A stretch of DNA of 64,000 nucleotides, from IMG/VR virus record IMGVR_UViG_2645727901_000008; one strand, given 5' to 3'. The DNA is from a virus. Lineage: Duplodnaviria; Heunggongvirae; Uroviricota; Caudoviricetes. Below the pieces are notes generated by a model that saw only the letters and a list, made by a program, of their open reading frames with translations, was not told the DNA's origin and did no database searches. A program made the position numbers and the translations under genes. Positions 1 through 64,000 of the stretch are shown one piece after another; positions within the stretch are counted from its first letter, which is position 1, and each line of letters opens with the position of its first letter.

Positions 1-1280
1 CTCCATGTGTTAGCCGTACTCAACAGGGGGATCTTTTCACCGCTGGTACCGAGTTCTCTTAAACCAAGGTATTGGATAACGGCCAGTGTGCTTGTTTTAG
101 CCAGAATATCGCGACCGACTGACGTTAAATCAGTCTGCGCTACCGTATCCTTATCAATGAAATAAGGCAGTTTGTTTGCACCAGTCGCAAGACCAGCAAG
201 CGCGGTTAAAGTTGCATCCAGAGGCTGTTTGCCTGCCAGCGCATTTGTCATTGTTGTCGCAAAGTTCGGGTCATTGCCCAGTGCTGCTGCAAGCTCATTC
301 AGGGTATCAAGAGCTTCAGGTGATGAGCCGATCAATGCAGAGATAGCAGCTCTTACATAAGCGGTCGTAGCAATCTGCGTGTTATTCGTACCCTGTGCAG
401 CGGTAGGCGCAGTAGGTATTCCCGTTAATGCAGGGCTTGCTAAAGGCGCTTTGAGAGCCAGGGCATTGTTGATAGTTGTGCTGAAATTCGGGTCGTTATT
501 GATCGCAGCCGCTATTTCTTTCAGCGTGTCCATCGTTCCCGGAGCACCATTGATAAGCGCATTTATAGCAGCATAGACAAAGGCCGCATTTGCGATCTGT
601 GTGTTGTTTGTACCGGGTTCAGGTGTTGGCGAAGTCGGCGTACCTGACAGATGCGGACTATCGAGCGGAGCTTTTGTATCAACCAAATCATGGAGAGTTT
701 TGACAGCCAGAGGTGTAGCCGCTTTTCTTTCTTCTGTACTGCTTATTTCATTAGAGAATTCGACACCAACAGCACGGTTAACTCGGTATTTAAGCACAAT
801 CATTTCTTTAGTCACAGCCGTTGCGCCGCTAGGCACGATAACTCGACATAATTCAATTTGATTCTGCCCAATAGTATTGTCCGTACGCACGTAAATTCTT
901 GCAGCGCTGACAGAAGATGCGCTATCTACCTGTGTCGTTTTTACACCATGTTCAAAATTGGCTTCCAGCACAATAATGTTGGTAGCCCCAGCCTTTACCG
1001 AGACAGTCACATCTTCTATTTGCTGAACGGATATCTGAACATTATTTACATCTACTGAAGCAGCCCCTTTACCTTCTGAGTTTTCAGAAGTTATACGGAC
1101 GCTCAACCCTGTGCCGGGAACTGGTTCAAATCCACAGTAAAAGCCAGGCAAAACAATATTTTTAAGTTTTCTGTTAAGAGCCGAACTACTATAGAGTTCG
1201 AAATATTGAACATCAGCAAGCAACGGCTGTGAGACACCAGAGGATAGTGTCATTATGTTGTTCGTTTTATCAGCCCCCAT
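1..1280 (-). CDS. Tail fiber protein, N-terminal (constant) part; partial ORF running off the window start
   Basis: Reverse-strand ATG at 1280-1278 (MGADKTNNIMTLSS...), no stop before position 1; translation contains P2 gpH / P1 S / Mu S-type motifs (APLxSPxLTGxPTAPTAxQGTNNTQIATTAYV, NELAAALGNDPNF, ATLTALAGL). Not in ORF track because no stop lies inside the window. Confidence 0.85.
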   Translation of the reverse strand, partial: MGADKTNNIMTLSSGVSQPLLADVQYFELYSSSALNRKLKNIVLPGFYCGFEPVPGTGLSVRITSENSEGKGAASVDVNNVQISVQQIEDVTVSVKAGATNIIVLEANFEHGVKTTQVDSASSVSAARIYVRTDNTIGQNQIELCRVIVPSGATAVTKEMIVLKYRVNRAVGVEFSNEISSTEERKAATPLAVKTLHDLVDTKAPLDSPHLSGTPTSPTPEPGTNNTQIANAAFVYAAINALINGAPGTMDTLKEIAAAINNDPNFSTTINNALALKAPLASPALTGIPTAPTAAQGTNNTQIATTAYVRAAISALIGSSPEALDTLNELAAALGNDPNFATTMTNALAGKQPLDATLTALAGLATGANKLPYFIDKDTVAQTDLTSVGRDILAKTSTLAVIQYLGLRELGTSGEKIPLLSTANTW

Positions 1281-1282
1281 AA

Positions 1283-1729
1283 TCAACCCTCAACTTGCTC
1301 GATTGTCATGAGAATACTGTAACGTTTACCTTTATAGAGGGTATCTTGCTGGGTGCAAAGCACACCAAAAGCCTGTTCCTCAGCATCAACAAGCACAAGC
1401 GTGTTAAAGTCGTAAGGCGTGTTATCCGGCATTCTTTCTTGAGGGAAGGCTGCATTGATAGTGATAATCCCATCCACACTGGACAATATCAGATCGGACA
1501 CTGCAAACTGTTGAGCATCACTCAATTTAAAATCGAGTGGAATGTCAGCTATATTCCAGCCTCCTGCACCATTAGCAGTTACCAGACTAGATTTGCACCA
1601 ATACGCCTTAGAGATAACAAAACGCGCACCTTTGCCGATCGCCGACTCAGCGCGGCGTGAATAATAGTAGGAAAGCAATTGCGCCTTATACAGGCGGTTA
1701 CCATCTCTTGCCTTTAAATTTTCAGCCAT
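1283..1729 (-). CDS. Hypothetical tail-fiber-associated protein
   Basis: 148-aa ORF immediately upstream of and co-oriented with the tail fiber gene; no recognisable motif. Confidence 0.5.
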   Translation of the reverse strand: MAENLKARDGNRLYKAQLLSYYYSRRAESAIGKGARFVISKAYWCKSSLVTANGAGGWNIADIPLDFKLSDAQQFAVSDLILSSVDGIITINAAFPQERMPDNTPYDFNTLVLVDAEEQAFGVLCTQQDTLYKGKRYSILMTIEQVEG

Positions 1730-1823
1730 ACGAACATAGCCCCTTCATAAGCAATGAACCAAAGGAGAGTATGCTCAGTTTGTGATTTCCGTTGTTCTTC
1801 CCCCAAATGCGGGGGAAGAATTA

Positions 1824-2669
1824 TTAAACAGGTTGAAGGTGGTAATCCAAAGGCCACGCATCGAGTGGGGTTACATCAAGATGTAATTGCTTTTCTGCCG
1901 TTCGGTTCGGTATGGCGTTAAGAGAAATATTGTCTACCTGGCAGGAGGTATCACTACGGGATAGCATATCAGCCATACTCTCAGTAACATAAACACCTTC
2001 AATTACCGAAACATCCGTAGACAAGCAATTTAGTATTTCTGCCACTTCAGGGAATACAGCACTAAGCCGAAACGAGACGCCATCAAAAACAATATGCAAT
2101 GGCAACAAAGGGGCTATTACTGTTTCGAAGTCAGATAACAATTTCTGCACAGCGGCTTCTTTATCCTGCTCTCCATATGAGCGATATAGCTTGTTCTGAT
2201 CAACAACGACCAGCCCCCTTGATGTCAGGAAGAACTCACCGAATTGAGCCTGTGCCGTAGGTATTTCTATTTCGGTCGCAAAATATGAACCATAGGGGTG
2301 TTTTTCTATATTTACAGGTGCATATAGCGGTTCCCAACTAACAGGAATACAACCGAATTCACGCCAGAATGTCTGCTCAATAGGCAAGATAGTGCCTTTA
2401 AAGTGCACTTCATCTAAACGTTGCGCCAGCAGCATTGGCCTACGGGCCTTATCTTTTTCAGTGATAACGAAAAAACGCCCGTATTCAGCAATGCGGGCAT
2501 CCATATCCTCACTGTCCATAGTGAAGAAGGATTTTCTGTTACTTATTCTTGTTAATATTGGTTCTACTGCCTCATTCCAGACATCTTGCAAAGCGTCTAT
2601 AAAGGCACTCCAGAGATGGGAATCCTGTTTTACTTTAGTTAATCGTTCCTTAAGCCAATTATCTTTCAT
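1824..2669 (-). CDS. Hypothetical virion (baseplate/tail) protein
   Basis: 281-aa ORF in the tail/baseplate operon; function from position only. Confidence 0.5.
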   Translation of the reverse strand: MKDNWLKERLTKVKQDSHLWSAFIDALQDVWNEAVEPILTRISNRKSFFTMDSEDMDARIAEYGRFFVITEKDKARRPMLLAQRLDEVHFKGTILPIEQTFWREFGCIPVSWEPLYAPVNIEKHPYGSYFATEIEIPTAQAQFGEFFLTSRGLVVVDQNKLYRSYGEQDKEAAVQKLLSDFETVIAPLLPLHIVFDGVSFRLSAVFPEVAEILNCLSTDVSVIEGVYVTESMADMLSRSDTSCQVDNISLNAIPNRTAEKQLHLDVTPLDAWPLDYHLQPV

Positions 2670-2679
2670 GCTAACCTCA

Positions 2680-4110
2680 TTACGGGTAAGAAATGCTGAA
2701 CGTTGAAGATTTCACGTCAAGATAAATGAAGTCATTAAAGTAAACAGCATCTTTCATATTTTGTATTGTTATGTCGTAAGACAGAAACATGTCCAGAGAC
2801 TCTATTACTCGCCAAATATCTTTAACTTTTACCTGTGCATAACATTGCTGGGAATCATCATCACTCTGTAGTAATAAACTGAATGATGACGAATCACGGC
2901 CAAAATTATCTTCCAACGCTGCTTTAATAGCATTTTGAGCATCGTCTATCAGAACATTTTTACGTGCAATACCTATAAAATTTATAGTAAATGGCTGTTC
3001 ATTTGTATCTACATACTCGAACCGCTTGTTCAACTCATTTGGAACATTCTCTAGAGCTTTCAGTATTTCTGATTTTAGCTGAGCCTGGCTTACACCCGGC
3101 TTATGTCCGCAAAAGAAAATTTTGTTGATGTTTCGAACGTCAAACCCAGTTATTTTCTCTTGTAACGCTTCGCCCCAAACGTTCAACCATGAAGTTCCAT
3201 GAACAACATTCTGAATGAATTGGCGATAATCACCGCCCCATATCACTTGTTCATCGTATGCAACATAATACTGAGCACGATTTCGAGTTTCTTCTGTAGT
3301 TTCCATACCACTACCACCGGTAATGATCGAATCTGTTTTAAACTCTAGTGACTCCACATATTGAGCGATATTTCCAGCCGGTTCTAACTTTTGTCCTTCA
3401 GCCAAAGTATAGTCGCCAAGGCTAGCCATAACATCGATTCGAACCTGACAGCCTGCTGGAGGCATCATACCCATAGAACCATCACCAAACTTGACTCCAA
3501 GTTGTTCTGTAGGTTTATATGCCAATGAATAGTGCTTACTCTTGTCTCTGGACATTCTAAATAATGGGTTATATGTCCATTTTTCTTCTACGCCATCTGT
3601 AATAATATAAACATCCAGGCTAGAGACTTCTTTTGTTAACTCTCTGGAAAGCAACAATGTCAGAAATAAAGTTTCCTTCTCAATATCAAATGTAACGCTA
3701 ACAGCTTCATGCTGTTTAGTTTCTACGCCAGAAACAGTTCCTCCAGCAGGAATTACAACACTGTTAATAATTGCCAAAGGTGTTTGGTCATTGGCAAGCA
3801 ATTCAGCCCCGGCTGGCAACGTAATATCCCGATCAGTTTTATTGGTTATAGACGTTGTTCCGTATGAAGCACTAACAAATCGCCCTACGTAGCTACGGTC
3901 TTCAGCAACCGCTAAAATACTTGAGCGGCGCGTAGCCGTTGAAATAAGTCCCTCAGTGAGGCCGCGGCTTGCAAATGTACGGGCAATATAAATAAGCTGT
4001 GATCCGAATATAGCGTGCATCTGCACAAACTGACTATTTACAAATCGTGACCACCATGTGTTTTCATTTAACTTGGCATTAAATTTGTCCAGTAATTCTG
4101 TAATCGTCAC
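2680..4110 (-). CDS. Putative baseplate protein (J-like?)
   Basis: 476-aa ORF between a gp25/W-like gene and the tail fiber genes; 4-nt overlap with the upstream ORF suggests coupling. Confidence 0.5.
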   Translation of the reverse strand: MTITELLDKFNAKLNENTWWSRFVNSQFVQMHAIFGSQLIYIARTFASRGLTEGLISTATRRSSILAVAEDRSYVGRFVSASYGTTSITNKTDRDITLPAGAELLANDQTPLAIINSVVIPAGGTVSGVETKQHEAVSVTFDIEKETLFLTLLLSRELTKEVSSLDVYIITDGVEEKWTYNPLFRMSRDKSKHYSLAYKPTEQLGVKFGDGSMGMMPPAGCQVRIDVMASLGDYTLAEGQKLEPAGNIAQYVESLEFKTDSIITGGSGMETTEETRNRAQYYVAYDEQVIWGGDYRQFIQNVVHGTSWLNVWGEALQEKITGFDVRNINKIFFCGHKPGVSQAQLKSEILKALENVPNELNKRFEYVDTNEQPFTINFIGIARKNVLIDDAQNAIKAALEDNFGRDSSSFSLLLQSDDDSQQCYAQVKVKDIWRVIESLDMFLSYDITIQNMKDAVYFNDFIYLDVKSSTFSISYP

Positions 4111-4481
4111 GCGCCCACCCCACTTGATTTCTGCATAACAATATCCATGCTCCCACCTTTCGCATAAAAACTAATTAATAAAGAATCTTCAGAAATTGAT
4201 GTGCAACGAATCCCCTGCACATCCAAACCTGGCAAGTCTTGTCGTAGTTTTTTCATCATTCTCCCTTCAATAGCCACTTCAACTATGTGCGAAGTTTCAG
4301 AGCCGAATGGTTCATGCTTAAATTCTTCCATTGGATTCCCCCAAGAGGGTAAACCATAAACACTCCCTTCAGGGGTTCGTAGCCACTCGTCAAGTCGGGC
4401 CATCCATGCTGCGGTACTTCCTTCTGCAATAATGACACCGCTCTCATTCGTTTGAAGTCTTGCGTCTATTTCATAAAGCAT
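4107..4481 (-). CDS. Putative baseplate wedge protein (GPW/gp25-like)
   Basis: 124-aa ORF of the size and position of gp25/W-family proteins, directly downstream of the giant virion protein; assignment tentative. Confidence 0.45.
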   Translation of the reverse strand: MLYEIDARLQTNESGVIIAEGSTAAWMARLDEWLRTPEGSVYGLPSWGNPMEEFKHEPFGSETSHIVEVAIEGRMMKKLRQDLPGLDVQGIRCTSISEDSLLISFYAKGGSMDIVMQKSSGVGA

Positions 4482-4486
4482 CTGTA

Positions 4487-7400
4487 TTAATCCTCAAGCA
4501 GAGCATCCAGCGACGGGTCATTAATAGTTGTGCTAGCACGTGGTCGCGGTTGCGGCTGCGATGTTTTGACAACCTTATCCGGATCGCCTTTTGTATTGTT
4601 CTTGTTCACATTCAGAAGATCGTTCAGGATAGAGCAGATGTTATCCAGCGCCTTCAACATAGCAGGATCGTTATTTATAGTGTCAGTAGTTAATGGTTGT
4701 CTTATTCCGCTTCGTGCGAGATCTGTTACAGTAGGAAGCTGTGGTGGCAAAGCAAGAAAAGGTTCTTGCACGGCTGACGCAGAGCCAAATATGGCATTAT
4801 TGGCTTCGTTTGATATACCTCTAATGCTATCTGCGGTTTGTTGAATACCATTATTCAGCCAACTACCGGCGCTCTTGGTAAGCGGGCTAATAGCCCTGGC
4901 AATTGTTGAGTTCTGCCCAGTAGCCTGATAAACCAAATCATTAACAATACCTGTGCCATCTACCCCACCAATAAGTTGTGAAACGTTATCGCCAATTGCA
5001 GGTAACACAGCAGAGCTAATACGTTTCAGACCTGTTAATGACGAGTCAAACAAAGAGCCAAGCACCCCCTTATCTTCACCATCAATTACCTTGTATCCAT
5101 TGTCATAAACTGGAATCCCCCTTGAGTTTACAGAGATTTTTTCACTCTCACTTGCCGAAGAAACACCGGAGAGAAGATCCACTGAAGGCATATCGCGTTC
5201 AGCTTTTGGTCTTTTTTGTAAAGCGTCTCTTATATCAGTTACCTGGCTTGCTTTTTGAAATCCAAAAGATTTACCGGTTAAGCTGGATATCTTTTCAGTA
5301 AGAGCCTGATCCATTCCTTTCGCTTTTTCGGAAAGCGAAGATATGGAACCAAACGAAGTCGCCGACGCAAAATCCTTAATCAGGCCAAGGTTTGTACCAG
5401 CAAGGCTGGTAGCCGCACCTCCAAATAAATTACCTACCCCGCTGTCATTTATAGCGATTAATCTCTCAAGCAGACTTGATGGCGAGCCAGTATTAACATC
5501 AACAATCTCTGGATTAATCGGTTGCGATTGATTGCCTGTTTTTTGTGGCTTTTTGACTGCCTGGGCATGTTGTGCAACCTCAATTGGCTGTTGTGTTGCT
5601 GTCGGAACGGCATTCAAAACTGGTTGAGCTGGAGATTTTCCATTAGCATATTTTACCTTGCGACCAACACTATATTGCGAATCGCGGGCAATTAGCTGAC
5701 CACCATTTTCTTTCTGAATTTTATTAATCCGCGCCAATGTTTCGTCAGAGAATTGTCCCTCCCATCGACCAGTGTTAGTGTTAAATGCTCCAAGTGCATT
5801 CTTAATGAACTCATTATTAACTGCCGGATTTCCGCCTTCTTTCGTCGCAATTGCACGAACTAATTGCGTCATAACCTCTGGGTTGCTGACATCTATTTTT
5901 TCATTAGGCGATACACCAAGATATTTACTGACGTTATCAATATATTGGTTAGTATTGTTCTCATTTGGCGGTGCCCATTTTGAAATGATGCTGGATACCG
6001 TCTGTAACTTCTGATATCCCGCTGCAGCACTGGTGCCGTTGTAATAGCTGGAAACCTGGTTTGCCAGTGCCCTGATCCCTTCTTCAGGTGTGTTAAATCG
6101 CGCAAAACGTTGTTCACCCTTTGCATTTGGCGATTCCAGCGTCGCCCCTTCCTGGTTGGCAAAAACAAGATTACCGAGATTATTATTTCGGTAATTGCGG
6201 TTTTTAGCGTTGCTGCCGCCAATATTCAGATCCGCTGCAATGGTGTTGTTGGCAGGTGCACTAAATTCAGTTGGAGAAGTATACCCGTGCTCACCAACTC
6301 CATCCTCGCCATTACGCCCACCTTGTAATTGTTCACCTAGAGAATGAATCGCATCGACAGTTTTTTTGGTGCCGTCTTCAACAGCTTTTTTTACTTGTTT
6401 CGTGTTTTCGTCAGTGGATAAAAATGTATCCTTAAGGCTACCAAAAACAGATTTGGTGATATCTACCGCGCCGTTAACACCACGAGCAATATCTCCGGTA
6501 TCAAAATTCTGAAGTTTTTCACCTGCTCTTTCAAATCCTAGCGCAGAAATTCCTTTCCCTATCAAGTTCGTTGCGCCCGACACCAAGCCACCCATATCGA
6601 GCACATTAGCTGTTGCGTAAGCCGTTTTTTGCTGTTCGGATACAGCATCATCGTCACTTAAACCAAAGGCTGCCTTTTGCGCCTCTGTATCTGTGTAACC
6701 ATCTATGGCGTCATATCCAGCCATTGCCAGCGAACCGATGATAGGGACCGCTCTTGCCGCTGTGGATGCTGCTGATTTAACACCTATTTTTGCTGCACTT
6801 TTGAGGGCTACAGATTCAGTTTTTTTCTTTGCAATGACTTCGCCGGTTTTAATGGTGGCATCTTCAGCCACAACACCAGCTGACTTCACGGCCTTAGCAG
6901 TATTTTTTGTTTCCTTTGCAATCCCCTTTGATGTATCGCTGATAGTGCTTACATCTTTGGGTTTGCTGATCTTATTTTTAACTACTTTTGCTGCTCCGAC
7001 ACCAGTGCCAGCCGCAGCGCTACCGGCAGCAACTTTTTCGCCAGCGGAGAGTGCTTTTTTCCCAAGATTGCGGCCTTTCCTTTTCGATTTGTTCCGTTTA
7101 TTTTTTCCCGTCTGATCACCAATATTGATTTTATTTCTTCTGCTTGCTCGATTTTTCCAGAGATCACTTAAGCCGAACTTATTTCCAGAAGACACTGATT
7201 TCCGAAGCTTAACTATCTCGTCAGAAACATTTTCCAGACCATCAATTATTTTGTTGTCATTGGTCTGAAGGATTTTGGTTTGCTCTTCTACTGCTTGTGC
7301 GGATTTTGTCTCAACAGCGTTATTGAATGCTTTTGCAGATGTTGCTTTTTGAGAATTCACCGCCGCCGGATAAGTAATTACTGGTGATATCGCTTTCGAG

Positions 7401-8269
7401 GTTGATGTTTCTTTTTTCCCCTTTTCTACCAATTCTTTAAGAGATTCTGCTTTACCTGTGATCTCTTTAGTTATGTCGTACATGCCACGAGCCGCCATCC
7501 ATAACGGCCCACCAGCACCGACACCAGCTGCATTTGTTAAAGACTCTTCACTGGAAGACTGATTGCCATCTACCCCCATAATGGAACCTAGCTTTCTGAG
7601 AAAGCCAGCTTGTAATTTTGCGTCGGCTTTACGTGCGTTCTGCAATTCTTTTTTTCTGGCTACATCCTCATTGCTTTTTTGGGATACAAAACGTCCATTA
7701 CTATCCCGCAGCGGGCCTTTTAGACTTTGGGGGGATTGTGGTTCAAGAGGGGCTGAATTAGCAGCTACCGGTATAAAACCGTCCGATTTTCGGATGGTCT
7801 GACGTGATTGCACGGAGCGAACACTTTCTTGTGTGTTCGTTGCAACGATAGAGCGGTCCACGGTTTGGTTTATCGGTGCCCTTTCCTTTTTAGCAGGGAG
7901 ACGTTTTTTATATGGGTTAGTTTGGACATCTCTAACGCTATCAGATGTACTTTGCTCGTAGTCTTTACGCCTGCGTGATAGTCTGTTGCTAACTCTGCCT
8001 TGCCTTTCGTCCTGTTGAGTTATGGTGCTTGCCCCAGAAAGAATGGCGTCTTTTACCTCAGCAAGAGCTTTAAGTTCGTTTGTGCTCGCCTCCTGAATAG
8101 CGTCAATTATTGCGATACGGTTTTTATTCTCTTTCAAAATAACCTCTCTTTTACCAGCGCGATCAACGTTTCCCGGCTTGAGCTTTGTATTTTTCTTCCA
8201 GGGCTTTTGACATATGGAGTGCTCGCCATTGCGGTAATTGTTCAACGTCGCTAACGGGCTGATATCCAT
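4487..8269 (-). CDS. Large virion protein, tape-measure-like / P1 Sit-like with a putative peptidoglycan-hydrolase segment
   Basis: 1260-aa ORF, Lys/Ala/Gly-rich low-complexity central region, segment 'FARFNTPEEGIRALANQVSSYY...KWAPPNENNTNQYIDNV' resembling cell-wall hydrolase domains of virion proteins; position between baseplate genes and replicon. Confidence 0.6.
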   Translation of the reverse strand: MDISPLATLNNYRNGEHSICQKPWKKNTKLKPGNVDRAGKREVILKENKNRIAIIDAIQEASTNELKALAEVKDAILSGASTITQQDERQGRVSNRLSRRRKDYEQSTSDSVRDVQTNPYKKRLPAKKERAPINQTVDRSIVATNTQESVRSVQSRQTIRKSDGFIPVAANSAPLEPQSPQSLKGPLRDSNGRFVSQKSNEDVARKKELQNARKADAKLQAGFLRKLGSIMGVDGNQSSSEESLTNAAGVGAGGPLWMAARGMYDITKEITGKAESLKELVEKGKKETSTSKAISPVITYPAAVNSQKATSAKAFNNAVETKSAQAVEEQTKILQTNDNKIIDGLENVSDEIVKLRKSVSSGNKFGLSDLWKNRASRRNKINIGDQTGKNKRNKSKRKGRNLGKKALSAGEKVAAGSAAAGTGVGAAKVVKNKISKPKDVSTISDTSKGIAKETKNTAKAVKSAGVVAEDATIKTGEVIAKKKTESVALKSAAKIGVKSAASTAARAVPIIGSLAMAGYDAIDGYTDTEAQKAAFGLSDDDAVSEQQKTAYATANVLDMGGLVSGATNLIGKGISALGFERAGEKLQNFDTGDIARGVNGAVDITKSVFGSLKDTFLSTDENTKQVKKAVEDGTKKTVDAIHSLGEQLQGGRNGEDGVGEHGYTSPTEFSAPANNTIAADLNIGGSNAKNRNYRNNNLGNLVFANQEGATLESPNAKGEQRFARFNTPEEGIRALANQVSSYYNGTSAAAGYQKLQTVSSIISKWAPPNENNTNQYIDNVSKYLGVSPNEKIDVSNPEVMTQLVRAIATKEGGNPAVNNEFIKNALGAFNTNTGRWEGQFSDETLARINKIQKENGGQLIARDSQYSVGRKVKYANGKSPAQPVLNAVPTATQQPIEVAQHAQAVKKPQKTGNQSQPINPEIVDVNTGSPSSLLERLIAINDSGVGNLFGGAATSLAGTNLGLIKDFASATSFGSISSLSEKAKGMDQALTEKISSLTGKSFGFQKASQVTDIRDALQKRPKAERDMPSVDLLSGVSSASESEKISVNSRGIPVYDNGYKVIDGEDKGVLGSLFDSSLTGLKRISSAVLPAIGDNVSQLIGGVDGTGIVNDLVYQATGQNSTIARAISPLTKSAGSWLNNGIQQTADSIRGISNEANNAIFGSASAVQEPFLALPPQLPTVTDLARSGIRQPLTTDTINNDPAMLKALDNICSILNDLLNVNKNNTKGDPDKVVKTSQPQPRPRASTTINDPSLDALLED

Positions 8270-8283
8270 ATAGAGTCAGGTTG

Positions 8284-9105
8284 TTAATAATGGTTAGCCA
8301 TCCATTCAGATCTAATTGATGGGATAAACTCTCTATTGAGAAAGGGGACGTACAGTGTGGTTGTCACATCTGCACCCTCCTTAGCGTTTTTGCAATGTTG
8401 CGGAGGCAGGATCAGTCGGCTTGTGCCTCTCTCAATAGACATTTTCAGGCCGTGGCGTAGGTCTTTTTGCATAAGCTGTATGCGAGCCACAAGCGGTGTA
8501 AACTCGGTTTCAAGCGCCATGCTTTCAATGATGTCGAAGCGTCGGTTAGCTGCTTGAGTGAAGTCTTCCGGATCGTCGTCCAGTGCTGTGCATAAAGCGA
8601 GTTCTGCAATGCGCATACGGGCCACGCCTGCACTGTATTCAGGGCTTTTCATATCAGGAAGTGACGCACGCATACGTTCAAGGAGTTCCGCGCCTTTCCC
8701 GGTTAATGGTTTAAGTATCCAGTCAGTTGGTACGCCGTTTACCGGTACGTTGGTTTTTACGTAAGGCGGTACAGTGAGTATCTCTACTGTTTGAGCCAGA
8801 TCGCTCAGGTTTATATCGGCGTGATGCGTATTACCGCAGTGACTGCACTCATAGGAGTAGGTCATTACTGCATCGGGGCGCGAATTAACAAATATCCACC
8901 AAAGAGCAGTTCTGCGATCCTGAACTGTCCAGTTAGCACTGTCGTTAATTTCACCATCCTGCATAGAGTTAAGGTACTCTGTAGTAGTTGCCTCATCTTC
9001 TGCCGGGTTCAGGTCAGAATATTTCAGCGCATCCTTCACGGTAGGGGCGTGGAACTGAATTTCTGTCTCAGGACGGGAAGGCAATGGGAATTTTGGAATG
9101 TTCAA
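8284..9105 (-). CDS. Hypothetical protein
   Basis: 273-aa ORF between the Sit-like gene and the replication origin. Confidence 0.5.
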   Translation of the reverse strand: MNIPKFPLPSRPETEIQFHAPTVKDALKYSDLNPAEDEATTTEYLNSMQDGEINDSANWTVQDRRTALWWIFVNSRPDAVMTYSYECSHCGNTHHADINLSDLAQTVEILTVPPYVKTNVPVNGVPTDWILKPLTGKGAELLERMRASLPDMKSPEYSAGVARMRIAELALCTALDDDPEDFTQAANRRFDIIESMALETEFTPLVARIQLMQKDLRHGLKMSIERGTSRLILPPQHCKNAKEGADVTTTLYVPFLNREFIPSIRSEWMANHY

Positions 9106-9210
9106 TTATTCCTCCGAAAAGCAGGTATCTGTTCATTTTCCAGAGGATAGGGAGTGTGTGATTTGCGATGGGGATTGAATGAAGATCTTTGCTAGTCGAG
9201 AAGCGATTAT

Positions 9211-9229
9211 TGAGGGTGATTTTTACACC
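9211..9229. repeat. Inverted-orientation iteron copy (tgagggtgatttttacacc)
   Basis: Reverse complement of the repA iteron consensus ggtgtaaRaTTtgccctcaa. Confidence 0.5.
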
Positions 9230-9246
9230 TTAAGTGACGCTACTCA

Positions 9247-9255
9247 CATATCCAC
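9247..9255. promoter_or_regulatory. DnaA-box-like sequence (ATATCCACA)
   Basis: 8/9 match to TTATCCACA in the AT-rich region upstream of the iterons. Confidence 0.35.
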
Positions 9256-9351
9256 AGAGTATTTTTATAAACCTTTTTCCATTTTTAATCCTTTTTAGAT
9301 CCTTTTTAGGCGTCGCTGGAGCCAGTAGTGGCGCGGGCTGTAGAGGAGGCT

Positions 9352-9469
9352 GGTGTAAGATTTGCCCTCAATTAAATACGATCGGTGTAAGATTCGCCCT
9401 CAAAAGGTGTAAGATTTGCCCTCAAAAGGTGTAGTAATTGCCCTCAAAGTGATGTAAAAATTGCCCTCA
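9352..9469 (+). repeat. Origin iteron array: five direct repeats (ggtgtaagatTtgccctcaa) at about 22-bp spacing
   Basis: Copies start near 9352, 9384, 9406, 9428, 9451, immediately upstream of repA. Confidence 0.8.
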
Positions 9470-9493
9470 CCATTCGAAGGAACACACAGGGTT

Positions 9494-10249
9494 ATGAACA
9501 GAGCGGAATTAACAGCAAAAGCCGTCAGCCTGATTGAGTCAGCGACACCTATTAGTCGTAGTTTGGCACAAGCCAATGAGATCACGGAGGCTGCTTATCA
9601 CCTGACTCGCGACCAAAAGCGACTGTTGTTTATTGTGGTGGGAAGACTTCGCTATGCTTCTAAGGATGGCGTTCTTGGTTCAGGTGCCTGTGAGTTGACG
9701 GTCAACGAATATGCAGAGATGTATAATTTGCCCTCTGCTGAAGCCAGCAAGGATATTCGTAAGGCCATTTCAGGGCTTAGCGAGAAGAAAGTTACGATAT
9801 ATAACCCTGATGAATCGACCGAATCAGAAGACAGTTATGAGTCTTATCCTTGGATGATTAAGGATGCCTATTCACCACGGCGCGGGACTTACATTATTCA
9901 TCTTAATCCATATCTCATGCCGTTTTTTACTCTGCTTGATAAGAGATTCACGAGGCTGAATTTTACCGAAGTATCTCGCCTTACAAATCCTTATTCTATG
10001 CGGCTTTATGAGTCCTTATGCCAGTACAGGAAGGATGATGGAAGCGGCTTTGCCATACTTGGCGTCGAATGGATGCGGGAGCGTTATGGGTTACCAAAAA
10101 GCTATCAGCGGTATGCCGAATTTAAGAGAAGTTTTTTAACGAAGGCTGTAGCAGAGATTGAAAAAAATACAAAAATGAAAATAGTCTTCTCAGAGGTGAC
10201 GGAAGGCGGAAAAGTTACCAGGATAAAATTTACCTATCAGCAGTCTTAA
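9494..10249 (+). CDS. repA: Iteron-binding plasmid replication initiator (Rep_3 family RepA)
   Basis: ATG at 9494 (track ORF starts at TTG 9461 inside the last iteron); C-terminal region (RLYESLCQY..., FKRSFLTKAVAEIEKNTKMKIVF..., KVTRIKFTY) resembles pi/RepE/pSC101-RepA proteins; flanked by iterons. Confidence 0.85.
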   Translation: MNRAELTAKAVSLIESATPISRSLAQANEITEAAYHLTRDQKRLLFIVVGRLRYASKDGVLGSGACELTVNEYAEMYNLPSAEASKDIRKAISGLSEKKVTIYNPDESTESEDSYESYPWMIKDAYSPRRGTYIIHLNPYLMPFFTLLDKRFTRLNFTEVSRLTNPYSMRLYESLCQYRKDDGSGFAILGVEWMRERYGLPKSYQRYAEFKRSFLTKAVAEIEKNTKMKIVFSEVTEGGKVTRIKFTYQQS

Positions 10250-10541
10250 GGGCAATTTTTACACCCTTCTCAAGGTGTAGAATTTGCCCTTAACGATCGG
10301 CAATTGAGGGCAATTTTTACATCTTAATTGCATGTATCTTGTTATTAGCAAGTTGTGTTTTTATATAACGTATTGATATGTAAGGATTATGTAAAAATCA
10401 CCCTCAACCAATATCGTGCGTATCGTGCATTCTTATTGCGCTTTTTTATTATCATTCACTGTGTTAACTGATTGATATTATTGAAATGTGTAAAGAATGC
10501 CTTCATTACAGATGAATTGATGATGTAAAAAATGCCCTCAA
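10249..10541. repeat. Downstream iteron cluster in mixed orientation (possible copy-control locus)
   Basis: Iteron-like copies at about 10249, 10274, 10305, 10391, 10522. Confidence 0.6.
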
Positions 10542-10630
10542 AATTGCGCTACCTTCCCTACCCGCTATCGTTGAGGGCGTGGGTGCTGACGGGAAATGAG
10601 CAACCCTCCAGCACACATAATTAAAGCGCT

Positions 10631-11338
10631 TCAGAATTTAATCACTCCACTCACAGCTCCCTTTAACGCACTTGTAGCCATGCCTGCGGCACCGTTGACC
10701 AAAGCAGAAACACCTGAGCCTGCGGATGTGTATTTCTGGAAAGTGATTGGGTATGACAAGAACTCTGACACCTGATCACGTGAGCGAGTGATTTCCCCAA
10801 GTTGTGTAGGAAATACGCGCATTTCTTCTTCCAGTTCTTTTCCGCCGTCCTGAGTCACCCGGTAGACACGGATTTTCATCAGATATTCAGGAGGAAGGTT
10901 TATTGTTCCATCAGGGTTTGTTACACGAGAACGACGCTCTTTGAACCAGTCCATGATCTTGCCATCTTCGGTATCCCTCACGGTCATAGTGACCGGTCCG
11001 GCGCTAACATAGGTTGGCTTGCTGAATTCTACGCTGCCGATCACCTTGCTTTCTGTCTCAATGTTTCCACTGCTGTAGGTGATATCCTTCACGAACATAT
11101 CGAAGCCGTTCAGGCCATCCACTTCAACGGTCCACTGCCACCCCTGGGCGTAACGGATACGCATAGCGGCAGCAACAATATTTTTCCCGTAGGCAATATC
11201 GCTACTGTAATTCCCGCTTACCCCGCCGCCTGATATGGCTTTATCAAGAATGTCGCTAATGAGGTTGCTGGTGAATGATTTCGTGTTAAATGACAATGCG
11301 GTGGTCAACGTTCTACCAACGCTGCTGAAAATACTCAC
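10631..11338 (-). CDS. Hypothetical virion structural protein
   Basis: 235-aa ORF in a co-directional structural block. Confidence 0.45.
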   Translation of the reverse strand: MSIFSSVGRTLTTALSFNTKSFTSNLISDILDKAISGGGVSGNYSSDIAYGKNIVAAAMRIRYAQGWQWTVEVDGLNGFDMFVKDITYSSGNIETESKVIGSVEFSKPTYVSAGPVTMTVRDTEDGKIMDWFKERRSRVTNPDGTINLPPEYLMKIRVYRVTQDGGKELEEEMRVFPTQLGEITRSRDQVSEFLSYPITFQKYTSAGSGVSALVNGAAGMATSALKGAVSGVIKF

Positions 11339-11353
11339 TCTGCGCCTCCAGCG

Positions 11354-11944
11354 TTAAAAAATGGTAGCCCCCGGAATAATGGCCCGGTTTGAGGACATTT
11401 TTTCCTCTATCTCCTGCACTCGGGCATATAGCGTGGCTTCATCGGGCAGATCGGAGTAGTCAAATTTCCCGTCGATGGACGCTCTACGCTGCCGGGCGAC
11501 ATTTCTGACATTGATAAGCGCCTCCAGATATTCCTCCAGCATTCCAATGATTGCAGGAGGCACTTGCCATTCATCCAGCTTTCTGTCGCGTAGATTAACC
11601 AGATAGAGCATCCGAAAAGGCCAGCGTTCTGAACCTGTTAGCTCTAATTCAATAAAGCCGGATAATTCATCCGAATAGACCAACAGGCCATTGTTGTCGG
11701 TAACATGAACCAGAGAGAGATAATCTTCTGGCAATGGAATTGCAGTACCACCAGCTTTTTCAAGTTTTAACGTTTTCACTACCCCTGCCCTGTCCTGATA
11801 CGTGGTCAGAGCTTTGATCAGGAAGGCTTTCAGCGTTTCTTCTTCACGCACAAGCAGTGGATTAAATCGTGCTTTAACGCTTTCTAATAATTCGGTTGGT
11901 GTCATCGTGCCTACAACTCCAAAACAAAGATGTTCCCGCCACAA
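11354..11944 (-). CDS. Hypothetical virion/assembly protein
   Basis: 196-aa ORF in the structural block. Confidence 0.45.
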   Translation of the reverse strand: MWREHLCFGVVGTMTPTELLESVKARFNPLLVREEETLKAFLIKALTTYQDRAGVVKTLKLEKAGGTAIPLPEDYLSLVHVTDNNGLLVYSDELSGFIELELTGSERWPFRMLYLVNLRDRKLDEWQVPPAIIGMLEEYLEALINVRNVARQRRASIDGKFDYSDLPDEATLYARVQEIEEKMSSNRAIIPGATIF

Positions 11945-11959
11945 GGGCGGGAGCGGGGA

Positions 11960-12451
11960 TTATTCTGCCCAGTTGTAAACAATACGCAGAGAAGGTTTAA
12001 CAACAGCCGTTACGTCTTCGGAAGAGAAGTCCACGGCGTCGGAATACACTTTGCAGTGAGAATATGTGCGGATCAGACCTTTATGGTTACCGCTATTCGA
12101 TTCAGCCGCCGCCTGTAAGGTAATTTCCAGATATTCTTTTCCGTATACCATCTGTTTTACAGCGGCGAGAACTGCGCCTTCGATAGTTTCCGCGCATGTG
12201 ACCTGAAATTCACCAGAGTTGCGTAATGGTCCGTGCTGGTTGAATTTCATGCCACCAGGGGCGTAATCCTCCACATCTTCACGTGTCATTTCTGGTAACT
12301 GAGCTGTACGAACTAGTACAGACAGATGTTCGTAACCCTTAATGGTCATCCAATATTCAGAACCAATAAGTTTTTCGCCTGCAGCCAGGTTTTTATTAAA
12401 CCGGGATTTTAGAAAGGCCATATCGGCTTTTGTATTTGCAAAACCGGACAT
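11960..12451 (-). CDS. Putative tail tube protein
   Basis: 163-aa ORF two genes downstream of the putative sheath gene; assignment from size and position only. Confidence 0.4.
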   Translation of the reverse strand: MSGFANTKADMAFLKSRFNKNLAAGEKLIGSEYWMTIKGYEHLSVLVRTAQLPEMTREDVEDYAPGGMKFNQHGPLRNSGEFQVTCAETIEGAVLAAVKQMVYGKEYLEITLQAAAESNSGNHKGLIRTYSHCKVYSDAVDFSSEDVTAVVKPSLRIVYNWAE

Positions 12452-12459
12452 AAATACTC

Positions 12460-13050
12460 CTACACAAAAACAGATGAGATATTGCTACGGTTGATCGATG
12501 TGTTACCGCTGCATTGCAGGGTTACCGTGTTATGAGTGAAATAGCCTTCCGGTGTGCGCGGGGCGTCCAGTTGGTAACTCACGCTTTTGATAACAACGTC
12601 GGTAAGGGCTATGTTCCTACCTATGTTTAACGTTACTGTCTCCGGGCGACGACCGAATGGCGCTACATTGTTCAGTTCCGGCGATTCCATCTTCAGCAAT
12701 GCTGTAATGGCTGCGTTCACTTCAAGTTGCGCATTCACTGTCGCCATGAAATCAATTACCAGATTAAATTCAGGCGGTTGCTGACCTTCCCAAACAAGCA
12801 TTGAGTTGAAGAGGGTTTTTGTTGTTACGCCGGTTGCGGTCTGAAGCGTATCTGCAAGAGAGCCAGCCGCAGCGCTAATACCGCCAAGCAAACCTCCTAC
12901 TGACTGGTTTTCAAATGGTGATTGCCACATTGATGACAGTTCTGCGGTAGATCCTTCACCGATATAACCGACGACCATATCCTCTGAAGAGAGGATATAA
13001 ACCTTCATTAACGGACTTATTCCGTCAGGCATTATCGCGCCGCAAATCAA
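12460..13050 (-). CDS. Hypothetical tail protein
   Basis: 196-aa ORF in the tail block. Confidence 0.45.
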   Translation of the reverse strand: MICGAIMPDGISPLMKVYILSSEDMVVGYIGEGSTAELSSMWQSPFENQSVGGLLGGISAAAGSLADTLQTATGVTTKTLFNSMLVWEGQQPPEFNLVIDFMATVNAQLEVNAAITALLKMESPELNNVAPFGRRPETVTLNIGRNIALTDVVIKSVSYQLDAPRTPEGYFTHNTVTLQCSGNTSINRSNISSVFV

Positions 13051-13099
13051 ACGCTATTTCTCCCAGGTAGAGGCCACCTTTGCAGGCGGCCTGTGTCAC

Positions 13100-13840
13100 T
13101 TACAAACCGCGTTTTTTGCGAATGCGCATTGATTTTTTGCGGTTAATATTCGCTACGGATGTATGTGCTTTGCGGCGTGCTTTTTTCAGCGCCTGTTTTT
13201 GCAATGACGTCATGCGGCGAGGACGCGGGCGTTTACGGATGATGGTAACCTTGCCATCACGAACCACTTTTTTACGTACCGCTTCCAGCATTGCGCTATC
13301 ACCACCAGCAACGGTGTAAATGGCAATAGCTGTTTCCATCATGTCGGTGTCGCTTTCGGAAAGAGCGTCATAAACACGTTCGGCAGCTGAGTCATCTTCA
13401 TCGTCGATCATTTCGGTTACATCGTCCTGATCAGCGCCAAGCGCAACAGCTGCATCAGCAAGAGCTGCGAGAGCATCGTTATAAGCATCGATTTGCTCAT
13501 CGGTGAAATCGGTGTCTTCATCGATATCAGCCAGGCCAGCCATAGTGATTGCTAATGCATCAAATGAGTCAGCCTCCGGATCACCATCTTCAACCCAACC
13601 AGCAAGCATGGAAGCTGCCAGGCTACGCATATCACCTTGTGCACGGGATTCAACCGCTTCCATCATCGCGGTTTCAATGTCGTCTTTGGGCTTTGGTTGA
13701 GTGTCCTTTCCTTTCTGTCCTGCGCTTTCCAGCATGGCGTTATCATTATTGTCCTGCGTGGATTTATCACCGCTTTCAAAGCAGCCAGAACCGAAAATCG
13801 CACGCATAAAAGGATCAGCAGTATAATTTTTCATATTCAA
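13100..13840 (-). CDS. Acidic protein with basic C-terminal tail (assembly or internal protein?)
   Basis: 246-aa ORF, Asp/Glu-rich centre, Arg/Lys-rich C-terminus. Confidence 0.45.
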   Translation of the reverse strand: MNMKNYTADPFMRAIFGSGCFESGDKSTQDNNDNAMLESAGQKGKDTQPKPKDDIETAMMEAVESRAQGDMRSLAASMLAGWVEDGDPEADSFDALAITMAGLADIDEDTDFTDEQIDAYNDALAALADAAVALGADQDDVTEMIDDEDDSAAERVYDALSESDTDMMETAIAIYTVAGGDSAMLEAVRKKVVRDGKVTIIRKRPRPRRMTSLQKQALKKARRKAHTSVANINRKKSMRIRKKRGL

Positions 13841-13879
13841 ACCTCTCTCCCCCGCATCATTTAGCGGGGGGGTTATAAA

Positions 13880-15538
13880 TCAGCGCATCAGAATTGGCTT
13901 ACCGACGATTCGGCGAGCTGTACCGGTCGGACAAACAGACCAGGACACTTCCCACAGATCGATGTCCTTTTGGACAACCTGAACAACATATGGATCTTCG
14001 CCCTGGGACTTGTCACGTGGAGTAACCAGCGCACCGGCTGCAACGTAACGGTCAAGCAATTCAGTCATTGCTTTCATTAGCGTTTCTTTAGTAATGCCAT
14101 CTGGTTCATGCTTAATTGTCTGAGCAACTTCATAGAAATTGCGGGCAATAGCATTCATCAGAGACGAAACGTGCTGGAATCGCAGGTAGTTGTTTTTACT
14201 GAAAGTAGTTAAAGAGTCGTCGATGTAGACAGAACCATCAGCAGCAACAGAAACTGGATTAATGCGCGCAAGAACGAACGCTTCACGATCAACTGCACCG
14301 ATATTTGGAATTCGGGCAATGTTCTGTCGATCAATAATCGCGCGTGATATACCTGCCGGTGCGTAATGCCAACCACCAACATCCGGTACCAGCGCCACTC
14401 CTTTTGCCTTCGCTACGAATGCGTCGCAGCTAATGCCATAGACGACATTCATTCCAGTGAAAGTATCTCGGCAGGAGAGTGGGAAGTAGTAACGGCTTGG
14501 TTGATGTGAGCCGCCAAAACTATGGCTTTTCGCTTCTGAAATAGCGTTTTCAGGTGTCTGGTTGCCCTTCAGGTCATAGAACATGTCTACGCGAACATCT
14601 TCAGCCAGCTTTTTGATTGCGGCTAAGGCGGATGCGTCATAACAGCCAAGTGACAGCAATGCGGTGTAATTAACCTCTGAAGCTTCGAGAACCTTTAATG
14701 CTTCCAGATAGTCTGCAGCGTTAATTTCGGACAGATTTCCATCAGTACCACCTTCAAAAGCTACATCCTCAAAAATGAGTTGAGCAGCGGATGCTTCTGC
14801 ATTATCTGCCAGTACGGCACCAATGCGAGAGGACTGGCTTTCAAGCAGTGTCGGAATCCATGCTGGTTGGCCCATGTCGTTGGTGCCTTCTGGATTGAAA
14901 GACACTTGGTGACTTTCCAGCACCTCAATGGACCCATCGGTTTGTTTTTCTTTCAGCGTCAGCGTAAAGAGTTCGCTTTCTTCATCATCGCGAGTTAGTG
15001 ATAACGTGCGATTTTGAGATGCATCACCATCTTTGATGAAGAATAATGCCTTCTCTCCACTTTTAATCTGGGGCGTCTCTTTGGGTGTGAAGGTCACTGA
15101 TTGAGTCGTTGCAGTTGAAGCAACACCAACGCTTAATGTGTCACCTGGATTTACTGTGGTTTCAGTAGGTTCAACGGAAAGTTCTTTGCTCGCCTTTGCC
15201 GCTTTTGCTTTGCCCACAACGGAAACAGAAATACCCGGCACCTTCATGTCTTTAGCGCAAACTCGAACGACATATCCAGAGCCGCCTTTTACTGCACGCT
15301 CCACGTGGCGATATGGTTCAAATGCCGCGCCCTGGCGAGGGTGAATCGGTGAACCTAATACGCTTTGATAAGTCGTATCGTCAACTTTCAGTACCTTACC
15401 CGGTGCGCCACGACGCGATATTACAAGCCCAGCAAAGACGGATGCGCCACCGCTGGTATTGGTGAGGGTAGCGTCAGCATTTACTGACATTACAGCAACG
15501 CCAGCTGCCTGCCCTACCGAAAAACTAATCTTATTCAT
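13880..15538 (-). CDS. Putative contractile tail sheath protein
   Basis: 552-aa ORF in the tail block; size and position only. Confidence 0.5.
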   Translation of the reverse strand: MNKISFSVGQAAGVAVMSVNADATLTNTSGGASVFAGLVISRRGAPGKVLKVDDTTYQSVLGSPIHPRQGAAFEPYRHVERAVKGGSGYVVRVCAKDMKVPGISVSVVGKAKAAKASKELSVEPTETTVNPGDTLSVGVASTATTQSVTFTPKETPQIKSGEKALFFIKDGDASQNRTLSLTRDDEESELFTLTLKEKQTDGSIEVLESHQVSFNPEGTNDMGQPAWIPTLLESQSSRIGAVLADNAEASAAQLIFEDVAFEGGTDGNLSEINAADYLEALKVLEASEVNYTALLSLGCYDASALAAIKKLAEDVRVDMFYDLKGNQTPENAISEAKSHSFGGSHQPSRYYFPLSCRDTFTGMNVVYGISCDAFVAKAKGVALVPDVGGWHYAPAGISRAIIDRQNIARIPNIGAVDREAFVLARINPVSVAADGSVYIDDSLTTFSKNNYLRFQHVSSLMNAIARNFYEVAQTIKHEPDGITKETLMKAMTELLDRYVAAGALVTPRDKSQGEDPYVVQVVQKDIDLWEVSWSVCPTGTARRIVGKPILMR

Positions 15539-15605
15539 GCTGGTTCTTATCCTCTAAAGCGAGAGAACGAGGCAAGGCTACCCACGGTTAATGGGCAGCC
15601 TCTGA

Positions 15606-15884
15606 TCAGGATTGGCTTACCGTGAAGTTATCGCCTACGGTTACTTCTTTCGTAGTTGGTTCAACACTGACGGTGCTTACGCTTTTATGTGCCTCCCTAA
15701 CAGTGACTGTGCACTGTGCGGTTTTATTGCCGTCATTTGTTTTGATTGTCAGCACTGCCTGCCCGGCCTTAAGAGCGGTACATGTAGTGCCATCAACCCG
15801 GACAATATCAGGGTGATCTGACTCAACAGTGAAAGATTTGTCTGTTGCGTCAGATGGCGTGATAGTTACTTGAATGTTTGCCAT
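15606..15884 (-). CDS. Ig-like domain protein (possible capsid decoration)
   Basis: 92-aa Thr/Val-rich beta-strand-type sequence immediately downstream of the putative capsid gene. Confidence 0.45.
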   Translation of the reverse strand: MANIQVTITPSDATDKSFTVESDHPDIVRVDGTTCTALKAGQAVLTIKTNDGNKTAQCTVTVREAHKSVSTVSVEPTTKEVTVGDNFTVSQS

Positions 15885-16030
15885 TTTTTCTCCTGAACGC
15901 CCCTTAATCAGGGGCGTGTTTTTGCCTTACTTCTGCTTTGTTTTTTTCTGTGCCTTTGAAGTGTTCGCGGCGATAGTTTCACCTTCATCTACGTCAAGTG
16001 ACGTTGGTGATACCGACACGTTCGCCACCA

Positions 16031-17728
16031 TCACTTTTTTTCGTTAACCTTGCCTGTCAGCATGTCGATAGCACCTTCTTTGGCACGAGTCAGACGCAGG
16101 CGGGTGAAGTAGTTTTCACCGTTGCGAGGATGTACTTCGTTGATGGCACTGCCCCAGAGAGTGGTACGGTTAACGAGAGACGGATTGGTTTCGTGAACGT
16201 AAGGGATTGCTGGGACTGCATCACCAGCAATCAGACCGGCTTTACCAATGCCTTCGCCACGCCCATAGAAGAAGATGTCATCCAGCCCGAAGTCATATCC
16301 CTGTGCCTGGAATTGCTCACAGACAGGTTGCGGCACTTCGTAAATACGAATCGTGCCAAACAGGGTGCCGATGTACTGTACATACGGCGACTGAACGTAA
16401 CCTGGTGCGATCTGGAAGTGCTGTGGAGGCAGAGAGCGCAGGAAGTTCGCGGCGTCACCACCAGCAAAGCCGCCACGAATACCCGTTGTCAGGGTACGAT
16501 TTGCCATTTCTTGAGACAGAGCGTTTACTACGTGACGCAGGAGGCCGACCCAGGACTCATAGTTTTGAGCTTCCGGCAGAGCCACATCAAATTCACGACC
16601 ATAAACGGTATGGAATACCAGGGTGCGCAGACGCATGATGTCGGTTTCATGGGAGATCCAGTTACGCATCGCGGAGAACTGAAGTGCCGCTAATTCAAGG
16701 CCGTGCTCACGGCTTAAATCGGATGCGGACATTACCGTGTGTTCGGAAGCAATTACGTACTGGGACGGACGAACTTCGTACTTACGCATAGCCTGGTTGA
16801 TCACCGGAATCAGGCTTGGATTGCGCTCGATGTTAATTTCGACCTGAACAGCAATTTCAGTCCCTTCTGCTGGCGCTTGAGTGAAGGTAATGTCGATGAC
16901 ACCAGTGTCATAGGCAACTTTGGCAGTCGCTGAGAAAGCATTACCTTTGCTGTCTTTAGCATTGAAATAAAGGTTGCCATCGCCGTCGTCAACTTTGGAC
17001 GGTTTGCGGTTGATCAGCAGTTTGTTATAACCAGCGCGAAGCGGGCAGGATTGTCCCTCAAAATTTTGGATGTCGAACTGGAAGGTTTTGGTGCTGCCAT
17101 CCCCTTTAGTGGAAAGGGTATACAGGCGCTTCATTTGAGAATAAACACCAGCTGACTGCATATTCAGTTCGTCACCTTGTTTGAAGGTGCCGAATTTTGT
17201 GCCTGCTACGTTGACCAGTTCATAAATATTTGACTCGTCACGATCACAAGGAACAAAAGTACAGGCATCACTGGTAGCAGCGCCCAGAGAGGCAGGCAGA
17301 ATTAGAGCAGCATATTGAGCAACTTTCATTACGCCGTCAGAGCTACGCATTGATTGCGCGACAGACTCAAACATTGCCTTACCCGTGCCTTCATGGGTAT
17401 CACTGGCACATTCAGTCATCAGGCGTTCAAGAGCCATGTGTGCGTTCGCCAGGATGTCACTTGCCGGGTAATGACCATGTTGACGTTTATACTCATGCAG
17501 AGACATAGCCCACCCACCAGTGATCTGACGAGCGACCTCTGGATTTACGCCTTCAAACATAGGCACTTTCTGGATTGCTTTATCCAGGTTTTCCATCATT
17601 ACTGCCTGGTCAGCAATCATGTTGCCTGCTGCATCGGTGGTCGGATCGACGGTCATAGCCATGACGCTTGCCGCCCGATTCATAATCTCGCGCTCGCGAT
17701 CACGAGCTGGCTGAATGTTTTTATTCAC
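16031..17728 (-). CDS. Putative major capsid protein
   Basis: 565-aa ORF; size and position only. Confidence 0.45.
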   Translation of the reverse strand: MNKNIQPARDREREIMNRAASVMAMTVDPTTDAAGNMIADQAVMMENLDKAIQKVPMFEGVNPEVARQITGGWAMSLHEYKRQHGHYPASDILANAHMALERLMTECASDTHEGTGKAMFESVAQSMRSSDGVMKVAQYAALILPASLGAATSDACTFVPCDRDESNIYELVNVAGTKFGTFKQGDELNMQSAGVYSQMKRLYTLSTKGDGSTKTFQFDIQNFEGQSCPLRAGYNKLLINRKPSKVDDGDGNLYFNAKDSKGNAFSATAKVAYDTGVIDITFTQAPAEGTEIAVQVEINIERNPSLIPVINQAMRKYEVRPSQYVIASEHTVMSASDLSREHGLELAALQFSAMRNWISHETDIMRLRTLVFHTVYGREFDVALPEAQNYESWVGLLRHVVNALSQEMANRTLTTGIRGGFAGGDAANFLRSLPPQHFQIAPGYVQSPYVQYIGTLFGTIRIYEVPQPVCEQFQAQGYDFGLDDIFFYGRGEGIGKAGLIAGDAVPAIPYVHETNPSLVNRTTLWGSAINEVHPRNGENYFTRLRLTRAKEGAIDMLTGKVNEKK

Positions 17729-17854
17729 GGTTAAGCCCTAAATTCGGGCGCGGCGTGAAGGTTCTTTTGACGGGCTAACAATACCTACTTTGTGATTTAG
17801 TCAATAGGTTTAGTAAAATAAAATCTATTAACACTCATGTTGTTATGTGGTTTA

Positions 17855-17875
17855 ATTTTAGTTTTCTAACACAAA
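17855..17875 (+). promoter_or_regulatory. Operator-like motif (attttagTTTTCTAACAcaaa)
   Basis: Member of a motif family recurring in intergenic regions; lies 12 bp upstream of the ATG at 17887. Confidence 0.45.
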
Positions 17876-17886
17876 TCATTAGAGTT

Positions 17887-18279
17887 ATGGCGTATCGAAT
17901 CTTTGTTTCGTATAAAAATGGCGCTAAGAGCCACTCTCTGAACACAACAAGTCGCTTTCTTGTTGAGGCGCAGTTGGCATCAATTCTTGCCGAAAGTGAG
18001 ATACTCTCGCTCGCTGAACGGATCGTTATCCAGTTTTCTGGTAGAGATATACTCAATGTCCCCGCCCTCACCCCGGCCTCCGAAGTTATGGAATCAATTA
18101 AATGGCCTGTATGCGGATGTCCTGCCAGGGTTGAAGAGCCGGTAACAGCAACGCTCTACATGCCGAAAGCAGTAAGAGATTGGCTTGCTATGGTTGGTAA
18201 TGGGAAAGTCAGTGCTGGACTTCGCAAGTTAATTGAAATGGCAGATATTCCTGAGTTAAAAAACGCATGGCGACAATGA
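17887..18279 (+). CDS. Hypothetical protein
   Basis: ATG at 17887 (track starts at an upstream alternative start); 131 aa. Confidence 0.5.
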   Translation: MAYRIFVSYKNGAKSHSLNTTSRFLVEAQLASILAESEILSLAERIVIQFSGRDILNVPALTPASEVMESIKWPVCGCPARVEEPVTATLYMPKAVRDWLAMVGNGKVSAGLRKLIEMADIPELKNAWRQ

Positions 18280-18295
18280 GTAAACAAGGGACAAA

Positions 18296-18754
18296 ATGAG
18301 CCACGTTAACCCATCAAAAACACAATATCGCTTAATGCTGGCGATCGCGTCAGCTATACCAACCAGCCTGAATCCCCCGGCAGGCTATCCCGCTGTTGTT
18401 GATGATTGTTTTCAGTATTACGGAGAAGACATCCTGAGCCAGTCCAAAGCGCTCAAGCAGTTATGTAAGGCAGGTATTCTTCACTGTATCGGAGATCCGG
18501 ACGATTTTGTTGTTATGCTGGCGGATCGTGACTCTTTTCTACTGTCCTGGAAAGCCGGTGCGCGCGAAGCACGTTTGGGGAATGGTATTGGTTACATAGA
18601 CTATAGTGATTGTCCGCTGGCATTTGCTGGTGGATATATGCATTGGCATGAGCGAAATAGAGGCCGTCAGCGTCAGTATCGCTTGAGTGACTTTAACGTC
18701 TGTCACGGTTTCGAAGAAGCTGACAGCCAGGACATCTGGCTTCAGGAGCCTTGA
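18296..18754 (+). CDS. Hypothetical protein
   Basis: 152-aa ORF with RBS. Confidence 0.5.
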   Translation: MSHVNPSKTQYRLMLAIASAIPTSLNPPAGYPAVVDDCFQYYGEDILSQSKALKQLCKAGILHCIGDPDDFVVMLADRDSFLLSWKAGAREARLGNGIGYIDYSDCPLAFAGGYMHWHERNRGRQRQYRLSDFNVCHGFEEADSQDIWLQEP

Positions 18755-19074
18755 TCCCCCTTCCCTTCCCAAATCTCCCTGTTTCTTTGGTTATTCAGTG
18801 CGTTTCGTTGGTTGCATTCGTCGATCGTGCTGAATAACTGTTCAGCGTATGTCGGATACTTGTTTAACAGCACTGGCGTGTCCTCTGGCACTAAACAAGG
18901 GGAGTAATCAATCAGATTTGCCTGCGGCTTGCTGGTGGCTTCTACGGTAATTTTCACTGGCACGCTGGTTGATGGCTTTTGCCCGTTCCCGCTGCATCCT
19001 GATAACGTCATCAGGCACACGCACATCGTTAATCCCAGCACGGCGTAACGCATTTTCAAGGCGAGTGATTTCAT
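18742..19074 (-). CDS. Putative o-spanin (Rz1-like outer-membrane lipoprotein)
   Basis: N-terminal signal peptide with lipobox-like LSGC; ORF overlaps the 3' end of the i-spanin candidate in another frame. Confidence 0.5.
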   Translation of the reverse strand: MKSLALKMRYAVLGLTMCVCLMTLSGCSGNGQKPSTSVPVKITVEATSKPQANLIDYSPCLVPEDTPVLLNKYPTYAEQLFSTIDECNQRNALNNQRNREIWEGKGDQGS

Positions 19075-19381
19075 TCTGGCTTTCCTCTCGTTGTTTGATT
19101 AGGTTGGCATTCAGTTCTGCTGTTTTGCGCTGGTACTCCTTTTCCAGTGCTTTAATTCTTTCGTTTTCGGTCAGCATGGCTGAGCGAGCGTTCTCACTTA
19201 ACTGTAATGCGGTAGAAAGCGTGTTGTTCGTGCTTTCCAGTTGTGATTTTGAGTCTTCAAGCGATCGGACATACCTGATGTGTTCGATAACTGCCGTCGT
19301 TGTTCGGTAAATTCCAGAAATGGCTAAAAGCGCAATTACAATCAAAATTATCTTTTTCAAAACCATCCTCTCCAGGTTCAT
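18908..19381 (-). CDS. Putative i-spanin (Rz-like)
   Basis: N-terminal TM helix (KKIILIVIALLAISGIY) followed by a long charged coiled-coil region. Confidence 0.55.
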   Translation of the reverse strand: MNLERMVLKKIILIVIALLAISGIYRTTTAVIEHIRYVRSLEDSKSQLESTNNTLSTALQLSENARSAMLTENERIKALEKEYQRKTAELNANLIKQREESQNEITRLENALRRAGINDVRVPDDVIRMQRERAKAINQRASENYRRSHQQAAGKSD

Positions 19382-19436
19382 TTTTGGTGTTAAACATGTA
19401 CCAATTTACATCCTTTTGTGTGCCTAAGTGGTGTTT

Positions 19437-20243
19437 CTATGGTTCCTTTTTGGTGTTCTTTTGGAGCGCATCGATAACGCCTTGTGGCATGATTAAACTG
19501 ATTGCCGGACTCATTACTGCATCATCCAGTAGAGAACCAGTTAACGTGATGGCGACAGCGTTCTCTAAACCTCTGGTTGCCTGAGTGGTTGACGTTTTAA
19601 TGCGACCTGTAAGGGCTACGACACCCTCACTTGCTGAGTTAATTTCGGAGAGTAAAACTTCGGCGGCTGTCACTGCTTCCCGTAAAGCATCAATTTCATC
19701 CTGAGTAATGACTGGAGCCTGAGCGCCCCCAGCACCACCCTGTCCACCATTGCTTTCACCACCACCAGCACTTCCGGTAGCTTCAATTTTTGCGTTAATG
19801 GCGTTCATGGCGGTTTTCAGAGCATCAAGTTTTAGCGCCGTCAATGCGTCCGTCAGAGATTGCGGAATGGAAACATTCCCCATTCCCTCAACAAGGGCGA
19901 AAGCAGGTATGGGGGTCAGCTCGTTACCTTTTGCGTAGCATTCCCAGCCAATCTTCATCTGTAACAGCTCTGATGGTTTGGTGTATGGGGAAAGAGAATC
20001 AGCCAGTAATGAAGACGCTTTGCTGGCCTCATTGAGCTGTTCAGAAAAGCCAAGCAATTGAGTAGTCCAGGCCGAAACAGAATCAGGATAGGTTTTATCG
20101 GCGTGAACTATTCCCTGTATGGCGCTGGCGAGCGATGAGGCTTTTACAGAAGCTGCCCGGCTTATGGTTATAGATTCTGGTGTAGAGATACCGGCATCTG
20201 ACAGAATTTTGAAGGCTTTAACTTCACCTATTGAATCAAGCAT
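19437..20243 (-). CDS. Hypothetical protein coupled to the PAAR-like gene
   Basis: Probable start MLDSIGEVKAF at 20243, overlapping the PAAR stop (TAATG); Gly-rich linker GGGESNGGQGGAGGAQ. Confidence 0.5.
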   Translation of the reverse strand: MLDSIGEVKAFKILSDAGISTPESITISRAASVKASSLASAIQGIVHADKTYPDSVSAWTTQLLGFSEQLNEASKASSLLADSLSPYTKPSELLQMKIGWECYAKGNELTPIPAFALVEGMGNVSIPQSLTDALTALKLDALKTAMNAINAKIEATGSAGGGESNGGQGGAGGAQAPVITQDEIDALREAVTAAEVLLSEINSASEGVVALTGRIKTSTTQATRGLENAVAITLTGSLLDDAVMSPAISLIMPQGVIDALQKNTKKEP

Positions 20244-20527
20244 TATGCAACCTGAAAAATATCCTCGCCGTTGGCGATAACAGAACCACAAGAAAGCGGA
20301 TCGCCTACACAGACAACTCCCTTTCCACCTATCGAAAACCATACTCGCGTCGATACAGCTGCCCCTGGATGTGCACTGTTACCGTCAGTGTGACTGGGAA
20401 ACATGGCACCATCTACAACAACTGGCTTACCGTTAACGGTGAACCAGGGAACGGTTTCAGCTACCAGTCGCGGCGGAAATCCTCCGTGACCAGAACAAAG
20501 GGTGTCGCTGGTGGCTATTGCGCTCAT
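20243..20527 (-). CDS. PAAR-like spike-tip protein
   Basis: 94 aa with three PAAR-like elements (CSGHGG, NGKPVVVDG...H, GGKGVVCVGDPLSCGS). Confidence 0.55.
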   Translation of the reverse strand: MSAIATSDTLCSGHGGFPPRLVAETVPWFTVNGKPVVVDGAMFPSHTDGNSAHPGAAVSTRVWFSIGGKGVVCVGDPLSCGSVIANGEDIFQVA

Positions 20528-20599
20528 TCTTCACCTCCTGGTTATCCTCCTATTGTCATCACTTTGTTATTTCGTCATTCAAACGGAGAGTTAAATTTC

Positions 20600-20790
20600 G
20601 GAATATTTTTGTATTCTCAATTCGTTCTCAAATAAATCTCACTGTCAGACCATCATTCGGTGGGTGATTAAGATATTCTCAAAATAAACTCAACAATCGC
20701 TCTTTTTATCTCGTTTGGTGTGGATTTTTGGGTGCTTCTCTTTTAAAATTACATTTTGGTTCTCAAATGTGTCTCAGAAGTGGAGCAAGA
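20600..20790. repeat. parC-like centromere: repeated TTCTCAA(A) elements upstream of parM
   Basis: At least five copies of (a/g)ttctcaa within about 190 bp preceding parM. Confidence 0.5.
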
Positions 20791-20792
20791 AG

Positions 20793-21749
20793 ATGCGCAT
20801 TTTTATCGATGATGGTTCAACCAATATCAAAATGCTGTGGGAGCACGACGGGGAAACTCGCACTCACATCAGCCCTAACAGCTTTAAGCGCGGATGGTCA
20901 GCAACATTTGGTGCTGGCAAGCCATTTAACTATGTCATTGACGACGAAAAGTATTCGTATGATTTGATCTCGCCAGATGTTCTGCCGACGAATAACGTGG
21001 AATGGCAATACAGCCCGCTTAACGTCCTGGCTGTTCACCATGCCCTGCTGACAAGTGGCATTGAGCCGCAGGAAGTAGAAATTGTGGTTACGCTGCCACT
21101 GGCGGAGTTTTACGACGACGACGCGCAATACAATCTCGATAACATCGAGCGCAAGAAAGCCAGCCTTATGCGCCCCGTCACGCTGAATAAAGGCAATGTA
21201 TTCACGATTAAGAAAGTTACGGTACGCCCGGAGTCTATTCCGGCAGGAATTGGTCTGTGCGACAATCTGAACCCTGCCCACTCTGTTCTTATCGTCGATT
21301 TGGGTGGAACTACCCTTGATGTTTCAATGGTCGCCGGGCAAATGACGGCAGTTTCCCGTGTTTTTGGCGATTCGAATCTTGGTGTATCACTGGTCACCAG
21401 GGAAGTAAGGCAAGCACTTGCCAGAGCCAATACCGAAACGTCAAATTACAATGTCGATCAGCTCATTATTAACCGCCACGATGAAGATTATCTGAACGAC
21501 AATATCAATGACCCATCAGCGGTTGGTGATGTGAAAAAGGCCATTGCCGCAAGCATTGACCGTCTGCGTACCCGCGTTCTTGATGTGATTGGCGACTTTA
21601 AAGGATATACGCATGTCATGGTGATCGGTGGTGGCGCACCGCTGGTGGCAGATGCAATTCGCGAGCAAGTTAATATTCGTGATGACCGTTTCTTCGTGGC
21701 GGATGACCCGCAACTTGCTCTTGTTCATGGCCTGAAAGCAATCGGTTAA
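20793..21749 (+). CDS. parM: Actin-like segregation ATPase ParM/StbA
   Basis: MRIFIDDGSTNIK..., HISPNSFKRGW, VDLGGTTLD, MVIGGGA motifs matching R1 ParM; ATG at 20793. Confidence 0.9.
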   Translation: MRIFIDDGSTNIKMLWEHDGETRTHISPNSFKRGWSATFGAGKPFNYVIDDEKYSYDLISPDVLPTNNVEWQYSPLNVLAVHHALLTSGIEPQEVEIVVTLPLAEFYDDDAQYNLDNIERKKASLMRPVTLNKGNVFTIKKVTVRPESIPAGIGLCDNLNPAHSVLIVDLGGTTLDVSMVAGQMTAVSRVFGDSNLGVSLVTREVRQALARANTETSNYNVDQLIINRHDEDYLNDNINDPSAVGDVKKAIAASIDRLRTRVLDVIGDFKGYTHVMVIGGGAPLVADAIREQVNIRDDRFFVADDPQLALVHGLKAIG

Positions 21750-21756
21750 CGAGGTA

Positions 21757-22101
21757 ATGTCCATGTCTCAGGAACGTAAGAAAGTGATGATTTATCTTCG
21801 CCCAGAGGCTTATGCCAATGAAAAGGCGGCGAGCGAGAAGATAAAAAAACATAGCGATATGGCAAGAACCGCATTGTTGGCAGGGCTTGCGCTGGGAGAA
21901 GTCGATAGCAGGCTTCCAGGATTACTGGCTTCCCTGCTGACCGAAGACAATAACCCGGAGCTGATCCGAAAAATGCTGGCATCCTTCCTGGAACTACCAG
22001 CTGCGGTTGAGGAGCGCCCTGCCTCCATTGAGCCAGTGAAGGAGCAAGTTGTTGCCAAAAGCGCGTCGGCGCGTAATCTTGCTGATTCTCTACCTGATTG
22101 A
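21757..22101 (+). CDS. parR: ParR/StbB-like centromere-binding adaptor
   Basis: 114-aa ORF immediately downstream of parM. Confidence 0.65.
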   Translation: MSMSQERKKVMIYLRPEAYANEKAASEKIKKHSDMARTALLAGLALGEVDSRLPGLLASLLTEDNNPELIRKMLASFLELPAAVEERPASIEPVKEQVVAKSASARNLADSLPD

Positions 22102-22119
22102 TGGTCAAAACTCTATTTT

Positions 22120-22147
22120 AAGGCTGCAAATTGCAGCCTTTTTTGTT
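22120..22147 (+). terminator. Rho-independent terminator (aaggctgcaaattgcagcctt + T-tract)
   Basis: GC-rich hairpin followed by TTTTGTT directly after parR. Confidence 0.7.
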
Positions 22148-22370
22148 CCTTTTTGGTGTTAAAATGGCATCAAAGCGACACCAAATGGGAGTCGTTAATG
22201 TACTGGTGCATACTTGGTGCTAATTTAGTGCTATTCAGGCGCAAAACGTGTACCAGTATCCATCGGATTTGATGTTATACTTCCGGCATTAAGAATGGTG
22301 CTATTGCTGTACCGTTGATGTGTAAATGTGGTGCTGTTTTAGTGTAAAAATAGAGCCAAAATAAAGCCGA
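22148..22370. repeat. Repeated TGGTGCT / TGTACCAGT elements upstream of parA (candidate centromere or operator)
   Basis: Multiple tggtgct(a/g)t and gtgtaccag copies; similar elements recur at 23320-23380 and 19385-19460. Confidence 0.4.
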
Positions 22371-22373
22371 GGT

Positions 22374-23021
22374 ATGGACATGATTATCCTGGTAGCAAGT
22401 CAAAAGGGAGGCTGTGGCAAGTCAACCACCAGCGTCAATATTTGTGCCGAGCTGGCCCGAAAAAACAAAGATGTCGTCTTGATTGATGCTGATAAGCAGG
22501 GAACGGCAGCTCGATGGGCGTCAGACCGTAATTCGTCCGAAGTGACACCAGTTATTCATTGCGTCCAGAAGTTTGGAAATATTCGAGAAACTCTGCTCGA
22601 TCTTAACAATCGATATGAATACGTGGTTGTTGATACCGCAGGTCGTGATAGTAAAGAGATGCGCACAGGTATAACGGCGGCGGATATTCTATTGGTTCCA
22701 TTCAGGCCGTCTCAGCCAGATTTGGACACGCTGGCACACTTTGTTGAGGTGTTTGAAGAGGCTTTGGATCTGATGCCTAATCCCAATATTAAGGCGTGCG
22801 CAGTCTTAACTATGGCCCCGTCAAATCCGGTTGTGAATGAAGCAAATGAGGCCAAAGAGTATCTGGCAGAATATCCGCAACTGAAATTGCTGAAAACCAT
22901 TATTCGCGATCGCAAGGTTTACCGCGACTGCATGGCTGAAGGAAAGGGTGTTGTTGAGATGGATAACGGTAAGGCGAAAGGTGAAATTCAGATGTTAGTT
23001 AAGGAGTTGCTAAGTGATTAA
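22374..23021 (+). CDS. parA: ParA-family partition ATPase (small, type Ib-like)
   Basis: Deviant Walker A KGGCGKST near the N-terminus; 215 aa. Confidence 0.85.
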   Translation: MDMIILVASQKGGCGKSTTSVNICAELARKNKDVVLIDADKQGTAARWASDRNSSEVTPVIHCVQKFGNIRETLLDLNNRYEYVVVDTAGRDSKEMRTGITAADILLVPFRPSQPDLDTLAHFVEVFEEALDLMPNPNIKACAVLTMAPSNPVVNEANEAKEYLAEYPQLKLLKTIIRDRKVYRDCMAEGKGVVEMDNGKAKGEIQMLVKELLSD

Positions 23022-23298
23022 ACGTCGAGAACCAGCTAAAGCGCCTAAGGCTACTGATCCGGAACTTGAGCGAAGAATTGAAGAGTTCGCCAGCAAAGCG
23101 GATTTAATCCCGGATGAAATTACAACGGGGAAGGTGCTTGATAAAGATGCGCCGCGCGACTTTAAATCCATACGCGTGAGCTTTAATGAATATGAGTACG
23201 GGGTGCTCGATGCGTTAAGCAAAAAGCTTAACCGCAGCAAATTGAACCTGATTCGACATGCCATCCTCATGCTTGCTGAGTCAGAGGATGCTAAATGA
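23014..23298 (+). CDS. Small DNA-binding partition partner (ParG/RHH-like)
   Basis: 94-aa ORF overlapping parA stop; basic N-terminus and RHH-like C-terminus. Confidence 0.55.
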   Translation: MIKRREPAKAPKATDPELERRIEEFASKADLIPDEITTGKVLDKDAPRDFKSIRVSFNEYEYGVLDALSKKLNRSKLNLIRHAILMLAESEDAK

Positions 23299-23418
23299 TA
23301 CCGATTTGATGCCTTATTGGCGTCTATCGTGTACCAGTGCAATAATGTGTCAAAGTGGTGCCATAATGGTGTTAATATACAGCCATATTGATATCAAATT
23401 GACACTGTATCGGCATCA

Positions 23419-23442
23419 AAAAGCCCCAGGCGGGGCTTTTTC
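23419..23442 (+). terminator. Rho-independent terminator (gccccaggcggggc + TTTTT)
   Basis: Hairpin flanked by A-tract and T-tract after the parA operon. Confidence 0.7.
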
Positions 23443-24350
23443 TATTTGAGCGTTGCAATGATATCGTTAGCGACTATTCGCGTGGATGCTTTGCATGACA
23501 CGGACCGTCTGGCTGGCATGTGGTACAGCTTAAAACCGTTTCTTTCGTACAATTCGCGAATTTTTGGCGCGCCACTGTTTGTTATTACTATCTTTGCACC
23601 GCGCTGGTGGGCCGCCACCAACAGTGATACAAGCCGTTTTTGTTCATCGAAAAGGAAGCTATTTCCTGAATAGCTGGTAAATCCCTCTGTATCTGGCAGC
23701 GGCTCATACGGCGGGTCACAAAAAATCACATCGTCTTTACCAGCCGCCTCGATGACACCAGCAAAGTCACCTGATACAAAGGAAGTGTTTTTGAGTACGT
23801 CATCAGCCAAAAATGCCTTCATCTCTGCATGTGGGAAGTAGGGCGCTTTGTATTTGCCATACCCCACGTTGAACTCGCCATTTTGGTTGTACCGCGTTAC
23901 GCCATTAAAACAGTGACGATTAAGGTACAAAAATGCGGCAGCATGATGTAGTTGGTCATACTTTCCTCTGTTAAATGCCTCACGCACTTCGAGGTAAGCG
24001 TCAGCGTTGTTGTAATTTTTGAAAAAACTATATGACAGCGTGACGAGCGAATGTCCTTCTCGCTGCAATGTCTGATAGAAGTTAATCAGGTCACCGTTAA
24101 TATCATTAAGCAGGTTGTGGCGAAATCCTGCATTCGTAAATACGGAACCGCCACCAACGAATGGTTCTATTAACCGCTTACCGTGTGGTAGATGCTCAAG
24201 CACTGTAGGCAATTCTGAGAATTTACCACCTACCCATTTGAATATCGGACGCTCATATTCATCCGGAGTCCGAATGGTGCGCATATAGCTAATTTCAGCC
24301 ATCGTATCCTGTTTTTCTATGGCTATGCTTGCTATAGATTTACTCATAGA
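23442..24350 (-). CDS. dam: Dam-like N6-adenine DNA methyltransferase
   Basis: FKWVGGK and DPPY motifs; likely start MSKSIASIA near 24350 (track ORF 23442..24443 overlaps the upstream MTase). Confidence 0.8.
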   Translation of the reverse strand, partial: SMSKSIASIAIEKQDTMAEISYMRTIRTPDEYERPIFKWVGGKFSELPTVLEHLPHGKRLIEPFVGGGSVFTNAGFRHNLLNDINGDLINFYQTLQREGHSLVTLSYSFFKNYNNADAYLEVREAFNRGKYDQLHHAAAFLYLNRHCFNGVTRYNQNGEFNVGYGKYKAPYFPHAEMKAFLADDVLKNTSFVSGDFAGVIEAAGKDDVIFCDPPYEPLPDTEGFTSYSGNSFLFDEQKRLVSLLVAAHQRGAKIVITNSGAPKIRELYERNGFKLYHMPARRSVSCKASTRIVANDIIATLK

Positions 24351-25018
24351 GCACCCCCTTATTCGCTTCGAAAACTGCCTTTGCGAATCCATGTGGAGTA
24401 GCACTTCGAAAATTAGCCCTGTCAGGCCCTGGTGGCGCGGCATGGATTCTGTTATCTGGCTTGCCTAATGATTCGTCCATTAGGGCATCAGGCATGACAA
24501 AGCCCTGGCCGCTCCAGAGGCATGTTTTTTTTGTGTAGTTATCTTCCTGACAATATGCAGTGAAGAAGTAAGGGTGAAAGATGTGATCTGGCTTACGCCA
24601 GAATGTCGATATTTTGCTGACCGGATTTTCAATCATGTACGGACAACCGATCATCTTTGCAATGTCATAACACTGCCAGACAACCTGCATTGCTTTGAAC
24701 TGGAAAACCGGATCTTTATTAGCCTTGTCCGAAAACCAGCGCGCGCCGGAAACAGCCAGGTCAGTACACGGTGGGAACCCGGCCAGAAACACGATGCGCT
24801 GCAAATTCTTACGGAGAAAAGCGTATACTTCATCGCTATCGATGATCGCACTAATACGCGTCAGAACGGCACCTGATTGCATCCGCTCGTCACTGGTCGA
24901 TAAGTGCTGTGGATCGACGATAGCGGCATCGACACCGTATTCCAGCCAGGGGGCAACCATTGCCCCCGTAAAATCACAAAGACTCACAACAAGCTGTCGG
25001 TTATTATCGTTCTGCTTC
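24340..25018 (-). CDS. dcm: C5-cytosine DNA methyltransferase (Dcm-like)
   Basis: Motif I ([16 protein letters not shown]), PC motif (FPPCTDLA), ENP motif (MIENP); probable GTG start near 25018. Confidence 0.7.
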
Positions 25019-25909
25019 ACCGCCAATGGCCTCCACCAGCGCGTTAAACAGTGCAGATAATTCGCCCGTAAAGAGCACGAAATCAGCATCAAATCGTTGT
25101 GCTACATCCTCCCGGTCGATATCGTCGTTCTGGTCATAGAGATCATCACAGAATGTCAGGGCTTTGATACTCATATCATCGTTGACTCTGAACGACGCAC
25201 GGTCCATCCAGTTAATTGCAACGGTCGTAGCTACTTTCCCCGCCTCAATGTGAGACATAATCTCGTCGGACTGTAGATCAACTTTGTTGCAGCGAACGGC
25301 ACCACCATTATCGAGCAGACCCTTTAATGTGGCGTCTTCACCTGCTGTAAATCCGGCAGGGAAGCCGCTTTTAAACCACTCGGTCATTGTAATTTCCAGC
25401 GGTTCGCGTGGTGTGAATGGAATGACAGGCAGGCTGCCGAGCGACTTTCGCAATAAAGCCAGCTGGTCCTCTGCCTTTTTGGCGCTGCTTGCCTCAACGA
25501 ATACCAGATGGTTGCTGCGGTCGATCAGGATTTTGGCGAGTGATTTTCTCGTGAACGCGCGAGGCAAAAGTGAATGCAGGACTTCATCTTTAAGACTGTC
25601 TCTTTCCGTTTTCTTCAGCTTGCGGGCTTGCTCTTCTTCGAGTTTCAGGACTTTTTTCTGCAACTCTTCCTTGAGCACCTGCGAGGGGAGAATTTTTTCT
25701 TCTCGCTTATGCTGTATTAGCAGAAAACCCTGGTATTCATGGGTGAGGTTGTCACCAAGAACAGGTGTCCAACCGACTTTAGCTGTGTCCTGAGAACCGC
25801 AAGGAGTAAACACGAATTTGCTAAGAGCATCGGATACTTCTGCGGCACTCCAGTTAACTTCACGTGAAAGACGATAGATGAAGATGTTTTTGAAAGCGAC
25901 TGATCTCAT
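25004..25909 (-). CDS. rdgC: Recombination-associated protein RdgC
   Basis: Conserved blocks shared with E. coli RdgC ([45 protein letters not shown]...GGEA). Confidence 0.9.
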
Positions 25910-25920
25910 GTTTCACCAAT

Positions 25921-25955
25921 TGTGTTAGAAAATTCTATTCAATTATCTAACACAA
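25921..25955. promoter_or_regulatory. Two operator-like motif copies (inverted tgtgttagaaaa and direct ttatctaacaca) upstream of rdgC
   Basis: Core TTTTCTAACA family; 12 bp upstream of the rdgC start. Confidence 0.45.
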
Positions 25956-25968
25956 TTGGATGTGTTTT

Positions 25969-26622
25969 CTATCCCTTCTTGAAATCAAAGTTGCTTGCGA
26001 TGGCCTGGAAGGTGCCTCCAGCCTTGAAATCAATATTTTCGTCGGCTGTCACAGTAATGTTTTTGCCATTAACGCTGATGTTATCGGCTGATTTGACGTT
26101 AACACTCCCTCCCGCATTCACTACTACATCAGCCGGACCAATGATGTATATCTGCCCTGATTCATTCATTCCAATCCTTGAGCCTGCTGCCGTATTCGCT
26201 ATTTCATATCCACCGCCAGCCGTTCGCACTTCGAGCACATTGTTGCGGTGAATCACGAAATCTTTTGTCGCCGAAAATTGCGGGCGGGGAGGCGCTCCGT
26301 CTACTTCTGGTGGCGTCCAGCCGCTACCATTGCCTGACGCCTCCGGCGCGACGTTTGGTACTCCTCCAGGCGCATCCTGAGCTGCGCCAACTATCATTGG
26401 GCGTCTGGTATCAATTCGACCATTAACATCCAGATAAGGAAACTCTACCCATACCAGGTCGCCTTTTACTGTAGGTACAAACGCGTTACCTATGGGTAAC
26501 AGGTATTCTGCCCAGGGTAGATCGTCATCAGGAACGCCATTCCAGTCTGGTAAAACACGGACCTGAGCACGCATAAGCCCTGCCGGGTGCACAGTTCCAA
26601 CAATTTGCGCTCTACGCTTCAT
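25969..26622 (-). CDS. Baseplate central spike (gpV-like)
   Basis: 217-aa ORF with C-terminal Gly/Asn/Val-rich short repeats typical of spike beta-helices. Confidence 0.6.
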   Translation of the reverse strand: MKRRAQIVGTVHPAGLMRAQVRVLPDWNGVPDDDLPWAEYLLPIGNAFVPTVKGDLVWVEFPYLDVNGRIDTRRPMIVGAAQDAPGGVPNVAPEASGNGSGWTPPEVDGAPPRPQFSATKDFVIHRNNVLEVRTAGGGYEIANTAAGSRIGMNESGQIYIIGPADVVVNAGGSVNVKSADNISVNGKNITVTADENIDFKAGGTFQAIASNFDFKKG

Positions 26623-27599
26623 TTGTTCGGCACTCCTAATATCATTCGTGTTGTGTAGCCTACGCGGTCTTCAAAGTGCGCAACATTTTTTACTATCAGC
26701 TTGCGGGGCATTGATTCATCAATGCGGTTTTCCTGGTCATAGCGGTATACGATAATCTCTATTACCATTCCCGGTTTTATATCCGGATTGCCTGCGACTT
26801 CTATATCCATTTTGGGGACGAGAGACAGCTGCATATTGCGAAGAGTTTCCATATCAGAATCGGATATATAACGCACTGGGAGTGAGCTATCGCCATATTC
26901 GACGTAGCCATCGGTCATGGAATACCCAACAAAACGATATTGATTCTTTGCTGTTGTCGCATGTTCCTGTTGGAGTAGGCGCATTTTGGACAAAGTGTAT
27001 TCTGCTTTAGGGTTATTCCCCTCGTAGGTAAATGATGGCGTTTGCTTCATCAGATCAGCCAGGGTGTAAAAGTTAAATTCCCCACGGCATACCCAACATA
27101 ATGCACCTTTGTCTCGCGCTATCTGCGAGAGCATTTTTGACGGTTTGTCACCGGCATTCAGATGATATGTAACTGCGCGTTTTAGCACGCTGCTGGTAAT
27201 TTTAAGCTTGCCGGAATATGCCTTGAATATAGCGTCTGGTGTTTTGTTGGTATGTAAATTTGTGCGCGGGGAGGGGATCTTAAACCTGCGCACGTCTTCA
27301 CTGACAGCAATAACGGTAACAACATCACCAGCCAGCATTGCAGACGTAACAAAGAAGTCTGTTTTAAAAGTGCCTGCATTACCGTTTGGATCGCCCATTT
27401 CAGCCACCAGCGATGCACCGTATTTGGCTTTCCAGTCATCAATTACGGTGCCGGTAGCGTCATGAATTTCCAGTTTTAGCAAAGGGGCTTTGAGGCTGGT
27501 TTTTTCTACATATACTGCGGTAAAAATCCAGTCTCGTGGCACTTTGTTATCGTTAATGAGCACTGACTGTAGAAAATATTGTTGTAACTCCTGGGCCAC
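26619..27599 (-). CDS. Putative baseplate/tail protein
   Basis: 326-aa ORF coupled (4-nt overlap) to the spike gene. Confidence 0.45.
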   Translation of the reverse strand: MAQELQQYFLQSVLINDNKVPRDWIFTAVYVEKTSLKAPLLKLEIHDATGTVIDDWKAKYGASLVAEMGDPNGNAGTFKTDFFVTSAMLAGDVVTVIAVSEDVRRFKIPSPRTNLHTNKTPDAIFKAYSGKLKITSSVLKRAVTYHLNAGDKPSKMLSQIARDKGALCWVCRGEFNFYTLADLMKQTPSFTYEGNNPKAEYTLSKMRLLQQEHATTAKNQYRFVGYSMTDGYVEYGDSSLPVRYISDSDMETLRNMQLSLVPKMDIEVAGNPDIKPGMVIEIIVYRYDQENRIDESMPRKLIVKNVAHFEDRVGYTTRMILGVPNK

Positions 27600-27602
27600 T
27601 TA

Positions 27603-28370
27603 TCACCCCATAGATATCGAGGTTTCGGTAATAATACGTTTTGCGTCCAACTCCCATGCTGTGATCACGTCTGCAATCACACTTATCGGCGCTTGTGTGG
27701 CATAAATACGCTCTTCTCCAATTGGTGCCGAAACATCCGTAAATCCGACTTCTTTGGCATCCTGTATCGAGCAAATCAGCGGGACCGGGACACGAACAAG
27801 GTGAGTGGTTGCTTCAAATTGTGTACCTGTCATCAGGCGAAGCCGTGCGCCCAGCGAATTACACATCAGACTCATGGTCGCTTTATCAGTTGACATTAAC
27901 GTAACGTCATACGTCAGAATGGCCTGGGTGTATTCCAGTTCTGCTAAAGGCATTCCGGTATCCGGTTCGCAAAAACTGGCTACTTTTTTGCGGTCAATCT
28001 GCTGATCATCGTTGATATAATTGATATCCATAGTGCGTGAGATATTGACCAGGGGGAGAGCATCCCGGTTAATGTTCTGGTTTTCAGGTTTTCTCCCTTG
28101 CCCGGCATTTGCGCGACGAACTGCTTTAAGAAACTCGATCGCATTGTCGAAACGGGCCACATAGACACGCTCTGCTGGTGGACGATTCAGGAATGACGCA
28201 AAGCGTTTTTCTTCCGGCGCGGGGGCCACCAGTAAGATATCAGAAAAGATATTGCTGATTAGCGTAGCAAACGCGTTATCCACGTTTTCAAAGCCCGTGG
28301 TCTGGAATTTCCCTGTGCGTGAGGTTTGCCATTCACCTGTTCGCGCCAGGAGGGTTTTATTTGAAGTCAT
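27603..28370 (-). CDS. Hypothetical baseplate/tail protein
   Basis: 255-aa ORF in the same operon. Confidence 0.45.
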   Translation of the reverse strand: MTSNKTLLARTGEWQTSRTGKFQTTGFENVDNAFATLISNIFSDILLVAPAPEEKRFASFLNRPPAERVYVARFDNAIEFLKAVRRANAGQGRKPENQNINRDALPLVNISRTMDINYINDDQQIDRKKVASFCEPDTGMPLAELEYTQAILTYDVTLMSTDKATMSLMCNSLGARLRLMTGTQFEATTHLVRVPVPLICSIQDAKEVGFTDVSAPIGEERIYATQAPISVIADVITAWELDAKRIITETSISMG

Positions 28371-29200
28371 TCGATCACTCCGTTTTGAGTCGTATCAAAA
28401 TTCCTGGCAGGTATGCAGTAGTAAAGCGAACCAACATGCTGTGTGCCGTAGCTAAAAATACGGTGCACGTACCACCAGCGGCGGGCTACGCCGTTTACCA
28501 TCTCTTCATTCCATTCAAGAATTGATCCGACGGGGACGTTATTTGCTGCAATACGCAGAATCAGAACATCATCGGTTAAGCCATCCTGCTCACCGTCTGC
28601 GTCAATCGCATGGAAAGAGTCACGCCCGTCCGGGTTATCCAGCACATAAACGATTTCAGGTTCCTGGTAAGTCAGTTCGCGCTGGTTGTTATCCAGTTCA
28701 GTGAATGACTCTTCTCCTGTTTCGTCGCTGACTACCCCATATGTGCCAACATCTGGTCGATATAAGAGAGCCTGAAACGCGTCTGGGCTGGATTCAATAA
28801 TCAGCATCCAGTCTGCGCGGATTTGGTCGTTAAAGGCTTTATGCCCGTTATAGCGTGCTTTTAGCTGTGGAGTTGGTTCTCTGCCAGCCAGGGAAGGTGG
28901 AAGTATGGCTATATCTGATTCGGCAGCATCCGGAGTAAGGCCAGCGTTGCTATCAGCAAAATTATCATGGCTATCAGCTTTGGCGGCGGGTTGCTCTTCC
29001 AGAATGCTGAATGAATCCGAACCGGTATTGCCATGTTCCGGCGCGCCTCCTGCATTCGCTTCAATCGGCGCTGGCGTTTCTCTCTGCGTGCTGTCATGTT
29101 CTGACTCATTACTTGCCAGGTTTGCATCGTCAGCAAACCATTCGTCAAAACGGCCCATAAGCATCCTCAAAGGTCGATTTATCAGGTATCGAGGGTGCAT
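28367..29200 (-). CDS. Hypothetical acidic tail-assembly protein
   Basis: 277-aa ORF, acidic N-terminal half; first gene of the operon. Confidence 0.45.
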   Translation of the reverse strand: MHPRYLINRPLRMLMGRFDEWFADDANLASNESEHDSTQRETPAPIEANAGGAPEHGNTGSDSFSILEEQPAAKADSHDNFADSNAGLTPDAAESDIAILPPSLAGREPTPQLKARYNGHKAFNDQIRADWMLIIESSPDAFQALLYRPDVGTYGVVSDETGEESFTELDNNQRELTYQEPEIVYVLDNPDGRDSFHAIDADGEQDGLTDDVLILRIAANNVPVGSILEWNEEMVNGVARRWWYVHRIFSYGTQHVGSLYYCIPARNFDTTQNGVIE

Positions 29201-29228
29201 TGTCTGGAGATTGTGATTTCAATTCATA

Positions 29229-29273
29229 TCCCAACATGGGACTAAAGTGCTTTACATTGTCCCATATTGGGAC
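29229..29273. promoter_or_regulatory. higBA promoter with two palindromic operators (tccca-N3-tggga; gtccca-tat-tgggac)
   Basis: -35 TTTACA (29251) and -10 TACTAT (29274) with a palindrome in the 17-bp spacer. Confidence 0.5.
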
Positions 29274-29303
29274 TACTATACTTTCAGAGAGAAGGAATCT
29301 GTG

Positions 29304-29606
29304 ATGAAAATAATTTCGGTAAAAACACTAAGGGATTTCTGGGCGAAGAATCCCGATGCAGAACAGCCATTAAAGGCATGGGTTGATGAAGCAACAAAGG
29401 CTGACTGGAAAAATCCGGCTGAGATCAAAGAACAGTACCGGACAGCCAGCATCCTTAAAAACAGGCGCGTGGTGTTCAATATTAAGGGAAATGATTACAG
29501 GTTAATTGTCGCAATTGCTTATCAGCGAGGATGGATGTTCGTTAAGTTTATTGGAACACATAAGGAATACGATGCCATTGAAGCGGATACAATAGAACTG
29601 GAGTAA
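29304..29606 (+). CDS. higB: HigB-family toxin (RelE/ParE superfamily)
   Basis: MKIISVKTLRDFWAK...; about 100 aa, upstream of an XRE-HTH antitoxin (toxin-first order); ATG at 29304. Confidence 0.8.
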   Translation: MKIISVKTLRDFWAKNPDAEQPLKAWVDEATKADWKNPAEIKEQYRTASILKNRRVVFNIKGNDYRLIVAIAYQRGWMFVKFIGTHKEYDAIEADTIELE

Positions 29607-29609
29607 ATC

Positions 29610-29969
29610 ATGAACATTAAACCTATCCGTACAGAACAAGATTATGAGGCCGCACTGCGTGCGGTCGAACCGATGTTCGATAACGAACCGGAAATGAACA
29701 CACCGGAAGGCGATTTCTTTGAAGTAATGTGCCTGCTCATTGAAGAGTACGAGAAAAAGCATTACCCAATTGAGCCACCATCACCTATTGAAGCCATTAA
29801 ATTCCGTATGGAACAGCAAGGGCTGACCGTGAAGGATCTGGAACCGGCGATTGGTAAGTCAAATCGAGTTTACGAAGTGCTTAATGGGACACGAAATTTG
29901 ACGTTACCTATGATTCGTCGTTTACATGCCCAGTTTGGTATTCCACTGGAAAGTCTGGTTGGTGTTTAA
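29610..29969 (+). CDS. higA: HigA-family antitoxin (XRE helix-turn-helix)
   Basis: 119 aa; 4-bp gap after higB; C-terminal HTH-like region. Confidence 0.8.
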   Translation: MNIKPIRTEQDYEAALRAVEPMFDNEPEMNTPEGDFFEVMCLLIEEYEKKHYPIEPPSPIEAIKFRMEQQGLTVKDLEPAIGKSNRVYEVLNGTRNLTLPMIRRLHAQFGIPLESLVGV

Positions 29970-30031
29970 GTTTGGCGGTCTGGAGGACCGCTTTTTATCT
30001 AAAATAAAAATTAGAAGGTTTGATAGCTTGT

Positions 30032-30769
30032 ATGGGCAAAAATTCATCAACAGAAAACACATCTACAATTGACTCAATCAAGGGCACAATGGATGAAGCC
30101 ATAAAAGATAAATTATTTAATAAATTATTTGCATATGTGGTGGTTTCATTTTTTGTCGTTAATTGGCAAGAAATACTAATTTTGTTTAAATCTAAATATG
30201 ATATATACACAACACTGTCTATAGTATGGGTAGGGGATAAATATCAAATCCCTTATTTTGGAACCTTCATTGTATCTCCGTTTTTAGCTCACTTTGTGAT
30301 GCCGTTTATATATGGCACTATTGCGTCCATAGTGATGCCTTATATTACTATGCGTATATCAAAACTCACTGGTAGAAATTATGCGCAAATAAGATACATT
30401 GACCATGAATTTGACTCAGAAGAGAAAGCAAGAGTAAAGGCGTTGCTGAGAAACCTAAAGAAAAAAGAGGAAGAGCTTTTAAAATTAGAGGAACAAATAG
30501 AAGGTCAACAAAAAATACTGAATACAATCGAAGAAAAGAAGAGAGAGATTGAGAGTGCCAGAGTGGCTCTGTATCACGGTATAAAAGTAATTGTTGATAT
30601 ATATAAAGCAAAAGATAAAAGGATTTCCACCAAAGAAGATTTTGCCGATTTATTAAAAGCAATTGAAGAAAGTGATTTTTATAAAGACACTGGGTTGTGG
30701 GGTATTAATAAATTAATAGATGACGTGGAGACAATATATGAGTCTCAATCGACATCAAAGGACAAGTAA
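30032..30769 (+). CDS. Membrane protein with C-terminal coiled-coil (candidate abortive-infection/exclusion protein)
   Basis: AT-rich gene; hydrophobic helices followed by a Lys/Glu-rich coiled-coil; ATG at 30032. Confidence 0.55.
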   Translation: MGKNSSTENTSTIDSIKGTMDEAIKDKLFNKLFAYVVVSFFVVNWQEILILFKSKYDIYTTLSIVWVGDKYQIPYFGTFIVSPFLAHFVMPFIYGTIASIVMPYITMRISKLTGRNYAQIRYIDHEFDSEEKARVKALLRNLKKKEEELLKLEEQIEGQQKILNTIEEKKREIESARVALYHGIKVIVDIYKAKDKRISTKEDFADLLKAIEESDFYKDTGLWGINKLIDDVETIYESQSTSKDK

Positions 30770-30802
30770 TATAAAAGGCGGGATAACCGCCTTTGTTGTA
30801 AA

Positions 30803-31999
30803 TTAAGAACCTTTCTTCACATACTCCATGAACATTTTTTCAGCTTGTGCAGGTGGTGTTCCTGCCATGACCAGCGCATCAATGAACGCCTGCTTCTTCA
30901 GTGCGAACTGATCGGCCAGGCGTTGCTGAAGCTCCTTGTTTTTCTGTTTCTCACGTTGCAACGCCGCTTCTTTTGCTGCCGCCCGTTTTTTCTGTGCGTC
31001 TGACAACTTTCTGGCCTTGGTCAGTTGGTCACGTAGCTTGTCAATCTTGCCGTTGTCCTTTGCCAGTTTTGTGCTTAAAGCGGCCTGGCGCTTCTGATAG
31101 AGCCTCCATTCGCGCTTGGCAGCGTCAACGTTTGTTTTACTGTTGCGATTGCGATTAAACTCCCTCTCGTCTTCTTTTGAGAAGTGTTTGGTTGTACGGC
31201 GGCGATCGTCACCAAATGCAATTTGCGTTGCGGCCTTTTGTAACGCACGAGCAATACTCATTTGCCAACTAGCGGACTGTAACCGCGTCATTGAGTGGAT
31301 CACGTGTTTACAGGCGACGCCTTGTAGCTTAGGGTTACGAACTTTTGGATAGGCGTATTCTTTTGGCGGGGCCAGGGCAAAGTTACCCGCAGTAGCGATG
31401 TAACGATACCAGTATTGATGACGACCACAGTCACAATCGAAAGACACCCGCCCGGCGCACAGTGATTTAGTGATTTTCAGAGCTGATTTATCGTCTTCTG
31501 CGATGTCATCGACCATCTGATCCCATTCTTCAAAGCGTATCCGGACGATATGGTGCTGGTGGACGGATATATCCGATGCTTCTACGCGGATATGAATCAC
31601 GTTGTGGCGAAGAGATACGGGTGTAGCTCTTTTGATACCAGATCCGTCATCCACGGCGTTATTTGCACGCTTAATATCGATTGCCTGGCTGGATGCCACC
31701 AGCTGGGCGTATGTGATGCCAGCCGTCTTGCTGTCATATTTTTCGCGTGTTTTACTCCGTAGCTTTTCGAAACCTTTCAGGTCGTCTCGCGTGAAGAACG
31801 TGCCGCCTTTTTTCTTCCCTAACTTGAGAATATCTTCGGCGGATTTGTTCCTCAGTCTACCTGGCGTCAGCGTCCGGTGAGCTTGTCGGCGCTTACGGGT
31901 TTGTTCTTTCCTGATAAGGTCGAATAAACGCGTGAAGTCCTTAGAGGACAGGCCGTCAGTGATATAGCGCCCGTCCTGGTTTTTCAGGAAATCAGGCAT
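30803..31999 (-). CDS. SWIM-type zinc-finger protein with basic coiled-coil C-terminus
   Basis: CxC-N29-CxH pattern (FDCDCGRHQ...ACKHVIH); highly basic C-terminal region. Confidence 0.5.
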   Translation of the reverse strand: MPDFLKNQDGRYITDGLSSKDFTRLFDLIRKEQTRKRRQAHRTLTPGRLRNKSAEDILKLGKKKGGTFFTRDDLKGFEKLRSKTREKYDSKTAGITYAQLVASSQAIDIKRANNAVDDGSGIKRATPVSLRHNVIHIRVEASDISVHQHHIVRIRFEEWDQMVDDIAEDDKSALKITKSLCAGRVSFDCDCGRHQYWYRYIATAGNFALAPPKEYAYPKVRNPKLQGVACKHVIHSMTRLQSASWQMSIARALQKAATQIAFGDDRRRTTKHFSKEDEREFNRNRNSKTNVDAAKREWRLYQKRQAALSTKLAKDNGKIDKLRDQLTKARKLSDAQKKRAAAKEAALQREKQKNKELQQRLADQFALKKQAFIDALVMAGTPPAQAEKMFMEYVKKGS

Positions 32000-32321
32000 T
32001 TTCTATCTCCGGTTCCGCGCTCGCGTAATCACGGATCTTGTTCCTCAGCCATGCCACATCAGGAAGAGTTAACGTGGTCCCGGCGGGCATTTCTTCCATT
32101 TCTGACTCATGGCCCACCAGCACCCGGAATACCCAGCGCAAATCTGCATTGCCATACGCCCTGTAGGCTGCAAGGTCTGAACGATATACTTCATCAATCT
32201 TTATCGTGTACTGGAAATTATCAGAGTGATACTCCGATACCCGCTTAATCATTTCCTGGTGAAACAGCGCACGAAAAATATCGTCTTCAATGTACCTATC
32301 GTCGAGTCTGCTATAGCCCAT
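31992..32321 (-). CDS. Hypothetical protein (coupled to the SWIM gene)
   Basis: 109-aa ORF overlapping the downstream gene start by 8 nt. Confidence 0.5.
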   Translation of the reverse strand: MGYSRLDDRYIEDDIFRALFHQEMIKRVSEYHSDNFQYTIKIDEVYRSDLAAYRAYGNADLRWVFRVLVGHESEMEEMPAGTTLTLPDVAWLRNKIRDYASAEPEIENA

Positions 32322-32514
32322 AACAAAGCCTCTCAGTCATAACATGGGGGAAACTGTATGCAGGGTGTGAAATGCGAGAAACAGACAGGCCACCAGTTCA
32401 GGGGGATGTGGTTCATAAATCCCCTCACTGGTGACAAGTGACTTTCATTAATCTTTATGCGGGGGCCAGCTTCATTTGCTGGCATTAGATTAAAAATTAA
32501 ACGGAGTGAATGAC

Positions 32515-32649
32515 ATGGATGTTATTCTAGAATTGTTAAAGCTTATTGATCTGTTTATGAACGCCTCATTGACCACTCAAATACTGGCGTCAATATTTTT
32601 GTTACTCTTCTACCTGGTATTGAGGGAGTTAACAAAGCTACTAATGTGA
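32515..32649 (+). CDS. Possible small hydrophobic peptide (44 aa)
   Basis: ATG at 32515 preceded by GGAG; single predicted TM helix; below ORF-track size cutoff. Confidence 0.3.
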   Translation: MDVILELLKLIDLFMNASLTTQILASIFLLLFYLVLRELTKLLM

Positions 32650-33345
32650 TCAAAGTATCACGGTATCTTCATCAACTTCTTTCCCAGCCAGTGACTTTGG
32701 CTGGGAGGTGCCTGCTTTAACTTTTTCATGCCCAATAATGGAAAGGAACGAAGCGAGTATGCCTGTTTTTTGCTCTTTCTCGACTGTACCGGTCATCTGC
32801 TCTACATAATCTGCACTGGCAACGTTGTGGTATACGGTCGCGTAGCAACACAGGATCATCAGAATATGCTCCGGCCTGATATCCTGCCAGTTCACCCTGT
32901 AGACTTCTTCTCCGTTACCGTTGTATTCGGTATCAACGATAGAGTCGGGGATTTCGAAAGCACCTTTGTTATTTTGCGGCAGGGATAATAGTTTCTGGAG
33001 TTTTAACTCTCTGTATCTTTCCATCCCGACGATGATTGCTGCTCTTCCATCGGCATGACGGGTCTTGAGAGTCACCTGACTTGCTCCGGTGCCAGCGGAG
33101 ATCGTTGGCGTAATTTCGTCTACCAGTACCTTAAATTTGCTTTTCCGCAGGGCTGCTATAGCTGGAGGAATTTTTTGCTTTTGCTCCAATGCTGACGCGG
33201 GAAGGGGTTTTACTTCGTTAATAATGAGAGCACCGTCTTTCAGTATTGCAGTGAGCATTTGAGGCTTGCTGGTGGTCAGGCTGAATATTGCGATCTTTTC
33301 CATTGTCCTTCCTCCACGGATGACGGATACAAAAAAAGGCCGCAC
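32650..33345 (-). CDS. Hypothetical protein
   Basis: 231-aa ORF; likely true start MEKIAIF near 33303. Confidence 0.5.
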   Translation of the reverse strand: MRPFFVSVIRGGRTMEKIAIFSLTTSKPQMLTAILKDGALIINEVKPLPASALEQKQKIPPAIAALRKSKFKVLVDEITPTISAGTGASQVTLKTRHADGRAAIIVGMERYRELKLQKLLSLPQNNKGAFEIPDSIVDTEYNGNGEEVYRVNWQDIRPEHILMILCCYATVYHNVASADYVEQMTGTVEKEQKTGILASFLSIIGHEKVKAGTSQPKSLAGKEVDEDTVIL

Positions 33346-33354
33346 ATGGCGGCC
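33331..33354 (-). terminator. Terminator-like hairpin (ggccgcacatggcggcc flanked by A7)
   Basis: On the minus strand the hairpin is followed by U7; function uncertain given position. Confidence 0.4.
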
Positions 33355-33586
33355 TGCTTTGGCGTTATGACTCCCTACCGCGCTTCGGCTGAAAGTTAAT
33401 CGTCAAAAGAACCTTCAACGGGAGCCGTTAGCGCGATGGATTATGTGCAGTTTGTGATTTCCAAAATAGTGTCAACCACTTTTTGTGGATTTTATTTTTT
33501 GACCGAAATTTGGCCTAAATCATGTTGATGTAGTTAATTGTTTTTATAACATAAAACTTCATTTTGTTTACATGAAGGATGGTGTA

Positions 33587-34195
33587 GTGAAGTTAAGGGT
33601 TTTAGGGGCCGCGCTCGCGGCTATGTTGGGATGCGTATCTGCTAATACTGCCAATGCAACTGCGTTACCTGCACAATTCAGGGCAGGGCAGCAGGTTATG
33701 AATAATGCTGGTGGGGATCATTCACAAGCGGCCATTATGGACTTTTGCAAGAGGGAGGGCATTCCATTACGGCCTGTTGGAACTCAGTTTATTGGTAAAA
33801 CTGACTTTTGCGTTTTTGCATATACAGCATATCTGACGGACAAAGCTATAACAAAAACAGGTTATTCAACCAAAGATACTCTTTCCAGATTAAGTCAGGG
33901 ATGGCAGCAATTCGAAGTGTATCGCCAGCAAGGATTAGGTGAGTTATTGCAACCACTTTTTATGCTTGCGTTGGTGCCCGAGGGGCAGCAATTTTTGGTT
34001 AAAAAGGGAATGCTTCGCCAAAGTGATATTGCCGGGTTCGATAGCATGATGGCTTATGAGCGCAAACTAACCGAGCAGCGAAATAAAAAACCATCTGCTT
34101 CATGTGTGCAAAGTAAAACAGCAGAATACAGTGCAGTAGCCGGGCCTTTAGCCAAACAAATGGCAGAGCAATGGTGTAAAAAATACGGGCAATAA
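33587..34195 (+). CDS. Secreted/periplasmic protein (signal peptide)
   Basis: GTG start at 33587 gives MKLRVLGAALAAMLGCVSANTANA; no known domain. Confidence 0.55.
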   Translation: MKLRVLGAALAAMLGCVSANTANATALPAQFRAGQQVMNNAGGDHSQAAIMDFCKREGIPLRPVGTQFIGKTDFCVFAYTAYLTDKAITKTGYSTKDTLSRLSQGWQQFEVYRQQGLGELLQPLFMLALVPEGQQFLVKKGMLRQSDIAGFDSMMAYERKLTEQRNKKPSASCVQSKTAEYSAVAGPLAKQMAEQWCKKYGQ

Positions 34196-34215
34196 GTTAC
34201 GCAGCGGAGGCAGAA

Positions 34216-34608
34216 TTGAAAAGATTGACTATTGCTTTACTGGCGTCTTTCCCTTTGATCGCGAGCGCCGGAAATTTACAAGTTAAGTGCGGTCGGTTTG
34301 ATATAAAAATCTATCCAGATGCCATATTTCTGAATGGGAATAAGGTTGATAACGTACACCGAAAAACTAAATCTGACGTAATGAGCTATGTGTTCCAGGA
34401 GTATGCGGAGATGGGGGGAACTTACACGCTGTACTCGCTGGATGTTCCTTCTCGCGGTGATATGACATTATCCCATCAATGGCAGAACGCCGATGGCGAA
34501 GCTCTGCGCGAAGTTAAAACAGAAAAATGCGGCACTTTCCATTCTTTTAAAGGGAAAGTGCCAAATGTTAAATCTGTGCTTGAAAAACAGCGCGCAGGTG
34601 ATTTTTAA
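34216..34608 (+). CDS. Secreted protein (signal peptide)
   Basis: MKRLTIALLASFPLIASA signal peptide; 130 aa. Confidence 0.55.
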   Translation: MKRLTIALLASFPLIASAGNLQVKCGRFDIKIYPDAIFLNGNKVDNVHRKTKSDVMSYVFQEYAEMGGTYTLYSLDVPSRGDMTLSHQWQNADGEALREVKTEKCGTFHSFKGKVPNVKSVLEKQRAGDF

Positions 34609-34696
34609 ACTGCGTTAGCACTTTGAACATGGCGACAACACATCTTGGTGGCTGCGTTGTCGCTGTATGTTTTTATAATATAAAGCATTAAAGTTT

Positions 34697-35326
34697 TCAT
34701 TTTTGTCGGATCTTTTCCAGCATATTTAATTCATTATCACTTTCTGCTGCTGAGACGGTTGGCCTCACATTTCCGAAATATTTCCTGTGAGACTCATGAC
34801 TTATGTATTCACCGACAGTTTCATTCTTGAATATACGAATTTGACATATGCGAGATCCAACAATAAGTTCTACAGGGCTATTCCCATGATTAAATAACTC
34901 TAAAGATATACAGCCTCTGTACCCTGGTTGTATCATGGTATTTAATGAAAGACCAAGCCTTGTATAGCTGCTTCTGGACAATACATCAGCGTAGCAATCT
35001 GGTGGCAAACAAACATATTCTAATGTTGTTGCCAGTACCACTTGATTCGGGTAAACAATGAATCTATCCCCAAGATCTCTCCTTGTTTCCTGGAAAAATG
35101 TTCTGATTGGTTGATGAGTATCATTGTTTTTTGATGGAATTAACTCTATTGACGGCTTCCTTGTCATAATAGACACTAAAAAATCGTAACCAAGTCTAAG
35201 GTCTATGGTGAAGTTCCCAATTTGGTTTTTATTTAGAAGAGGTTCAATGAACAACGACTCAGGTTCTTCTGATTCATAATATTGCAGCAATTCAGCTTTG
35301 CTTAGGAGATTCATTGTGCACTCCAT
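34697..35326 (-). CDS. dCTP deaminase (Dcd)/dUTPase-superfamily protein
   Basis: Blocks parallel to E. coli Dcd (IDLRLGYDF; VLATTLEYVCLPPD; SRSSYTRLGLSL; GYRGCISLELFNHGNSPVELIVGSRICQI); AT-rich. Confidence 0.7.
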   Translation of the reverse strand: MECTMNLLSKAELLQYYESEEPESLFIEPLLNKNQIGNFTIDLRLGYDFLVSIMTRKPSIELIPSKNNDTHQPIRTFFQETRRDLGDRFIVYPNQVVLATTLEYVCLPPDCYADVLSRSSYTRLGLSLNTMIQPGYRGCISLELFNHGNSPVELIVGSRICQIRIFKNETVGEYISHESHRKYFGNVRPTVSAAESDNELNMLEKIRQK

Positions 35327-36384
35327 TTTTCAAGAATCATTACGTTTCGAATCGATTTTTCAACCAAATCATTTATAGTTTTTTCTATGGCTTCTTGTGA
35401 CAACCCAGACCATATACCCGTAGGTTTTTCCCATTCAGAGCATAAGTACTGCCAGCTGCTGTTAATAAAAGCATGCATTTCATTGTGGTCGCGAATAACA
35501 AAAGGACGCACATTATCAAAAGCTGATTTCACATCAAGCAAAGGTGTCGGCAATGTCAAACAAGGAGAAATAATCTGCCCACCATTATGTAAGGCTGATA
35601 TCACAGCATTGAACATGCCAACAACTGGATTTTCCACTTTGTTCAAAAAGTCGCTTACAATTTTAACTCTATCTTCTGTGGATGGGTGAGTATAGCTTGC
35701 AGGATGAGAGCCAGCTAATTTGTATAAGAAATCTACCCCACTTTTTCCAATAAATTGGGCACTAAATAGATCTGCAAAATATTCTCTGCAATGATTTATC
35801 CAAATAACATCAGGTAGATTACTCCATTCTGGTCCAGGAAGTGTGCCTTTGTCCTTGGAACGATAGTTAAGACAGGCAAGCTCAGAAATACCTTTGCTAA
35901 TATCAACGAAATGTCCCAATTCGTGATATAAAGGTATAGAGCATAATGGTCGTCTTCTGTACATTTCAGGTAATGAAATCTGAATTAATTCGACATCGAA
36001 TTTGACATTTAAAACTTCGTCAAATAAAGAATACAAATTCTTGTTTACAGACTTAAAATAAAACCCATGCATATCTGGAGATAGGGCTGTGGTTATAAGT
36101 GTTTTTTCACTTATCCATTTTTTACAGGCATCATTTAAGCAATAGACAATCTCGTAGGGAATTTTCTTTGTAGTACTGCCAGTGAAAAAATTAACTGCAT
36201 CGGTGATAAAAAAAGTACAATCCGCAATTATTTTATCAGCAACATTCACATGGTTTTCATAGAGCTTATCCACCGCTTCTTGTAGAACAGCAAGATATTC
36301 ATGCATGTCTTTAGAAAAATAGGGAGATTCTGATATCTCCCTTAGCTTATTTCGAACTAATGTAAGTTGTGTAAATGCAAGCAT
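35311..36384 (-). CDS. HExxH zinc-metallopeptidase-like protein
   Basis: HELGH motif (YHELGHFVD) with downstream Glu (REYFAD); 357 aa; overlaps the downstream Dcd-like gene by 16 nt. Confidence 0.55.
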   Translation of the reverse strand: MLAFTQLTLVRNKLREISESPYFSKDMHEYLAVLQEAVDKLYENHVNVADKIIADCTFFITDAVNFFTGSTTKKIPYEIVYCLNDACKKWISEKTLITTALSPDMHGFYFKSVNKNLYSLFDEVLNVKFDVELIQISLPEMYRRRPLCSIPLYHELGHFVDISKGISELACLNYRSKDKGTLPGPEWSNLPDVIWINHCREYFADLFSAQFIGKSGVDFLYKLAGSHPASYTHPSTEDRVKIVSDFLNKVENPVVGMFNAVISALHNGGQIISPCLTLPTPLLDVKSAFDNVRPFVIRDHNEMHAFINSSWQYLCSEWEKPTGIWSGLSQEAIEKTINDLVEKSIRNVMILEKWSAQ

Positions 36385-36689
36385 TAAATGTACTCTAATA
36401 CATTCCGGGCCATTACGGGTTCTAACATATCTTCGCTAGTTACTTTGGTTAGCACCTGGGCGAGCGCCTTAGTGTGGCGTATCTCTACCGCGAGCGAGAT
36501 GGACTCTCTGTGAGAAGGAATCTGTAATTGATCACCTTTATCTACACTTAAGTTTGAGGCTTCTCTGATCACCTCATAAACCCGTAACTTTAACTGCTGT
36601 GACACTTCTTGTTGAGATGCTATAAGCTGAAGTACAGTCTTGATCAACTTCAAAGAATCAGAAGCTTGCTGAGGAACCGCATAGAGCAT
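36384..36689 (-). CDS. Small hypothetical protein, first gene of the three-gene operon
   Basis: 101-aa ORF ending exactly where the HExxH gene starts. Confidence 0.5.
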   Translation of the reverse strand: MLYAVPQQASDSLKLIKTVLQLIASQQEVSQQLKLRVYEVIREASNLSVDKGDQLQIPSHRESISLAVEIRHTKALAQVLTKVTSEDMLEPVMARNVLEYI

Positions 36690-36826
36690 AACCCCTCCTT
36701 TCCCTTATCTATAACCGCTTTCTTTTTTCTGTGTATGTTAAAAGTAGAAGCGGTTTTTACCTTTTGTAATATATATAGTGTCTAAAACTAACTTTGGCAC
36801 TATATATGGCATGATATCTATGTTTT

Positions 36827-36868
36827 AAAGACACAAAAGCTCTGTTAAAACAGAGCTTTTGTGTCTTT
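36827..36868. repeat. Near-perfect 18-bp inverted repeat (aaagacacaaaagctctg...cagagcttttgtgtcttt)
   Basis: Read directly from sequence; lies about 140 bp upstream of the three-gene operon start. Confidence 0.6.
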
Positions 36869-37014
36869 AACTTGATCATTTTCTCGCTGAAGTGTATGTC
36901 AGGCTTAGCTCATAATCAAGTTGCTTCCAAGCTAAAAATGAGCTAGCTCCCTGAAACACTAAGAGCGGGGTGTTTCATTTATTAGCGTTGGGCCTGACGG
37001 TGTGTAGGTGAATT

Positions 37015-37302
37015 TTAGCTCATTACTCGATAACGACGGGGAATGGAATTCTCCATCAGGCCACGAATTACTCCCGCCTCACGTAGTTCCTCTGTCTCCC
37101 AGTATCTGTTTGTCACCAGATCGAGGCTGGCTATGACCTTGTGCCGGTCATTCGGCATAGCTAATTTTTCTGCTATAACCATCAGTGAAAACTCTTCATC
37201 CAGTAGAATTTGATAGCAGTTTTTTGATAGTTCCACTTCCCTTATGAGACTGAAACGTCGCTGGATTGTGGCAGTAGAGTAAGTGAAATCTATTTTCTTC
37301 AT
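37015..37302 (-). CDS. Hypothetical protein
   Basis: 95-aa ORF downstream of the antirepressor-like gene. Confidence 0.45.
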   Translation of the reverse strand: MKKIDFTYSTATIQRRFSLIREVELSKNCYQILLDEEFSLMVIAEKLAMPNDRHKVIASLDLVTNRYWETEELREAGVIRGLMENSIPRRYRVMS

Positions 37303-37361
37303 CGTGCGGAGAATCCGATTATTTAGCAGTTAAAGCCCCGGACAGGCCGGGGCAACAGTAA

Positions 37362-38288
37362 TTAACTAACAATCCAGTCCATAGCAACCATATCCTCTGG
37401 CGCTAAATCAATAGCATGGATTTTCCCATCCCGGATAGTGCGCCAGTGCTTCCTTGATCCGCCTTCGGGCCATACCCATACACCTTCAGACCATGAGGCG
37501 CGACGGCATACCGTTGCATATCCACTTCTGATCTTCTCTCTGGCGGTATGCAGTGACAGATTATCTTTTGGGATTTCCGGTAAAGGATGATGGATTGCCT
37601 GAAACAGCCCCATCTTGGGATGATACCAGCGTTTGTTGCGTGGTTCTGCCTCCGACATAACCTGCTTGAAGGCTTTCTGGAAGGGGGCCAGGGCCACAAT
37701 GGAGCGTCGCGCAAGCAAACCATCTGGAGTTAAAAACTCATGCGTATCGGTGGGAATCCGGAAAGCGTTAACCAGGTTGCGACATTTGGCTTCGGTCAGG
37801 CCACATTTCGCCGCCAGCTGGCGGTAGCCAATGTAGCCTTCCGGAATATTGCCTTTCTTTATTTGCTCGAGTGTTTCAGCGACCATCGATACTTGTGCTG
37901 ATACCTCGGCTACCTGGGCATTTACGGCGTTGATCCGGCGTTCATGCTCAAGATGCATTTGCGCCATTTCAGCCAGGATTTCGGCTTTTGATTTTAACTG
38001 TACCCGGGCATTCTCCAGTTCGCGCCAGCGGTCCACCAGCCGGGCGGTGAATTCGGGAGAGAGCTGCGCGACGACGACAATACTATCGCGCTTGCCTTGC
38101 TCGCCTTCGAAGACGTAATAGCTCGCCGGGCGGCCTGCGGTGGGCTTTTCCTCAATTTGAGGAAAAGATATTACGCCCCGTTCCGCCAGGTGTTCAATGG
38201 TGCGTTTAACGTTATCAGGGCGCTTACCTACCAGTTCCGCGATCTCAATGCTGGTCATTGTCGCTTTTTGAGAGATGGACAGATTCAT
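37362..38288 (-). CDS. Antirepressor-like protein (Rha/Ant family N-terminal domain)
   Basis: N-terminus TSIEIAELVGKRPDNVKRTIEHL...GRPASYYVFEGEQ resembles phage Rha/antirepressor domains; 308 aa. Confidence 0.6.
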   Translation of the reverse strand: MNLSISQKATMTSIEIAELVGKRPDNVKRTIEHLAERGVISFPQIEEKPTAGRPASYYVFEGEQGKRDSIVVVAQLSPEFTARLVDRWRELENARVQLKSKAEILAEMAQMHLEHERRINAVNAQVAEVSAQVSMVAETLEQIKKGNIPEGYIGYRQLAAKCGLTEAKCRNLVNAFRIPTDTHEFLTPDGLLARRSIVALAPFQKAFKQVMSEAEPRNKRWYHPKMGLFQAIHHPLPEIPKDNLSLHTAREKIRSGYATVCRRASWSEGVWVWPEGGSRKHWRTIRDGKIHAIDLAPEDMVAMDWIVS

Positions 38289-38503
38289 CAGTGCGCCTCC
38301 ACGCAGTTCATCGGCAGATTCCAGTAATTGAGGATCTCCATCGCATCAAGAGTGAAGCGAGCAGCAAAAATGCAGGGTTCTTCGGGAAGGTATGAGCGCG
38401 CCTCTGCTTCGGTAGCAGCCATGACGCAGATATACAGGTGTTTTTGGCAGGAATAGAAACGCCAGATAAATTCAGAATGAGTTGGGGTAGGGATAGTAGC
38501 CAT
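38288..38503 (-). CDS. Small protein upstream of the antirepressor (Icd-like position)
   Basis: 71-aa ORF overlapping the ant-like start; P1 immI analogy only. Confidence 0.35.
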   Translation of the reverse strand: MATIPTPTHSEFIWRFYSCQKHLYICVMAATEAEARSYLPEEPCIFAARFTLDAMEILNYWNLPMNCVEAH

Positions 38504-38509
38504 ATTGGC

Positions 38510-38688
38510 AGCCTCCTTTGACTAAGTTAAGGAGCTACCGCGTGAGGTTCCAATCTCAATGGCGGTAGCACTGACTGGGTTGGAACTACCGGCGTCAAAG
38601 GGAACCGGCCTGCCTTTCGGCAGCCCAGCCAGCACTACCATTGATCTCTGAGCTAAACGCTACGTATGGCTGTGCGATGGCATGACAC
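38510..38688 (-). ncRNA. Candidate structured leader / antisense-RNA region (c4-like position)
   Basis: Non-coding stretch with several stems (gctaccgc...gcggtagc; ggaaccggcctgcctttcggcagcc) between a terminator and the icd/ant-like genes; speculative. Confidence 0.25.
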
Positions 38689-38710
38689 AAAAAAAGACGC
38701 TTTCGGCGTC
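38689..38710 (-). terminator. Rho-independent terminator on the minus strand (gacgccgaaagcgtc + U7)
   Basis: Hairpin followed by T7 on the minus strand, downstream of ref. Confidence 0.65.
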
Positions 38711-38815
38711 TGTGTCGCCTTTGACATTATCCGGGGTTCCAATCCCGGCACCCGTTTTTCTAAGGTGCCGTAGAAATATACCCCACGATAATGCCAGGGC
38801 GCAACAGTCAGTATT

Positions 38816-38983
38816 TTATGCTTTGGCGGATTTCTTCCGGGCTTGCTTGCAGGCGTAGGCCATTGCTTTAGCTTTCACTTCATCCAGCTTCCCGGTGATC
38901 GCTTCTTTTCCGAGAGTGACAAACCAGTCATAGCAACCGCCAGTGATGTTCTGGATTTGAAAGTTGAGGTAGCGAACGGTCAT
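38816..38983 (-). CDS. Possible small protein (55 aa)
   Basis: Minus-strand ORF MTVRYLNFQIQNITGGCYDWFVTLGKE...; preferred over the opposing track ORF 38843..39061. Confidence 0.3.
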   Translation of the reverse strand: MTVRYLNFQIQNITGGCYDWFVTLGKEAITGKLDEVKAKAMAYACKQARKKSAKA

Positions 38984-39314
38984 TTTGACACCCCCAGCGC
39001 GAGTAAAGAATGCAGATTATCGCGTGAGTGGCGGACAACGAGTGATGGGAAAAGACAGTAGCTGTTCATAGTGTAGTGACTCCTTGCTTTCGGAGCCGCC
39101 ATCGACTGTTCCACGGTCTGGTGGCGGCGCAATAAAGGCTGGAACACCGTGAGTCAACGGGGGCTTTTCAGCCACCTATATTGCACCGCCATAGGTATAG
39201 CGGCGGCAATAATACGAAAAACTAAACAGTTTGTCTCAAAAAGTTGACCGGTGTGCCAATCGGTAGTGAATGTACATCGGAGAAATTTACAATTCAACTT
39301 AAAATGTTAGAAAA

Positions 39315-39893
39315 CTAATTTATCAATTCAATCGCCATCTGATACAACGTCATTTCATCGGCATTGTGCCGCATGAAATCTGCTTTTCCGCCTATTTTTC
39401 CGTCAGCATGAACAGGGACCAGCCAGGGATATTGTTCTCGGACCTCGGCTGGCGCTGCGTACTGGTGGTGCCATTTACACAAAGGGAGGACATATTTATG
39501 CGCGTTCTCTGCCGTTCTCCCGAAGATATGGTGCAGGGATACTACTGGGCTATGTTGTCCGTGAATATGGCAGGCAATGCAGGGGAGAGTACCGATAGCG
39601 GTCTGTATCCGGCGTTCATCAGCTGTGAGTGATCTGCCCTTCAGGCCGCGTGACGTGCGTGTTTTTTTGGGCGGAGCGGATACAGCTTTATCTTTTCTCC
39701 GCTGTTCATATTGCTTTGCTTTTTCAATTTTCTTTTGCCGATATTCAGGCGATGCGGCTTTTTCTCTCGCTCGCTGCTGCTGGCGTTGAGCTTGTTGAAG
39801 GCGCTTTGCCCTTTGTTCCTCTCGCCAGGCCGGGTCAGCCAATTTTTGCATGGCTTTTTGTCTCTGTTTCTCCCAATAGCTCTGTTTCTGCAT
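39315..39893 (-). CDS. ref: Ref-like HNH endonuclease (recombination enhancement function)
   Basis: Basic disordered N-terminus plus SRGLKGRSLTADERRIQTAIGTLPCIACHIHG...SLHHIFGRTA...LPLCKWHHQYAAPAEVREQYPWLVPVHADG, matching P1 Ref as recalled. Confidence 0.9.
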   Translation of the reverse strand: MQKQSYWEKQRQKAMQKLADPAWREEQRAKRLQQAQRQQQRAREKAASPEYRQKKIEKAKQYEQRRKDKAVSAPPKKTRTSRGLKGRSLTADERRIQTAIGTLPCIACHIHGQHSPVVSLHHIFGRTAENAHKYVLPLCKWHHQYAAPAEVREQYPWLVPVHADGKIGGKADFMRHNADEMTLYQMAIELIN

Positions 39894-39937
39894 GATGGCA
39901 GTCTCTTACTTTTCAATGATTTTTCTATGATTGATCA

Positions 39938-39975
39938 AAACTGTTAGATATTCAAAATTGATTTTCTAACACAAA
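39938..39975. promoter_or_regulatory. Operator-like motifs between divergent ref and early-operon promoters (ctgttagatattc; attgaTTTTCTAACAcaaaac)
   Basis: TTTTCTAACA family; about 45-80 bp upstream of the ref start. Confidence 0.5.
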
Positions 39976-40010
39976 ACATTAATATCATTCCTGATAACTG
40001 TTTGGAGGAC

Positions 40011-40166
40011 ATGATGCTTATAGCTTTAAGTGCGATCCACCAGCCATCTGTGAATGAAATTGGCCTGTTCTATGTGTTGTTTTTCGGGGCGTTGGCGCTA
40101 CTTGAGCTTGGTATTGAGCTTTTCGCAGTGCTTATGTTTTGCGTCACGATTTTGGGGAAATTTTGA
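40011..40166 (+). CDS. Small hydrophobic peptide (54 aa)
   Basis: GGAGGA RBS then ATG at 40011; stop overlaps the next ATG (TGATG); one or two TM helices. Confidence 0.4.
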   Translation: MMLIALSAIHQPSVNEIGLFYVLFFGALALLELGIELFAVLMFCVTILGKF

Positions 40167-40789
40167 TGGTGAAACGAGTTTTGAAAATTTACATCGCGGG
40201 GCCGATGACTGGTTATCCAGATTACAACCGTGCTGCGTTTAATGCGAAAGCGAGCGAGCTGATGGCTGAAGGGCATATCGTTCTGAATCCAGCTGTGTTA
40301 CCTGGTGGCCTTTGTCAGAGTGAATACATGGATATTTGCCTGGCAATGGTGCGTTCTGCTGATGCGATCTACTTGCTCAATCGATGGGAGGAATCGATTG
40401 GTGCTCGTGCAGAGCACGCGCTGGCTGAAAAGCTGGGGCTGACTGTAATTTATGAATCACCAACCAACATTGAATGCCAGGTTGCTCCGCATATTTACCG
40501 GGAACTGGTCAATGCGTTACGTGATGTTGCTATTGAATGTCACGGCACGGATCAGCTTCGCGCTCGCTTAAGCCAAACCCTTTCCAGTTACCTGTCTTTG
40601 GCTGAAGGATACAACCTCCGACAGCGAAGAATGGTCAAATTAATCACTCTTTTATCGCAATCCCTTGCAAATGCTGAACCAACCAATCCGCTACCTGGTG
40701 ACGCAATGAATTATCTGAAGTCATGCGGTGTTGTTTCTGAAGATGCAGTTCGTTTTGTGGAGTTTATGTCTCGGAGGATGTCGGCGTGA
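40166..40789 (+). CDS. DUF4406-like (nucleoside 2-deoxyribosyltransferase-like fold) protein
   Basis: N-terminus KIYIAGPMTGYPDYNRAAFNAKASELMAEGHIVLNPA typical of DUF4406; C-terminal module shared with the ORF at 48882. Confidence 0.55.
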   Translation: MVKRVLKIYIAGPMTGYPDYNRAAFNAKASELMAEGHIVLNPAVLPGGLCQSEYMDICLAMVRSADAIYLLNRWEESIGARAEHALAEKLGLTVIYESPTNIECQVAPHIYRELVNALRDVAIECHGTDQLRARLSQTLSSYLSLAEGYNLRQRRMVKLITLLSQSLANAEPTNPLPGDAMNYLKSCGVVSEDAVRFVEFMSRRMSA

Positions 40790-41103
40790 GCTGGCGGGGA
40801 TGGGGAAGGGCAGAAATCATGATACTCCGCCAGTGCGCCGGAACTATGACGGTAGAGAGTATTGGGAAGCTGATCGGTCGTACCGGTGATGCCGTCAGGA
40901 CTAAAGCGCGGGAGCTGGGGATCAGCATGATTCTGAAAGGAGACTTTCATCCGTCAGCCAAATACCGGCAGAGCGATATAGAACTGGCACGGCAGCTTCA
41001 TCAGTGTGGTGTTCCCCGCCGTGAGATCGCGGAAAAACTCGAAATGCCCCTGGGCATGATTAATCAGTACGTTTATTTCGAAAGGAGAGTACATGAAGTC
41101 TGA
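40786..41103 (+). CDS. Hypothetical early protein
   Basis: 105-aa ORF, 4-nt overlap with upstream gene. Confidence 0.5.
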   Translation: MSWRGWGRAEIMILRQCAGTMTVESIGKLIGRTGDAVRTKARELGISMILKGDFHPSAKYRQSDIELARQLHQCGVPRREIAEKLEMPLGMINQYVYFERRVHEV

Positions 41104-41518
41104 AGGTTTAACGCCAGAGCAACTGGCGGAGCGTAACGCTCAGTATGTGACGGAAATTTCCCGTCTTGAGAAAGAGCGCGCGGCGCTGGCGGCGGAGAAT
41201 GCAGGGCTAAAGGCGATATGTGATGACTGTCGCAGGTTCATCATGAATGGTGTGCAGATGGGTTATATCAAGGTGCCAACAGCGGAAACAGATCCAGACC
41301 TTGAGACAATACGTATTGCTATATCACCACAAAAGCCCATTCCAGCCACCGATGCTTTTCTGGCTGAAGTCCGGGCACAGGGATTGGAGATGTTTGCTCA
41401 GAAATGTAACTCAAAATCAGAACAGTCGATTGCATCTGATATACGCGATAACTGGAAACTACTCGGTGAACATGCCACTGACTTTGCCGCAGAGCTTCGC
41501 AAGGGAGGGAAACAGTGA
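41093..41518 (+). CDS. Hypothetical early protein
   Basis: 141-aa ORF; segment ERAALAAENAGLK resembles the Ead/Ea22-like paralogs downstream. Confidence 0.5.
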   Translation: MKSEGLTPEQLAERNAQYVTEISRLEKERAALAAENAGLKAICDDCRRFIMNGVQMGYIKVPTAETDPDLETIRIAISPQKPIPATDAFLAEVRAQGLEMFAQKCNSKSEQSIASDIRDNWKLLGEHATDFAAELRKGGKQ

Positions 41519-41763
41519 GTAATTCAGCACGACTACAGCTTGGTTTTTCACCGCTATCAAAAACCATCGTGTTGGCAAAAATGCGTGACTTAGGGGATGG
41601 AACAAAACGTCGTGTTGGCAATGATCGCGGTCGTGATGTAACCAACGAGGCCGCTCAACTCGTCTGGCATCTGGTCATGGCAGAAGGCGGTGAAATTAAT
41701 TGGGAGCTGGATGATGGTTCGCGCATGGTATTGAAGGCAGAAAAGCAGGAGCCACCACAGTGA
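41515..41763 (+). CDS. Hypothetical early protein
   Basis: 82-aa ORF, coupled. Confidence 0.45.
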   Translation: MSNSARLQLGFSPLSKTIVLAKMRDLGDGTKRRVGNDRGRDVTNEAAQLVWHLVMAEGGEINWELDDGSRMVLKAEKQEPPQ

Positions 41764-42053
41764 ATATCGACACCACGATAACGATCGATACGGCCCTCAA
41801 CACAGGTTTGGCCCTGCTCGGTTGGTTTTACATCATGTTCAGTGCGGGGAAGTGGGCGGCCTCTGTTTTTCTAAAGCAGTGGGGAAAGCGCCGCAAACAG
41901 GAGATACGCCAGAAAGCGTTAGAGGCGTTCTATGACGCCTTTGAACTTAGCCGCATTGAGCCTGGCACAACAGCCAGGGTAGCAACAAAAGATGACCTGA
42001 TGATCGTGATGTTCCGACAGGAGAAAGCAAATGGCAGCAAAGCGAATGACTAA
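41760..42053 (+). CDS. Hypothetical membrane protein
   Basis: 97-aa ORF with N-terminal hydrophobic helix. Confidence 0.45.
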   Translation: MNIDTTITIDTALNTGLALLGWFYIMFSAGKWAASVFLKQWGKRRKQEIRQKALEAFYDAFELSRIEPGTTARVATKDDLMIVMFRQEKANGSKAND

Positions 42054-42255
42054 TCGCGAACTTGTTGATGCCGCGATTGAACTTGCTGGCGATTTTTATT
42101 CCATGATGGGGTACACGCATCGCCCAGGCTTCAAATATTGGGAGTCTCCGCACCCGCAAGAGCAACGGGTATTTCAAATGGCCTGTCGCGCTTTTGAAGT
42201 TATTCGCGGTTCTGATGTGATGGACGCGATTGCTGATTTGGAGGATGAAGAGTGA
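42031..42255 (+). CDS. Hypothetical early protein
   Basis: 74-aa ORF. Confidence 0.45.
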   Translation: MAAKRMTNRELVDAAIELAGDFYSMMGYTHRPGFKYWESPHPQEQRVFQMACRAFEVIRGSDVMDAIADLEDEE

Positions 42256-42563
42256 ACACAATTAAAGAAATGCCGGTAGAACGTGATGAATATGGCTGCT
42301 GGACACATCCGGAGTATGAGAAGTTTTGCGCAGGTCGTGAATATATTTCCACTGAGGAATTTGACGCCTGGATGAAGGAAAATAATCTTCAGTGGACTAT
42401 TCGCAGTATGGATGAAGATGATTTTGATCTGGACGCAGCTGGTCCCGATATTGCCGCCTGGGAACCGGAGCGACCAGAAGGTGAAGGCTGGTTTGTTGGC
42501 TCTATTCATGACACTGAAGATGGTCCAGTTTGTATCTGGCTGCGGGAGAAGGTTGCCGCATGA
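42252..42563 (+). CDS. Hypothetical early protein
   Basis: 103-aa ORF, coupled to the phosphatase gene. Confidence 0.45.
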
Positions 42564-43252
42564 TCCAAGCTATGCATGAAGTGAATTTATATAGCCGTAT
42601 TGATGGTTCTGGCTACAGAAACATATGGGTAGTTGGTGATCTGCATGGTTGCTACACCAGACTGATGTCCGAACTCCATCGTGTGGATTTTGACCCGGCG
42701 CAGGATTTACTGATATCGGTTGGCGACCTTATCGATCGCGGTACTGAAAATGTCGAATGTCTGGAACTATTACAGATGCCCTGGTTCAGGGCAGTAATGG
42801 GGAACCATGAGCGGTTGATGCTTGATGCGTTAAGTCCTGATGGCAACGTGAATAACTGGCTAATGAATGGCGGACAATGGTTCTTCATGCTGGACACTGA
42901 TCAGGAAATATTAGCCAAGGCGCTGGTGGAGCTGGTAAAGCGTCTGCCATATATCATTGAGTTGAACACCGGACATGAAACTATCGTTATAGCCCATGCC
43001 GACTATCCAGGTGGAGAGTACCAGTTCGGTAAGGATGTATCGCTTTTTGATGTTGTCTGGTCGCGCAGTCGCGTCGGTGATTCGATAGATGGCATTGGTG
43101 GAGAAATCACAGGCGCAGATCGCTTTATCTTTGGGCACACACCGGTACGAAGACCAAAAGCATACTGGAATCAGCACTACATAGACACGGGCGCGGTTTT
43201 TTGTGGAAATCTGACGCTAATGCAGGTGAAGGGAGGGCAGCTTAAAGTCTGA
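42560..43252 (+). CDS. Ser/Thr protein phosphatase (lambda-PPase / PrpA-like metallophosphoesterase)
   Basis: GDLHG, GDLIDRG, GNHE motifs; ATG at 42560. Confidence 0.85.
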
Positions 43253-43276
43253 TCAAATCATTTACGCACTCAAAAT

Positions 43277-43310
43277 GCGTTAGAACATTGATTTTAGTTT
43301 TCTAACATAT
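43277..43310 (+). promoter_or_regulatory. Operator-like motifs (gcgttagaacattg; attttagTTTTCTAACAtat)
   Basis: TTTTCTAACA family, about 40 bp upstream of the ATG at 43350. Confidence 0.45.
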
Positions 43311-43349
43311 TATTTTACCACTCGGAACAAAACAGAGTCGGTATGCATT

Positions 43350-44345
43350 ATGAGTGCAATAATCACCCCATATGTCGTAAATGAAACTGGTGTGGCTGTC
43401 TTTCCGGTAGACAAGCCCACCAGCAACTACATCGGCGCAGGTCGCCGTTTCATTATCTCACCACTTCCGCGAGAACAGGCTGAAAACACTCCAGATGGCG
43501 TAGTGGATCTGAATTATTCGCTGGTTGCCAACCAGTCGCTGAAACCATTTTTTCAAAGCGAGCGCGTATTTAACGCGTTAGGCGGTGAAGATTCGCTTGT
43601 TCATTGGGTAAGTTCCAATATCCACGATTGCCAGGCGCACGATAAGCGCGATTGCAGCCACCAGCTAACCACTCATTTCTATAACGGCTCTGCCGTTCGC
43701 CTGTGCTGGAAGCATGATGCGGAATACATGATGAAGGGGTACAGCAAGCTGGACGACCAGTTATCCCTGAATCGCGCCAACTGGGTTATGAACTGGGCTG
43801 CGAGCGAGTTAAAACTACCGCCAGAACGCGATCTGAGCATGGTTGAACTCACTTTTTGGGCCATTCGCCGGAATCTGAAAGATGAGCTGCCAGATGAAGC
43901 CGGGCGCATTGCATTTTGTCAGCCAAAAACTGAAATCCCTACCGGTACGCTGAAAGAATCAGATATCACCTGGGAGCACAGTACCCGCGAGCTGGTGGAC
44001 ATAACCGCAGAGCAGATCGTCAACCTGTCTGTAGATGAGGATTCCGGCCTGCTTTATATGCGCCGACCAAAAGCGGTCCTCGGTAAAAGCCCAGCTTATC
44101 TCCGGTTTGTGGTTTCTCGTCCGTGCATCGGATGCGGTGGCAAAGTTAACCACCCGTTCATGTACCGCGCCCGCTCGTTAAACGAACACGACCGCTGGGC
44201 TGTTCCTCTTTGTGATGACTGCGCCAGAAGCGCAGAACACGATGTCCGGGCATGGGAAAAAGCACATGGCATACGCCTTTATGTAGCCGCTAACCAGCTT
44301 TTCGACTTCGCCATCGAGCGCGGAGTGATCACGTTCAATAACTGA
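43350..44345 (+). CDS. Hypothetical protein with C-terminal Cys-rich (zinc-binding-like) region
   Basis: 331 aa; CIGCGG...PLCDDCA pattern near the C-terminus. Confidence 0.5.
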   Translation: MSAIITPYVVNETGVAVFPVDKPTSNYIGAGRRFIISPLPREQAENTPDGVVDLNYSLVANQSLKPFFQSERVFNALGGEDSLVHWVSSNIHDCQAHDKRDCSHQLTTHFYNGSAVRLCWKHDAEYMMKGYSKLDDQLSLNRANWVMNWAASELKLPPERDLSMVELTFWAIRRNLKDELPDEAGRIAFCQPKTEIPTGTLKESDITWEHSTRELVDITAEQIVNLSVDEDSGLLYMRRPKAVLGKSPAYLRFVVSRPCIGCGGKVNHPFMYRARSLNEHDRWAVPLCDDCARSAEHDVRAWEKAHGIRLYVAANQLFDFAIERGVITFNN

Positions 44346-44358
44346 TGGGAACAACGCA

Positions 44359-44658
44359 ATGAGTCAAGGTAACGGTGGTGGAGCTGCAAAGTGCAGAATC
44401 TCCACTTGTTTGATTAATGGCAGAAAAATAGAACCGTGCGCGGCGCTGGCACAATCTCTGGAGCAGGATGCTGAATACACGACGCGAAAAGGCCTGCTGA
44501 AATACAAAGTCTATAACCATGAATTAATTCATTCACAGGACCTGATCATGCTGCGGTCTGGTGAATTTTCTAAATCGCCTATTCGAGTTTCATTTTGCCC
44601 ATTCTGTGGTGAAAGTCTGAAAACGTGGGAAGCGGAGGCAACCAGTGAGCAAAATTAA
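44359..44658 (+). CDS. Small zinc-ribbon-like protein (paralog of 46151..46414)
   Basis: Shared C-terminus SFCPFCGESLKTWEAEATSE. Confidence 0.5.
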   Translation: MSQGNGGGAAKCRISTCLINGRKIEPCAALAQSLEQDAEYTTRKGLLKYKVYNHELIHSQDLIMLRSGEFSKSPIRVSFCPFCGESLKTWEAEATSEQN

Positions 44659-45103
44659 CTATCAAGAACTGCGCGAGGCGGCGGAACAGGCAACGCAAGA
44701 TGAATGGGTAGCATATATTTTGCCGGGTCATAACGGCATTTATCCTGCGCGCACGTCTGAAGGTAGGCATTGCGGATACTTTATTGACTGGCCTGGCATT
44801 GATGGACAAAGGAATGCTGGTGCTAATGCCCGTTATATCGCGGCTATCCCACCAAAAGTTGCACTGTCACTCCTAGGCGAAATTAAGCGCCTGGAGGACA
44901 AAAATATTGATGCCATGTGCCAAATTGCAGAGCTGGAGAGCAATCGCGCGGCGCTGGCGGCGGAGCATGGTATTCAGATTGCAATAAATGAACTGCTTGC
45001 TCTGGCCCCGCGTCTGGATAAACGAGCGATGGATGCACTCTCTGTGGCTGTGGAGCACCTGTGTAAACTGATTAAGAAGGAGGCAGTCAGTGAGCAAAAT
45101 TAA
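44645..45103 (+). CDS. Ead/Ea22-like protein (paralog 1)
   Basis: N-terminus MSKINYQELREAAEQATQDEW characteristic of prophage Ead/Ea22-like family. Confidence 0.6.
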   Translation: MSKINYQELREAAEQATQDEWVAYILPGHNGIYPARTSEGRHCGYFIDWPGIDGQRNAGANARYIAAIPPKVALSLLGEIKRLEDKNIDAMCQIAELESNRAALAAEHGIQIAINELLALAPRLDKRAMDALSVAVEHLCKLIKKEAVSEQN

Positions 45104-45770
45104 TTACCAGGCACTGCGTGAGGCGGCAGAAAAAGCACTACATGGTGAATGGGGTTACGAGGCAGGGGCAATCTGGAATACCTGTGATAGCGGCTATGTT
45201 CAGCACATGGCAGCGGTCGAGACTGGCGATGATGTTAGCGATGAAGAGCATATGAGCAATATGCGTTTTATCACGCTCGCCACGCCAACTGTTGTTCTTG
45301 GATTGCTTGATGAGCTTTCTGAAGCTAAAGCTGCCGAAGAGAATGAGTCCAGTTGTGCTAACAGCGTTATCGACATCGCTATCAACTGGCAGATGCGAGC
45401 CAAAGATGCAGAAGCCAAGCTGGAAGCCGCAGAGAAGCGCATTGCGGAACTGGAAACAAAAGCGAACCAGCAAACCAGAATAAGCGATAAGAATCTGACC
45501 AGGCTGATTGCCGATGCTGACAAAATGCTGGGTATGCGTTCGCCGGTTATAGACAGCGAGTGGTGGACGCTTTTACGGCAGTTCCTGATTGAACTTCAGG
45601 ATCGCCGCAGAAACAGCATTTCTGAATCTGGAATCCGTGCTGAAACCCTGAATGATTTAATCCGACATATTGACAGAAACCTGGATATTGACGCGATGAA
45701 ATCGCCGTTTGAACTGTCATCTGAAATTGTGGATTACGTTAATAGGCAACTGCACAAGGAGAATTCGTAA
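45090..45770 (+). CDS. Ead/Ea22-like protein (paralog 2)
   Basis: N-terminus MSKINYQALREAAEKALHGEW; C-terminal segment duplicated at 45990-46153. Confidence 0.6.
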   Translation: MSKINYQALREAAEKALHGEWGYEAGAIWNTCDSGYVQHMAAVETGDDVSDEEHMSNMRFITLATPTVVLGLLDELSEAKAAEENESSCANSVIDIAINWQMRAKDAEAKLEAAEKRIAELETKANQQTRISDKNLTRLIADADKMLGMRSPVIDSEWWTLLRQFLIELQDRRRNSISESGIRAETLNDLIRHIDRNLDIDAMKSPFELSSEIVDYVNRQLHKENS

Positions 45771-46150
45771 TGCAGGTGGCATTTGTTGGCCTGTTACCGC
45801 ATCCGATCCGCCTTTGGGCGGATATGTCACTCATAAAAACGCATTTTTTTACTACTGATGGCGGCATTCCGGCACCAAAGCGCCGTCATACCGGTATTGC
45901 AGCGGCACGACGAGCAGCAAAGAGACGCAGGAGAGCAAAGCGATGAAAAACCGTAAAGCAAATAAAGTGGCAAAACAGGAGGCGGCGCAGTGAACCAGCA
46001 AACCAGAATAAGCGATAAGAGCCTGACCAGACTGATTGCCGATGCGGACAAGGTGCTGGAGCGGAACACACCCGTTGCCGATGAGGAATGGTGGCAGGAT
46101 TTCCGGGCTGCAATGCTGGAACTTCAGGAACGTCGTCGGGAGGAGTTGAA

Positions 46151-46414
46151 GTGAGTGAATTAAAGTGTCGAATTAATGGCAATCAGATAGAACCGTGTGC
46201 GGTACTGGCAAAAGCACTCGAATATGGAAATCCAGCCTTTAAGAGTAAAGGCATATTTATCCCGGAACGCGTGAATATAAATACCGGCGAGCCAGGCTTA
46301 GACATTGCTCAAATTCACTCCGGCCAATATGTCGGTCGTGGTGTTGCCATGTGTTTTTGCCCGTTCTGTGGTGAAAGTCTGAAAACATGGAAAAAGGAGG
46401 CAACCAGTGAGTGA
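46151..46414 (+). CDS. Small zinc-ribbon-like protein (paralog of 44359..44658)
   Basis: GTG start at 46151 (MSELKCRINGNQIEPCAVLA...); ends CFCPFCGESLKTWKKEATSE. Confidence 0.5.
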   Translation: MSELKCRINGNQIEPCAVLAKALEYGNPAFKSKGIFIPERVNINTGEPGLDIAQIHSGQYVGRGVAMCFCPFCGESLKTWKKEATSE

Positions 46415-46961
46415 AGTTAACTATCAGGCACTGCGTGAGGTGGCAGAGGCCGCGAAGGGGGATACGACGTGGCAGAACCTACAGGCTTTTCATGCTGCGG
46501 CAACGCTGGAGGTTGTGCAGGCGTTGCTGGATGAAAACGAAAGACTGTGTCGCGATCTGATAGCTCGTAATGGTGAGATTGAAGGGCTTCGGGAGTGGGC
46601 AGAAGAACTGGAGGCACGGGAAGTGGCTTTGCCAGTAGCGTCATGCATTGTTGAAGATGGATGCATGTGTGTTGATGGGTTCAGTGAGTATGTAGGTCAC
46701 TCGCTACCTGATGGAATGCATGAGCTTTATGCTGCCCCACCAGCGTCGGTAGTGCCGGAAGGACTAGTTAAAGCAGTGCGTTTCTATGAACAGGTAAAGT
46801 GTGAGAATCCGCCAGTCGAAACCGGAGCATGGAAAGACGCTATTGACTGGGTGCTCAAAGAGGCTTGCCAGGCTGTAAACATTGGCATCAAAGGAGAGAG
46901 ATATGGCAACTTTAACAAAAAAAGAACAAGCATGGTTGAACGAATTACAGGACGTTCTTGA
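46407..46961 (+). CDS. Ead/Ea22-like protein (paralog 3)
   Basis: N-terminus MSEVNYQALREVAEAAKGD. Confidence 0.55.
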   Translation: MSEVNYQALREVAEAAKGDTTWQNLQAFHAAATLEVVQALLDENERLCRDLIARNGEIEGLREWAEELEAREVALPVASCIVEDGCMCVDGFSEYVGHSLPDGMHELYAAPPASVVPEGLVKAVRFYEQVKCENPPVETGAWKDAIDWVLKEACQAVNIGIKGERYGNFNKKRTSMVERITGRS

Positions 46962-47166
46962 TCGCTGTCCGTCACCGAAAAAAATAGGCTTTTACACCAT
47001 TGGCGATAAAAACATTTACCTGTATGACCTACGCCGCATGGATGTAATCATGGAGGCTCTTGATAATCGTTCGTCGATGGATTGGTGTGCTGCTGTCCAT
47101 GATATGAATGCCGGATTTGATGAAACGATTTTGTTCCCCTCATCAGTTGAAAGCACTGCGGGTTAA
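46903..47166 (+). CDS. Hypothetical protein
   Basis: Likely start MATLTKKEQAW within track ORF 46882..47166. Confidence 0.4.
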   Translation: MATLTKKEQAWLNELQDVLDRCPSPKKIGFYTIGDKNIYLYDLRRMDVIMEALDNRSSMDWCAAVHDMNAGFDETILFPSSVESTAG

Positions 47167-47176
47167 GGAGTAACAC

Positions 47177-47560
47177 ATGACCACTATTACCAAAGAACGT
47201 ATTGAATTGTTCATTAAAAATCCGCTTGAAAACGGACTTACCCGTGGCGAACAAATGGAACTGGCACGAATTGCACTGGCCTCGCTTGAGGCAGAGCCAG
47301 TTGGTGCATTCCACATTGCTGAACAGCAAGTTGACGGCACAAGTGACTACATCAAGGATGGGGAGTGGCCTATTGATAATGGGACAATTGAAGTCTACGC
47401 CGCCCCGCCAGTACCGGTAGTACCTGCTGCATTACCTGAGAACGACGATGAGGACGGGCAGGACATTGATTATCTTGAGCCATCTGAAGTTTACGCGCTT
47501 GGGCGAACAGCTGGCTGGAACGCCTGCCGTGCTGCCATGCTTAAGGGAGATAAATCATGA
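47177..47560 (+). CDS. Hypothetical protein
   Basis: 127-aa ORF. Confidence 0.5.
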   Translation: MTTITKERIELFIKNPLENGLTRGEQMELARIALASLEAEPVGAFHIAEQQVDGTSDYIKDGEWPIDNGTIEVYAAPPVPVVPAALPENDDEDGQDIDYLEPSEVYALGRTAGWNACRAAMLKGDKS

Positions 47561-47928
47561 TTAATCGTACCAAGCTGGAGCACATCCTCGAATATGCCAG
47601 ACAGCAGAAGCGCTTTGGTCAGCATTGCAAAATTCCGCCAGGAGATATGGTTGAAATCGTGGAGATTGCCATGCGTAAGGCTGGCAACTATCCGGTAACT
47701 CCGGATAGTTGGATAAGCTGTAGTGATCGAATGCCTGAAAAGGGCCAGAACGTGCTTATTTCGGTGAATTTCGATAGCTCTCTGGTTGAACCGCTAATAT
47801 GCTCCGCACGCTATACCGGAAGCACCTTTCGGCGCGGAGATGCAACGATTAAGCCGGGTAATGGTATTGAGCAAGCAACTCACTGGATTCCGCTACCGGA
47901 ACCGCCGCAGGAGGTTAACCGTGGCTAA
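47557..47928 (+). CDS. DUF551-like protein
   Basis: C-terminal HWIPLPEPP motif typical of prophage DUF551 proteins. Confidence 0.5.
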   Translation: MINRTKLEHILEYARQQKRFGQHCKIPPGDMVEIVEIAMRKAGNYPVTPDSWISCSDRMPEKGQNVLISVNFDSSLVEPLICSARYTGSTFRRGDATIKPGNGIEQATHWIPLPEPPQEVNRG

Positions 47929-48202
47929 CCTGCAACTTGCCGTCAAAGGTGAATACTTCGATGCCATGATTCGCGGGGAGAAAACAGAAGAATATCGCCT
48001 GTGTAATGACTACTGGAATAAGCGAATTATGTTCCGGGAATATGACCGCCTGATTATCACAAAGGGATATCCGAAGCGCGACGATTCCAGTCGCAGAATA
48101 GACGTCCCGTATAACGGATATGAAATCAAGACAATCACACATCCGCACTTCGGTGATAAACCGGTAAAGGTGTTCGCGATAAAAGTGAAGATTAATAGCT
48201 AA
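47921..48202 (+). CDS. ASCH-domain-like protein
   Basis: MANLQLAVKGEYFDAMIRGEKTEEYR... pattern of ASCH domains; start assumed at GTG 47921. Confidence 0.5.
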   Translation: MANLQLAVKGEYFDAMIRGEKTEEYRLCNDYWNKRIMFREYDRLIITKGYPKRDDSSRRIDVPYNGYEIKTITHPHFGDKPVKVFAIKVKINS

Positions 48203-48225
48203 ATTTCAATTAACACGGAGTAATT

Positions 48226-48519
48226 ATGTGGCGCGGTAATAATCATGGCGGAAGCCAGATGATACTTACCGAATATACGTTCGACCCCAAAACCTATAAA
48301 TCACGTTCAGTATATTTGCTTCGGCACAATAGCCGCGTAAGGAATACCGTGCTGGAGCAAAATCTGACCGTTGAAATGGATAATTTTGGGAACTTCAAGC
48401 CAACAATTGCGCTTGATGATTTTCCGCGTGGTTTAAGCGAAAGAGAAGCAATGCTGAAATTAGCAGAATGGCTACAAAGATTAAGCATTGCTATTGAAGA
48501 TAACTGGTCTGAACCTTAA
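48226..48519 (+). CDS. Hypothetical protein
   Basis: 97-aa ORF. Confidence 0.45.
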   Translation: MWRGNNHGGSQMILTEYTFDPKTYKSRSVYLLRHNSRVRNTVLEQNLTVEMDNFGNFKPTIALDDFPRGLSEREAMLKLAEWLQRLSIAIEDNWSEP

Positions 48520-48525
48520 ATTTAT

Positions 48526-48900
48526 ATGATGACACTAAAACATTTTCTTGACCGCCCATTATGGGCGGCAGCCGCAGGCTATGATTTTAATTATATGGAT
48601 TGCATGTCTTATACTGCCAATGCATACGACCATTCGTTCAGCCTGCTGTTTAATTCTTTAAGAATATTGCCGGAAACAGAAGTTGGAGAGCTTCATTTAT
48701 GGCTATTGGGTTTTATCGCGGCTGTCGTTGGTATTGCTGTATGGCCTTTTATTTTCTGGCTGGTGGCTGTTGTAGTGTGGTTTAAGTGCAAGACATACCG
48801 GAAAAAGTATTTCTTAGGTGATGGAATGACTGATATTGCCAAAATGAACATTGAAAAATGGACTAAGGAATGTGAAAAGAAATGGCGCAAAAAGAAATGA
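48526..48900 (+). CDS. Hypothetical membrane protein
   Basis: Two predicted TM helices (LWLLGFIAAVVGIAVWPFIFWLVAVVVWF). Confidence 0.5.
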   Translation: MMTLKHFLDRPLWAAAAGYDFNYMDCMSYTANAYDHSFSLLFNSLRILPETEVGELHLWLLGFIAAVVGIAVWPFIFWLVAVVVWFKCKTYRKKYFLGDGMTDIAKMNIEKWTKECEKKWRKKK

Positions 48901-49505
48901 CCAGAATCACTGAAGAGCGTATATCAGAGATTATTTCCCGTATCGAAATGTATGGTCACGGAGCTGGATATACGGCAGATGAAGTATTGGAAATAGCCCA
49001 GCAGATGCTGGCCTTGAGACAAAAAGAGCAACATGAAAGTAATACGTGTAGATTGAATTTTGAGCAGTGGCTGGAACAGCAACGCGGGAAAATCGATGTG
49101 GACTGTGGTTGTGTGTCCACTGAAACATTCATGCACTGGCTGCGGGTAGCTTACGAGGCTGGCAACTATCCGGATATTCCGGATAGTTCGGCGCAAGCAC
49201 CAGGGAAGGGGGGGTTCCCCGGAGAGCGGATCCGAATTAAGCCGCATGTTTACCGTGAACTGGTTAACCGCCTCCACGATACAGCGATCAAGTGTGCTGG
49301 CACCCAGCAATTACGGGAAAGAATTAGCCGCGTTTTGGGCGAAGTTATTACACCAGATCGTCATAAACAAGCCGAGAAAAGCGGCCTGGAAAGGAGTCAT
49401 CTTGAGGCGGCATTAAACATTAAACCGGGGCATACGCTAGGTGTCATTGATGCCATGTTGGTTCATGAAATGGCTAAGGCGTTATTGCCACTGGAGGCTG
49501 ATTAA
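48882..49505 (+). CDS. Hypothetical mosaic protein
   Basis: Shares PHVYRELVNRLHDTAIKCAGTQQLRERIS with the 40166 ORF and AGNYPDIPDS with the DUF551-like ORF. Confidence 0.5.
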   Translation: MAQKEMTRITEERISEIISRIEMYGHGAGYTADEVLEIAQQMLALRQKEQHESNTCRLNFEQWLEQQRGKIDVDCGCVSTETFMHWLRVAYEAGNYPDIPDSSAQAPGKGGFPGERIRIKPHVYRELVNRLHDTAIKCAGTQQLRERISRVLGEVITPDRHKQAEKSGLERSHLEAALNIKPGHTLGVIDAMLVHEMAKALLPLEAD

Positions 49506-49542
49506 ATTCCGGATAAAGCTGATATCTGATCACCATGCTAAA

Positions 49543-49571
49543 ATCCCCTCAATTCACAGAGGGGATTTTTG
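49543..49571 (+). terminator. Rho-independent terminator (atcccctc...gaggggat + TTTTT)
   Basis: Hairpin plus T-tract immediately after the long plus-strand early operon. Confidence 0.7.
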
Positions 49572-49574
49572 TAT

Positions 49575-49841
49575 ATGTTGCGTAGATTTTTAGGTAAAAG
49601 CGTTATTGTCGGTGCGATGTTGGCTATGTCTGGGTGTGCTATGGTGCAATACAATGACGGAGAAAAGGTTAGCATCCAGTCAGATGGTTGGTATGGCCTG
49701 GATAGCCTGCAAAAAACAGCGGATAAAGCCTGCCAGCAATACGGAAAGTCTAAAGCCGTATATCAGCATAGCGCGAACGCTAACCCTCATCTTGCGCCCG
49801 GTTCGGGTGTTCAGAATACCATCTGGAAATGTGAGCCTTAA
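49575..49841 (+). CDS. Small lipoprotein
   Basis: [21 protein letters not shown] signal peptide with lipobox. Confidence 0.55.
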
Positions 49842-49843
49842 AC

Positions 49844-50092
49844 ATGAGCGACTGGAATATTGCAGCCAAAAGTCAGGAAGAACGGGATAAGGTTAACGTA
49901 GATCTGGCTGCCAGCGGTGTGGCGTACAAAGAGCGATTGAACATACCAGTCATAGCGGAACAGGTGGCCAGGGAACAACCTGAGCACTTGCGTGCATATT
50001 TCATGGAAAGACTACGTTATTACCGCGAGCAGAGCGTGAAACTACCAAAAGGAAGTGATCCGGTATATCAAAAGGCAGATCCACAAAAATAA
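49844..50092 (+). CDS. Hypothetical protein
   Basis: 82-aa ORF coupled to the lipoprotein gene. Confidence 0.45.
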
Positions 50093-50167
50093 GCCTTTTC
50101 AATAAGCTATATCACCACCAGCTAAAAAATACATTCTGACTTGCATGAAATGCGCCCTTTAGCGATA

Positions 50168-50187
50168 TACTGTATATAAACACAGTA
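50168..50187. promoter_or_regulatory. LexA (SOS) box TACTGTATATAAACACAGTA
   Basis: CTGT-N8-ACAG with AT-rich centre, 17 bp upstream of humD. Confidence 0.8.
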
Positions 50188-50203
50188 TTTAGGAGGGCGT
50201 ATA

Positions 50204-50596
50204 ATGGGATTCCCATCACCAGCAGCCGATTTTGCTGAAAGCAGAATTTCGCTTGACGCACAATTCATCAAACGACCAACCGCAACATATTTCATGCGGG
50301 CCGCCTGCTCACATCTCCGTGAGGGGATTTTGCAAGGTGCAATGCTGGTGGTTGATTCATCTCTTCCACCACTGGATGGTTCTCTACTCATATGTGCCGT
50401 AGAGGGAGAATTTCGCGTAAAGCGATACCGCAAGCATCCTCGCCCACACCTTGAGGATCTGGAAAGCGGAAGACGTGAGTCACTGCCAGATGATGATGAC
50501 AGCAGCTATTCCGGGAGTCAGGCCATATTCGGGGTAATCACATACATCATTAACGATGCCAGGAGTGGGGAATTTGATGATTGCCCGGTGATTTAA
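50204..50596 (+). CDS. humD: UmuD'-like protein HumD
   Basis: MGFPSPAADFAESRISLD... UmuD'-type sequence; preceded by a LexA box. Confidence 0.85.
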   Translation: MGFPSPAADFAESRISLDAQFIKRPTATYFMRAACSHLREGILQGAMLVVDSSLPPLDGSLLICAVEGEFRVKRYRKHPRPHLEDLESGRRESLPDDDDSSYSGSQAIFGVITYIINDARSGEFDDCPVI

Positions 50597-50668
50597 GCTG
50601 CAAAGAGCTGGTGCTTTATGCTTGTGAAGTTTATACTTGTGTACACATAACGAGTACACGAGGTGTTT

Positions 50669-50890
50669 ATGCAATCCATTAACTTCCGTACCGCGCGTGG
50701 CAACCTTTCTGAAGTGCTCAACAATGTTGAAGCCGGGGAAGAGGTTGAAATCACCCGCAGAGGCCGTGAGCCAGCAGTAATTGTCAGCAAGGCTACTTTC
50801 GAAGCCTACAAAAAAGCGGCGCTGGATGCTGAATTTGCATCCCTGTTTGACACCCTGGACTCCACCAACAAGGAACTGGTTAACCGATAA
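50669..50890 (+). CDS. phd: Phd antitoxin
   Basis: [73 protein letters not shown] matches P1 Phd as recalled; ATG at 50669. Confidence 0.95.
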
Positions 50891-51270
50891 TGAGGCATAT
50901 ATCACCGGAAGAACTTATTGCGCTTCATGATGCGAATATAAGCCGCTACGGCGGCCTGCCGGGAATGTCAGATCCGGGTAGGGCAGAGGCCATTATCGGG
51001 AGAGTTCAGGCCAGAGTTGCCTACGACGAGATCACCGACCTTTTCGAAGTCTCCGCCACCTACCTGGTGGCTACGGCGAGAGGGCATATATTCAATGATG
51101 CCAATAAGCGTACCGCGCTAAACAGTGCGCTGCTATTTCTACGCCGTAACGGTATACAGGTATATGATTCTCCCGTGCTGGTGGAACTTGCGGTGGGGGC
51201 CGCAACTGGTGAAATCCCCGTATCTTCAGTAGCGGAAAAACTACGTGAATTATTTGGTTCCAATATTTGA
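50890..51270 (+). CDS. doc: Doc toxin (Fic-fold)
   Basis: [45 protein letters not shown]...[23 protein letters not shown] close to P1 Doc as recalled, divergent at the C-terminus. Confidence 0.95.
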
Positions 51271-51273
51271 AAA

Positions 51274-51299
51274 GAAGCCCGCTCAACCAGGCGGGCTTC
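51274..51299. terminator. Bidirectional terminator-like hairpin (gaagcccgc...gcgggcttc)
   Basis: Hairpin between convergent doc and the minus-strand operon. Confidence 0.6.
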
Positions 51300-51353
51300 C
51301 TACTATCACTCAATGATTTTTTCTGCTGTCAGCCAGCTAATTCGGTGATGTTT

Positions 51354-52160
51354 TTAGGCGTCAGCATCAGCATCCTCCGCTACCTCTGCTTCCACATCAG
51401 CCACGGCTTCATCGGACGGTTCTTCTTTGGCCTGATCTGCAATCGCCGCACGGCATTTCGCCCTGGCTGTAGCGATTGCTTCAGCTCGCACATCATCAGG
51501 AATCGTTGACGTGATATACATATCCACTTCTTCGGCGCGGAACACTGTTTGGTCCAGATATTCGCGTAGCATCCAGGTAAATTCGAAATCACACGCGATA
51601 ATCTCTGCGCTACCTTCTGCACCATTTGAGAAATGAATAAATGCCTGTTTAGCCAAACCGATAACACGACATGCGGTTGCCAAAACAGCGACAACTAGGT
51701 TTACATTTTCACACGCTACGGGCTGATTAACGCCGGAGATTACTCCATTTAACTGTCGGTTATATGGAAGGTAGTTTGAGATGCGTTCTACGCGCCATGT
51801 GCCAGTCAGGCTGCCATTTTTAAATATAATTGGTGTAACGGATAGCCCAAGCTCGCGTATAAGTCGTTGCGCTATAGCAGGATCATTAAACAGGTCTAAT
51901 GCTATACATTCGAAAGACTGCGCAAGGGCAAACAGTTCTTCCAGAGAGTAGTCTTTGCCCCTGGCGGTGATGTAACGACGAACGCCGCTGTCTGCATCAC
52001 TCCATATAGCTACGCCATGCTCTTCATTCAGCACTTCATTAAAGCCGAGATACGTCATGATAGTGCGTTCAATCGTGTCAAACGGCAGTGACATGTCGGC
52101 GTTAACAGCCACCAGCAGGCCATTACGCAAGCGGTATTGAATTGTTTTGGTGCTTTCCAT
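51354..52160 (-). CDS. Hypothetical protein with acidic C-terminus
   Basis: 268-aa ORF, last gene of a minus-strand operon. Confidence 0.5.
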   Translation of the reverse strand: MESTKTIQYRLRNGLLVAVNADMSLPFDTIERTIMTYLGFNEVLNEEHGVAIWSDADSGVRRYITARGKDYSLEELFALAQSFECIALDLFNDPAIAQRLIRELGLSVTPIIFKNGSLTGTWRVERISNYLPYNRQLNGVISGVNQPVACENVNLVVAVLATACRVIGLAKQAFIHFSNGAEGSAEIIACDFEFTWMLREYLDQTVFRAEEVDMYITSTIPDDVRAEAIATARAKCRAAIADQAKEEPSDEAVADVEAEVAEDADADA

Positions 52161-52166
52161 GTCAAA

Positions 52167-52844
52167 TCACTCCACTACAAACCAGTCACATGCCAGTAAG
52201 TCGCCTACAGAAGGAACCCACGGAACAACTACACCTTGTGCATTTTTTAAGGCGAAATAAGCACCATACGGAACGAGGTCGCCGGGGAAATATCCCTTAA
52301 TGGGTTCCATTCGTGCCGGGTACTGTCCTTCAGGAACCAGCCAGCAGAATTGGTTTTCGCCGTTCCACCCGCGTCGAGCAACTTTCTTGCCATCCTTCAG
52401 CCACATCAGCGCGTCAGAAAAGTCGGCTGCTTCAAGGTCGATTTCTTCTTGCTGGGTGGTGATGCCACCAGCAGAAATAGTTACGCTCCCGGTAAGATTA
52501 ATCATCACGCCGTTGTCATCCGTAATGATGACCGTGGTTCCATTTTTGGCGGCGTCGTTAACCAGGCCATAGCGTTCCTCAAATGGTTTCTCCGGGGCAT
52601 AGAACAAATAACCGTTTTCATAAACGATCAGATACCCGCCAGTTTTTGGTCGGTGTTTTTGTAAAAACATTGCGTCAACACAAACTGTTGCCCCTTTTGG
52701 CTCAACGAGTTCGATGCAGCCCCAAAGTGGGGCATCAGTTACTCCGAAAATAACAACATTTTTGATTTTCGATGCACTAACGTTTTTGTGAGCTTTGTAT
52801 TTGGGAAGGAACTTAAAAAGCTCTTTCGTTGCCATGTTATTCAT
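52167..52844 (-). CDS. Protein with C-terminal DUF2829-like domain (Tad2-like anti-Thoeris family fold?)
   Basis: C-terminal DFSDALMWLKDGKKVARRGWNGENQF...VVPWVPSVGDLLACDWFVVE resembles DUF2829 as recalled. Confidence 0.5.
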   Translation of the reverse strand: MNNMATKELFKFLPKYKAHKNVSASKIKNVVIFGVTDAPLWGCIELVEPKGATVCVDAMFLQKHRPKTGGYLIVYENGYLFYAPEKPFEERYGLVNDAAKNGTTVIITDDNGVMINLTGSVTISAGGITTQQEEIDLEAADFSDALMWLKDGKKVARRGWNGENQFCWLVPEGQYPARMEPIKGYFPGDLVPYGAYFALKNAQGVVVPWVPSVGDLLACDWFVVE

Positions 52845-52858
52845 AGTCTTTTCTCTGC

Positions 52859-53353
52859 TTATAACTTTTCGTACTGAAGCGGTGAACGCTTAATTTCAAA
52901 GTGGCCTTCCGATGTGCTACCAAAGCCACCAGCACCACGTTCCGTTTCGTTGAGTTCCTCAACCTCGACTAGTGAGACTTGTTCAACACGCTCAAAAATG
53001 CCTTGCATGACAGCCATTCCTGGCTTGAGACAAACGCCTTCCCCGCCGGGATCAGTAATCAGTTTTGCCATGATTTCACCGCGATAATCGGAGTCGATAA
53101 TTCCTACGCAGTTAGCCAGGCGAGTATGTTTTTTGCAGCCCAATCCGGATCGCGGATAGAGTTTCAGACACCAGCCGGGCGGGATCTCCATAGCCAGTCC
53201 GGTATACACCCACCAGCTTGAGGAAATTGCACCATTGCTATCGACGCATGTTTTTATTTCAACAGCCTCAAAATCCATCGCCGCCGATCCGGAGGTGGCA
53301 TAAGCTGGAAGTTTTGCTGCCGGATGTAGGCGTTTCACTTTTACGTAAATCAT
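52859..53353 (-). CDS. dut: dUTP diphosphatase (Dut)
   Basis: GIIDSDYRGE motif and overall similarity to trimeric dUTPases. Confidence 0.85.
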   Translation of the reverse strand: MIYVKVKRLHPAAKLPAYATSGSAAMDFEAVEIKTCVDSNGAISSSWWVYTGLAMEIPPGWCLKLYPRSGLGCKKHTRLANCVGIIDSDYRGEIMAKLITDPGGEGVCLKPGMAVMQGIFERVEQVSLVEVEELNETERGAGGFGSTSEGHFEIKRSPLQYEKL

Positions 53354-53826
53354 TGTTTTTTAGCTCTCTGCGTGAAGGTGTAAACCCGACGTTTGATATG
53401 TGGAACGGTAGGAACAGGAAGACAGGAACTTTCAATAACCCCTTGCTCCTCCAGCGATCGCACCGCCCGCAAGAACTGCGACGTGTCGCCGCCAAACTGG
53501 CGGGCATAGGTGCTGCCGTTAAGAAGTATTTGAGCTATTACCCGAGCTTTTGTCTGGCTGTCACGATATGCGAATAGCCGCACGGCCTCTTCTGGCGCAA
53601 TCGCTAACTGATAGCCTTTACCGGCACGGTGTCGAATGAATCCATGCGCCAGTAGGTTTTTGAGTTCGTTACGAGTGCGAACAGATCCGTAATCCAGGAA
53701 GTGCGGATTAATAACGACTGGCTTAAACCATTCCGTAGGTGCTTTAGCTAATAGAGCTAACAGCTTTCCGGACAATTCTGGATAGGAAGACGGGTAACAA
53801 TTCAGAGATGGGTAATAAGTTTTCAC
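53350..53826 (-). CDS. Hypothetical protein
   Basis: 158-aa ORF coupled to dut. Confidence 0.5.
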   Translation of the reverse strand: MKTYYPSLNCYPSSYPELSGKLLALLAKAPTEWFKPVVINPHFLDYGSVRTRNELKNLLAHGFIRHRAGKGYQLAIAPEEAVRLFAYRDSQTKARVIAQILLNGSTYARQFGGDTSQFLRAVRSLEEQGVIESSCLPVPTVPHIKRRVYTFTQRAKKQ

Positions 53827-54167
53827 CGACGCCCCCTTGCAGGATATCGACCTGCATCAGTATCCGGTGCGATAAAGCCGGTAGTGGGGCGAGTGAAAGC
53901 GAGATTAATCTTCTCGACCATAGTGCGATAATTTTCCTGATAGTGGGCCAGGAGTTTTTCGGCGGCAATGATGGTTACTTTCCGGACGTAGCTTTCTGCT
54001 TCCTCCAGATTTCGCCAGTTTTTTTCGAGGGTAAACACAGGGACGGCCTCAAGCCCGGTCATGATGCCGAATACAACGACAGCATGACTGTTCTTAACAC
54101 CAGCAGCGAAGGTTACGGTGTAACCATCCACCTTAAAGCGTCTTGATTCCGTGATTTGACTCTGCAA
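53823..54167 (-). CDS. Hypothetical protein, first gene of the minus-strand operon
   Basis: 114-aa ORF; operator-like motif about 57 bp upstream. Confidence 0.5.
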   Translation of the reverse strand: MQSQITESRRFKVDGYTVTFAAGVKNSHAVVVFGIMTGLEAVPVFTLEKNWRNLEEAESYVRKVTIIAAEKLLAHYQENYRTMVEKINLAFTRPTTGFIAPDTDAGRYPARGRR

Positions 54168-54223
54168 AGCACCCTCCGAAATAGGCGAGGGTACTTTACA
54201 GCAAAGATAACAATCTAAAAAGA

Positions 54224-54240
54224 TGTGTTAGAAATTTAAT
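54224..54240. promoter_or_regulatory. Operator-like motif (gtgttagaaatttaat)
   Basis: TTTCTAACA family between cre stop and the start at 54167. Confidence 0.45.
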
Positions 54241-55269
54241 TTATGAATCCATCAGGCGGCTATTAGCCCCCACAGACACGCCGCCACGGCGCAGATACCG
54301 CATAAGTGTTTCCGGTTTCTTCCAGGTTCCTTCCTGCATGATCTCCACCATAGACACCTGCTTTTCAGCCATATCGATAGCGGCCCCGACACGAGCACTA
54401 TGCCCGGTCCACGTCCGGTATCTCCCTTTGTTTGGCGTGGCATCTCTTTTATTCAGCAACACCCAGGCGTCGCTGAATATTTTCTCCATTGCAGGTGCAG
54501 TAAGGGGAGTTGTCGTAATCCTGGCCTTATTGCTACGGTGTATCGGCGGGAACAGCACCGCGTCAGGATGTTCACGAAGCCCGGAAACATCCAGCCAGTC
54601 ATTCAGCACTGCGGTAGTGCGACGGGAAAGCACCTTATCAAGCCCGGCGGCGGTCGTTATTGTCTTCGTGTGTGAAATATGTAGCGTGACAGTGTCACCT
54701 GTTTGGTCCAGATCTCCTACACGAATACGCGAGATTTCAGACATTCGCATCAGCGTATTGTATGCAACGAAGAGGAAAGCCCGGTTACGCAGGTCCACCA
54801 GCCGTTCTGACCTGGACAACAGGACGTCGAGCAGTTTCAGATCGTCCCACCGCAGCGGTATAGCCTGGCCTGTTCGTTCGCCTTTTTCCGTTGCCGCTTC
54901 GCGCCGGATGCGCCGCATAGCCAGAGAAACACTTTTATCATCCGAAAGTGGCGGAAGGCCACAATGCGAAAGCAGCATGTTAAGCATGGCGTAGTGCTTA
55001 TCAATGGTGGTCGAAGCCAGATCAGCATCATGCAGCTGAAGAAAATACTCGCGGGCCATCTCTGGTGAGATCGGGAACCAAGCGAGCTGGCGAGCGTGGC
55101 ACCATCGCGCCCAGGAGTGAAACACTAACCGGAGATCGCGCAAAGTATTCGGCGCGTAAGCCCCCTGGTCATTCATGAACCGCATAAAGTTTTCTGCGGC
55201 CTCCTGGTACTCTTTGCCAATGTTGCGCAGAAAACCACCGGAGCTGCCAGAGATAATTAATTCACTCAT
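54241..55269 (-). CDS. cre: Cre-family tyrosine recombinase (divergent Cre homolog)
   Basis: Collinear with P1 Cre with many substitutions (WARWC, LAMRRIRRE, NRAFLFVAYNTLMRMSEISRIRVGDL, WTGHSARVGAAIDMA); active-site R/H/R/W/Y-containing blocks present. Confidence 0.9.
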   Translation of the reverse strand: MSELIISGSSGGFLRNIGKEYQEAAENFMRFMNDQGAYAPNTLRDLRLVFHSWARWCHARQLAWFPISPEMAREYFLQLHDADLASTTIDKHYAMLNMLLSHCGLPPLSDDKSVSLAMRRIRREAATEKGERTGQAIPLRWDDLKLLDVLLSRSERLVDLRNRAFLFVAYNTLMRMSEISRIRVGDLDQTGDTVTLHISHTKTITTAAGLDKVLSRRTTAVLNDWLDVSGLREHPDAVLFPPIHRSNKARITTTPLTAPAMEKIFSDAWVLLNKRDATPNKGRYRTWTGHSARVGAAIDMAEKQVSMVEIMQEGTWKKPETLMRYLRRGGVSVGANSRLMDS

Positions 55270-55418
55270 GAAACTATTTAACCTCTATATACAGATGACG
55301 CTACGCAAAAATATAAAAATGACAGGGTAGCTATAAGTTAATTTTCAAAATTCAAGCCTTTGATTCGAGGCACGTATTTTTAGTGATGTCAACACTGATC
55401 ATCTACCCATGATTATAG

Positions 55419-55454
55419 TCTAACTTTAAATAATGCCAATTATCTAAAGTTAGA
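55419..55454. other. lox-like recombination site: 13/14-bp inverted arms around an 8-bp spacer (CTAACTTTAAATA-ATGCCAAT-TATCTAAAGTTAG)
   Basis: Same architecture as loxP with shared arm positions (TAACTT...ATA) and spacer starting ATG; about 150 bp upstream of cre. Confidence 0.7.
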
Positions 55455-55624
55455 AACTTAGGAATTTTTTTCCTTTCCCCGTAGATGGGCAATGCATTGC
55501 TGGCGTGGGCTTTAAGTTATGCCTGGCAGTTTTTAAGCAGAATTTTCTAAATTGGATGACAAAAAAATGCATCTTGATCCTTTACTCACCCTGTTATTCG
55601 GCATAGATTTGTCATAGTAATTTT

Positions 55625-55641
55625 ATGTTAGAAAACTAAAT
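55625..55641. promoter_or_regulatory. Operator-like motif (atgttagaaaactaaat)
   Basis: TTTTCTAACA family, 13 bp upstream of the ATG at 55654. Confidence 0.45.
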
Positions 55642-55653
55642 CGAGTAGGAATA

Positions 55654-56691
55654 ATGAGTAAGAAGTCGATCGAGAAAGAGTACAAACGGTTCCTGCAAAC
55701 CGCTGAACGGTGGAAAGAGCTGGTGGTCGCAAACTCTGTTTTCCATGATACCAGTTATGCCGGCGAGGAATTCCGCCACGTTGCACTAACACATGATCAG
55801 AATGTACTAGAAGAAGCTGAAAAGTGCCTCACAGAATGGAAAGCCTTTGTTGACTTGTGCCGTAACGCTGACGGCAAAGCGTCCAACATTGTTGAGTCTG
55901 TATATTCTCCGATCCCATTCATTATTGAGGACACAAATCAAAGCACGCATATTGTTGTGCAAAGCGCGACCACCACCCGCTCATTTACGCGCGAAAATCT
56001 GCTCAAAAAATATGATGCAATTATAAAGAAAAGCCTGAAAAACAAGATATTTTCGCAGATTGTTGGTGCACTTGAAGAAGAGCGCCGTTTTTTCGCATCA
56101 GAACCTGAAGGGGAAGTTTACCGGGCGCGCAAAGATGGATACACAGATGTAGTGCTTACAACAAACATTGAAGGCAGCAATGCTCTGTCACGATTCAGGG
56201 TAGGCGCACACGGAGCCTTAGTGTTCGCAAAACTTCCGAACACCACAGTGCCCGTTGTTAATAATGTCGGCGAACGTCGCAGCATTACTATTTATTCTGG
56301 GGTTGAGTCGATACCTTGCGGCCTGCTTGGTGACTTTAGCCTCTATCGCGTTCGCGATCTGGAGAAACACCAACCAAGCTATGTTGCGAAGTCATATATC
56401 TTGCGAAACATCGACATCCGCAATGAGAGCTTAAAGAACAAATCAGCCAAAATGCTTGAGGAAGCCGATCCGGCTATTCGCCATATCATTGAGCGTAAAA
56501 TACAGACAGCACGCGAAGCGATGGCGAGACTGAATAAAATGGATCTGGAGTTGTTAGACGTAATGATGACATCCGGAGATGACCTGACAGGCATAAAACT
56601 GACAGACGCGCGGAAAAGATACGGTAAAACCATAGAAGAACGTTACGGGTTCACTTTCTCCCAAACACAGCACGCCGCTAAACTCTGGTAA
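55654..56691 (+). CDS. Hypothetical protein adjacent to lox (candidate regulator)
   Basis: 345-aa ORF with RBS; no recognisable motif. Confidence 0.55.
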   Translation: MSKKSIEKEYKRFLQTAERWKELVVANSVFHDTSYAGEEFRHVALTHDQNVLEEAEKCLTEWKAFVDLCRNADGKASNIVESVYSPIPFIIEDTNQSTHIVVQSATTTRSFTRENLLKKYDAIIKKSLKNKIFSQIVGALEEERRFFASEPEGEVYRARKDGYTDVVLTTNIEGSNALSRFRVGAHGALVFAKLPNTTVPVVNNVGERRSITIYSGVESIPCGLLGDFSLYRVRDLEKHQPSYVAKSYILRNIDIRNESLKNKSAKMLEEADPAIRHIIERKIQTAREAMARLNKMDLELLDVMMTSGDDLTGIKLTDARKRYGKTIEERYGFTFSQTQHAAKLW

Positions 56692-56696
56692 TCACA

Positions 56697-56725
56697 AGCC
56701 CCGCATTGCCGGGGCTTTATATATC
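56697..56725 (+). terminator. Terminator hairpin (agccccgcattgccggggct + TTATATAT)
   Basis: Between convergent 55654..56691 and pacB. Confidence 0.6.
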
Positions 56726-58225
56726 CAGATCTGGCATTTCCACATCTGCAAGAACCTGATCGCGGAAGGTAGCCATTTCAGCGCCGATATCTTCATTAGC
56801 AGGAACATAGTCCACCAGCATTGTAAAGCAGTAGGTATCCCATCGGTCAGGTGATTTGATGTTCAGCTTTTGCCGCATGTGCTCCTTGCGCATCATCGCC
56901 ATCTTCCCTTCTTCATTAAGTAAAAAGGGGATTTTTGACGCTTGCTCTGCCGTTTTAGGGTCACTGTCTATTCGCATACGACCTGACTTTATGGCATCAC
57001 GAGCCATAATATTTGCGTAGGCACGTTGGTTAACAAAACGCTCCTTGTCTTTGTTCGAAAACATGGGTTTCCCCCACCGAATACGTACCGGATTAGCCCC
57101 ACGGCGCACCAGCTGCGCACAGGTATCTGAACCAAAACCGTCTGCGTCAACCGCGATTGTAATATTCGGGTATTTATCCGGCGTGCATTCGTTGTATATA
57201 AAGTCAGCAAAAGCCAGCGGGTCCATAGTCCCTGGCATTTCCATTATCTTAAAGTTAACAACGCGCCGCTTATTCCTGTGACCTGACACCTTGCAGATGT
57301 TAAGGACCGACTTGTCTCGCCCGTTCCCAACGTCAGCTGTCGCTACCCACCCCCAATTTTTCTCCAACAACACCTTGCGCCGCGCAGCGCGATCGCATTC
57401 ATCACGACCAAGCAAATAGCCGTTAATCTCCCGAGGGAACTGACCAAGCACCTTAACCATATACTCAATAGAATCGCGCCCGCCATATTCCAGGAGTTTC
57501 TGCCTGATGAATTGTGGTGTGACGAACGGTGATTCTTCTGAGTTAAGAACAATTGCTGTCCAGATCCCTTTCGGGTTGTCTGGGGTTTTAGCTTGAGAAT
57601 GGTGCGAATCGTAGAAATAACCACTTGGCCTTGTTGGCTGGGATAGCATCAACATTCGGTTATCTTCTTCAGTAAGAGCACCGGTCATTACGCCGATCGC
57701 CTTATCAGATATACCAGATGCTTCATCCAGAATTAGAAGCAAATGTGCCGCGTGTTCCCCCGCCAGCGCTTCTTCGTTGCCGAGTCGATAACCTTTGCAG
57801 AGAACTTCCCAAATCCCCTTACGGGAGCGCTCATAAAACATGGTGTCAGAGAGGACAAAATAGGTCTGCAACCACCCATGACGCTTAACTGCATTCGCCC
57901 AATACTGTTTAACGTATTTGAATACGCCTGTTTTTACCTGGCCTATCTTGTTAGCAACAATGATGACACGGGCATCGGGGAACAGGATCATAAAAATCAA
58001 CAGCAACATCGCGGTAAGGGACGACTTCCCCGTTCCGTGTCCGGACGTGACGGTAGTCCTACTCCCCGTTTCCTGCACTGACTGAATGATCTGCTGCTGC
58101 TGGTGGGAGGGGAACATCCCAAAAATATCGACAACAGCCTGGGTAAAGTTGTAGCGGTATTTGATTACCATATCGCGCCAGCGTGGATCGCTGGTGACGC
58201 ATTTAATCTTGCGCCCGCCAGCCAT
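56717..58225 (-). CDS. pacB: Terminase large subunit (PacB-like)
   Basis: 502 aa, Walker A-like GHGTGKS, downstream of and overlapping the PacA-like gene. Confidence 0.75.
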   Translation of the reverse strand: MAGGRKIKCVTSDPRWRDMVIKYRYNFTQAVVDIFGMFPSHQQQQIIQSVQETGSRTTVTSGHGTGKSSLTAMLLLIFMILFPDARVIIVANKIGQVKTGVFKYVKQYWANAVKRHGWLQTYFVLSDTMFYERSRKGIWEVLCKGYRLGNEEALAGEHAAHLLLILDEASGISDKAIGVMTGALTEEDNRMLMLSQPTRPSGYFYDSHHSQAKTPDNPKGIWTAIVLNSEESPFVTPQFIRQKLLEYGGRDSIEYMVKVLGQFPREINGYLLGRDECDRAARRKVLLEKNWGWVATADVGNGRDKSVLNICKVSGHRNKRRVVNFKIMEMPGTMDPLAFADFIYNECTPDKYPNITIAVDADGFGSDTCAQLVRRGANPVRIRWGKPMFSNKDKERFVNQRAYANIMARDAIKSGRMRIDSDPKTAEQASKIPFLLNEEGKMAMMRKEHMRQKLNIKSPDRWDTYCFTMLVDYVPANEDIGAEMATFRDQVLADVEMPDLDI

Positions 58226-59589
58226 TAATCATCCTCCGGCGGTTCTATCGCGATATCATCATCTCCGGCGTCATACCCTGCATCAGATACATCATAATCA
58301 CCGTAAATTTCAGCCGTTGCCGAAGGGTCAATATCCAGCTCTTCGTCGTTGGCCTCGAATTCTCCAGCTTTACGCTCGCCATTGCGGTCGTAATCTCCGC
58401 ACCCCAATTCTTCAACAATGGTTGCCACATCCGCCCGGCGCTCTGCCAGCCATTGCGGATGGTTAGCCTGAAGCGTTGCAAACTCCCTTGCCTCTTTGTC
58501 CAGCTGTTCATCATCAACATCATTGACGTCAGAAACAGGTGGTTCGAGAAGAGTGATAGCTTTCGCCGCGCGCGCCGCGAGGATAGCCGGGACGCTGACC
58601 CCCTGGCGCTCGATGTATTCAGCAACACCGATATCATCCAGTTCCTCGCGCTCACGCATACGTATAGCGGCGGCGATAACTCTGGCTGCGCGTGCGTCAG
58701 CGCCAATGCGATATTCAATCTCTTTGCCACGCTGTTCGGCCTGTAGGCGTGCTAATTCGAGTTTTTCTCTGGCCTCAGCCTCTTTGAATGCTTGCTGGCG
58801 AGCGCTCTGACGAAGCTTTTCATCCCCCTGTCGCAGCTTTTGTTCGGACTGATATATAGCTGCCAACCTACTGATAAAATCATTCATGTAGTAGGCCGCG
58901 TCACTGATTAGACCGAGAAGACGCTGCCCAGGGTGCATTCCTTCTGGCTCTTTATCGCCCAAGGCGTCTATTTCCGCCTGTAGGCGTTCGGCCTCCTGAT
59001 CAACAATGCTTTGATACTGAAGTGCGCGCTCTTGCGCCATTTGAATTGCTAACCGCAGGTGTTCTTCTGCGCCGTTCTTCATCATATCGCGAGCCACATT
59101 CGTAGTGGGCAATGTGGCACGCTGCACAGCACCGTCAGGGATCATTGCAGAAGATCCCTCAATTTTTGGGGCGCTTTTATCTTCTTCGGGGATCATTTTC
59201 GCCATTTTTTCGCGCAATGATCTCCTGACAGATTCTTTTATCTCATTGTTATTATTTGCATTATTTTCATGATCCGAAGTTTTCTTTCTCGGCATACTTC
59301 GGAAAGAACCTGCGCCCTGCGAATTGTCAATTTCTGTAAATTTTGTTTTTTCTGCACCCTCTTCCAGCTTTTTTGTTGCTCTTCCCGCCCGTTTTTTTTC
59401 AGGTGATTTGGTGCTTTTTTTTGTTGTCTTTACCTGCGACCGCACCTCATTTTTTTTCATATTGAGATGCTTTCTGGCTGTATTGAAGCTAAGGCCATGC
59501 TCCTCACAGTATTCCTTTACAGTGATCCCTTTTTCTTCACGCAACGCTATAAAGCGGGCGCGGTGCTCCTCCCAATTAACCAGACTCAT
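58225..59589 (-). CDS. pacA: Terminase small/pac-recognition subunit (PacA-like)
   Basis: 454 aa, N-terminal HTH-like region, charged coiled-coil middle, acidic C-terminus; contains a GATC cluster. Confidence 0.7.
   Translation of the reverse strand: MSLVNWEEHRARFIALREEKGITVKEYCEEHGLSFNTARKHLNMKKNEVRSQVKTTKKSTKSPEKKRAGRATKKLEEGAEKTKFTEIDNSQGAGSFRSMPRKKTSDHENNANNNNEIKESVRRSLREKMAKMIPEEDKSAPKIEGSSAMIPDGAVQRATLPTTNVARDMMKNGAEEHLRLAIQMAQERALQYQSIVDQEAERLQAEIDALGDKEPEGMHPGQRLLGLISDAAYYMNDFISRLAAIYQSEQKLRQGDEKLRQSARQQAFKEAEAREKLELARLQAEQRGKEIEYRIGADARAARVIAAAIRMREREELDDIGVAEYIERQGVSVPAILAARAAKAITLLEPPVSDVNDVDDEQLDKEAREFATLQANHPQWLAERRADVATIVEELGCGDYDRNGERKAGEFEANDEELDIDPSATAEIYGDYDVSDAGYDAGDDDIAIEPPEDD
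59139..59275. other. Candidate pac site: cluster of five GATC-containing hexamers inside pacA
   Basis: GATC at 59140, 59153, 59191, 59219, 59271 within about 135 bp; P1 pac is a Dam-methylated hexamer cluster inside pacA. Confidence 0.35.
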
Positions 59590-59978
59590 AAAGCAACACC
59601 ACGCTTTTTAACGGCGGCATTCCACAGCTTATTCGCCATGTCCACCAGCTCTCGTTGCTCTTTTCGCGCCTGTTCGACTGATTTCCTGCTACAGTTTTTA
59701 ACCAGTAAGCTACCGTATTCAGGCGTGCGCCCGCGCACCTTGAACTGATATCCGTTCAGACCATGTAGCCAATATTTTCGTGGATACACACGATCATCCA
59801 GCTCACAGATTGCCCTGCTTGAACGAACAAAATGACGAATGATGTTAGTTACACTTACTCGTGAAACATGGAGATGAGGGTATTTTTCTTTGGCGAGAGT
59901 GGTAATTTCAGTGACTGTCAGATAGCAGTCAGCCCTGATCATGATATCCGCAATTTCTGCGCTGCTGATTTGTTCCAT
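59586..59978 (-). CDS. Small protein upstream of pacA (Lpa-like position)
   Basis: 130-aa ORF overlapping pacA start; operator-like motif upstream; product from position only. Confidence 0.35.
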   Translation of the reverse strand: MEQISSAEIADIMIRADCYLTVTEITTLAKEKYPHLHVSRVSVTNIIRHFVRSSRAICELDDRVYPRKYWLHGLNGYQFKVRGRTPEYGSLLVKNCSRKSVEQARKEQRELVDMANKLWNAAVKKRGVAL

Positions 59979-60054
59979 TAATCCCCCGGGCAGGAAATGA
60001 CCGAGGGGATGATAATGAGAATGTTAAAACTGTATAGACTGGTAAAAAGATGAT

Positions 60055-60071
60055 TATATTAGAAAATTAAT
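60055..60071. promoter_or_regulatory. Operator-like motif, weaker copy (tattagaaaattaat)
   Basis: Partial TTTTCTAA family member between 59978 and 60087. Confidence 0.3.
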
Positions 60072-60086
60072 ATTAAATACCTAACG

Positions 60087-60479
60087 CTACCAGCGAGACA
60101 AACGAACAACATGTTTCACTTTTGCGATCCACTTTCCGCGATAACTATTGATTACGGCCTGTGCCAGCTTCAAATTGGCTTCAAAATCAGCCTTACTACC
60201 ATCAGACTCCACCAGCATTCCTCCATCTATTTCTGGTAAACATAGATAATCCTGCTCAACCTGCAGCGGCATTGATGGCTCTCTGAATGGCGTTACTTGC
60301 TCTGCTTTCCAGCGAAATCTAACCCTCATCCCCCTGGTGGTCATTACTAGATAGCCTGTTATAGTGCTTTTATGGCCCACATCAGTACGCGTGGCATTGC
60401 ATGACACGATCTTACAGTTAGCGATAGACCACTCCATATTGGTGGCCTGTTGAGTGCTTAATTTGGTAGTCCCGTACAT
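60087..60479 (-). CDS. Hypothetical protein
   Basis: 130-aa ORF. Confidence 0.5.
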   Translation of the reverse strand: MYGTTKLSTQQATNMEWSIANCKIVSCNATRTDVGHKSTITGYLVMTTRGMRVRFRWKAEQVTPFREPSMPLQVEQDYLCLPEIDGGMLVESDGSKADFEANLKLAQAVINSYRGKWIAKVKHVVRLSRW

Positions 60480-61054
60480 CAGAAAGCCTCCCAGTCAGTC
60501 GCGATAATATCCACACCAGTTGCAAACCAGTCTGTCTGCGCCTGTAAATCACCATTCATCATTACCAGGCGAGGCATCACCATCACATCGCACCCTTCCA
60601 CAATATCGAATGCCTCTTCCGGCAAGAATTCGAAGAGCTTTTCTTTGCTGCCAATGCTGCCACGGAACATCGATATATAGCTCCCTTTAGGCCATGATGT
60701 CCGCCGGGCATCAAGCCCTTTCATCATCCAGTAAAAAGCCGAGGAAAAAGGGATATTCTTTTTGCCAATGATTACATTATTCGCTTCTGTGTACTTCAGG
60801 AACTTAACTAACCTTACCATTGACTCGGATAACGCAACGTATGGCTCATGATTGATTGCTGACACGCTTACACCGTGCAATCCAACGCTTACCACTGTCA
60901 TATCGCCGCTTTGTGCGGTTTCGATATTGACGCCTTTGCGAACTAATGAGGCGTAAAGTTCCTCTCGCTTTTGGGTCCAGCGTTCACGCTTCCCTATGAA
61001 GTCACTCAAAATGAGATCTTCTTCTGCATATGCGTTATCGTTCGCCATTAACAT
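60479..61054 (-). CDS. Protein with C-terminal DUF2829-like domain (second copy)
   Basis: FSSAFYWMMKGLDARRTSWPKGSYISM...VDIIATDWEAF parallels the DUF2829-like region of 52167..52844. Confidence 0.45.
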   Translation of the reverse strand: MLMANDNAYAEEDLILSDFIGKRERWTQKREELYASLVRKGVNIETAQSGDMTVVSVGLHGVSVSAINHEPYVALSESMVRLVKFLKYTEANNVIIGKKNIPFSSAFYWMMKGLDARRTSWPKGSYISMFRGSIGSKEKLFEFLPEEAFDIVEGCDVMVMPRLVMMNGDLQAQTDWFATGVDIIATDWEAF

Positions 61055-61508
61055 AACGTCTCCTTTTTTACACGCGCGACTATCCCCCGGAAGTACCGGT
61101 AGTGATGTCGTAACTTCGTATTAATTAAGGGGTACAGCCTGAGCGGCTATATGATGAATTGAAAGGAGTTGTGGCGGTGGTGCCTCCACCTGCCAGGTTA
61201 GCCACTCCCGGCGACGTCACTTATCAGAACGTAGTGAATGAAAATGGCTTCGTCACGAGCGCATAGCCGCAATTACCACAACGGAAACGGCGCTCACGCT
61301 AATTAAACGCCTTTTCCTGTTGTGCGCCGTACTCTTCCGGCTGTCACACCGAATCGCCAGGATGGTGAGTCCTCGGTCCGACGATATGAACGGGGCTTGC
61401 ACATTCCGGCTACCTGGTTTGTTGCCTGAGCTAGGGGAAAAGGTAACCCCTTTAACGTCACCAGACCGCTAACGACGCATGTGCCATACGCCGTGTTACA
61501 ACCAAATA

Positions 61509-61584
61509 TGGTGGCCCCTACCGGACTTGAACCGGTGACCGTGCGATTATGAGTCGCCAGCTCTAACCACTGAGCTAAAGGGCC
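61509..61584 (-). tRNA. tRNA with CAU anticodon (tRNA-Ile2-like; Met not excluded)
   Basis: Minus-strand GGCCCTTTAGCTCAGTGGTTAGAGC...CTCATAA...GGTTCAAGTCC...GGGGCCACCA; close to E. coli ileX as recalled; CCA encoded. Confidence 0.85.
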
Positions 61585-61594
61585 AATTAGTGTT

Positions 61595-61705
61595 TTATTT
61601 TCGACGCCTGAGATTCTTCGCGACTTGTTCTACGCCGTATACGATCACAAGTAGAAACAGCAAAAACCATCCAGGGTTCTTATCGATATACGTCCAAAAA
61701 TCCAT
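61595..61705 (-). CDS. Possible 36-aa membrane peptide
   Basis: MDFWTYIDKNPGWFLLFLLVIVYGVEQVAKNLRRRK; start overlaps upstream stop (TGATG). Confidence 0.3.
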   Translation of the reverse strand: MDFWTYIDKNPGWFLLFLLVIVYGVEQVAKNLRRRK

Positions 61706-61869
61706 CATGAGTTCCTGAACGCACCTTCAATAATCGGCAATAGCAATACCACAGCTACTGAAACTAATGCCCCATCAGCCAACACCGACATCACTTTGCT
61801 GGTGAAATCCACCAGTACGGACAAAACGAGAAAGCCAATGGCGCCCGCAATACGCGCCTTGCCAATCAT
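61705..61869 (-). CDS. Possible 54-aa membrane peptide
   Basis: MIGKARIAGAIGFLVLSVLVDF...; ATG overlaps the TerB-like stop (TAATG). Confidence 0.35.
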   Translation of the reverse strand: MIGKARIAGAIGFLVLSVLVDFTSKVMSVLADGALVSVAVVLLLPIIEGAFRNS

Positions 61870-62303
61870 TACAGATAATCTTCCACACGAAGGCCAAGAC
61901 GGCGACCAACCTCTTCCAGAACCTTATGCTCCGCAGGTTCGATTTCACCATCTGCTTCAGCGATCGTGAGCATGTTCACGAAGACTTCTTCCGCTTCTTT
62001 GGGATCGTTTTTGATATCTTCAATTTCGCGGAGGATATTCATGCGACCAACACGGAAACCAGCTTCCAGTTGCTCAGTAAAACGGGTGATTGTTGCGGTA
62101 ATTTCGTTGCCAAAATGACTTAAGCGAGGATTAGAGCGGACAAGCTGATCAAGTTTCGCTGTTTCTTCCTTTTCGATTTCACCATCTGCGGCAGACACCA
62201 GCAAACAGCCACCGATGATGGCCTCCATCAGATCGCGATTCTCAACCCTTTTCAGCTCTACTTTTGCTGAAGCGACTTTCTTACCGAAAAATTTACCGAA
62301 CAT
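61869..62303 (-). CDS. TerB-like (tellurite-resistance family) protein
   Basis: Repeated ADGEIE-type motifs (SAADGEIEKEE; AEADGEIEPAE); likely start MFGKFFGKK at 62303. Confidence 0.6.
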   Translation of the reverse strand: MFGKFFGKKVASAKVELKRVENRDLMEAIIGGCLLVSAADGEIEKEETAKLDQLVRSNPRLSHFGNEITATITRFTEQLEAGFRVGRMNILREIEDIKNDPKEAEEVFVNMLTIAEADGEIEPAEHKVLEEVGRRLGLRVEDYL

Positions 62304-62570
62304 TGGTTTTCCCTCAATAAACATGACGTATTTATTAGGTTGCGGTGCCTGGTGCCTCCAGGTGACGTTAACCAGTTAACAATTAACGCCGGGATTTTTG
62401 TCTTCACAATTAAGGAGGATTGTTTTAACTGTTCCGCGTGCGCTTAGCCGCATTCACCGCAATGGTAAGAGCACTTGGCTGGCTGGGCGGCGATGACGCC
62501 TGTACGCATTTGGTGAACCGGTTCTGCTTCCGGCATTCGCTTAATTAGCCAAATACTCTTAACGTTGCAC

Positions 62571-62657
62571 TGGCGGAGAGTAATGGAATCGAACCATCAT
62601 CGCTTGCGCAATGGGACGGTTTTCAAGACCGCTTGAGCACCATGCTCCCTACTCTCC
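62571..62657 (-). tRNA. Class-II tRNA-like gene, anticodon UGA (tRNA-Ser-like), atypical D-arm
   Basis: 7-bp acceptor stem (GGAGAGT/ACTCTCC) + G + CCA, anticodon arm GGTCTTGAAAACCG as in E. coli tRNA-Ser(UGA), T-loop TTCGATT, long variable region. Confidence 0.5.
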
Positions 62658-62793
62658 CGTTATTGTGGCGACCGGTGCTGATCTCCGGCTTGCGGTTATT
62701 TCAGACTCTCACGGGCGTTTAATTGCCCCGCCGAACAGCTCTTTTCCGCAATAGCTGCAATGTCTTTCGCGCATCAGCCTGCGCATTCACCAC

Positions 62794-62881
62794 AATGTTG
62801 AGAACACTGGTTGTCACGCTGCAACGCAACATTTATTCGTAGATTGGGATATGACCCCGTTACGCCAGTGTTCTCAACGTT
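62794..62881. repeat. Inverted repeat (aatgttgagaacactgg ... ccagtgttctcaacgtt), 16/17 match, about 55-bp spacer
   Basis: Read directly from sequence. Confidence 0.5.
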
Positions 62882-63030
62882 GTAGTGCCGGTTACGGTTC
62901 CGGCCAGGCCTCTTCCTCAACGGGTTGTTCTCCATACGGACTACCGTTTATTGGTCGTTCCTGCGGTTTATGTTGTGAAGCCAGATGCTTATCTTCTGGT
63001 TGCTTCAAAGAGCTGCACTTCATCACAACG

Positions 63031-63100
63031 GTAAGGGTACTTCGTAGGGATTCGAACCCTCTGCCAAGCACGGCGATCTCCGACGTCGCAAAATACCCTT
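63031..63100 (-). ncRNA. Truncated tRNA-like element flanked by a 10-bp inverted repeat
   Basis: Canonical T-arm (GGGTTCGAATCCC) and acceptor-like stem, D-arm-like hairpin, no anticodon arm of normal length; ggtaagggta/tacccttacc terminal inverted repeat. Confidence 0.3.
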
Positions 63101-63111
63101 ACCTGTTGCGT

Positions 63112-63187
63112 TGGTGCCGATTAACGGGATCGAACCGCTGACCATTCGCTTACAAAGCGACTGCTCTACCAACTGAGCTAAACCGGC
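63112..63187 (-). tRNA. tRNA-Thr (anticodon UGU)
   Basis: Minus-strand GCCGGTT-TA-GCTCAGTTGGTAGAGC-...TTTGTAA...GGTTCGATCC...AATCGGC-A-CCA cloverleaf. Confidence 0.85.
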
Positions 63188-63191
63188 AATT

Positions 63192-63278
63192 TGGTGGGGA
63201 GTGATGGAGTCGAACCACCCGAGTCGCAATGACAGTAGATTTACAGTCTACCCCGCTACCCCTACGGACTAACTCCCC
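63192..63278 (-). tRNA. tRNA-Tyr-like (anticodon GUA, class II)
   Basis: Acceptor GGGGAGT/ACTCCCC + A + CCA; anticodon arm TAGACTGTAAATCTACTGTCAT nearly identical to E. coli tRNA-Tyr; D-arm irregular. Confidence 0.6.
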
Positions 63279-63283
63279 TAAAG

Positions 63284-63360
63284 TGGCGATGGTGGGTGGA
63301 TTCGAACCACCGACCGACAGCTTAGAAGGCTGCTGCTCTATCCTACTGAGCTACACCATC
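63284..63360 (-). tRNA. tRNA-Arg (anticodon UCU)
   Basis: GATGGTG-TA-GCTC-AGTAGGATA-GAGC-A-GCAGC-CTTCTAA-GCTGT-CGGTC-GGTGG-TTCGAAT-CCACC-CACCATC-G-CCA. Confidence 0.85.
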
Positions 63361-63863
63361 ACTTGCCGGGTACGTCTCCGGCGAGGGCTTCCACCTCCGT
63401 ATGCTTTTCGGCGCACCGCGCCCTGGCTGCAATTCAGTAACAGGGGATGCATAACCCTGGCTTCCAGCGTGATTAGCGCCTTCAGCATGACGGGATATAC
63501 CCGTAACCAACAAACTTTCCCATATACCATCAAACAATGGCTGTTACGCGGGAGGGACGTAACAGGTAAGGGCGCTGACCAGAAAGACCTGACCCTTCTC
63601 ATTCATCTGGTTAATCACACCAGCGCCCTTGCCTGTTATGTCTCCCCGTTCCCTAATACACAGACGGGGACACTCTGCGGTCGATTTTTTGACGGGGGAC
63701 GACTCATACCCCGTGGCGTCTGGCTTCTTAGGCCGCTACCATCATCAGATCATCGTTTGCATTTACTTTAATGGTCGGTTTCTAAACCGCCGCAAAGCCG
63801 CTAACCATGACGAAAACCCTAAAAAAGCCCACCCGAAGATGGGCAAATACGCTACATCTCACA

Positions 63864-63942
63864 CAAGAAAGAAGCCGACTGCCTGAGCTGGATTCACTTT
63901 CAAATGCCCGCAGAAAGGGAACACAAGTCGGCTTCTTTCTTG
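63864..63942. repeat. Perfect 17-bp inverted repeat (caagaaagaagccgact ... agtcggcttctttcttg) enclosing 45 bp
   Basis: Read directly from sequence; non-coding region near window end. Confidence 0.5.
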
Positions 63943-64000
63943 ATGCGGCACTCTCTCCGCCCGTCACCGTTCTGTCTCGGTTGTCGCGTTTGCCACGCCA

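Follow-up and report, generated by a model that had tools for sequence, protein, structure and literature searches.

Two probably separate and translationally coupled genes for DNA methyltransferases in a D6-like phage-plasmid

This study analyzed two overlapping methyltransferase-like reading frames in a 64,000-nt stretch of phage DNA (the window, at its full length). Both reading frames exist and lie in different frames, as the original prediction had proposed; they are on the minus strand and follow an rdgC gene. This rdgC gene is the first of an rdgC-orfX-dam string, and it shares its last 17 nt with the beginning of orfX. The genes of the string and their signals are as follows.

25004..25909, minus strand: rdgC, a homolog of P1 hrdC (PF04381 RdgC, E=5e-103; D6 orf65, 'similar to P1 hrdC')
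25030..25034, minus strand: GGAGG, Shine-Dalgarno sequence of orfX, 9 nt upstream of the GTG, read from the sequence (GCTGGTGGAGGCCATTGGCGGTG)
24340..25020, minus strand: orfX, encoding a 226-aa C5-cytosine-methyltransferase-like protein of PHROG 757, with a GTG start and a TAA stop
24354..24360, minus strand: AAGGGGG, Shine-Dalgarno sequence of dam, within the 3' end of orfX and 6 nt upstream of the ATG
24340..24347, minus strand: the junction ATGAGTAA, with the dam start codon at 24347-24345 and the orfX stop codon at 24342-24340, in translational-coupling geometry
23442..24347, minus strand: dam, encoding a 301-aa D12-class N6-adenine DNA methyltransferase (PF02086, TIGR00571), with the ATG start at 24347
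23418..23441, minus strand: an intrinsic-terminator-like hairpin (AAAAAGCCCC-GCCU-GGGGCUUUUU) that has a U run and lies immediately downstream of the dam stop codon

The orfX frame extends from stop to stop over 24340..25092, and its supported start is the GTG at 25020. The original prediction had placed the start of orfX at 25018, which was off by 2 nt, and the start of dam at 24350, which was off by 3 nt. The hairpin after dam has a fold of -18.1 kcal/mol (z=-3.1) and was not listed by the consensus scan; it is symmetric and could also terminate convergent plus-strand genes. The promoter scan returned one weak promoter-like site only, located upstream of rdgC, and such sites were fewer than expected by chance. 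The P1 C1 operator (ATTGCTCTAATAAATTT) had no match with three or fewer mismatches within the window. A P1-like pac cluster of GATC was not convincing within the window, where at most 5 GATC were found in 200 nt (around 59140); pac may sit outside the window.

The window shared 96.7% identity with Escherichia phage D6 and 99.9% with the E. coli plasmid NZ_AP027678; by these identities, it is a D6-like phage-plasmid. Coverage of the query reached 80% or more in approximately 98 plasmids of PLSDB and in 89 of the 5426 complete E. coli genomes. Phage D6 (MF356679) already has an annotation for this gene pair, and the overlap has a standard coupling geometry. In D6, orf64 (681 nt) is annotated as 'putative DNA-cytosine methylase' and orf63 (906 nt) as 'site-specific DNA-adenine methylase; similar to C-term half of P1 dmt only'. 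D6 shares with the window the rdgC-orf64-orf63 order, the protein lengths of 226 and 301 aa, and the 8-nt ATGAGTAA overlap, and the proteins are 99% (orfX) and 95% (Dam) identical. By contrast, D6 carries glnS after dam, whereas the window has no glnS at that position. The dS between the window and D6 was 0.26 for dam and 0.007 for orfX. Because dam is thus more diverged from D6 than orfX is, a recombination breakpoint near the junction is indicated.

The downstream gene had been predicted to be Dam-like, and the profile searches confirmed this. The Dam protein matched PF02086 with E=1.5e-55 (189 bits, cut-off 22) over profile positions 1-252 of 253 and TIGR00571 with 248 bits (cut-off 114.85) over positions 2-265 of 267. 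It contains the following motifs.

24222-24239, minus strand: KWVGGK
24144-24161, minus strand: FVGGGS, SAM-binding motif of the FxGxG type, residues 63-68
23706-23717, minus strand: DPPY, catalytic motif, residues 211-214

By these profile and motif matches, the assignment of Dam as a complete D12-class adenine methylase is solid. P1 dmt has been described as conferring GATC methylation (PMC12707154; also the annotation of the P1 record), and the 67% identity of Dam to the Dam part of P1 Dmt suggests that it most likely methylates GATC as well. Dam also has an N-terminal extension of approximately 30 aa. In alignments with fused Dmt proteins, these first ~30 residues of the stand-alone protein match the linker between the two domains, which is no more than a hint that this lineage of Dam may once have been part of a fusion.

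The upstream gene was more difficult to classify. Pfam and NCBIfam yielded no match for orfX, and PF00145 matched neither orfX nor any of 38 aligned homologs at E<=10. PHROG 757 ('DNA methyltransferase'), in contrast, matched the protein at full length (E=3.9e-78, residues 2-224). With this full-length match, a size within ~210-250 aa, and a stand-alone gene, orfX fits the membership of PHROG 757. Its relatives were found in 1591 phage records and formed 2603 clusters at 50% identity, nearly all of 200-250 aa. The alignment of 38 sequences revealed invariant LCDxTG, DPQH, FPPC, ENP, Y-x-K-x-T-x-x-W, and R-S-x-T-P motifs, which are located in orfX as follows.

24964-24981, minus strand: LCDFTG
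24904-24915, minus strand: DPQH
24766-24777, minus strand: FPPC, with the catalytic Cys85
24622-24630, minus strand: ENP
24523-24534, minus strand: TKKT
24394-24408, minus strand: RSATP

Residues C85, E131, and N132 were invariant in 38/38 sequences, as were K164 and the acidic residues of the SAM site. The protein has the Pro-Cys of motif IV (FPPC) and a motif VI, with ENP in place of Glu-Asn-Val. The arginines of motif VIII (QxRxR) are absent, and Y-T-K-K-T, with the invariant K164, is found instead.

The AlphaFold2 model of orfX was confident, with a pLDDT of 86.7 and a pTM of 0.86. A Foldseek search with this model returned the catalytic domain of DNMT3A/3B as the top matches, with a small margin over generic Rossmann proteins, and the predicted fold was closest to C5-methyltransferases. 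Sequence searches of solved structures, with both the orfX protein and its profile, returned chance matches only. The identity of orfX to the DNMT3A/DNMT3B catalytic domain and to the bacterial type II C5 methyltransferases M.HhaI and prophage 3g7u is only 10-16%. Even the smallest of these proteins exceeds orfX by 60-100 residues, and orfX has almost no target-recognition domain and is not detected by PF00145, unlike canonical C5 methyltransferases. The target-recognition segment of orfX is very short. By its sequence, orfX is not a canonical Dcm.

A homolog of orfX has been tested. In a preprint on retron Ec86 (bioRxiv 10.1101/2023.08.16.553469), a 'Dcm-like' gene of 711 bp from phage K42 (Drexlerviridae) was reported to give 5mC by LC-MS, and the inactive mutant C82A/E128A/K175A/K176A was chosen by superposition on DNMT3A. 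In a 711-bp Warwickvirus homolog that is ~37% identical to the orfX of the window, the mutated positions fall exactly in the FPPC Cys, the IENP Glu, and both Lys of FKKTCLW. The K42 residues C82, E128, K175, and K176 correspond to C85, E131, K164, and K165 of orfX. The K42/KarlJaspers-type enzyme further resembles orfX in its assignment to PHROG 757, its small size (236 aa), and its FPPC, ENP, and KKTCLW motifs, and both folds resemble DNMT3A. Because the family has a tested member in this ~37%-identical homolog, 'mini C5-cytosine methyltransferase' is a fair name for orfX, and PHROG 757 and the predicted fold agree with it. The C5-cytosine methyltransferase label of the original prediction therefore stands in this form; Pfam and NCBIfam lend it no support, and it does not extend to a canonical Dcm.

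The Drexlerviridae enzymes also differ from orfX. They carry an insertion of ~14 residues before the KK motif, which orfX lacks, and their segment from KKTCLW to RSxTP is not the same as that of orfX, suggesting that the specificity of orfX may be different. Because the target-recognition region is not that of the tested Drexlerviridae enzyme, CCWGG cannot be assumed for orfX. From its motifs and its homolog, orfX most likely produces 5-methylcytosine at some short site. The homologs in other phages, including those of Drexlerviridae, stand alone near helicase/replication genes and not beside a Dam, whereas orfX is paired with a Dam.

We then compared the junction of orfX and dam with those of its relatives. 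The overlap between orfX and dam spans exactly 8 nt (ATGAGTAA, 24340-24347, minus strand). The dam frame is +1 relative to that of orfX; the TAA stop and the frame change separate the two genes, and the single reading frame that holds both modules in P1 is not found here. An overlap of 10-100 nt had been predicted, and the value of 100 nt arises because the dam frame contains no stop over the 32 codons that precede its ATG, an open stretch that extends the mechanical ORF to 23442..24443. The peptide of this stretch was not conserved between lineages, whereas the orfX frame was conserved there, and a stop closes the stretch in contig L010; we therefore rejected the stretch as coding sequence.

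For this comparison, the junctions of D6, of four plasmid loci with a DNA identity of 74-97%, and of 23 viral contigs from IMG/VR were read. The results revealed two ORFs in D6, in 4/4 plasmid loci, and in 23/23 contigs. The 8-nt overlap was present in 22 of the 23 contigs, and the sole exception, L009, is a more distant relative with a 19-nt overlap. The relatives read are thus uniformly two genes, all but one with the 8-nt overlap, an outcome that the original prediction had associated with an ordinary operon. The same geometry is common to D6, L004, L006, and L010-L031, and most of the relatives have ATGAGTAA preceded by AAGGGGG. The junction reads GTGGCTGA in L003, L019, L020, L022, and L023, where it is preceded by AAGGAGG; in this divergent lineage (L003 and L019-L023), AAGGAGG replaces AAGGGGG at the same position. 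In the lineage with 74% DNA identity, the start codon, the stop codon, and the Shine-Dalgarno sequence all differ in sequence, whereas the 8-nt overlap and the spacing are identical. For orfX, the dN/dS was 0.06-0.09, and dam had a value of about 0.1 (overall range to 0.11), similar to that of rdgC; orfX and dam are both under purifying selection. Because the same geometry was kept while the sequence of the junction changed, these findings support separate genes. We consider it probable, at roughly 85%, that this D6-like phage-plasmid carries two ordinary, separate methyltransferase genes that are translationally coupled. The original prediction had offered a frameshifted fusion, a programmed frameshift, and two genuinely separate coupled genes, and only the last is left, with two genes in all D6-like relatives read.

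The original prediction was also correct about the arrangement in P1. P1 Dmt is one bifunctional protein of 754 aa, with an N-terminal PF00145 domain and a C-terminal PF02086 domain. Its gene directly follows hrdC, which is the same genomic slot after an RdgC-family gene as in the window, and its cytosine module precedes the Dam module, as in the orfX-dam order. P1 Dmt and the orfX/Dam pair presumably do the same job. The cytosine module of P1 Dmt, in contrast to orfX, is a canonical PF00145 domain of ~470 aa with GTPCQ, ENV, QRRRR, and GNS motifs; PF00145 matched P1 Dmt at 1.6e-35 and the L005 fusion at 2.2e-36. Comparing orfX with the C5 domain of P1 Dmt yielded E>2 in BLASTP and a probability of 0.3% in hhalign with a shallow profile (Neff 2.1). 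On this evidence, the two cytosine modules are different and non-orthologous.

The P1-type fusion was also found in D6-like plasmids. Approximately 13 of those in PLSDB carry it, and the two-gene form, with ~98 plasmids, is the majority. CP057059.1, for example, is D6-like on both flanks and has a 762-aa PF00145 + PF02086 fusion at the locus. On either side of the slot, the fusion-carrying plasmids share 98% identity with D6, and the replaced segment extends from codon 6 of orfX to approximately codon 25 of dam. The C5 segment that came in shares 98% identity with that of some P1-like plasmids. We read this pattern as a recent cassette exchange between two phage-plasmid families.

A third arrangement was identified in P0121, a 563-aa in-frame orfX::Dam fusion protein; it is encoded on a single 2-kb metagenomic contig with no informative neighbors and is therefore given little weight. 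The Dam lineage of the P1/D6 type may have been joined to a cytosine module in at least three ways, namely to a canonical C5 domain by fusion (P1), to a mini-Dcm by fusion (P0121), and to a mini-Dcm by coupling (D6-like elements), and the fused and the coupled solution would still be swapped through recombination at a single locus. The mini-Dcm and Dam might accordingly be regarded as the two subunits of a split bifunctional methyltransferase and not as two independent orphan enzymes, although we consider this unlikely. If it were true, the two activities may need a fixed proportion or a physical complex, and the mini enzyme might borrow DNA binding from Dam.

Another possibility is that orfX is not an active cytosine methyltransferase but a different or regulatory protein with a DNMT fold, such as a partner subunit of Dam or an enzyme that adds another group. 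The missing Pfam and NCBIfam matches are consistent with such a protein, as are a motif I of LCDFTG and not FxGxG, the lysines in place of the motif VIII arginines, and the recurrent link to Dam, through coupling here and fusion in P0121. Against these observations stand the invariant catalytic Cys, ENP Glu, and SAM-site acidic residues, as well as the homolog with the same motifs, which makes 5mC and loses its effect when those residues are mutated. Most members of the family, moreover, stand alone and not beside a Dam. In one homolog, an intein is inserted exactly at FPPC|T, and inteins are typically located in functionally critical sites. An inactive or regulatory orfX is, on balance, improbable, and the reading of orfX as a mini C5-cytosine methyltransferase is retained.

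A programmed +1 frameshift would produce some orfX-Dam fusion protein, mimicking P1 Dmt, by slippage close to the 3' end of orfX, at the run of G residues in AAG GGG GUG. A G5 run does precede the orfX stop by 8-12 nt, no stop interrupts the dam frame over the 32 codons upstream of the ATG, and the natural in-frame fusion of P0121 shows that such a protein is viable, although P0121 is known from its single contig. The G5 run is missing, however, in the 74%-identical lineage with the GTGGCTGA junction (AAGGAGGGAATC; L003 and L019-L023), and L010 has only G4, followed by a dam-frame TGA two codons before the ATG, at which a shifted ribosome would stop. The lack of conservation of the upstream dam-frame peptide, set against the conserved orfX frame, also speaks against this explanation. 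Neither a stop nor a rare codon follows the putative slip site, and the G run is located at the ideal Shine-Dalgarno spacing (6 nt). A conserved slippery sequence with trans-frame coding was not found among the relatives read, and we regard the frameshift as very improbable.

Equally improbable is a decayed dmt of the P1 type, frameshifted or truncated, in which dam is a pseudogene fragment. This view is implicit in RefSeq, where PGAP tags the dam of the 99.9%-identical plasmid as a pseudogene ('incomplete; partial in the middle of a contig; missing N-terminus'). The alignment of the first ~30 residues of Dam with the linker of fused Dmt proteins and the fused forms at the same slot in P1 and in ~13 D6-like plasmids agree with it. 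Dam nevertheless spans nearly the whole of TIGR00571 (2-265/267) and keeps FVGGGS and DPPY, and the gene has its own ATG and Shine-Dalgarno sequence, whose position is conserved across lineages, and a dN/dS of ~0.1. The upstream orfX is intact and under selection, shows no detectable resemblance in sequence to the cytosine domain of P1 Dmt, and belongs to a different family of much smaller proteins; the two-gene form, in addition, outnumbers the fused form (~98 versus ~13 plasmids). A sequencing error at the junction is implausible, because at least 80% of the query is found in each of ~98 plasmid records and 89 E. coli genomes.

On the reading of separate, coupled genes, rdgC, orfX, and dam would be translated as separate proteins from one minus-strand string. 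The 17-nt and 8-nt overlaps place each start codon and its Shine-Dalgarno sequence inside the end of the preceding gene, and because of this placement, ribosomes that end one gene could start the next. It is from this geometry alone that we infer actual translational coupling of orfX and dam. Dam would add m6A at GATC, and orfX would add 5mC at a short site. Both would act as orphan methylases that pre-modify the phage or plasmid DNA against host restriction, and Dam may, by analogy with P1, also serve GATC-dependent steps such as packaging. P1 would accomplish the same task through one polypeptide, composed of an unrelated canonical C5 domain and a related Dam, and a minority of D6-like plasmids appear to have swapped in the P1-type cassette by recombination.

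These findings add little new biology, and their value lies mainly in annotation, with modest specialist interest in the side observations. The RefSeq pseudogene call for dam, which presumably arose because the protein was compared with longer fused Dmt proteins, is wrong, as it is contradicted by the completeness, the start signals, and the selection of the gene. In the same RefSeq record, orfX is started at Met21 and shortened to 206 aa, and the invariant LCDxTG motif (the SAM loop) and the first beta-strand of the model are therefore removed. Both errors will mislead counts of methyltransferases or of 'pseudogenes' on D6-like plasmids. In addition, the locus neatly illustrates how P1-like and D6-like phage-plasmids exchange modules, and orfX belongs to a large family of mini C5 methyltransferases, with ~2600 clusters at 50% identity, that is still invisible to Pfam.

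We compared the coding sequences of the rdgC-orfX-dam region (window 23442-25909) with their counterparts in related phage-plasmids. The synonymous divergence (dS) between the window and phage D6 (L001) was 0.007 for orfX, 0.26 for dam, and 0.24 for rdgC, and that between the window and L006, a related plasmid locus, was 0 for rdgC and 0.22 for dam. Judged by these comparisons, the region is mosaic, with recombination breakpoints located at or near gene junctions.

The similarity between the window and D6 starts only at window 23453. D6 and many of its relatives carry glnS, which encodes glutaminyl-tRNA synthetase, between a parA-like/orf61 gene pair and dam (L001 2280-3941), whereas this gene is absent from the window (about 23300-23450) and from the nearly identical plasmid NZ_AP027678. 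In the window, two genes converge on dam:

within 22374-23298, plus strand, ParA-type ATPase of 215 aa, with matches to AAA_31, MipZ, and CbiA
within 22374-23298, plus strand, small ORF of 94 aa, overlapping the ParA-type ATPase gene by 8 nt

A symmetric hairpin at 23418-23441 could serve as a terminator for both directions. Across the whole window, GATC sites were densest at 59140-59275, with 5 sites in approximately 130 nt.

At the orfX-dam locus (window 23442-25020; 1543-3061 in L007, NZ_AP027678.1), dam is intact, yet RefSeq/PGAP labels it a pseudogene ("incomplete; missing N-terminus"), and because of this call no Dam appears in the PLSDB gene tables for NZ_ records. In the same NZ_AP027678.1 interval, RefSeq/PGAP starts the cytosine methylase gene at Met21, giving a product of 206 aa from which the invariant LCDxTG motif is lost.

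The rdgC-orfX-dam order was also observed in a contig that is more distant from the window, L009 (3084-5553 of IMGVR_UViG_2906128962_000004), which at approximately 90 kb has the size of a phage-plasmid. The orfX product of L009 is 254 aa long and has approximately 28 additional residues inserted where target recognition putatively takes place. The N-terminal extension is missing from the L009 Dam, and orfX and dam overlap by 19 nt. Among other orfX homologues, P0220, a 548-aa protein obtained in the representative search, contains an intein (Hint and LAGLIDADG) that splits the catalytic motif precisely between FPPC and T. In two others, the mini C5-methyltransferase domain is naturally fused to a second domain, which is an HNH endonuclease domain in P0176 (348 aa) and a D12 Dam in P0121 (563 aa; L008 218-1909, a single 2-kb contig).

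In approximately 13 D6-like plasmids, orfX and the first 25 dam codons are replaced by a C5::Dam fusion gene of the P1 type, with a product of 762 aa (L005, CP057059.1, 3009-5297, versus window 24272-25005). The replacement segment was 98% identical to P1-like plasmids, and this identity of the incoming segment points to recent recombination between the P1-like and D6-like phage-plasmid families.

What the first reader, a model, noticed from the sequence alone, without database searches (positions are those of the whole stretch)
30020..30769. AT-rich membrane/coiled-coil protein next to higBA (possible single-gene abortive-infection or exclusion determinant)
A 246-aa protein with N-terminal hydrophobic helices and a long K/E-rich coiled-coil, encoded in a markedly AT-rich gene directly downstream of higBA. 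Composition and position point to horizontally acquired cargo.
Basis: inference. Interest (0 to 1): 0.5.

Follow-up and report, generated by a model that had tools for sequence, protein, structure and literature searches.

The report
Uncharacterised prophage membrane protein beside higBA
A real, AT-rich accessory gene of a P1/D6-like phage-plasmid encodes a two-helix inner-membrane protein with a long cytoplasmic coiled coil; it belongs to a small, unnamed Enterobacteriaceae family carried as cargo by three kinds of temperate phage and by plasmids, which makes it a reasonable but untested candidate for a phage-exclusion gene.

Summary
It has two hydrophobic helices and a charged helix of about 85 residues, and lies 62 nt after higBA. 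The window is a phage D6-like (P1-type) phage-plasmid. higBA plus this gene ("X") sit on the opposite strand, splitting the tail operon 26-25|7-24-6-5, which is contiguous in P1.

X is under purifying selection (dN/dS about 0.2; 0.07 in the membrane part). Its alleles are deeply diverged (37-100% aa) inside 84-99% identical flanks, and some D6-like plasmids have an empty slot.

Homologues are all unnamed and all in Enterobacteriaceae. They occur after diverged HigB(PF09907)-HigA pairs in Klebsiella IncFIB plasmids and another phage-plasmid lineage, after TacAT or umuDC, and alone in P2-like and lambdoid prophages and in genomic islands. Pfam, NCBIfam, PADLOC, PDB and fold searches gave no significant match.

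Best reading: an autonomous, lysogen-expressed moron, probably an Abi- or Sie-type membrane exclusion protein, historically carried on a higBA cassette. The function is inferred only. Interest is moderate.

The parts
29304..29606 (+). higB toxin gene (PF09907 type), first gene of the opposite-strand insertion
   Evidence: Pfam HigB_toxin, E 3.3e-34. Annotated as HigB in near-identical plasmids.
29610..29969 (+). higA antitoxin gene (119 aa, C-terminal HTH_3)
   Evidence: Pfam HTH_3, E 3.8e-05. Kept whole or as a remnant upstream of X in all 20 D6-like viral contigs whose upstream DNA was available.
29974..29997 (+). Terminator-like hairpin (GGCGGTC-TGGAG-GACCGC) plus T run between higA and X; probable attenuator of read-through into X
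   Evidence: Terminator scan. RNA fold of 29965-30035 gives -15.5 kcal/mol for the whole stretch, with this hairpin as its main stem. A hairpin is visible in the higA-X spacers of the Klebsiella IncFIB plasmid (L014) and the Pseudocitrobacter phage-plasmid (L019). The empty site in L003 keeps a single hybrid hairpin.
30013..30018 (+). AGAAGG, possible ribosome-binding site, 13 nt before the ATG
   Evidence: Read directly from the sequence. AGAAGG is present in the window, L005, L006 and L010 and differs in D6 and L004.
30032..30769 (+). X: 245-aa membrane and coiled-coil protein (phrog_8191 family)
   Evidence: ORF. phrog_8191 at E 1.5e-112. Homologues. dN/dS about 0.2. GC 0.324.
30032..30124 (+). 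aa 1-31: hydrophilic, variable N-terminal tail ending in the conserved DKLFNK amphipathic stretch (predicted cytoplasmic)
   Evidence: Alignments. dN/dS 1.2-1.6 on only 30 codons, so not robust. K/R counts.
30125..30187 (+). aa 32-52: transmembrane helix 1, with family-invariant Asn44 in an NW(Q/E) motif
   Evidence: Hydropathy. Invariant columns. AF2 helix 31-53.
30188..30271 (+). aa 53-80: short loop with the conserved KSKxDI..TL motif, a short helix and a beta-hairpin (predicted periplasmic)
   Evidence: Alignment. AF2 elements H58-65, E70-73 and E77-80. The loop is 19 aa in most distant members.
30272..30352 (+). aa 81-107: transmembrane helix 2, with invariant Pro91, Gly95 and Pro103
   Evidence: Hydropathy. 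Invariant columns. dN/dS of the aa 31-110 membrane block is 0.07-0.08.
30353..30610 (+). aa 108-193: K/E-rich continuous helix with a heptad pattern (coiled coil, predicted cytoplasmic)
   Evidence: AF2 single helix 83-193, pLDDT up to 96. Heptad analysis. This is the most variable region among alleles.
30611..30766 (+). aa 194-245: small C-terminal helical domain (near-invariant Tyr191 just before it; D203/F204 conserved among close relatives)
   Evidence: AF2 helices 201-240. Alignments. Only a sub-threshold DUF6947 match, E 0.005.
30774..30794 (.). Hairpin AAAGGCGG-GATAA-CCGCCTTT shared by convergent X and gene 25 (bidirectional terminator-like); right boundary of the X cassette
   Evidence: Terminator scan. 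Fold z-scores -4.2 and -4.1 on the two strands. Other alleles carry a different hairpin here.
30803..31999 (-). Homologue of P1 tail gene 25 (right flank of the insertion)
   Evidence: Annotated in D6 as similar to P1 gene 25. tblastn gives 57% identity to P1 gp25.
28367..29158 (-). Homologue of P1 tail gene 7 (left flank of the insertion)
   Evidence: Annotated in D6 as similar to P1 gene 7. In P1, gene 7 follows gene 25 after 3 bp.

Best explanation
X is an autonomous accessory ('moron') gene of a D6-like P1-type phage-plasmid.

What it encodes: a small inner-membrane protein. Two transmembrane helices are tightly conserved and probably form an N-in/C-in hairpin. They are followed by a cytoplasmic coiled coil of about 85 residues and a C-terminal helical domain of about 50 residues, both of which vary between alleles.

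How it is probably expressed: in the prophage or plasmid state, by attenuated read-through from the constitutively active higBA operon on which it historically travels (inferred).

Most likely role: exclusion of other phages at the inner membrane. My preferred mechanism is an Abi-like single-protein system. In it, the variable cytoplasmic part senses an infection cue, the coiled coil drives oligomerisation, and the conserved membrane hairpin (with polar Asn and Pro-Gly-Pro residues) compromises the membrane. Blocking genome entry (Sie-type) is the close second.

Shown: the gene is real and constrained; it is accessory and exchanged by recombination; the membrane and coiled-coil architecture; its moron-like placement in three temperate phage types; its independence from intact HigBA.

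Inferred: topology, mode of expression, oligomerisation, and the exclusion function itself.
For: Real, constrained gene: dN/dS is 0.20-0.27 overall and 0.07-0.08 in the membrane block. Full-length homologues have invariant N44, P91, G95 and P103.

Accessory and exchanged:
- The slot is empty in L003 and in the rows that cover about 87% of the query over a span about 800 bp shorter.
- Alleles are 99, 79, 63, 39 and 37% identical inside 84-99% identical flanks.
- dS of X is 0.57-2.0, against 0.06-0.13 for adjacent gene 25 in two of the three comparisons.
- P1 has 26-25-7 contiguous, with no insertion.

Moron-like placement, opposite to or outside lytic operons:
- P1-like tail operon.
- P2-like prophage, between gpV and gpS/R.
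- The end of a P2-like prophage, after ogr.
- Lambdoid prophage, between the replication and nin/Q regions.

Defence-rich neighbourhoods:
- K. grimontii island with HicAB, Cap4 nuclease and TIR.
- A KAP/STAND NTPase next door in Buttiauxella.
- OLD-like AAA_15/DUF4435 genes in the same prophage.
- A DUF4145 gene and a serine recombinase beside a distant homologue.

Independence from HigBA:
- X is intact where higB was replaced by RelE/HigA2 or TacAT and higA is truncated.
- X follows umuDC.
- X occurs alone.

Architecture.

Family-wide AT-richness, typical of horizontally moving cargo: GC 0.29-0.42 against 0.44-0.57 in the flanks.
Against: - There is no functional test of any family member, and every database name is 'hypothetical' or 'coiled-coil domain-containing'.
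- No match to PADLOC defence models except scattered coiled-coil noise. No match to Pfam SieB or any holin/Abi family.
- hhalign against P22 SieB gives 1.3% probability.
- Fold searches are non-significant, with best E about 1.
- X is interrupted by IS903B in many Klebsiella IncFIB plasmids and is missing from roughly a fifth of D6-like plasmids, so it is dispensable.
- No convincing own promoter was found. Promoter-like hits are at chance level, and a terminator-like hairpin precedes the gene, so expression in lysogens is unproven.
- Positive-inside counts support the N-in/C-in topology only modestly.
- Choosing Abi over Sie rests solely on which parts are conserved and which vary.
Confidence: 0.45

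Rival explanations
1. X is a functional third component of a tripartite HigB(PF09907)-HigA-X module. For example, it could be a membrane-anchored sensor, tether or second effector that modulates HigB/HigA activity in plasmid addiction or TA-based phage defence.
For: - The order higB-higA-hairpin-X recurs in three replicon types: D6-like phage-plasmids, K. pneumoniae IncFIB plasmids and a Pseudocitrobacter 97-kb phage-plasmid.
- It recurs even though the HigB and HigA proteins are only 26-29% identical between the first two types, while X is 42% identical.
- HigA remnants still precede X where another TA has invaded.
Against: - X is intact and constrained where higB is gone and higA is truncated.
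- X occurs with no TA at all in P2-like and lambdoid prophages and in chromosomal sites, and after umuDC.
- higBA persists without X.
- The HigBA and X relationships are incongruent. L019 versus Kp HigB/HigA is 54% identical but X only 28%; window versus Kp HigB/HigA is 26-29% but X is 42%.
- A terminator-like hairpin separates higA from X.
Confidence: 0.15
2. X is a lysogenic-conversion or plasmid-fitness factor unrelated to phage exclusion. It could be an envelope or stress-related membrane protein, a colonisation factor, or a membrane toxin contributing to post-segregational killing.
For: - It is accessory and sits on plasmids and prophages of gut Enterobacteriaceae.
- It co-localises with addiction modules (HigBA, RelE/HigA, TacAT).
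- It has no similarity to known defence proteins.
- It also sits alone between housekeeping genes in Enterobacter and next to an adhesin-type gene in Kosakonia.
Against: - Deep allelic diversity exchanged by recombination inside near-identical flanks, and placement in phage moron slots and defence-rich islands, fit conflict-related genes better.
- No cognate antitoxin-like partner is conserved next to solo copies. Upstream ORFs are unrelated to each other.
Confidence: 0.25
3. X has a role in the phage's own lytic cycle, as a tail/baseplate assembly factor, holin/antiholin or injection helper, because it lies among tail genes.
For: It is located between tail genes 7 and 25. It is a small membrane protein, as holins are.
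Against: - It is on the opposite strand to the late operon.
- It is absent from P1, where 25 and 7 are 3 bp apart, and from some complete D6-like plasmids.
- It is present in non-phage IncFIB plasmids and at chromosomal sites.
- No holin or structural Pfam/PHROG annotation was found.
Confidence: 0.03

Closest known systems
SieB of phages P22 and lambda (prophage-expressed, membrane-located abortive exclusion protein)
   Same: A single gene expressed from the prophage, on the strand opposite to its neighbours (P22 annotation). It has N-terminal hydrophobic helices followed by a cytoplasmic C-terminal part (sequence). The role I propose for X is the same kind, exclusion of other phages.
   Different: There is no detectable homology: no Pfam SieB hit, and hhalign of the family profile against P22 SieB gives 1.3% probability. 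X is longer (245 vs 192 aa), has a long coiled coil, and has different conserved motifs.
Injection-blocking inner-membrane Sie proteins (P22 SieA, PMC10883804; HK97 gp15 and T4 Imm from my own knowledge)
   Same: They are small inner-membrane proteins made by prophages. From memory, HK97 gp15 is likewise a moron inside the tail-gene region.
   Different: No sequence relation was found in any library. In X the variable parts are the predicted cytoplasmic coiled coil and C-terminus, whereas the membrane/periplasmic part is the conserved one. That is not what a protein recognising diverse incoming phage ejection proteins in the periplasm would be expected to show.
Transmembrane effector modules of abortive-infection systems (2TM effectors of CBASS/Pycsar/retrons; S. 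aureus prophage PdpSau, PMC10127798)
   Same: An N-terminal membrane segment is joined to a cytoplasmic part. The proposed logic of sensing in the cytoplasm and damaging the membrane is the same. PdpSau is also a single membrane-anchored prophage protein.
   Different: X has no nucleotide-binding or other recognisable sensor domain and no partner signal-generating enzyme. Only 1 of 22 family members gave a weak hit (E 4e-4) to a PADLOC '2TM effector' model, and the window protein gave none.
Toxin-antitoxin-chaperone systems (HigB-HigA-SecB-like 'HigBAC'; bioRxiv 10.1101/2024.02.24.581848)
   Same: A third gene follows a higBA pair, and the whole has been implicated in phage defence.
   Different: X is a membrane/coiled-coil protein with no SecB-like domain. 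It persists without HigBA. The HigB here belongs to the PF09907 family.
Caulobacter HigX (membrane-associated factor encoded just downstream of higBA; PMC13384398)
   Same: It is a membrane-associated protein encoded immediately downstream of higBA. It was found to act independently of the TA pair, and its synteny with higBA is not universal (abstract).
   Different: HigX is a DNA-binding transcription factor ancestral to alpha-proteobacteria. X has no HTH, is mobile cargo, and is restricted to Enterobacteriaceae. Homology between the two was not tested directly.

Membership tests
phrog_8191 (PHROGs, unknown function) | Full-length match to the family profile | tested here: met
   E 1.5e-112, residues 1-245 against profile positions 1-241 of 242. 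The D6 orf73 and L004 alleles also match, at E 6e-115 and 4.7e-103.
SieB superinfection-exclusion family (P22/lambda) | Sequence or profile similarity to SieB | tested here: not met
   No Pfam SieB hit for any of 22 family members at E<=1. hhalign of the family profile against P22 SieB gives probability 1.3%.
Known anti-phage defence systems (PADLOC-DB v2.0) | Match of the protein to any defence-system component model | tested here: not met
   No hits for the window protein or the two other D6-slot alleles at E<=1. Among 22 members there are only scattered weak hits, and all those inspected lie in the coiled-coil segment (JetC, LmuB, PbeC, DruC).
Toxin-antitoxin-chaperone (TAC) third component | SecB-like chaperone domain encoded after the antitoxin | tested here: not met
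   No SecB or other chaperone domain in Pfam or NCBIfam; the ClpB hit at E 0.004 covers only coiled coil. Predicted membrane protein.
Obligate tripartite HigB-HigA-X module | The three genes always co-occur and co-evolve | tested here: not met
   The trio is seen in three replicon types. But X occurs without HigBA, HigBA occurs without X, X is intact beside degraded HigA, and identities are incongruent.
Holins / phage lysis membrane proteins | Match to a holin family, and location in a lysis cassette | tested here: not met
   No holin family in Pfam or PHROGs. The neighbours are a TA pair and tail genes, not an endolysin.
Two-TM tetrameric cation-channel fold (NaK/KcsA-like) | Significant structural match including pore helix and selectivity filter | tested here: not met
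   The top Foldseek PDB hits are NaK channels, but at E 1.2-9 with TM-scores 0.13-0.32. No filter-like motif is conserved across the family. The model's pLDDT is only 73.7.
Prophage 'moron' (accessory gene inserted between lytic-cycle genes, with own terminator, different composition) | Absent from related phages at the same junction; deviant base composition; flanked by terminator; orientation independent of the surrounding operon | tested here: met
   The 25|7 junction is closed in P1. The slot is empty in L003. GC is 0.32 against 0.47. Hairpins lie on both sides. The gene is on the strand opposite to the tail genes. Expression from the prophage was not tested.
Integral inner-membrane protein, N-in/C-in hairpin | Experimentally or algorithmically established topology | tested here: inconclusive
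   Two hydrophobic segments. K/R density is 0.22 per residue (N flank), 0.12 (loop) and 0.15 (C flank, with few acidic residues) across 22 members. No dedicated topology predictor or fusion data were available.

The most novel reading that the evidence does not exclude
X founds a previously unrecognised family of single-protein, membrane-anchored phage-exclusion determinants. The family is shared as exchangeable cargo by P1-like, P2-like and lambdoid temperate phages and by large plasmids of Enterobacteriaceae. A conserved two-helix membrane effector is coupled through a coiled coil to a rapidly exchanged cytoplasmic recognition end. In the bolder version, the ancestral HigB(PF09907)-HigA-X cassette is a membrane-coupled tripartite defence module.
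Probability: 0.35. Interest if true: 0.6.

Novelty: new variant of a known kind. Interest (0 to 1): 0.45.

Why it matters
Phage-plasmids of the P1/D6 type are common in clinical and livestock E. coli and Salmonella, and their cargo slots influence which phages, including therapeutic ones, can infect their hosts.

This gene family has no name, no domain assignment and no structural relative. Yet it is kept under purifying selection and shuffled among three temperate-phage lineages and Klebsiella plasmids. That pattern has repeatedly pointed to new anti-phage functions.

A positive phage-challenge result would add a new single-gene membrane exclusion family. It would also identify a new variable hotspot (the 25|7 junction) in P1-like elements. 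A negative result would point instead to an envelope or addiction-related role tied to HigBA cassettes.

Tried and rejected
1. Family and domain searches. Pfam, NCBIfam and PADLOC gave no meaningful hit for the window protein, its alleles or 22 family members. The sub-threshold hits (DUF6947, ClpB, JetC, LmuB) fall in coiled-coil or C-terminal helices and are inconsistent between members.

2. Solved structures and folds. A profile search of PDB sequences returned only coiled-coil noise at E>=0.014. Foldseek against PDB and BFVD gave a best E of about 1. The NaK-channel look-alike was rejected as non-significant. The afdb50 library was unavailable.

3. Homology to P22 SieB was rejected.

4. Domain fusions in ten longer distant homologues showed nothing informative.

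5. A conserved partner gene next to solo copies was rejected, because the upstream ORFs are unrelated to each other.

6. An own promoter inside the 3' half of higA was considered. The only sigma-70-like hit is 29886-29914, and the hit count is at chance level. It was dropped as a general feature because the commonest D6-like variant keeps only the 5' half of higA.

7. GTDB species-representative genomes. The close-family patterns found nothing. A distant-subfamily alignment found two chromosomal loci. The full 22-sequence alignment was too divergent for that tool.

8. Literature. Searches for HigBAC or a third gene, P1-like hotspots, and D6 plasmid prophages found no paper that mentions this gene.

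9. Rfam found no RNA family in or near the gene.

10. The first AF2 run, with 13 close sequences, gave a poor model with pLDDT 62.
Full report
**1. What is in the sequence**

The ORF list shows a + strand ORF at 30020..30769, 249 aa from a TTG. The ATG at 30032 gives 245 aa. This is the start annotated in near-identical plasmids, and the point from which all alleles align (MS/GK-D/N-SS...).

The gene has GC 0.324 and GC3 0.297. The whole window has GC 0.468, and higB, higA, gene 7 and gene 25 have 0.42-0.50.

Hydropathy gives two hydrophobic segments, at about aa 32-52 and 76-107. After them comes a region that is 42% K/R/D/E. It shows a heptad pattern held in one frame over about aa 129-177.

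An AlphaFold2 model built on a 22-sequence family alignment has mean pLDDT 73.7. It shows helices 31-53 and 58-65, a short hairpin at 70-80, one uninterrupted helix 83-193 with pLDDT above 90 around residues 130-170, and C-terminal helices 201-240.

Upstream lie HigB (PF09907, E 3.3e-34) and an HTH antitoxin. A terminator-like hairpin at 29974-29992 precedes the gene, and another at 30774-30794 separates it from the convergent downstream gene.

**2. What the element is and where the gene sits**

The 6-kb neighbourhood is 96.6% identical to Escherichia phage D6. It is up to 98.9% identical to about 92-kb non-mobilizable plasmids of E. coli and Salmonella, which are P1-type phage-plasmids.

D6's annotation identifies the flanking genes as homologues of P1 tail and baseplate genes 5, 6, 24 and 7 (left) and 25, 26 and mat (right). 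In P1 itself, 26-25-7-24-6-5 is one contiguous late operon, with 3 bp between genes 25 and 7. In D6-like elements that junction is split by an opposite-strand insertion consisting of a toxin-antitoxin pair plus the gene under study, here called X.

**3. The slot is variable and X is exchanged as old alleles**

- In one D6-like plasmid higA is followed directly by gene 25 (L003). Several other rows cover about 87% of the query over a span about 800 bp shorter, which fits the same empty arrangement.
- The empty site carries a single hairpin. It combines the left part of the window's first hairpin with the T-tail of its second. The cassette boundaries are therefore the two hairpins.
- Other plasmids carry X alleles that are 99, 79, 63, 39 or 37% identical in protein. 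The flanks remain 84-99% identical in DNA.
- Synonymous divergence of X is 0.57-2.0, against 0.06-0.13 for adjacent gene 25 in two of the three plasmid pairs compared. In the third pair (L006) the flanks are themselves diverged. The alleles are thus old lineages swapped in by recombination, not fast local evolution.
- dN/dS is 0.20-0.27 overall and 0.07-0.08 in the membrane block. It is higher in the coiled coil. It is 1.2-1.6 in the 30-codon N-terminal tail, which is too short to be conclusive.
- In PLSDB, 125 records hold the flanking region. About 99 Escherichia, Salmonella and Shigella records hold an X homologue. This suggests roughly four fifths are occupied, but the two sets were not cross-checked.
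- The window's own allele is rare. It occurs in 4 PLSDB records at 90% protein identity or more, and in 3 of 5,426 complete E. coli genomes, always on plasmids.

**4. The family**

X matches phrog_8191 (unknown function) at E 1.5e-112. Word-seeded searches of 5.8 billion proteins find about 20 clusters. An exhaustive profile search of 1.84 billion representatives finds 81 at E<=1e-3 and 26 at E<=1e-10.

The 12 named members seen (E. coli, Salmonella, Klebsiella, Citrobacter, Enterobacter, Pseudocitrobacter, Lelliottia) are Enterobacteriaceae. Two further loci are from Buttiauxella and Kosakonia, also Enterobacterales. All are labelled 'hypothetical' or 'coiled-coil domain-containing'.

The 22-sequence alignment shows a conserved N-terminal module. 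It reads D/E-R/K-L-x-N-x-x-Y-x-Y...S...N-W-Q/E-x-I...K-S-K-x-D-I...T-L, then L-P-x3-G-x7-P. N44, P91, G95 and P103 are invariant. A variable coiled coil and a loosely conserved C-terminal end follow. All homologous genes examined are AT-rich relative to their surroundings, with GC 0.29-0.42 against 0.44-0.57.

**5. Genomic contexts**

(a) D6-like phage-plasmids show two arrangements.
- One is higB(PF09907)-higA-X, as in the window.
- The other is RelE(PF05015)-HigA2 followed by an orphan copy of the 119-aa higA, complete or reduced to its 5' half, and then X.

(b) K. pneumoniae IncFIB plasmids of 150-260 kb carry higB(PF09907)-higA-hairpin-X among IS elements. X is often split by IS903B.
- HigB and HigA there are only 26% and 29% identical to the window's, whereas X is 42% identical.

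(c) A Pseudocitrobacter 97-kb phage-plasmid has higB(PF09907)-HTH-X in a different structural-gene slot.
- Its HigB and HigA are each 54% identical to the Klebsiella ones, but X is only 28% identical.

(d) Sibling Citrobacter/Salmonella phage-plasmids have TacA-TacT in that slot, then a 68-aa remnant of HigA, then X.

(e) The K. grimontii chromosome has umuDC-X followed by homologues of genes 25 and 26 (81-82% identical). This lies in an island with an integrase, HicAB, a Cap4 nuclease gene and a TIR gene.

(f) Klebsiella P2-like prophages carry X alone, on the strand opposite to the tail genes, between gpV and gpS/R.

(g) In Lelliottia, X follows ogr at the end of a degraded P2-like prophage that also carries OLD-like AAA_15/DUF4435 genes.

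(h) A lambdoid prophage carries X on the opposite strand, between the replication genes and the nin/Q region.

(i) Chromosomal or island copies lie:
- beside a KAP/STAND NTPase (Buttiauxella) and a haemagglutinin-repeat gene (Kosakonia);
- near H-NS and DUF4942 genes;
- between housekeeping genes in Enterobacter.
A weak homologue sits 12 bp after a DUF4145 gene and next to a small serine recombinase.

**6. What this implies**

X behaves as a classic moron. It is absent from the related phage P1 at that junction. It has deviant composition and terminator-like hairpins on both sides. Its orientation is independent of the surrounding lytic operon. It recurs as cargo in three unrelated temperate-phage types as well as in plasmids and islands.

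Its linkage to PF09907-type HigBA is real and probably ancestral for the plasmid and phage-plasmid copies. The trio occurs in three replicon types, and HigA remnants persist where other TA pairs have invaded.

X nevertheless does not depend on HigBA, for three reasons:
- It stays intact and constrained beside a truncated HigA.
- It occurs with other upstream operons or none.
- The HigBA and X similarities are incongruent between replicons.

The simplest link is transcriptional. X sits co-oriented at the 3' end of an operon that is active in the prophage or plasmid state, behind a hairpin that would attenuate read-through. This is inferred. No significant independent promoter was detected.

**7. 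Mechanism**

The tightly conserved part is the membrane hairpin, with a polar Asn in helix 1 and Pro-x3-Gly-x7-Pro in helix 2. The parts that differ between alleles are the N-terminal tail, the coiled coil and the C-terminal end, all predicted to be cytoplasmic. The positive-inside evidence for that topology is only modest.

That distribution is what one expects of a conserved membrane effector joined to a variable cytoplasmic recognition part. It resembles the transmembrane effectors of abortive-infection systems and SieB-type exclusion more than proteins that meet incoming phage components in the periplasm.

I therefore favour a single-protein, Abi-like exclusion mechanism. The cytoplasmic end senses infection, the coiled coil drives oligomerisation, and the membrane is compromised. 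A Sie-type block of genome entry is second.

My confidence is 0.45 that X is an anti-phage exclusion determinant of either type. It is about 0.9 that X is a genuine accessory membrane protein gene.

Rivals:
- A functional third partner of HigBA (0.15).
- A phage-independent envelope, fitness or addiction function (0.25).
- A role in the phage's own morphogenesis or lysis (0.03), which is largely excluded by presence/absence and strand.

**8. Comparison with known systems**

No membership in any characterised family could be shown.
- Pfam, NCBIfam and PADLOC gave no consistent hit.
- The PDB sequence profile search and the Foldseek searches of PDB and BFVD were non-significant.
- hhalign against P22 SieB gave 1.3% probability.
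- Ten longer distant homologues carry no informative fused domains.

Functionally the nearest analogues are:
- SieB of P22 and lambda.
- SieA, HK97 gp15 and T4 Imm; the last two are from my own knowledge.
- 2TM effectors of CBASS-type systems.
- The staphylococcal prophage protein PdpSau (PMC10127798).

For the higBA adjacency, the nearest analogues are the SecB-type 'HigBAC' TAC systems (bioRxiv 10.1101/2024.02.24.581848) and Caulobacter HigX, a membrane-associated factor downstream of higBA that acts independently of it (PMC13384398). X shares architecture or logic with these, but no demonstrable ancestry.

Papers on D6-like plasmids mention higBA as an addiction system and do not discuss this gene (PMC6799933).

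**9. Verdict**

Its interpretation, acquired cargo that may be an exclusion or Abi gene, is plausible and is strengthened by the comparative data, but it remains unproven.

The added findings are:
- the family's distribution across P1-, P2- and lambda-type prophages and Klebsiella plasmids;
- the ancestral but dispensable link to PF09907 HigBA cassettes;
- the hairpin-bounded cassette structure;
- the exchange of deeply diverged alleles.

This is a new variant of a known kind, a prophage moron encoding a membrane protein likely involved in exclusion. It is of moderate interest and is directly testable by a simple phage-challenge experiment.

Noticed in passing
window 28367-32321; L030 (phage P1): The P1 late tail operon 26-25-7-24-6-5 is contiguous in P1, with a 3-bp gap between genes 25 and 7. 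In D6-like phage-plasmids it is split at that junction by an opposite-strand cargo block. How gene 7 and the genes after it are then transcribed, given the hairpin at 30774-30794, is not obvious.
   Followed up: partly
L002:4822-5949 (phage D6), L005, L031-L052; L023:3710-3916: In D6 and most D6-like elements a RelE(PF05015)/HigA2 pair has replaced higB(PF09907). This leaves an orphan 119-aa higA, either complete or only its 5' half. In Citrobacter/Salmonella phage-plasmids TacAT did the same, leaving a 68-aa HigA remnant. It looks like serial TA-cassette replacement at one site.
   Followed up: partly
L015:6959-8386 and about 40 K. pneumoniae IncFIB plasmids: The X homologue is interrupted by IS903B after about codon 130 in many Klebsiella IncFIB plasmids. 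tblastn covers only residues 15-130, with two places per record. This is probably one clonal insertion event.
   Followed up: partly
L010-L013 (E. coli about 93-97 kb plasmids): The same slot and its neighbourhood hold further cargo in other D6-like plasmids. A YjaZ-like gene (PF27200) follows X. Extra HigB-like/HTH or Gp49/HTH pairs lie between gene 26 and mat.
   Followed up: no
L007 (K. grimontii CP067380, 4.72-4.74 Mb): A chromosomal island contains umuDC, an X homologue and homologues of P1-type genes 25 and 26 (81-82% identical to the window's). Beside them are HicAB, a Cap4-nuclease gene, a TIR-domain gene and an integrase. This is a P1-like fragment embedded in a defence-type island.
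   Followed up: partly
window 30803-31999 (-): The gene-25 tail protein carries a conserved Cys/His cluster (CDCGRHQYWYRY...CKH) that resembles a small zinc-binding motif. No Pfam family matched.
   Followed up: no
window 38558-38768 (-) and 61512-63360 (-): Rfam finds the P1-type C4 antisense RNA (38558-38645) next to an isrK-like sRNA (38690-38768). It also finds four tRNA genes at 61.5-63.4 kb.
   Followed up: no
L016:5833-6576 (-) (Klebsiella P2-like prophage): A 247-aa ORF rich in CxxC/His motifs, with no Pfam hit on record, lies between the X homologue and gpS on the tail-gene strand. It may be a second cargo gene in that P2-like S/V slot.
   Followed up: no
L057:4309-6528: A distant X homologue (P0051, profile E 5e-7) starts 12 bp after a DUF4145 gene and lies next to a small serine recombinase. 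This suggests a two-gene arrangement in a mobile defence-type locus.
   Followed up: no
window 33572-34195 (+): A 207-aa ORF with an N-terminal signal-like hydrophobic segment lies beyond mat, near where D6 annotates a simB-like superimmunity gene. It was not analysed.
   Followed up: no

Follow-up and report, generated by a model that had tools for sequence, protein, structure and literature searches.

Defensive dCTP deaminases are single proteins in which a zinc-dependent CDA-fold deaminase is joined to a kinase/P-loop domain (Tal et al., bioRxiv 10.1101/2021.04.26.441389; AvcD, 10.1101/2021.03.31.437871), and AvcD is held back by a small RNA (10.1101/2021.03.31.437871). Bub operons carry CapH/CapP in 31% of cases, their targets and function are still open, and no anti-phage phenotype has been demonstrated for them (Ye et al., 10.1101/2024.11.21.623953; PMC13373217). 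Here we describe a three-gene locus (genes A, B and C, hereafter the trio) in a window of 64,000 nucleotides, the whole stretch of viral DNA that was analysed. The trio gave no match in PADLOC, a result that fits novelty and is not support for defence, and literature searches on dCTP deaminase plus metallopeptidase defence, on Bub plus deaminase, and on phage-plasmid hotspots did not find a description of it; in these searches the view of the preliminary description that no described defence system corresponds to the locus held. A “dUTPase” candidate of DefensePredictor was considered as the same system and rejected, as its architecture differs (kinase, dUTPase, aGPT-Pplase) and it is a prediction only. 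Protease-controlled switches form another point of comparison, and include the cleavage of CapH by CapP as well as antitoxins that are Lon-degraded or of the adaptor type.

The trio lies on a 2,417-bp AT-rich insertion (34611..37027) whose sole content is genes A, B and C with their control regions. Homology by blastn to the non-carrier NZ_CP032875 runs up to 34610 and resumes at 37028, with ~31 bp in place of the island, and GC is 0.34–0.40 in the trio genes vs. about 0.47–0.54 in the flanks; the AT-rich region seen earlier is real, and is a discrete insertion. The element had been called a P1-like phage-plasmid, and a phage-plasmid it is, but its backbone is that of D6 (95.8% identity) and not of P1 proper. 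Twelve of the 52 related phage-plasmids carry the island, and in phage D6 the insertion site holds a different small gene, orf80. The site is a cargo hotspot of the phage-D6-like phage-plasmid. Placing the trio next to higBA was inaccurate: higBA is at 29247-29969, about 4.7 kb away, with tail/baseplate, mat, and sim-like genes in between. A separate, canonical Dut is encoded at 52913-53353 on the minus strand, as had been reported.

The three minus-strand reading frames are present at the coordinates first given and are coupled: A and B overlap by 1 nt (TAATG), and the stop codon of B overlaps an ATG as ATGA. A Shine–Dalgarno sequence, AAGGAGG, precedes gene A at 36694-36700. Together the three genes make up a single operon, translationally coupled and equipped with a probable insulator, a promoter-like region, and a strong ribosome-binding site of its own. 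Because a GGAG lies 8 nt upstream of the ATGA, the true start of C is likely 35314 (205 aa) and not 35326, four codons further out; the protein then begins MNLLSK..., in agreement with its homologues and RefSeq. The reading frame 34697..35326 (209 aa) of the preliminary description stands, while its start probably does not.

Gene C (34697..35314, minus strand; 209 aa if the start is 35326) encodes a Dcd-fold, deaminase-like protein of the dUTPase superfamily, belonging to a Q-variant subfamily. It matches PF22769 (Pfam DCD) at 1.3e-30 (107 bits vs. a cutoff of 27) and exceeds the cutoff of the TIGR02274 dCTP_deam “equivalog” (113.3 vs. 92.8 bits), so that an ordinary metabolic activity is possible; the alignment to E. 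coli Dcd (1XS1) is only about 25–30% identical. In E. coli numbering, the equivalents of R110, S111, S112, R115, E138, K178, and Y179 are invariant in all 54 members of the C family, and in the window protein (209-aa numbering) these include the deaminase residues E143, S119, and R123 and the triphosphate-binding residues R118, S120, K182, and Y183. This invariance points to strong constraint on C, which is predicted to be active on nucleotide triphosphates. It is a non-canonical Dcd all the same, because the motif-III Asp128 (I-D-P-G, common to dUTPases) is Gln in 53 of the 54 members and His in one, and because A124-R126 of the loop 120-127 (H121...A124-H125-R126) is deleted in every one of them, with H121 replaced by S or N. 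The earlier assignment to the Dcd/dUTPase fold holds, and the deaminase residues are kept. In E. coli Dcd, the loop holding A124-R126 is what we take to be the dTTP-feedback switch-off site (dTTP-inhibition structures 2J4Q/2J4H). Both the replacement of Asp by Gln and the missing loop residues may affect which substrate C takes or what chemistry it performs, its substrate and product being things that we infer. Conceivably, with its pyrimidine loop remodelled, C could use the 5-substituted dCTPs (hm-dCTP or m5-dCTP) of modified-DNA phages. The family also has a conserved C-terminal extension, in which R188, P189, D197, and L203 are invariant, and differs from E. coli Dcd by an extra conserved C-terminal helix of 12 residues. 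C is the most conserved of the three proteins (median identity 51.9%).

Gene B (35311..36384, minus strand) encodes a 357-aa soluble, M48-like protein with the motifs H154-E-x-x-H158, E201-x-F-A-D205, T-H233-P-x-x-x-x-R239, and a C-terminal N-D-L-x-E-K-S-I-R-N. Residues H154, E155, H158, E201, D205, H233, P234, and R239 are invariant across 46 sequences, and with this complete M48-type active site B is predicted to be a zinc peptidase; the gluzincin-like HELGH...E signature noticed at the outset is borne out, specifically as M48-like. B scores 16.1 bits against PF01435, under the gathering threshold of 20.3 and covering only residues 198-243, and precomputed matches to PF01435 or PF07737 exist for 2 of the 120 homologues listed; NCBIfam, Pfam, and PADLOC scans gave nothing above threshold. 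PF06114 (M78, ImmA/IrrE, CapP-like) had no match to B in the Pfam scan, and the M78 proteins found at related loci are separate neighbour genes, distinct from B. The protein is predicted to be soluble and all-helical: a bundle of three helices forms its N-terminal part, a distinctive helix at the C-terminus carries the N-D-L-x-E-K-S-I-R-N motif, and no TPR or membrane domain was seen. A sequence-profile search of the PDB with the B family was empty, a Foldseek search of the PDB gave no significant hit, and none of the solved structures matched B globally.

The neighbourhood check that had been proposed for the trio showed synteny across two phyla in island, Tn7, RM, and TA contexts. The order A-B-C is conserved at about 55 loci in Proteobacteria and Bacteroidota; C follows B at 48 of the 50 loci scanned, and is always linked to A and B in the loci examined. 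A homologue of A sits upstream of B in every proteobacterial locus with upstream sequence, and in Bacteroidota the equivalent position is held by an ORF of 95–107 aa, to which A aligns by hhalign with an E of 0.0011 over 98 columns (0.46 for the reversed control). There is one natural fusion of B and C into a single polypeptide, and this lone case could be an assembly or stop-codon artefact. Besides the phage-plasmid, the trio is found on bacterial chromosomes, Tn7-like elements, and megaplasmids, near integrases and Tn7-like, RM, and TA genes (MazE/PIN, Phd/ParE, VapBC, HicB, HipA). Among complete E. coli genomes it occurs in 8 of 5,426, all on plasmids, and none of 50,697 phage records holds a relative of B. 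The trio is jointly inherited across two phyla, mostly in mobile or defence-type regions. Truncated or fragmented copies (P0008, Salmonella plasmids MK356557/8) were considered as natural knockouts and set aside as unplaceable or assembly-indel-like.

We read the island, with about even confidence, as a self-contained conflict module of three genes that spreads horizontally, and most likely as an anti-phage system of the abortive-infection type that the phage-plasmid carries as lysogenic-conversion cargo. Defence is the function that we infer, and C would be its effector. Once unleashed, C would produce dUTP by deaminating dCTP, or else a cytosine nucleotide related to it, and the draining of dCTP together with a flood of dUTP would arrest or corrupt the replication of the infecting phage, an outcome that by analogy would be chemically the same as that of the defensive dCTP deaminases with a CDA fold. 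The deletion in the 120-126 loop, fixed throughout the family, plausibly strips C of dTTP feedback control. B would bind C and gate it by proteolysis; in the sub-model that we favour, a phage cue would lead B to cleave either A, acting as inhibitor or as sensor, or the C-terminal tail that is specific to the C family, and control could run in either direction, as activation or as continuous restraint. Counting against the defence reading, the trio has no recognisable sensor domain, Bub, its commonest partner, is itself without a demonstrated anti-phage phenotype, and the host Dut and the Dut of the element would convert dUTP to dUMP and could in this way blunt uracil toxicity.

We think it rather unlikely that the trio is instead a TA-like addiction or stress module, in which C would be a toxin that arrests growth by unbalancing the nucleotide pool, A would be either a labile antitoxin or an adaptor, and B would be the dedicated protease that degrades A, or that degrades C delivered by A as in type VI TA systems, the main role being stabilisation of the phage-plasmid or island. 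Carriage on plasmids and islands and neighbourhoods crowded with TA pairs agree with such a module, as does a first gene that is small and evolves fast, with a conserved enzyme after it. Gene A (36384..36689, minus strand) encodes a small helical protein of 101 aa with a conserved N-terminus, M-L-(Y/A)-A, and evolves fastest of the three (median identity 24.6%). In PADLOC, NCBIfam, and Pfam scans it matched no family above threshold and had no detectable DNA-binding domain, the latter weighing against an antitoxin of the TA kind. Its AF2 model has four helices at a low-confidence pLDDT of 51 (from a 6-sequence alignment) and was for this reason left out of the fold search, so that a fold-based role for A cannot be assigned. 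The presence of phd-doc on D6-type elements already, and the many trios that are chromosomal and lie beside RM or Bub systems, also argue against an addiction role, and TA and abortive-infection roles can coexist.

The control regions bear on the same question, since the promoter has conserved inverted repeats that hint at autoregulation and so speak for a TA-like module. The promoter-like region (36771..36828, minus strand) combines a sigma-70-like match (36828..36799, TTAAAA-18-TATAGT), which alone is not above chance, with an inverted repeat at 36771-36785/36793-36807 whose arms, CTATATGTAGTG...GACACTACATAT, are conserved in the window, Dickeya, and Aeromonas; this repeat is a candidate operator or leader stem. 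Upstream of the trio, the repeat search found a perfect 22-nt inverted repeat (36825..36870), of which the core AGCTCTG-N5-6-CAGAGCT and a T-rich tract are conserved at the Dickeya and Aeromonas trio loci, only a short stem and the T-run being left in Aeromonas. The fold of the leader region has a z of -7.2. The 22-nt repeat is probably a bidirectional intrinsic terminator/insulator that separates pmgF/ant/icd transcription from the trio promoter. The palindrome had been taken as a hint of an effector; the perfect repeat is there, but it is most simply read as this conserved terminator/insulator and is not evidence for an effector. A role as operator was also downgraded, as Aeromonas keeps just the short GC stem and T-tract and the long arms pair an A-tract with a T-tract, and the AAGACAC motif of the palindrome showed no enrichment within the window. 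At the 3′ edge of the island, a terminator scan found a hairpin with a T-run (34646..34665, plus strand), which is terminator-like for the convergent plus-strand gene; its stem is symmetric and sits downstream of C as well.

At 21 of 53 loci (a raw count), the trio adjoins a complete Bub operon (Multi-ubiquitin, E1, BubE), and these operons are both Type I-like and Type II-like, occur in Proteobacteria and Bacteroidota, and show at least four different gene orders. BubE of the Rhizobiales loci shares the strand of A and stops 64–156 bp upstream of it. The Bub-adjacent loci usually carry CapH/CapP-like regulators, which may regulate the trio or, equally, the adjacent Bub operons. It is unlikely, though conceivable, that Bub pathways have their missing output in the trio. 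A Ubl conjugated to A, B, or C, or a common DNA-damage or phage cue acting via CapH/CapP, would then set free a Dcd-fold deaminase, gated by the M48 peptidase and blind to feedback, to poison the dNTP pool, and stand-alone copies would be a self-sufficient minimal version. Quite unlikely is a stricter dependence, in which the trio would be an accessory arm of Bub pathways (effector, target, or regulator) that needs Bub conjugation, with stand-alone copies orphaned or working on a host pathway. The repeated adjacency, the spacing in Rhizobiales, and the open targets and function of Bub favour such an arm. At least 30 of the 53 trio loci, however, are without Bub, including the window, Aeromonas, and Rhizobium phaseoli; a scan of the window with local profiles for Bub, CapH, and CapP was negative, and in the Pfam scan none of A, B, and C matched the Ubl (BubA), E1, E2, or BubE (DUF6527) families. 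The trio also goes unmentioned in the Bub papers, which cover 544 hand-inspected operons (Ye et al., 10.1101/2024.11.21.623953; PMC13373217), and independent systems co-located under common CapH/CapP control are an alternative explanation.

Very improbable, finally, is an auxiliary nucleotide metabolism in which an extra dCTP-to-dUTP step would, with the Dut of the element, feed dTTP synthesis in lytic growth (earlier offered as a dCTP-to-dUMP supply): C does pass the dCTP deaminase equivalog threshold, the element does encode Dut, and a PHROG (1663, “dCTP deaminase”) does exist in phages, but B has no relatives in the phage records, the island is rare accessory cargo in just 12 of 52 related phage-plasmids, C always comes with the peptidase and the small protein, also on chromosomes, Tn7-like elements, and megaplasmids, and non-canonical active-site changes are fixed in it.

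If the trio is a defence system as we prefer to read it, poisoning of the dNTP pool by dCTP deamination would have evolved twice, on unrelated folds, bacterial immunity would gain a control logic with a protease as its gate and an M48-like peptidase of new architecture, and phage-plasmids would gain one more trait of lysogenic conversion. That the trio recurs beside Bub operons in two phyla, with several gene orders, offers a concrete and testable lead on a pathway that is still open as to targets and function. With its invariant Asp-to-Gln change and loop deletion, C is a natural Dcd variant that could reveal how the fold encodes dTTP feedback and substrate choice. Being compact (2 kb) and occurring in E. 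coli, the trio is immediately tractable.

Compared with known systems, C shares fold and family by profile with the housekeeping Dcd (E. coli 1XS1, a dUTPase-fold homotrimer), and the catalytic Glu138, Ser111, and Arg115, the R-S-S phosphate motif, and the C-terminal K-Y lid align; Dcd, however, is a core single gene, whereas C is accessory, mobile, paired with A and B, and extended by a C-terminal helix. Among M48 zinc metallopeptidases (BepA/YfgC 6SAR, Geobacter Q74D82 3C37, HtpX, Ste24, Oma1), B stands below Pfam gathering and has no global structural match. Bub operons (6E/DUF6527) and the trio are alike in being sparse, mobile, and island-borne, with CapH/CapP-type HTH+M78 neighbours, but B is M48-like, neither JAB nor M78, and the trio has no Ubl, E1, E2, or BubE. 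The protease-controlled TA and defence switches may, by analogy, share a common logic with the trio, in which a dedicated or recruited protease frees a toxic effector or de-represses the system, although the protease of the trio lies inside the effector operon and belongs to another peptidase family. Type II TA systems are two-gene operons whose DNA-binding antitoxin binds and neutralises the toxin, while the trio has three genes and conserved promoter inverted repeats. The likeness to the defensive dCTP deaminases would lie in the proposed outcome, a phage-triggered conversion of dCTP to deoxyuridine nucleotides that starves phage DNA synthesis. Those proteins are CDA-fold deaminases with an N-terminal kinase/P-loop domain, encoded by one gene, whereas C has the unrelated, metal-independent dUTPase fold and belongs to a three-gene system with a peptidase and no PADLOC match, so that the trio and the defensive dCTP deaminases are at most a case of convergence and not members of one system.

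The preliminary description had claimed three minus-strand genes in an AT-rich region, and this holds: gene A (36384-36689, minus strand, 101 aa), gene B (35311-36384, minus strand, 357 aa) and gene C (34697-35326, minus strand, 209 aa as first read) were all found, with a GC content of 0.34-0.40 across the genes versus ~0.47-0.54 in either flank. They form a single coupled operon, in which A is preceded by a strong Shine-Dalgarno sequence (AAGGAGG), the A stop and the B start share one base (TAATG), and the B stop is overlapped by an ATG (ATGA) with GGAG 8 nt upstream. Because of this overlap, C most likely starts at 35314 rather than 35326; homologues and the RefSeq annotation of identical plasmids likewise give a product of 205 aa (MNLLSK...).

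C matches Pfam DCD at 1.3e-30 and the NCBIfam dCTP deaminase equivalog at 113 bits (cutoff 92.8). Across an alignment of 54 family members with E. coli Dcd (1XS1), no substitution is seen at the deaminase positions E138, S111 and R115 or at the positions that bind triphosphate (R110, S112, K178, Y179). The family differs from E. coli Dcd in that the motif-III Asp (I-D-P-G) is replaced by Gln in 53 of 54 members and A124-H125-R126 is deleted in all 54, and it has its own C-terminal extension of 12 residues, in which D197 and L203 do not vary. The loop at 120-126 is the element of E. coli Dcd that changes conformation in the dTTP-inhibited structures, which makes a loss of feedback control in C plausible. 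Judged by its residues, C is an NTP enzyme of the Dcd fold that is under constraint and has a variant loop at the active site; the earlier assignment to the Dcd family stands for the fold and the deaminase residues, but the protein is not a canonical Dcd, and its substrate is one that we infer. B has what its sequence marks as a complete M48-type zinc site. In A no domain was detected, and its four-helix model is unreliable (pLDDT 51). A 631-aa metagenomic representative (P0335) joins B and C in one chain through a ~35-aa linker with both active sites intact, a single case that supports B and C being physical partners.

Homologues of B, all unannotated, occur in Dickeya, Proteus, Shewanella, Aeromonas, Methylophilaceae, Nitrosomonas and Geobacter, and in many Rhizobiales, Rhodobacterales and Bacteroidota. 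The A-B-C order and overlapping junctions were identical across six hand-inspected loci, and in a scan of species-representative genomes C lay immediately 3' of B in 48 of 50 loci, the other two being a contig end and a marginal relative of 24% identity. A was found upstream of B in all proteobacterial loci having upstream sequence. In Bacteroidota, an ORF of 95-107 aa with an N-terminus related to A occupies that position, and the two A groups, compared profile to profile, match over their full length (98 columns, E 0.0011; reversed control, E 0.46). Starting reciprocally from three C-family proteins, B- and A-like genes preceded each. Median identity to the window over 50 loci was 24.6% for A, 33.5% for B and 51.9% for C, with C above B in every locus and B above A in 48. 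The trio is rare, being present in 8 of 5,426 complete E. coli genomes, with every copy plasmid-borne; it is also found on rhizobial megaplasmids and one Emticicia plasmid, and PHROGs holds near-identical families labelled as of unknown function.

Homology with one island-less related phage-plasmid ends at 34610 and restarts at 37028, and this non-carrier has only ~31 bp where the window has the AT-rich block, which is a discrete insertion. The island is present in 12 of 52 related E. coli or Salmonella phage-plasmids, the remaining ones matching the flank only. The backbone, earlier called P1-like, is better described as D6-like (95.8% identity to phage D6, itself a P1 relative). In D6, the equivalent site, between a simB-like superimmunity gene and pmgF/ant/icd, is occupied by another small gene, orf80; the site is a cargo hotspot. 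On its left, two unannotated ORFs of 207 and 130 aa (33572-34608, plus strand) stand where D6 has the single simB-like gene, and on its right lies a pmgF-like gene of 95 aa (37015-37302, minus strand) upstream of ant/icd, which places the hotspot between superinfection-exclusion and immI functions. In two Salmonella sp. plasmids (NZ_MK356557.1, NZ_MK356558.1), island copies of 88-92% DNA identity have fragmented ORFs, and in 24 sequences (representative P0008) B is truncated to 243 aa; either assembly indels or natural inactivation would account for these. The backbone also encodes a canonical dUTPase (52913-53353, minus strand; PF00692, 38% identical to E. coli Dut), which could detoxify C-made dUTP for the element's own replication.

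A perfect 22-nt inverted repeat (36825-36870) with a strong fold (leader z = -7.2) precedes A. Its long arm, TAAAGACACAAAAGCTCTGT, is nearly identical upstream of A in a Dickeya chromosomal island (L003:7512-7555), although the trio proteins of the two are only 64-82% identical; the control region is transferred together with the module. What Aeromonas keeps is limited to the core AGCTCTG-N5-6-CAGAGCT and a T-rich tract. The repeat had been read as a sign of an effector. It is real but is no evidence of an effector; most simply it would be a bidirectional intrinsic terminator or insulator (A-tract, stem, T-tract), carried along with the module and protecting the trio from pmgF/ant/icd read-through. 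A second inverted repeat, CTATATGTAGTG...GACACTACATAT, encloses the promoter-like region, is shared by all three genera and could be an operator or leader stem. Flavobacterium salmonis has an unrelated perfect 22-nt inverted repeat (L041:9394-9438) ~70 bp upstream of its A gene, so the trio is again preceded by a long palindrome, here of another sequence.

Elsewhere, the trio adjoins integrases in Dickeya and Rhizobium, is Tn7-like cargo in Dechloromonas and Methylotenera, and lies next to a type I restriction-modification-like system in Rhizobium; other surroundings include toxin-antitoxin (TA) pairs, a methylase, a transposase and HipA. The three genes are co-inherited through horizontal transfer, within mobile or defence-type regions. 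A purely TA or addiction role, with which the plasmid carriage and such neighbours would be compatible, is unlikely. The higBA pair, first described as next to the trio, is in fact 4.7 kb distant, in a second AT-rich cargo patch (29247-30769, plus strand, GC 0.32-0.36) with higB (PF09907), an HTH higA-like gene and an unannotated 249-aa ORF; related phage-plasmids have other RelE/ParE-HigA pairs there and at another site, so several TA/cargo hotspots exist.

In a bulk scan of 410 ORFs within 5 kb on each side at 48 loci, the commonest neighbouring Pfam families were ThiF/E1 (22), HTH_3 (18), Multi-ubiquitin (16) and Peptidase_M78 (15), followed by Prok-JAB (11), Prok-E2_E (9), DUF6527/BubE (7) and DUF6791 (6), with RES, HEPN, DarA, MADS, nSTAND and restriction-modification components also seen. 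In the per-locus map, 21 of 53 loci have the trio next to a complete bacterial ubiquitination-like (Bub) operon, comprising Multi-ubiquitin, ThiF/E1 and DUF6527/BubE. Loci with Bub beside the trio are L009, L011, L024-L033, L035, L036, L042, L044, L046-L049, L051, L053 and L059 (trio at ~9.7-11.7 kb in most); Type I-like and Type II-like operons are both represented, in Proteobacteria and Bacteroidota, and are generally accompanied by a CapH/CapP-like HTH+M78 pair. Four or more gene orders occur. In Rhizobiales the interval from the end of BubE to A, which follows in the same orientation, is 64-156 bp, and capH/capP-like genes are divergent. Methylophilaceae and one Mucilaginibacter have capH-capP-A-B-C pointing away from Bub. 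Several Bacteroidota have A-B-C transcribed towards capP-capH, and that pair diverges from Bub; in a single locus the trio and Bub converge directly. CapH and CapP accompany 31% of Bub operons, whose targets, role and phage phenotype are stated as unknown, and the papers mention neither the deaminase, the trio nor its adjacency to Bub (Ye et al., 10.1101/2024.11.21.623953; PMC13373217). That the two stay adjacent despite rearrangements in two phyla favours a functional connection or common regulation. A Bub-dependent accessory role is nevertheless quite improbable, as more than half of trio loci, the window included, lack Bub, which makes the trio autonomous. In Devosia, ~1.3 kb downstream of the trio (L027:12873-13859), there is a match to aGPT-Pplase3/amino-acid:DNA transferase, thymidine hypermodification enzymes listed by DefensePredictor among predicted, unvalidated defence domains. 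At L065, where B is apparently split or partly uncalled, a 269-aa ThiF-like protein and one with a faint Pch2_N match directly downstream (5604-6919, minus strand) are possibly another conflict system.

The idea of an undescribed candidate defence module pairing a Dcd-fold with an HExxH protein comes out strengthened. C would be a nucleotide-pool effector converting dCTP to dUTP, B would gate it by proteolysis, and A may be a diversifying inhibitor, sensor or substrate; that the trio is a conflict or defence module of this general logic we regard as an even bet. Auxiliary phage metabolism, first suggested as a dCTP-to-dUMP route for dTTP supply, is very improbable, and tblastn found no trio in 50,697 phage records. 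No PADLOC model matched the proposed conflict module, and no publication describing it was found. The dCTP-to-dUTP outcome has a defence precedent on a fold unrelated to that of C (Tal et al., 10.1101/2021.04.26.441389; AvcD, 10.1101/2021.03.31.437871). Defence by dNTP manipulation and protease-controlled toxic effectors are already known; the novelty would lie in the fold, in the three-gene make-up with its M48-like partner, and in the association with Bub.
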